Shown here piece by piece: positions 1-11,923 of a stretch of 11,923 bases of DNA. The DNA comes from a virus (lineage: Duplodnaviria; Heunggongvirae; Uroviricota; Caudoviricetes), in the IMG/VR virus record IMGVR_UViG_3300035394_000193. The stretch is one strand, 5' to 3'. The notes under the pieces are model-generated. The model saw nothing but the letters and a program-made list of their open reading frames with translations, was not told the origin of the DNA and did not search any database. The position numbers were made by a program, and so were the translations under genes. Every line of letters begins with the position of its first letter. Positions within the stretch are counted from its first letter, which is position 1.

Positions 1-1
1 T

Positions 2-958
2 AGCTTAAAAGGTATGGGAACAGAGATTGCAGGAAGTGCTCCTGAATTAATAGACGCCGGATTAGGTGCTTTAGGAGTAAAGAGAGCAGACGCTAATTTA
101 GCACGTGGTGCAGCAGGTTTTGATAAAGGTGCTAGTACAGCATTTAAAGTTGCTATGAAAACAGGAAATCCTTGAGCAATTGCAGCAACAGGAATTGTTG
201 CAGGATTAAGTAAAATTAATATGTATGGTGGAAAAACTCTTAAGAGTTCTGGAACCGATGCTATTAATATGAAAGGTTATACTCCTGGAATGGAAACAGC
301 AGGTAAATTTGCAATAACAGGAAGTGGAAAGAAATATGATAGATATGCAAAACAGAATAAGAATATAGCAAATACTAATTTATTAAAAGGTAATGCTTCT
401 TATGGAGATTCACAAAATCAGCTGGCTGCTTCAAATAGTTATGGTGATATTGCTACTAAAAACTATCAACAATTACAAGGAGGAATTAATCCTAATGTCC
501 TTTCCGCTAAAAAAGGAGGAACTATTAATCCTGCAAAACTTTCTAATATAAAGAAAAAAGCTTTAAGAAATGTTAAGAAAGCCCAAGAAGGAAGTATGGC
601 AATAAATACTACAACTTTAGCTTTAGGTGGTAAAGTTAATATAATTCCTGAAGGCGCTTTACATGCACATAAAAATCATTATGAAGGTGACCTTGCAGAA
701 CAAGTTACATCAAAAGGTATTCCTGTTATTACTTATGAAGAAGGCGATAAAATCGTTCAACATGCAGAAATAGAAAGAAATGAAGTTATATTTCATATAG
801 ACACTACTAAGCAATTAGAAGAATGATTTAAAGAATATAATGATACAGAAGATACTAAAAAGAAAGCAGAATTAGAAATAGAATGTGGTAAATTTTTAGT
901 TGAAGAAATTTTAGAGAATACTTTAGACAAGACTGGACTTTTGGAGGAAGTTAACTAA
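2..958 (+). CDS. Partial (5'-truncated) putative virion cargo/structural protein, at least 318 aa under table 4
   Basis: Open frame from nt 2 to TAA 956-958 when TGA 173 (GNP-W-AIAA) and TGA 824 (LEE-W-FK) are read as Trp. The TAA overlaps the next ATG (TAATG). C-terminal block NIIPEGALHAHKNH..KGIPV..AEIERNEVIF..GKFLVEEILENTLDKTGL resembles a conserved crAss-like phage protein (from recall, not searched). Confidence 0.8.
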
Positions 959-3207
959 TGAAATATATACCTAAATATCAAAGACCTTTTTCTCCTTTAG
1001 TTACAATTCAAGATAATACAAGAACGGTATATCCACAACAAGCTTTAATACAATTACAACAAGGACTTAGGGATAATCAAAAAGAGCAGGATTATCAAAC
1101 AGCAATAAAAACTAAATCTGAAGTTGCTTTTAAGGAAAAGTATAAACAATCACCTCATAGGTATAAATATGATACAGACCCTCAATATAAAGCACAAACT
1201 GATAAGCAAGGAAAAGTATCAGCAAAAGAAAATGGAGCAATAGATTTACCATCTTCTGATTTAAGAAGAAAAGATGTTGTTAATCCTGCAAATATGTGAA
1301 TGTATCCTAACTTAACTGGAGAATCTAATAGACAGGCTACAAATTTTTCTAATGAAGTTATAGGTGCTGCTCTTCCAATCCTATTAATTAATAAAGTGGG
1401 AAAATTGCCAGGAATAACTGATAAAGTTATAAACTCAACATTAGCAGCAGGAAAAAATTTAGTTAATCCCGCCGAACGTTTATTAACTGAACAGGAGTTA
1501 CTAAAATTAAATCAAACATTAGACAAAAAAGGCATTCTTCCACAACAGAAAACTTTTAATTGACCATGAAAAGAACCAATAAGAAAAGCAATAGAACCCT
1601 TTGGTTATGGCAGTGCTCAAGGTGGCATGACAATTACTGGTGGTAAATTTAGTGATTTAAAGGGAGCCATCTTTGGAGGAAAAAATCCAAGTTATGTCAG
1701 TTCTAAGGAATGATTAAAAATTCTTAGTGGATATGATGATGATATAGCAGTGGCTTTTAAAAACTTAAGACAAAAGAAATTATCAGGAACTGAATACGAA
1801 GATGCTATAAATAATTTAATAGAAAGTACTGGACAAAGAAGATCATCAGTAATTAGTGAGCCAAATATTAAAAAGGCTTTAAATAATAGGGATAAATTAA
1901 GAATACGACCAATTGATCCTTTGGCTCCCAAGGAATTTTCTAATACCTCTCCCATAAAATTAAATAATAGGTATACAACTTGAGATATGTATTTGGGAAA
2001 ACCTCAAATTAAACACCCAATGTATACCGTAAGTCCTTTAAGTACTAATAAGAAAACTGTTTATACAATTAAACCAGAATTTACAAATAAAGCTGCAATT
2101 GAAAGAGAATTAAAAGAAAATATTAATTTAGTTGCCAATAAAGATTCTAATTTAGGGAGATGAAATATATTAACTGATAATAGAACTAAGGACTATACAT
2201 TATTAGATTCAGATGCATCTTATTTTGGCACTATGGGTGGATTTAACTGAAAATTTAAACCTTTAGAAAATGGAAATGTACAAGCAATTGCAAATGATAT
2301 ATGAGATTTAAATCCTTATCAGCAATTTAAAATTAAACAAAAATGAGTTCCTCAAGTAATTAAGAATAAAATTGAACCATTAGTACAAAAAATTGAAGTA
2401 GGAAAACTGTTAGGTATAGGAAAACCCTTAGATGTAAGAGTTGGATTTGAATTTGATAAGACTGGAAACATAATTAAACAATTTAAATGTGGAGGAAATA
2501 TGAAATATCAAATAAAATCTAAAACAAAGAAACAAAAACTCCAAGATGGAGCACAAGTTCAATATAATGATGCTATTAAGAATAAAAGACTGATTAAAAA
2601 AGGTCAAACTGGCTTAAAAGTAATATCTGGACCAACAGTATATAGTAGAAATGACCCTGCTTATAAAGCATATCAGGATAGTTTATCTGAATATAATTAT
2701 GGTGTGAAATTTCAACAAGATAATCCTGACTTTGATAGATATTCAATTAATGAATATCTTAATAATCCTTATATTCCATCAATTATTAAAAATAATTTTA
2801 TAAGAAATAAGAATAAACCTATAGGTGTTATGGCAGACCCTAAGTTTAGTCATGTTGGAGCTATATATAAAAAGCCTACTAATCCTATTACATTAGCACA
2901 AGTACCAAAGTTACAACCTAAACTTAATCAATCTTCTAATACCAATCTTTTACAACCAAGACAAACTCCTGAATTATCTTATCCTATTGATAAAAAATTA
3001 CTTAGTTCGAGAGGAGTATATATAAATGCGGGAAATAATGATGCTAATCATCAAGGAGAAGGAATGTACACTATTAATACTTATGATGATGGCAGTTCTG
3101 ATAAAATAAAATCTATTAAAAGAAAATCTTCTGACTTAATTGTTAAAAAACAAATAGGAGGGAAATTACCCGATATAACTAATATACTTGCTCAATGAAA
3201 AAAATAA
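958..3207 (+). CDS. 749-aa modular hypothetical protein (putative virion cargo) under table 4
   Basis: Track ORFs 958-1299, 1300-1563, 1750-1983 and 2500-3198 share one frame. The gaps contain only TGA (1297, 1561, 1567, 1711, 1981, 2161, 2248, 2302, 2344, 3196) and no TAA/TAG until TAA 3205-3207. Start coupled to the upstream stop (TAATG 956-960). Confidence 0.8.
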
Positions 3208-3776
3208 AAATACAAATAGCTGATAAGCAATACACGGTTGAATTAGCTGAATCTGAGGAAGAACAAGAAGAAGGATTACAAGGACGAATTGAATTACAAG
3301 AAGGAACAGGAATGTTATTTATGTTTGATAAAAATGAAGTTCGAGGATTCTGAATGAAAGATACAGAAATTCCTTTAGATATTATCTTTATAGATGATGA
3401 ATTAGAAGTAACAGCAGTTTACGAAGGAAAACCAAATGATATTACTTTATTAGAAGCTGAATGTACTTATGTATTAGAAGTAAATCAAAAATCAGGTATT
3501 AAAGAAGGCGATGAGTTAGACTTTGAACCTGATAATAAACAAATAAAAAAGACAGATAAGATGTTAGTGTTAGATTCTAGTGGAGAAACACAGATGGAAT
3601 TAGATGGCGGTGAGAGAATTTTTTCTCGCAAGAATACTAAAACATTAATTAAATTCGCTAAGAAAGCAGCAACAACAGAAAAGGAGAATGATTATAAAGC
3701 ATTAGGAAAAAGAATGTTTAAATTTTTGCAGGTACAATCAGAAACTCCTGCAGAGTATGTAGAATCCAAAAATTAA
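3195..3776 (+). CDS. DUF192 (COG1430-like) family protein with a C-terminal extension, 193 aa
   Basis: ATG 3195 gives MKKIKIQIADKQYTVELAESEEEQEEGLQGR..GMLFMF..GF-W-MKDTEIPLDIIFID..YVLEVN, matching the DUF192 signature (VElA...GL...GMLF...FWMK.T..PLDiiF...VLE). The W is TGA 3351-3353. Ends at TAA 3774-3776. Confidence 0.9.
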
Positions 3777-3787
3777 TTAAAACAATG
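3774..3787 (+). promoter_or_regulatory. A-rich, SD-less translation initiation region (also upstream of 4146 and 10974)
   Basis: TAATTAAAACA-ATG (3785), TAATAAAAACACAAATAT-ATG (4146) and TAATAAAAAT-ATG (10974) have no AGGAGG. Bacteroidota are known to initiate from A-rich, SD-less regions. Confidence 0.5.
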
Positions 3788-4075
3788 ATTGTAAAAAAAT
3801 TACAAATGGGTGGACCAGCTCCTGAAGCGGCACCTCAAGGTGGTGCACCTGCACCTGAACAAGGCGGACAACCTCAAGGTGGTGGACCAGAAGAACAAAT
3901 TGCTGCAATGGCACAACAGATTATTCAACAATTAGGTCCTGAAGCAGCAGCAATGCTAGCTCAGATTATAATGCAGATGTTACAAGGCGCCGCAGGAGGT
4001 GGAGAAGAAGCTTCACAAGGCGAACCTGTATACGCTAAAAAAGGCGGAAAATTAGTTTTAATAGGCAGAAAATAA
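3785..4075 (+). CDS. Small Gly/Pro/Gln/Ala-rich protein (96 aa), putative small virion cargo protein
   Basis: Intact ORF under either code (no TGA or TGG). N-terminus KKLQMGG, C-terminus GEPVYAKKGGKLV, central short helix. Resembles a small conserved crAss-like protein found before the large cargo genes (recall). Followed by a terminator. Confidence 0.85.
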   Translation: MIVKKLQMGGPAPEAAPQGGAPAPEQGGQPQGGGPEEQIAAMAQQIIQQLGPEAAAMLAQIIMQMLQGAAGGGEEASQGEPVYAKKGGKLVLIGRK

Positions 4076-4084
4076 GCCTACCTC

Positions 4085-4124
4085 TAAAGGGAAGCAGAAT
4101 TATCTGTCTTCCCTTTATTTCTTT
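4085..4124 (+). terminator. Rho-independent terminator
   Basis: TAAAGGGAAG (4085-4094) pairs with CTTCCCTTTA (4108-4117). Inner stem CAGA/TCTG with loop ATTA and a single-T bulge at 4107. Followed by TTTCTTT; lies in the only sizeable intergenic gap. Confidence 0.85.
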
Positions 4125-4145
4125 AAATAATAAAAACACAAATAT

Positions 4146-7100
4146 ATGGCACTAGTAAAAAAATTACAGCCTGGAGGTAATATAGACCAAACTGCATTAA
4201 ATGAAGCATTGAATACAGAATTGGGGTCTTATAACCTAAAGAGCAAAGACGAAAGAAAAGTTAGAGATGCATTAACTAGACTAAGAGATTTTAGTGCAAC
4301 TTCTGGTAATTCTTTTACCGCAGACCAAGTTGCTCAAAAATTTATAATCACAGGACCTGGTAGCAATCAATTTCAAGGAAGTCCTGATGATGTAAAATCA
4401 AATTGATTTACAGGAAAACTTAAAATTAATGATGATCAAGATGCAATGTCAGTTGCTGCTGCTATCTATGCAGGGGCACATAAAAATATACAAGGAAGTA
4501 GTTCTACTACTTCTACTACTCCAACAAAAACTTCAATAAATATCGGAGATTATGATAAATATCTTGTAGATGATATTTATGGAGGACCTGATGTTTTCAG
4601 ACAAGATTTTAGAAAACTTAAAACAAATGATTTAAGGCAAAAAGAGTATTTAACTAATATGAAAGACTATATTGATAAATATCAATTAGGTTGGGATAAA
4701 GATATAGATAAATATGATTATGCTGATAAAGACAAAATAAATGAATTACGTGCAGCTCTTGGTGATGGAAATATTGCTAATTGAGATAAAGTAGTTCCTA
4801 TAGCTCGTAAATTAGGATGAAATCCTAATCATATTCTAGTAAATGATGTAGATTTGGCAACTTATGCAGAAGAAGATGCTAAAACAAAACAAACTAACGA
4901 TGTTGCGCAAGCTAATAAATATTCAACAGATTTACAAGGAAAAGGACTTTTACCAAACATATCCAATCCATTACTTAATGCAGGCTATGTCCCTGTAGAA
5001 AGACTAAATCCTGCAGGATATTCTAATGATCAAATAGAAGCTTTTAATAATTATATTCTTAATAAAAAAGGATTTATGTTTCAAGCTCCCGGAGGACAAC
5101 AAATTGCTATTGACATTCAAGGAAATCCTATTCAATCTAATGGTTCAGAATTTGATCAATTTAATCCTTTAACAGGTAAAGCTTGAGGAGGAGATTATAC
5201 AACTGGATTTCAATATGGCGAAGGAAAATATAAAGCTTCCGATGAAGATAATGACGAAAATGATAGAGGTAGAGGTTTAGATATTCCTCAATTACAAGGT
5301 TGAGGTAGAGCAACAGGTTATTCAAGAAATAGTAAAGATGTAGCTCATGCAAAATTAGGAGAAAATAGAGATTATACAAAATATATTGAATTTAACACTC
5401 CTAAAGGAAAAATCACTTTAACTAAAGATGACAAAGGAGTATATACTTCCTCTACGGGTGAAACATATCCTAAATTATGAATTAAAGGATATAAACCTGA
5501 TTATGATGTTAATATAGAAAATTATGATGCAATTTTAAACGATGTTGACAATCCTTTATCTTCTATACCTACAAATAATGATTATGGTAGTTTAACTGAT
5601 GCTTTAACATCTTTAGCTGAACAAAAACAAGCTATTATTAAAGATGGTACTTATTCTTCTGTGGGAGAAATGCAAAAGTTGGCAGGATATATGAAACATA
5701 TTATAGCCACAGCTAAACCTGGAGAAGATAAAAGAAAAGCCTTAGCAACTTATGCTGAATTAAGAGAAATTTTTAAAAATAATAATATTCCTACTAATAA
5801 ATTGGGCGGAGTAATTAAAGCACAAAAAGGAATGTCTTTTGCAGAATATAATGCAAAATATTCTCCAAAACCAAATACTACTCAAACTACTGCTCCAGGT
5901 AATAAACCGGCTGTAAGTGCGGAAGGGATGCTTAAAAATATGAACACTTTGGATGCTATATCTTTAGCCGGAACAACAGCTTCATTTATTCCTGGAATAG
6001 GTGTTATTGGAGGAGCAGTTAGTACTGTGGCTGATTTAGTAAACGATATTAATAAAGGTAAAAGTTTTGGAGAAACTTCCGTAAATTTAGGAATGAATTT
6101 AGGTTTTACAGCATTAGCTTTTTTTGGTGCGGGAGGATTAAAAGCCTTAAAAGTAGGAGTAGAAGCTGCTAAAATAGGCAAAGCTGCAGATTTTGCTGTT
6201 GATCTTACTACAGCAGGTAAAAAAGCGGAAGCATTAATAAAATTAGCGAAAAAGTCTGAATCTTCTGTAGATTTAGGAACAAAAGCTCTTTTAGAATCTA
6301 CTTTAAAAGTATCAAATATTTCTAAAAGTTTAGGAGGAGAAGGTAGTAAAATATTAAAAGCAGTAGCCAATGCGGATAATGTTGCATCATTAGATGAACC
6401 TACAAAATTAATCTTAAAAAATGCTGGCTATATTGATGATGCTGGAAATGTTCTTAAAAAAGAAGGAACTAAATTAATTCAAGCTGATTTAGGAATTGCT
6501 CATGGTATTCAAAATCAAAATATAACAAAAGTATCTAGAATAGCAAATAATTGAATTAAAGAACCAATAGAAACTACAGGAAAAGCTGTTATAGATAAAA
6601 GTTCTAAATTATTAAATAATAAAACTGTTAGTGGAATAGCTAGAACTGCTTTTATCGGAGGGACTGCTGGAACTGGAGGTTATGGTATTATTAAAGATTA
6701 TAATTCCGCCCCTGAAAATCTTTCTTGAAATGAAAAATTAGGAAGAACTCAAACATCTGACTGAAGTAATTTATTAATGGGGGCATCTACAGCTAGAAAT
6801 ACTCTTAAAGGAAATAGATATAAAAGAGCGCTAGAAAATCAAACAGAGCCTAGTACAGTAAAAGAAGCTGTTCATAAAATTACGTTAGGCGAAACTACAC
6901 ATGAACTTTCAAGTCCTTTAACATCCCTTCCTAAAAATTTTAAAAGTAAAGTTTGAGAAACAAAAGCAGCAGAAACAACACATATTGAACGTGTAAAGAA
7001 AGAATTATCTGAAAAACTTAAAATCTCTGATCCTACCGAAAAAGAAAAAGTTATAAATGATTTTTTTAAAGATAAGAAAATATCTGATCTTAAAAATAGT

Positions 7101-9053
7101 CTTGAACCAAGAGAGGAAGGAGAATTAGTACTTAGAGAATTTGTTAATAATAGATTTAAAGACCAAGCAAGGAGTATAAAAGAATATGAATTAGCTAAAA
7201 AAATAATTGAGCGTGATATTAAAAGTGTTGGAAGATTAAATGCTAGTCCTTGAGGAACTAAAAAGTTTGAAGCTAAGAAAAAAACTTCTAAACCAGCAGA
7301 AGTAACAAAATCTTCTGAAAAACCAAAACAATTCTTGCCACCCCCTACTAAGTCAGGAGTAGTTATACCGCCTCCATCTTTTAAAAAACCCTCTGTAGTT
7401 AAAGTTAATGAACAATTAATTAATAAGGTTAATAAAAAAGCAACCCCAAGAGATAAATCTAAAAAAGGTTGAACAGGAGAAACTCATTGAATGTTAGAAG
7501 GTGGAATTTTAAAATATCAAAATGCCGCACAATCATCAATGGGTCCATTAAATAATCCTACATGAAAAAAAGGATACACTAATACTTTACAAAATACAGG
7601 TGTTGATTATGGTACAGGATTGAGTCTTAAAGCGACACAACAATTTACAGTTCCGTCACAACCTAGAACCGGAAATTATTATGGAGGAGTTACAAATGAA
7701 TTAATTCAAAAGAATTGGAATCCTGAAATTTTAAAAGCTGCTGGTTTAGACCCAACTAATGTAAGTACATGACCTTCTAATACTCCTCAATTATTACAAA
7801 AATATATTGAAACTAGACCTGAATTAATTAGTCAATTAAAAGATCAAACAAGTCCTTCACATAATAAATTTGGTATGGATTGATATTATACAGGATTAAA
7901 ATCAGAAACTCCATCTACTCAAACTACAACAACTACTCCAACAGGAACTCCTGCTGCAGAAACTAAACCTATAGTAATTCCTGCAACTGGGCCAACTACT
8001 AATATTAATAGTAATGTAATTCAAAAACCTGGAATATGAGATTCTTTAAAAGGAACTCTTGATTCTACAGGTATTGCTAATGGTTTAATGTATTTAAATA
8101 CTTTAGGTGCAAATGCATGAATAGGAAATGAACAAAGAAAAGCTATTTCATCCGGACTTTTTCAACTTCCTTATATGCCACATCAATATATAAGAGCTGA
8201 TAAACCTTATTCATTAGCTGCAAATAAACAAGCGGCTGACGTAAATTCTCAAGGTAAAAAAATAGCAGCATCAACATCGGATTTAAATCAAGGAAATGCT
8301 ATTAGATTACAAGCTTTAAAACAAGCAAGCGGAATAATTGAAAAAGGACAAGCACTTGATTGGGAACGATTGGATAAAGTTAGAGAAATGCAATTAAAAA
8401 ACAATGCTTCTGTTGATTCATATAATACTCAAACTCTTGGTAAAAATAGAGGTCTTACGGCAGAAGCAATGCAAAAAATACATTTAACTAATGCAAATCA
8501 ACGTAATGCTCAAAATACAGCAACTAATAATTGATTAACTGCTTGGGATAAAAATTATGGTTTAAATCAATATAAACAAAATATGGCAAAATATTTTGAT
8601 ATGACTAACGACCCTAAATTAAAATCTTTATCTGATGAATACACAGACTTTGCAGGAGAGAAAGGAAAGGCATCTGCACTTGCGACATATAATGCTAATA
8701 AGGCGAATTATGATAAAACTCATATGCCTGGAGGTGTTAATGGAGGAACTCAATACAAACCTTTTGAAGAATCGGATGAATATAAACAATGGCAAACTGA
8801 TATTACTAAAAAATTAGATTATCTTAAATTGCAAATGAAACCTTTAGAATTAGCTCAACAAAAATTAAATCTTGATCAACAAATGTTGTATTGGAGAAAA
8901 GAGGGCGGAAAAATGACAAAGAAAGAGAAAATTGATATTGATAATAATAAATTCAATAATGTTAAGCGATTAAAGGAAACTGAATTAACTTATAAAGCAA
9001 TAATGCATAATAATGAAATGTTACAAAAAGCTTTAATTAAAGTGTTTAAATAA
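4146..9053 (+). CDS. 1635-aa large putative ejection/cargo (trans-envelope) protein under table 4
   Basis: Track ORFs 4146, 4446, 4854, 5661, 8175 and 8583 share one frame. 19 in-frame TGA (4404, 4782, 4818, 5184, 5301, 5478, 6552, 6726, 6762, 6954, 7251, 7470, 7488, 7563, 7770, 7881, 8037, 8118, 8532) and no TAA/TAG until TAA 9051-9053. Contains a Gly/Ala-rich hydrophobic hairpin (about 5955-6150), low-complexity linkers and an N/Q/A-rich helical C-terminal part. Confidence 0.8.
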
Positions 9054-10966
9054 TGGAATATAGAAAAATAAGAAAAATGGAACAGGGGAGTGGATTTGCA
9101 ACATTCACTCCCATTGTTAAAACTGCTCCAGCATCAAGATCTTCAGATGATAGACATTCAAATAGTGATGAAAAATCTCCGGAATCTTCGTCTGTTATAG
9201 ATTCTAAAATGATAGAGCAGCTATATAAATCAGGGGGATTAGTAAATGATGTAAATCAATTAGTATCTGAATTGGTACAAATAGAACAGAGTTCTACAAA
9301 TCCTTTCTTAAGTAATATTAATAGAGGTAGAACATTACAAATTGCGGCTAAAATTAATGAAATTAGTCAAAACAAAGACTACTGAAAAGACGCTATTACT
9401 CGTTCAAAAGAAGCAGGAGGTTTAGGTGAAGTTGCAGTAGATACTGATGGAAGAGTTTATACTAAGACTAAAGATAATAAAATACAAGCTATATCTTTAG
9501 CTGATTATTCTGAAAATAGAGAATCTACTAAACTTTTAAGTGTTCAAGAATTATTATATGAAAGACAATATAATAAATCTTTGACAGGACAAAATGGAGT
9601 ATTTACTATTGCCGATAATGCAATTGGATTAAATAAAATTACAGAACATATAAAATCCTTAGTATCTGCTTTAGGAACTGATAGTACAGAAGATTCAGGA
9701 ATTTATTCTAAGTCTAAATCTCAAGAATTAGCAGCGTCTTTTGGAGGTAAACAACCTACTAAGGAACAAGCATATTCACTGTCCATTCTTAATAGAGTTA
9801 TTAATAGTCCATCTGAGTACTCTCAAGTTAAAACTAAAAATTCAACTGAAAGAGCACATATAGAAAAAGCATTAGGATATATATGAAATACTTTAGGAAA
9901 TCCTGCTCAACAGAAACTTAGAGCAACTGCTGCTTTAAATGGGGTAGCTAGACCTGAACAATTTATTTTAGATATATTAGAAACAAATACGGATGAAAGT
10001 CGAAGTATTGAAGTTTCTCCTGAAACAACAGCAAAAGCAACAGGAAAAGATACAACAGATGATAATTCTAAAAAAATCGCCTTGACTCCTTCAGAATTAT
10101 TTCATAATGATAGATTATACCAGCCGGGAATGACTTATGAAATTAATAATCCAAAAGCAAAAGTAAGTTTAAGAGCTACAGCTACAGGTATTGGACCTTT
10201 ATATAGTTTAACAAAACCAGGAGAAGTATTAGAAGCTGCAGTAGTATCTAGTATTTTTGATAAAAATAATTATTCTTCTATTTTGGACAAATCAAAAGTT
10301 TTTATAGGTGATACTAAAATTGATCCTTTATTACTTTCAGAAGTTGCATTTACAGGAGAAGATGTTGGAAAAGTTTATTTACCTGTTAAATCTGATGGTA
10401 CTCCTGATTTAGGACAAATGGAAAGATTTAATAATGCTTACCAAGTATTTAATATTAACAAAGATACGTGAACTACTCAACAAATTCAAGAATATTTTAG
10501 AAAAGCAGGATTTCCTGGAATCCAAATAAAAGAAAGTAAAACTTCGGATGGAAGTATTACTAAAGTAATTGGAGAAAATGGAAATGTTAAGCCTTTCTTA
10601 GCGGTTCCGATTATTACTAATTCTGCTTCAGATTTATCTAATAATCCATGAATGGTTGAACAAGTAGGTAATCAAAAAGATTCTGCTAAAATGGTAATGA
10701 ATCAAGCGTTCTCTGTTTTAGGAGGAACTCCAAGTAAACCAAAAACAATAAATACAAGTCCTTGAGGGTACCTTTCTTTAGAAACTCCTTATAAAGGCGT
10801 GATGTTTGTAGCATATCGTCCAGAATCTAGTGGTATATTAAGTTCTATGTATGGACATGTTTCTGGCAAAGCCCCAAATGAAACAGATATATATAGAAAT
10901 TTAAACTATAGTGTTACAGGTAATAATCCAATAGGTATCCAAGGATCTGCAGCAGTTTTAAAATAA
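9053..10966 (+). CDS. 637-aa hypothetical protein, putative crAss-like virion cargo protein, under table 4
   Basis: Track ORFs 9053, 9581 and 10082 share one frame, joined through TGA 9383, 9884, 10469, 10649 and 10763. Ends in tandem TAA TAA (10964-10969). Start overlaps the upstream stop (TAATG 9051-9055). Confidence 0.8.
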
Positions 10967-10973
10967 TAAAAAT

Positions 10974-11923
10974 ATGGAAATATTAAAACCAAATGATATA
11001 TTAATAACTACATTGAATAAACCCGAAGCTACTCCTTATGATTTACTTTCGAGTAATATTAATGGATCTAATACATCACTTTTCTCTAAAGATGAATATA
11101 AACAATCAGAATATATTAAAAATACATTTACAGGAAGTGATGGAAAATTTGATGATTTAGCTTTTGACAAAGCTTATAAATTAGCTCAAAATAATTACTA
11201 TCAATTAACTAATAATGAATATTTAAAAGAATTAGATCAAATAGAATACAGTCCATTTGATATTACTCGTCCTAAATTTGCTAAAACTATTAATGTATCC
11301 GCAACTTTAGAAAAAGAATATAATCCATTTGAAGAAAAGAAAGGATGGACAGGAATAAATTCGACTGATGCTAGTAATTTATCTTTACGAGAATTAGCCC
11401 AGCAAGGAAAAATATTTGATCCTATTAATAAAACTTGAAGTGAAAAATCTTTAAATGATTTAAGTTTACTTGATAAAGTATTTGGAGATACTTTAGTTTA
11501 TGCACAATTTGATGAAGATGGTCAACACGTAGATTCTAATGGATTCTTTGTAGATCATAAAAAAGGAGATTGAAAAGTAAATGAAGATGGAAATCTATTT
11601 ATAGAGAAGTTAGGAAATAGAGAAATCTATGGAAAACAAATAGTTAATTCTATGGATACTCTTACTACTGATGGTTCTTTAATAAATAAGTTTGATTTCT
11701 TAGATTCGGATGGACGAGAAAAATCTATTACTGGTACAGTTTTTAAACTTGCTGCTAATATTGCTCCATTTATTATTCCAGAATTTGGAATATTTAAGGG
11801 TATGACATCTATTCCATCATTATATGGTGGCTTAAAAGCTACAATTGGATTAGCTTCATCTCTTCCGACATTTTATAAAGCATTAGAAGGTTTACTTTTA
11901 GGTGATACAAATACTTCATTAAC
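10974..11923 (+). CDS. N-terminus of a large putative crAss-like virion protein (3'-truncated, at least 316 aa)
   Basis: Open to the window end through TGA 11436 and 11571. Motifs KPNDILITTLNKP..F...DGKFDDLAF and HKKGD-W-KVNEDG..E.LG.R..YG.Q...D.LT.DGS..N.FDFLDSDG.EKS resemble the N-terminus of giant crAss-like virion proteins (recall). No RNA polymerase motif within the window. Confidence 0.75.

Follow-up and report, generated by a model that had tools for sequence, protein, structure and literature searches.

The window analyzed here is a stretch of 11,923 nt (IMGVR_UViG_3300035394_000193) that represents approximately 12 kb of a late gene block, which extends over about 85 kb in related phages. 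When open reading frames are translated across the entire stretch with TGA as a sense codon, seven abutting genes are apparent, all on the + strand:

2–958, + strand: a late gene of 409 aa, of which the last 318 aa are included, with in-frame TGA codons at 173 and 824 and a TAA stop.
958–3207, + strand: a 749-aa lineage-specific gene with ten in-frame TGA codons and no TGG.
3195–3776, + strand: a DUF192-domain protein of 193 aa, whose single TGA at 3351 is the W of a conserved F-W-M-K motif.
3785–4075, + strand: a 96-aa Gly/Ala/Gln-rich protein with neither TGA nor TGG.
4146–9053, + strand: a 1635-aa protein with 19 TGA and six TGG codons and no family match.
9053–10966, + strand: a 637-aa conserved protein with five in-frame TGA codons (9383, 9884, 10469, 10649 and 10763).
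10974–11921, + strand: the opening 316 codons of a gene for a ~3000-aa giant protein, open at its 3′ end, with TGA at 11436 and 11571 and TGG at 11346.

None of the seven proteins falls in a PHROGs family, and DUF192 is the sole Pfam match among them (E = 9.3e-25). The leftmost gene is visible at its full 409-aa length in L059 (7606–8835), an independent assembly of the same phage that overlaps the window by 11,347 bases with no mismatches, and its C-terminus has 57% identity to the gene preceding DUF192 in the standard-code phage L001 (MT835470.1). The 749-aa gene (TGA at 1297, 1561, 1567, 1711, 1981, 2161, 2248, 2302, 2344 and 3196) has no homologue in L001 or in six relatives that use TGA as sense (L003–L008), and its product has been called on nine public contigs only where TGA is translated as Trp. 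Its last TGA, at 3196, lies inside an ATGA start/stop overlap where readthrough adds only W-K-K, and at this one site the codon may be an old stop. The 96-aa protein is conserved across all six of these relatives, and the position of the 1635-aa protein after the muzzle gene (see below) makes a role in the virion, tail or cargo probable. There are 39 database relatives of the 637-aa protein, in which W111 is invariant and W278 nearly so, but the AlphaFold2 model (pLDDT 76.9) matches no PDB fold (best E = 0.04, TM 0.08). Full-length homologues of the giant protein (3070 aa in L003 and 2967 aa in L001) both contain an SF1 helicase AAA_19/AAA_30 domain. A scan of viral contigs with a single protein gave no match; an alignment-based scan was productive.

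The recoding is directly apparent in the reading frames. There are 39 in-frame TGA codons (2, 10, 1, 0, 19, 5 and 2 in the seven genes, 5′ to 3′) and just seven TGG codons, six in the 1635-aa gene and one in the last gene. Each of the six genes whose 3′ end is included terminates in TAA, and none of the seven contains TAG in frame. These numbers are exactly those given in a preliminary description of the sequence, whose estimate of about 17 fragments under the standard code is also fair, as table 11 yields 18 in-frame fragments that are 60 aa or longer. The fraction of the + strand covered by frames of 100 codons or more is 0.63 with table 11 and 0.995 with TGA as sense, whereas reading TAG (0.65) or TAA (0.69) as sense changes it little. 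A further 24 in-frame TGA codons are present in the 7.9 kb immediately upstream in L059. The GC content of the window is 31%, and TGA accounts for 85% of the Trp codons, compared to A-ending shares of 0.87–0.93 for Lys, Glu, Gln, Leu and Arg; UGA is thus used in the same proportion as the other A-ending codons of an AT-rich genome, a level of use that would be equally expected from neutral drift once a suppressor exists. Two other candidate signals were set aside. Avoidance of TAG was rejected because six TAA stops of six is the expectation under a 90% A-bias, and TAG stops are still used by 10 of 47 late genes in the complete relative G001. The idea that the in-frame TGAs occupy weak termination contexts was dropped because there is no significant bias in the base that follows them (p = 0.14).

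The preliminary description noted that stop-codon reassignment is documented in Crassvirales, and an attribution of the phage to this order is supported by the presence of a muzzle protein gene in the same phage. The gene is at 3360–7601 in L059, ends 0.3 kb upstream of the start of the window, and matches Pfam crAss_MUZ (E = 9.9e-24; 84 bits with a cut-off of 27). The capsid of G001 matches Crass_capsid (E = 7.8e-12; 44.8 bits with a cut-off of 27). A search of a phage collection with the muzzle protein returned only two unannotated gut phages and the Flavobacterium phages Fpv3 and FpV4. Other features are consistent with the Zeta group, although they are not exclusive to it and are shared features as distinct from tree placement: the longest contig carrying the 637-aa protein is 168,911 bases, the relatives use a mixture of codes (TGA as sense in L003–L013, TAG in L014–L015, standard in L001), and there are blocks of 25–28 tRNAs in G001 and in a second complete relative, G002. 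All three codes (TGA or TAG as sense, and standard) are reported from the Zeta group (Yutin et al. 2021, PMC7886860; PMC12386605), and Lera and other Zeta phages are reported to employ opal suppression with a tRNA-Sup(TCA) (PMC12386605).

Several comparisons that are independent of any assumed code agree in supporting the assignment of Trp to TGA in these late genes. Homologues in the six relatives are available for 29 of the TGA sites, and among 148 aligned homologue residues there are 41 TGA, 22 TGG and six Gly codons opposite the TGAs of the window. TGG is found at eight conserved columns (4404, 4782, 4818, 9383, 9884, 10469, 11436 and 11571), and TGA and TGG are exchanged at columns where Trp is invariant. 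Exchanges are seen at 9383, 9884 and 10469 in the 637-aa protein; columns 4404, 4782, 4818 and 5184 in the 1635-aa protein are TGA or TGG in relatives, and columns 11436 and 11571 in the giant protein are TGA or TGG in all six. The preliminary description had also drawn on the F-W-M-K motif in DUF192, and this argument is strengthened by the alignment of TGA 3351 with Trp in two bacterial structures (PDB 3m7a and 3pjy) and with TGG in L001; five of the six relatives have TGA at this site. It had further cited an alignment of TGA 824 with Phe in an internal paralog, but we find no significant paralogs within the window (all E > 0.01), and the proposed match appears to be a short motif resemblance to the C-terminus of the DUF192 protein. 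The column at 824 is Y/L/M/L/L in relatives, which fits an aromatic or hydrophobic residue. The overall composition is also informative, with Trp making up 1.16% of residues when TGA is counted and an implausible 0.18% when it is not.

These comparisons also bear on two explanations that would do away with a Trp codon altogether. One is that the in-frame TGAs are artefacts (decayed genes, errors of sequencing, or frames open by chance); the sole point in its favor is that table 11 breaks the genes. TAA and TAG make up 9.1% of off-frame codons, and a frame of 1635 codons free of both would occur by chance with P ~2e-68; the second assembly is identical over its entire overlap, the proteins are encoded on several public contigs, the TGA positions are conserved in relatives, and the DUF192 domain continues unbroken through its TGA, so that an artefactual origin is extremely improbable. 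The other is that TGA encodes Gly, as in table 25 of the Absconditabacteria/Gracilibacteria phages, or another amino acid, for instance Cys or Sec. The frames are open equally whatever amino acid TGA specifies, and Gly does occur opposite TGA in the alignments. However, four of the six instances are at one poorly conserved site (5301), TGA columns that are not conserved are occupied mainly by L, I, Y, F and M, and Gly is already abundant (7.9%) while Trp would become exceedingly scarce. Together with the 22 TGG codons opposite TGA and the Trp in the DUF192 structures and the standard-code phage, this makes a meaning other than Trp very improbable, and the preference for Trp over Gly in the preliminary description is upheld. 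For Sec, general knowledge makes 39 sites implausible when no selenoprotein family is present.

The distribution of the recoding can be seen directly in G001 and G002, in which the homologue of the 637-aa protein is 35% identical. In both genomes only the late strand is recoded. In G001 this strand contains 246 TGA and 79 TGG codons, while the early strand uses TGG 230 times and has 22 genes that end in TGA (ten in ATGA overlaps); the G002 early strand likewise uses TGG 330 times and has 15 genes ending in TGA (12 in ATGA overlaps). Coverage of the early strands is equal under codes 11 and 4. In G001 the transition within the late strand is sharp, and the first 12 genes of this strand have no TGA codons at all. 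In both relatives a gene for tRNA(UCA) lies at the beginning of the late strand, in a part free of TGA. The G002 copy (c30014–30087; 74 nt) scores 62.9 bits with Rfam and has A1-U72 and G73, the same marks as the G002 tRNA-Trp(CCA); the G001 copy (c161242–161337; 96 nt) has a weak D arm and at 25 bits is under the Rfam cut-off. No tRNA(UCA) was seen in the 11,923-nt window, and family searches of five relatives for an RF-1 domain and for TrpRS/TyrRS (class Ib synthetases) gave no match. We note that a peptidoglycan-binding protein of G001 (a possible lysin) encoded beside the boundary has no TGA codons, which is at odds with the timing model in its strict form, where lysis genes are the recoded ones.

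The most probable reading, with a probability of roughly 0.9, is that the window is part of the late block of a ~169-kb crAss-like phage of gut type, encoding tail, muzzle-adjacent cargo and giant proteins, in which UGA is a regular Trp codon whose translation would probably depend on a switch provided by a tRNA(UCA). The complete relatives and the literature suggest how this might operate. The phage would enter a host that uses the standard code, where its early strand could be translated immediately, since TGA is avoided in frame there and serves as a stop. Next, a tRNA bearing the anticodon UCA and the identity marks of tRNA-Trp, encoded by the phage in the TGA-free head of the late strand, would be made and compete with release factor 2, and the TGA-containing late genes would be fully translated only afterwards. 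For the phage represented by the window, a standard-code host, a tRNA(UCA) of its own and a function in timing are each presumed by analogy with these relatives. The preliminary description had proposed that in a table 11 host these genes would stay untranslatable until a tRNA(UCA) is supplied, and this conditional proposal fits the organization of the two complete genomes. A role of recoding in the timing of late gene expression and lysis has been published as a hypothesis (Borges et al., bioRxiv 10.1101/2021.08.26.457843).

Two other interpretations accept TGA as Trp but not the switch. The host itself could use table 4, as a Mycoplasmatota-like bacterium does, with the phage simply mirroring its code. 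The low GC content and the rate of TGA use, which is like that of other A-ending codons, do resemble native code-4 genomes, and host prediction tools have assigned some of the opal-suppressing Zeta phages to Bacillota (Holdemanella, Faecalibacillus) and not to Bacteroidales. Mycoplasma, Spiroplasma and their phages share with the window a TGA that encodes Trp and greatly outnumbers TGG, as well as low GC, but there the code is genome-wide and the host's own, whereas the relatives described here end early genes with TGA and encode a tRNA(UCA) themselves. In the two complete relatives the early strand has no need of TGA as sense and retains its hundreds of TGG codons and its TGA-ended genes in spite of an A-ending bias of 0.68–0.89, TAG recoding or the standard code is found in sister lineages, and published host assignments are to standard-code bacteria; a table 4 host therefore seems improbable. 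A different possibility is that the recoding is real but has no role in timing, either because AT pressure converts TGG to TGA once a UGA-reading tRNA is present, or because the suppressor acts to damage host translation or competitors, an anti-host function having been proposed by Yutin et al. (PMC7886860). The match between the TGA share of 0.85 and the A/G third-position bias (0.87–0.93) is in accord with this, as are the lack of bias in the base following TGA, the variation in recoding between close relatives (TGA is from 52% to 85% of Trp codons), and the presence of a “non-functioning” tRNA(CUA) in G001 and in Lera phage. Neutral drift alone, however, leaves unexplained both why the early strand of the relatives is TGA-free under the same base bias and why TGA appears so abruptly after a TGA-free leader bearing the tRNA(UCA). 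The TGA-free early strand and the sharp late onset imply that TGA is still a stop when the early genes are read, and we regard recoding without any role in timing as rather unlikely, favoring the switch by tRNA(UCA).

The closest parallels are with the opal-suppressing Zeta phages (PMC7886860), including Lera of the proposed family Echekviridae (PMC12386605). These have similar genome lengths (145–192 kb for Zeta, ~169 kb here) and GC content (~31%), use TGA for Trp in structural genes including the muzzle protein, limit recoding to the late part of the genome, have TAG and standard-code relatives, and carry large tRNA blocks with a tRNA-Sup(TCA) and sometimes an unused tRNA-Sup(CTA); here the late-only recoding and the tRNA blocks are seen in the relatives. 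One departure is the 749-aa gene at 958–3207, which is absent from all relatives examined. The Jade, Sapphire and Agate code-4 clades (Borges et al.) also have standard-code early genes, recoded structural genes, and a suppressor tRNA that is encoded ahead of the latter in a region with the standard code. They differ in that Jade has RF1 and TrpRS in a “code change module”, neither of which was found in the five relatives here; a further difference is the TGA-free peptidoglycan-binding protein next to the boundary in G001. The crAss-like phages that read TAG as Gln (code 15; PMC9523058) belong to the same order and share the block-wise logic and a phage suppressor tRNA, but with a different stop codon and amino acid; metaproteomic validation has been published for TAG-to-Gln only (Peters et al. 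2022, PMC9523058), and TGA-to-Trp is predicted from sequence. Tentatively, the late strand could be viewed as having a code-change leader, a TGA-free segment of about a dozen genes holding the tRNA(UCA) and followed by the sharp onset of TGA, with the tRNA alone, and no RF1 or TrpRS, possibly acting as the master switch for all virion genes of this opal-suppressing crAss-like lineage.

Recoding of late genes from TGA to Trp is already well described for crAss-like phages, and the window is one more instance of a documented habit that therefore opens no new question. It has a practical consequence for annotation, in that the late block needs to be translated with TGA as Trp, since any other reading would forfeit about one-third of the coding sequence and break up all of the large virion genes. 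If a tRNA alone does act as the master switch, then the highly recoded genes, such as that for the 1635-aa protein with its 19 TGA codons, would be stringent natural reporters of its action.

Read with the standard code (table 11), the forward strand of the window falls apart into 18 in-frame pieces of 60 aa or more, and with TGA taken as a sense codon these resolve into seven abutting genes:

2-958, + strand, first gene, 2 in-frame TGA
958-3207, + strand, 749-aa gene, 10 TGA and no TGG
3195-3776, + strand, DUF192 (COG1430) gene, 1 TGA
3785-4075, + strand, no TGA
4146-9053, + strand, 19 TGA
9053-10966, + strand, 5 TGA
10974-11921, + strand, N-terminus of a ~3000-aa protein, 2 TGA

With TGA as sense, frames of at least 100 codons cover 0.995 of the strand, against 0.63 under table 11; TAG (0.65) or TAA (0.69) as sense makes little difference. 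TAA and TAG make up 9.1% of off-frame codons in the window, so that an open frame of 1635 codons would arise by chance with a probability of about 2e-68. A codon count across the seven genes exactly reproduces the figures of the preliminary description (39 in-frame TGA and 7 TGG, TAA at all six stops, and no in-frame TAG), and the recoding of TGA is confirmed. The window matches an independent public assembly (L059) without any difference across 11,347 bases; the assembly extends 7.9 kb upstream, where there are four genes, the fourth continuing into the window; these contain 26 TGA and 7 TGG codons, with 24 of the 26 TGA lying upstream of the window.

The amino acid inserted at TGA is indicated by relatives found in an alignment-based scan of IMG/VR, which yielded 13 related loci. 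Six of these (L003-L008) were translated in a way that distinguished TGA from TGG, and were then aligned to the window proteins. Opposite the 29 window TGA sites with homologues there are 41 TGA, 22 TGG and six Gly codons, and four of the Gly codons are at one unconserved site. In conserved columns TGA and TGG are freely interchanged between the window and its relatives, as at TGA 9383 (TGG in L003), 9884 (TGG in L003 and L005) and 10469 (TGG in L004, L006 and L008), and likewise at 4404, 4782, 4818, 11436 and 11571. The proposal that Trp rather than Gly is inserted had leaned on an F-W-M-K motif in the DUF192 protein, and this holds: in the solved bacterial structures 3m7a and 3pjy the W of fWMrnT and mWMKNT stands opposite TGA 3351, and so does a TGG in the standard-code phage MT835470.1. 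A second argument, the match of TGA 824 to Phe in an internal paralog, has no significance in a search within the window; in the relatives this column has hydrophobic or aromatic residues, which is compatible with Trp. Trp accounts for 1.16% of window residues when TGA is counted and 0.18% when it is not, and Gly is already at 7.9%; these compositions, together with the TGA/TGG swaps and the DUF192 alignment, rule out table 25 (TGA as Gly). Selenocysteine and an artefact are likewise rejected on the alignments and the independent assemblies.

Several genes have features of their own. The DUF192 protein has a C-terminal extension of ~80 aa and is kept within the tail/cargo gene block of MT835470.1 and L003-L008 at 54-64% identity, in TGA-recoded and standard-code phages alike. 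Its start codon (ATG at 3195) shares bases with a TGA (3196) that is in frame in the preceding gene, an ATGA arrangement (3195-3207), and readthrough adds just W-K-K before a TAA; this ambiguous site is possibly the fossil of a former TGA stop. The preceding 749-aa gene has no homologue in the six TGA-recoded relatives or MT835470.1, where the first-gene homologue directly adjoins the DUF192 gene, and from gene order it looks like a lineage-specific insertion. A K-K-L-Q-x-G-G type motif recurs at N-termini (MIVKKLQMGG and MALVKKLQPGG; 3785-3830 and 4146-4190), and strings of a similar K-x-G-G-K type are present close to C-termini and within the large proteins. The ~3000-aa protein (homologues at L003 11918-21130 and MT835470.1 28599-37502) has an SF1 helicase-type AAA_19/AAA_30 domain mid-protein, and may belong among the giant proteins that crAss-like phages eject.

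The phage is crAss-like. Its gene for a Crassvirus muzzle protein (crAss_MUZ, E = 9.9e-24) ends ~0.3 kb before the window begins, and the same strand block of a complete relative (G001) encodes the Crassvirus major capsid protein (E = 7.8e-12). A contig of 168,911 bases is also on record with the window's 637-aa protein. MT835470.1 conserves the gene order: gene-1 homologue, DUF192, small protein, ~1600 aa, ~620 aa, and the ~3000-aa giant with the SF1 helicase domain. Codes differ among the relatives, with L003-L013 requiring TGA as sense, L014 and L015 TAG as sense, and MT835470.1 neither. L014 and L015, which are 171- and 165-kb contigs in IMG/VR, have more distant relatives of the 637-aa protein at 24-26% identity, and their coverage rises from 0.35 to 0.97 and from 0.05 to 0.98 with TAG as sense. 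This split matches the one described for the Zeta crAss-like phages, which have genomes of 145-192 kb, use TAG, TGA or standard codes according to branch, and mostly limit recoding to late genes (Yutin et al. 2021, PMC7886860). Phage Lera and other Zeta phages described in 2025 have structural genes, including that of the muzzle protein, with opal suppression, and encode 23-26 tRNAs, a tRNA-Sup(TCA) and a tRNA-Sup(CTA) that is not used (PMC12386605).

Two CheckV-complete relatives, G001 (178 kb) and G002 (213 kb), served as stand-ins for the window's own genome. One strand of each is covered equally well with code 11 and with code 4 and does not need recoding; there, Trp is encoded by TGG (230 and 330 codons, respectively), and 22 and 15 genes end at TGA (10 and 12 in ATGA overlaps). 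On the structural-gene strand TGA and TGG number 246 versus 79 in G001 and 167 versus 151 in G002. The first 12 late genes of G001 (154.6-166.6 kb, minus strand) have no TGA and 16 TGG, after which onset is abrupt, with TGA in nearly every gene. Among the proteins encoded in this leader are a PD-(D/E)XK nuclease and a possible lysin of 520 aa that has a peptidoglycan-binding domain.

Anticodon-UCA tRNAs lie on the late strand within the TGA-free leader of the relatives. That of G002 is regular (74 nt, Rfam 62.9 bits) and shares A1-U72 and G73 with the phage's tRNA-Trp(CCA); both are identity elements of bacterial tRNA-Trp. The G001 candidate is atypical, at 96 nt and under the Rfam cut-off. 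Family searches of five relatives found neither an RF-1 domain nor TrpRS. The tRNA array of G001, itself TGA-recoded, also includes an amber suppressor (anticodon CUA, 5198-5272 of region L046), and despite it TAG is still the stop of 10 of 47 late genes; phage Lera has the same oddity (PMC12386605). The anticodon-CCA tRNAs of the arrays (G001, L046 6327-6410; G002, L047 7043-7124) are 82-84 nt with an extended variable arm, unusual for tRNA-Trp.

The alignments and the patterns in the complete relatives support the recoding interpretation of the preliminary description. The A-ending share of two-fold A/G codon pairs in the window is 0.87-0.93 (Lys, Glu, Gln, Leu, Arg) and the TGA share of Trp codons is 0.85, so TGA behaves as any other A-ending codon does, and there is nothing special to explain in its dominance. 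Under the same bias, TGA is missing as a sense codon from the early strand of the relatives, which argues for its still acting as a stop at the time the early genes are translated. A host natively using code 4 is unlikely, given this early-strand pattern, the phage-encoded tRNA(UCA), and the other codes in sister lineages. With a standard-code host, early genes would be read first, the suppressor tRNA made next, and late genes would become translatable only once it is present, a model published by Borges et al. (bioRxiv 10.1101/2021.08.26.457843). The strand split and the tRNA(UCA) of the two complete relatives, and the sharp onset in G001, fit this proposed timing; metaproteomic validation in the literature is for TAG-to-Gln only (PMC9523058). 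The purpose of the recoding may alternatively be neutral or anti-host. TGA recoding has been described before in just such phages, and the value of the finding here is chiefly in correct annotation.

Follow-up and report, generated by a model that had tools for sequence, protein, structure and literature searches.

A short peptide recurs at the ends and module boundaries of candidate cargo proteins in a crAss-like phage and resembles a docking tag

We analysed an 11,923-nucleotide stretch of viral DNA (the window) and found that five of its seven proteins (g1, g2, g4, g5 and g6) bear peptides of 8-12 residues, basic-basic-[LYF]-Q-x-G-G-x-hydrophobic, embedded in flexible, fast-evolving linkers. 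Most probably the tag is a so far undescribed label that addresses proteins to the virion for loading; the literature yielded no paper describing the motif. Our preferred but tentative reading, to which we give slightly less than an even chance, is that it is a tethered peptide by which exchangeable cargo modules dock, acting like the capsid-targeting sequence (CTS) of phage T4. The N-terminal form is M-x(2-6)-hydrophobic-K-K-[LYF]-Q-x-G-G and the C-terminal form basic-K-x-G-G-x-[LIVM], while the internal GG-x-hydrophobic-K-x-Q-x-G copies are a C-form followed by an N-form, where two tagged modules join in one chain.

When TGA is read as tryptophan (code 4), the window contains seven long plus-strand ORFs (Table 1); a table 11 reading breaks these genes apart. 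In-frame TGA codons outnumber TGG codons in the window ORFs (39 vs 7) and occupy invariant Trp columns of the orthologs, including one ortholog copy read by the standard code. On L002, a contig of the same phage, the muzzle gene (PF25731, crAss_MUZ) ends where g1 starts, and the order muzzle gene, then g1 to g7, is identical in L002, L017, L019 and MT835470, so that these genes, like those for crassvirus cargo, come immediately after the muzzle gene within the virion module. The crAss001 muzzle gene is followed by genes for the mass-spectrometry-confirmed cargo proteins gp45 (C1) and gp46 (C2) and then for RNA-polymerase proteins; g1 and its successors hold the same position as gp45 and gp46 (Bayfield et al. 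2023, PMC10172136). The window is best explained as the cargo (ejection-protein) cassette of a crAss-like phage reading TGA as Trp, and synteny with crAss001 suggests that its proteins are packaged in the particle.

Table 1. Genes of the window and copies of the tag, with their counterparts in relatives (orthologs are non-independent samples)
Feature	Coordinates	Strand	Description
g1	2..958	+	Gene next to the muzzle gene; full length 409 aa, 5' end cut off by the window edge
g1 AKKGGTI	506..526	+	Basic-basic-GG-x-hydrophobic form; KKG[GA]KI in L017 and L020 orthologs
g1 KKAQEGSM	575..598	+	VKKLQEGN at the same place in L017
g1 ALGGKV	620..637	+	Opens the conserved C-terminal domain, GG-K-[IVM]-N-V-I-P-E-G-A-L-H
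g2	958..3207	+	749 aa: N-tag, module A, module B, seam, C-terminal part
g2 N-terminal tag MKYIPKYQ	958..981	+	Homologs start MKYKIPKKQKGG and MNKVIKYQQGG
g2 fusion seam KQFKCGGN/MKYQ	2476..2511	+	C-tag of module B joined to slot-protein N-terminus
g2 KLQDG	2536..2550	+	In a lineage-specific stretch, no orthologous stretch
g2 KKGQTG	2596..2613	+	In a lineage-specific stretch, no orthologous stretch
g2 C-terminal tail KKQIGGKL..NILAQWKK	3145..3204	+	Shared tail of relatives' slot proteins
g3	3195..3776	+	DUF192 domain (residues 14-109) and conserved C-terminal extension; no tag
g4	3785..4075	+	96 aa: N-tag, linker, core, linker, C-tag
g4 N-tag MIVKKLQMGG	3785..3814	+	Orthologs MKVxKFQxGG
g4 C-tag YAKKGGKLVLIGRK	4031..4072	+	GG, L and V invariant (6 orthologs)
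g5	4146..9053	+	1635 aa; four tag sites
g5 N-tag MALVKKLQPGG	4146..4178	+	Near-identical in 12/13 orthologs (30-57% identity)
g5 internal site KLGGVIKAQKG	5799..5831	+	K-x-GG-[VI]-[IL]-K-A-Q-x-G kept, flanks vary
g5 internal site EGGILKYQN	7497..7523	+	GG-I-L-K-[YFA] in 12/13 orthologs, flanks unalignable
g5 site RKEGGKM	8895..8915	+	[RK]-K-x-G-G-x-L-[ST]-K conserved
g6	9053..10966	+	637 aa; start codon overlaps g5 stop codon by one base
g6 N-tag MEYRKIRKMEQGSGFATFTPIV	9053..9118	+	Degenerate copy, then Ser-rich linker (family alignment)
g7	10974..11921	+	No tag; 3' open, with a length of about 2700-2970 aa in relatives

The initial annotation had listed fifteen such peptides, all of which are present, in the TGA=Trp reading, at or within 3 nt of the positions listed there. 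With regular expressions fitted post hoc, after inspection of the data, and per-protein shuffles as the baseline (n = 5000), K.Q.G was observed 8 times against 1.6 expected (0/5000 shuffles got to 8), KK.Q.G 4 times against 0.17, K.Q.GG 3 times against 0.14 (P = 0.0004), GG.[ILMV]K.Q 3 times against 0.027 and GGK[LMV] 4 times against 0.38. Since the patterns were picked in this way, the stronger test lies in ortholog conservation and in absence from neighbouring non-cargo proteins. In the cargo proteins of six related phages (18.1 kaa), K.Q.G has 33 matches and [KR].Q.GG has 15; the muzzle, upstream, DUF192 and g7 proteins of these phages, 24.4 kaa of non-cargo sequence, have none of either. 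Within the 115-ORF proteome of MT835470, clear tags are confined to the cargo cassette and three other proteins, one of them a 981-aa glucosaminidase. Codons for GG-x-hydrophobic-K-Y-Q-x-GG were found in 57 IMG/VR stretches (about 17 distinct contexts), always in frame within long ORFs, compared with 7 stretches for a reversed-order codon control. The motif might still have arisen by chance or from the composition of AT-rich sequence coding for much Lys, Gly and Gln, given that GG.[ILMV] by itself is just twofold enriched (11 vs 5.5 in shuffles, P = 0.02) and that AT-rich genomes commonly have Lys-rich N-termini; the shuffles, the positional conservation in orthologs, the zero count in 24 kaa of neighbouring proteins and the reversed codons together refute this explanation, which we consider extremely improbable. 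Synonymous codons vary among the motif copies and no DNA repeats mapped onto them, which points to selection on the protein rather than on the DNA.

Conservation by position, with orthologs counted as non-independent samples, is solid for the N-terminal copies of g2, g4, g5 and g6, for all four g5 sites, for the C-terminal copy of g4, and for both the seam and the C-terminal tail of g2. This establishes, as the initial annotation had proposed, that proteins with little else in common share a genuine short linear motif at their N- or C-termini and at module boundaries. That annotation had also named background frequency outside virion proteins and loss of position among orthologs as outcomes that would count against it; restriction to the cargo cassette and conserved position were found instead. 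The four g5 sites hold their positions in 13 orthologs (30-57% identity) amid variable flanks and divide the protein into about three 500-aa modules plus a conserved C-terminal helix region. In g4, a first linker of Pro/Ala/Gly/Gln precedes a core formed by a conserved helical hairpin. The large g6 family (696 cluster representatives at E<=0.001) has the N-terminal consensus MK-x-N-I-x-K-[LFY]-Q-x-G-G-G-F-A-T-F-T-P; the window copy RKMEQGSG (9071) is degenerate, most of the family having the canonical K-[LFY]-Q-x-G-G. Among 91 g6 proteins of 20-55% identity, G12 is kept in 90, G13 in 82, K8 in 78 and Q10 in 71, and the GG ranks in the top 15 columns of the entire protein. AlphaFold2, run on g6 with this 91-row alignment, gave a pLDDT mostly above 85 for the body (residues 50-620) and of about 40 for the tag and linker (residues 1-45), so that in the predicted structure the tag lies outside the fold, in a tag-linker-body layout. 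In g1, a hydrophobic Gly/Ala-rich N-terminal half is followed by a conserved C-terminal domain, and the complete N-terminus, MKKKLIKKHQRG, lies beyond the window edge. Rather than a free linker motif, ALGGKV is the first strand of that domain, whose start has invariant GG, N, I, P, E, G, A, L and H in 6 orthologs. The DUF192 protein and g7, the latter with its own conserved N-terminus (..KPND..), were said to lack a clear copy, and this holds in the window and in each relative examined.

The closest functional parallel is the T4 CTS, a roughly 10-residue conserved N-terminal peptide of diverse internal, ejected proteins (IPI-III, Alt), which directs them into the scaffolding core and is all that stays conserved as the payloads rapidly diversify (PMC3012670). 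Similarly, hydrophobic-K-K-[LYF]-Q-x-G-G is found in the first 7-12 residues of g1, g2, g4, g5, g6 and their orthologs. The two sequences are unrelated, with different consensuses, and the crassvirus tag, unlike the CTS, is also present at C-termini and between modules; moreover, the gp21 protease cuts the CTS off at L/I-x-E, but neither such a site nor such a protease was seen for the crassvirus tag. Encapsulin cargo-loading peptides and microcompartment encapsulation peptides are likewise short peptides, borne on flexible Gly-rich tethers at a terminus or, in microcompartments, between domains, that dock unrelated cargo inside a shell. Microcompartment peptides are amphipathic helices, and encapsulin shells have the HK97 fold of phage capsids. 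The g4 C-tag, with GGKLVLIGRK, presumably resembles in style the Gly/Leu/Ile/Lys-rich encapsulin peptides.

Swapping of payloads is best seen in g2, whose module A (about 19-193), module B (about 175-515) and C-terminal part (515-749), the counterpart of a small variable 'slot' protein of relatives, lie in a single chain. P0008, 55% identical to g2 1-515, has the C-terminus ..RQFENGGNL, and the L018 slot protein starts MKYIIKSKKGG where g2 continues MKYQIKSKTKK; as judged by these alignments, the internal g2 copy is the seam at which a C-tagged protein has been fused to an N-tagged one. The slot holds a lysozyme in L020, small unrelated proteins in L017-L019 and L021, and modules A and B in the window, every payload being flanked by an N-tag and the same C-tail, KKxGGxI..[ND]I..IL[AS]xWK[KQ], which recurs in the slot proteins of L018, L020 and L021 despite their lack of other similarity. 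Modules A and B recur in many architectures of 450-1300 aa, with SLT alongside in P0043. Such a demonstrable fusion seam, and the exchange of payloads between conserved ends, would also suit a passive role as a flexible hinge or a scar from module recombination, fusion or splitting, with no specific partner. We find this quite improbable, as K, the aromatic residue or Leu, Q, GG and the next hydrophobic residue are kept in 91 proteins of 20-55% identity while the adjacent linker drifts, no DNA-level repeat able to drive recombination was found, and the g5 and g6 N-terminal tags sit on proteins unfused in every relative seen.

In combining several unrelated effector domains per polypeptide in shuffled architectures, with lysozyme among the payloads, g2 and its relatives resemble the multi-module polyvalent proteins as portrayed in passages of Iyer et al. 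2017 (PMC5512222), which are delivered with the DNA and for which processing by an embedded peptidase was proposed. In contrast, DUF192 was the sole match in a Pfam scan of the seven window proteins, with no MPTase or other peptidase domain. The word 'linker' does not occur in Iyer et al. 2017 (PMC5512222), and a shared terminal or junction peptide is not described in the passages of that paper considered here.

The other role put forward in the initial annotation was that of a maturation site. On this reading a phage or host protease would cut at or beside the double glycine (for example hydrophobic-Q-x-G/G or Q-x-G-G/x), freeing modules from polyproteins and trimming terminal peptides. Proteases of clan CE (adenain, ASFV pS273R, Ulp/SENP) cut GG-X sites, in adenovirus and ASFV within internal virion and core proteins or polyproteins, and the T4 prohead protease cuts after the targeting sequence. 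The crassvirus tag presumably resembles clan CE GG-X and C39 leader sites in its double glycine with a hydrophobic residue a few positions upstream, and Q-x-G-G would resemble sites of the SUMO/Ulp and adenain type, which counts for processing. Copies lie exactly at module boundaries, cluster within g2 residues 512-552, and join modules seen elsewhere fused or as separate genes; a conserved GG with flanking specificity residues suits a protease equally well as a receptor. Nevertheless, MT835470, a tag-bearing relative (117-kb record), has no Pfam match to peptidases C48, C39, C5, S78 or S77, including PF02902 and PF00770 (clan CE), PF03412 (C39) and PF03420 (Peptidase_S77), and no protease family was found in 20 structural-module ORFs scanned, although a divergent or host enzyme may act instead. 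Proline follows Q in g5 (KKLQ-P) and GG in g4 (MGG-P), so neither bond is universally scissile and G/G alone remains; in the alignments the residue after GG is P for g4 in 2/6 orthologs and N, T, S, K or G in other copies. Module-B proteins ending 2-8 residues past GG still retain GG-x-[LI] (..GGNL, ..GGTIK, ..GGSIT, ..GGKLINYKK), which fits a needed epitope rather than a discarded remnant, and trimming a few residues serves no evident purpose. The terms 'cleav', 'proteoly', 'protease' and 'scaffold' are absent from the text of the crAss001 virion paper. We therefore regard processing as rather unlikely, and the suggested analogy with double-glycine leaders as a resemblance only: bacteriocin leaders (15-30 residues, C39) are longer than the N-terminal peptide, whose GG falls at residues 9-13, and the C-terminal and internal copies and the Pro after GG fit clan CE and C39 sites poorly. 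Of the two roles first proposed, docking or packaging thus agrees with the tag-plus-linker architecture and swappable payloads, while cleavage gained no peptidase match in MT835470; the two are mutually compatible, and some of the evidence does not discriminate between them.

Some observations speak against docking: one label per protein would do, yet g5 has four and g2 at least five, and crAss001 packages cargo without a K-x-Q-x-GG tag. Several copies per protein, at both ends and on all small and mid-sized cargo, would suit a multivalent network over a single address, in which tags would attach to one another or to adjacent cargo proteins, making a cohesive cargo body built into the head and ordered for sequential ejection, or helping ejected proteins to assemble a trans-envelope conduit. 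The hydrophobic/polar alternation flanked by Gly may resemble short strands or hairpins, and the tagged proteins include cell-wall hydrolases acting outside the capsid after ejection. However, the C- and N-forms of neighbouring genes give no consistent pairing series, and the g1 and g5 C-termini are different conserved sequences; we hold such cargo-cargo binding to be unlikely.

In crAss001, short ordered segments, separated by disordered stretches, anchor gp45 to the muzzle, portal and ring proteins, and its peptides and density spread across residues 79-552 (PMC10172136). FGGWLNTQGG, at 426-436, lies where the portal-bound ordered region (425-552) starts, and the gp45 end, ..KKAKGGKVRTKKKK.., is like the basic-GG-K-[VL] form of the window. 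Neither BLASTP nor hhalign found significant similarity of gp45 or gp46 to g1 or g6, and the crAss001 proteins, unlike the window cargo, are without the N-terminal K-[LYF]-Q-x-G-G tag. As g7 is untagged, though its position matches that of the giant polymerase-associated proteins that crAss001 packages, the tag is not a general virion-entry ticket. Under the docking reading, the tag would bind a partner and recruit unrelated, swappable modules (cell-wall hydrolases, unknown enzymes and large structural cargo) to a single shared location during particle assembly; candidates are the scaffold or core, the inside of the capsid, the portal and the lumen of the tail.

Translation table 11 leaves the window with only scattered short ORFs. 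When TGA is translated as Trp instead, seven long genes appear on the + strand (see table). Across the window, in-frame TGA outnumbers TGG by 39 to 7, and the TGA codons of g5 correspond to invariant Trp columns in its orthologs, including the homolog P0081, which is encoded by a standard-code gene. Four of five related phages (L017 and L019-L021) are also clearly TGA-recoded; in the fifth, L018, g5 has no TGA and is correct under table 11, while the neighbouring genes require code 4.

Genes of the window when TGA is translated as Trp
Gene	Position (nt)	Strand	Description
g1	2-958	+	TGA=Trp ORF, 5' open
g2	958-3207	+	TGA=Trp ORF
g3	3195-3776	+	TGA=Trp ORF; DUF192
g4	3785-4075	+	TGA=Trp ORF; 96 aa
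g5	4146-9053	+	TGA=Trp ORF
g6	9053-10966	+	TGA=Trp ORF; 637 residues
g7	10974-end	+	TGA=Trp ORF

On the contig of the window's own phage (L002), the start of g1 coincides with the end of a protein of 1414 aa that carries PF25731, the crassvirus muzzle domain of Pfam. In crAss001, the muzzle gp44 is followed by gp45, gp46 and then the RNA-polymerase-associated proteins; gp45, gp46 and the latter were detected in virions by mass spectrometry and termed cargo proteins (PMC10172136). Judged by position, the window is therefore the cargo cassette of a crassvirus that has recoded TGA, and synteny suggests that its proteins are packaged. The order muzzle, g1, variable slot, DUF192, g4, g5, g6, g7 is common to L017-L021 and to MT835470, a human-gut phage record that uses the standard code. 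Among the seven window proteins, only g3 (DUF192) belongs to a Pfam family, and PHROGs contained no family for any of them. The g5 stop and g6 start codons share one base (9050-9055), as do those at the g1/g2 junction at 958, which suggests translational coupling along the cassette.

The initial annotation had described a recurrent short peptide, hereafter the tag, at protein ends and module joints, and every peptide that it listed was found in the window. Compared with 5000 shuffles done per protein, the window proteins contained 8 K.Q.G (1.6 expected), 4 KK.Q.G (0.17 expected), 3 K.Q.GG (0.14 expected) and 3 GG.[ILMV]K.Q (0.027 expected), the loose GG.[ILMV] being merely twofold above shuffles. 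These patterns were defined post hoc, and greater weight is therefore placed on three independent tests, namely positional conservation, specificity and spread. The N-terminal form of the tag reads hydrophobic-K-K-[LYF]-Q-x-G-G, its Q falling at residue 7-10, and the C-terminal form reads basic-K-x-G-G-x-[LIVM]; the internal GG-x-hydrophobic-K-x-Q-x-G is a composite of the C-terminal form followed by the N-terminal one. The WLDKY peptide is a variant of this element, as g2 homologs carry GGWLDKYQ, GGILKFQSGG and the termini MKKNNWLDKYADGG and ..GGWLNKYSS. Synonymous codons vary among tag copies (GGT GGA, GGA GGT, GGA GGG and GGC GGA; CAA or CAG), and none of the window's copies lies in a DNA repeat family, which argues that selection acts on the peptide; DNA-level repeats as a recombination substrate are ruled out for this window on the latter ground.

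Conservation by position in orthologs, on which the initial annotation had made its reading depend, holds for the g4, g5 and g6 families. All four g5 sites are in place in thirteen orthologs of 30-57% identity: an initial MALVKKLQxGG, then K-x-GG-[VI]-[IL]-K-A-Q-x-G around residue 554, GG-I-L-K-[YFA] around 1119 and [RK]-K-x-GG-x-L-[ST]-K around 1586, with flanks that are variable or unalignable. Six g4 orthologs retain MKVxKFQxGG and ..KKGGKLVxIGRK, and the Pro/Ala/Gly linker between them drifts. The g4 protein runs from tag through low-complexity linker, helix-turn-helix core (invariant PEEQIAxMAQQI..GPEAAAMLAQxIMQML) and second linker to tag, and its size and shape recall small scaffolding/adaptor proteins.

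An exhaustive profile-free search retrieved 696 cluster representatives related to g6, and an alignment of 91 full-length members (20-55% identity) gave the N-terminus M-K-x-N-I-x-K-[LFY]-Q-x-G-G-G-F-A-T-F-T-P, with G12 in 90/91, G13 in 82/91, K8 in 78/91 and Q10 in 71/91. The GG ranks within the fifteen best-conserved columns of the entire protein and is followed by ~25 poorly conserved, Ser/Thr/Ala/Pro-rich residues; the window copy itself, RKMEQGSG, is degenerate. A transglutaminase-type K-Q cross-link site was set aside, since one fifth of g6 relatives have E, D or A in place of Q and nothing else suggests it. In an AlphaFold2 model built from the 91-row alignment, residues 50-620 of g6 are confident (pLDDT mostly above 85; mean of the body 86) and the tag and linker (residues 1-45) stand at about 40, so that the tag is predicted to be a free tethered peptide and no part of the fold. 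A Foldseek search of the confident model against the PDB gave no match at E<=0.001.

The tag also marks a fusion point. Module B (g2 residues 175-515) has 31 homologs and 42 invariant columns. It is a strongly conserved globular domain (window 1480-2500) with the invariant blocks NRYxTWDMYLGKPQ, YFGTMGGFxW, NDxWDLxP and EVGKxLGIGKPLxVxVGF, found in proteins of 450-1300 aa with many different architectures, and it has no Pfam, PHROG or PDB match. In many homologs module B is C-terminal and the chain stops 2-8 residues past GG (..RQFENGGNL, ..QFEEGGTIK, ..TFRLGGSIT, ..FQSGGKLINYKK), and for several of these proteins the length of the contig indicates a genuine stop. The g2 protein reads through this end (..KQFKCGGN-MKYQIKSKTKK...) and terminates in ..GGKLPDITNILAQWKK, and the L018 slot protein, a small variable protein of this relative, starts with MKYIIKSKKGG and ends with ..GGTINIDNILALWKQ. 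Since module-B proteins end at GG and the L018 protein resembles the g2 continuation, g2 is an N- and C-tagged module fused in frame to the tagged slot protein, the internal motif being the seam. That the tag is in general a passive seam seems improbable to us. The slot is a constant chassis, made of an N-tag and a ..KKxGGxI..ILxxWKK tail, whose payload differs in every relative and in L020 is a Phage_lysozyme2 domain.

In L017-L021 and MT835470, the tag is present on g1, the slot protein, g4, g5 and g6 and never on the DUF192 protein, g7 or the muzzle, which bears out the earlier remark that the DUF192 protein and g7 lack it. Nor does it occur at background frequency elsewhere: over L002 and L017-L021, K.Q.G was counted 33 times in 18.1 kaa of cargo vs 0 in 24.4 kaa of other proteins, and [KR].Q.GG and [KR]K.?GG.[ILMV] each 15 times in cargo vs 0. 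A proteome-wide scan, run on the relative MT835470 (115 ORFs), detected clear tags within the cargo cassette and, outside it, in just three proteins: a basic one of 275 aa that starts MATKFQQGG, one of 123 aa, and one of 981 aa whose Pfam glucosaminidase domain at 609-737 is followed by GGIIKYQ at 739. The last (L024 16887-19829, equivalent to MT835470 113887-116829) is encoded between small hydrophobic holin-/spanin-like ORFs, so that a lysin of the lysis module or the tail may be a further bearer of the tag. In IMG/VR, codons for GG-x-hydrophobic-K-Y-Q-x-GG occur in 57 stretches representing about 17 distinct sequence contexts, vs 7 stretches for a reversed-order codon control, and 57/57 are in frame within long ORFs (median 1135 aa). 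A locus search of IMG/VR with g6 gave no match, and one with the module-B profile just 3 viral and 7 metagenome loci.

At somewhat under even chances, we read the tag as primarily a docking or address peptide. Its features are the signature of such a peptide: it is a short conserved sequence on a flexible tether, common to otherwise unrelated proteins of one presumed virion compartment, accepted at both termini as well as at domain joints, and the sole constant part of a fast-changing payload set. Against docking stand the copies, more numerous than an address requires, and the lack of the tag on g7 and all crAss001 cargo. Processing, with the tag primarily a cleavage site, is unlikely: the 117-kb MT835470 record has no C48, C39, C5, S78 or S77 peptidase match, no protease family was found among 20 structural-module ORFs scanned, and the crAss001 paper is without the words 'cleav', 'proteoly', 'protease' and 'scaffold' (PMC10172136). 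Module-B proteins that end just past GG still retain GG-x-[LI] to their last residues, and Pro follows Q in g5 and GG in g4, so neither bond is a universal scissile bond; both observations speak more for an epitope that the finished protein requires than for a simple cutting site. Cleavage between the two Gly, by a divergent or host protease, or in a T4-like 'dock, then clip' manner is in each case compatible with the evidence. A sticker between cargo proteins seems quite doubtful; a complex prediction of g5 residues 1-140 with g4 (C-tag/N-tag pairing) scored 0.00 and, having no controls, speaks neither for nor against binding.

The nearest functional precedent for a docking tag is the capsid-targeting sequence (CTS) of phage T4, and encapsulin cargo-loading and microcompartment encapsulation peptides work like it. 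The CTS is 'the only conserved' part of diverse internal proteins and takes them into the scaffolding core (PMC3012670). In crAss001, gp45 has FGGWLNTQGG at 426-436, exactly at the start of its portal-bound ordered region (425-552), and ends in ..KKAKGGKVRTKKKK..; GG-flanked peptides related to the tag may therefore already sit in the solved map. BLASTP of g1 against gp45 and of g6 against gp46 gave no match, and hhalign of the g1 C-terminal domain against gp45 residues 420-560 gave one 13-column match (GGKVNIIPEGALH / GIQIGVDPEGAPN; probability 1%, not significant). The AlphaFold2 model of this g1 domain (6 orthologs; pLDDT 59) was too low for structure search, and a PDB sequence search with g1, g2 and g5 gave no match.

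Another recurring element, hydrophobic-E-x-[ED]-G-[GA]-E/L-x-hydrophobic, lies in the g1 C-domain (window 626-670; NIIPEGALHAHKN), in the C-terminal extension of g3 (3590-3640; MELDGGERIFSRKN) and at the N-termini of the homologous proteins P0040-P0078, MKKQNIEVEGGELLI being the start of many module-A proteins. We liken to it FINEGGSHEEN and VDPEGAPN of the gp45 portal-bound region. It is possibly a shared small domain; hhalign was not significant. The DUF192 protein, a fixed untagged cassette member in every relative, has an 80-residue C-terminal extension conserved even in MT835470, where g6 is only 23% identical, and could be an assembly factor.

Full-text literature searches turned up no account of the motif, and the accessible text of the polyvalent-protein paper (Iyer et al. 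2017, PMC5512222) has 0 occurrences of 'linker' and describes no shared junction peptide. New here are the conservation across the g5 and g6 families, the contrast between cargo and non-cargo, the model of a disordered tether and the fusion seam in g2. As a putative docking peptide, the tag is a new sequence class among virion/compartment targeting peptides, in a virus order whose cargo loading is unexplained. It is conceivable, if doubtful, that tag-bearing crassviruses use it across the order as a portable tag for loading and injection, 10-12 residues on a flexible linker being sufficient to load any protein and deliver it into the Bacteroidota host, with payloads swapped on a constant tagged chassis and internal copies acting as multivalent anchors that set ejection order.

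Crassviruses are the most abundant human-gut phages, and they select and load several megadaltons of cargo protein; the crAss001 structure paper gives the cargo location and never speaks of a scaffold (PMC10172136). A tag shared by diverse cargo offers a concrete, testable handle on this process and a sequence rule for predicting packaging and injection among uncharacterised crassvirus proteins. It would explain how payloads, lysozymes and unknown enzymes among them, can be exchanged without re-evolving packaging and, if it alone is sufficient, reporter proteins could be loaded into particles for the laboratory study of ejection.
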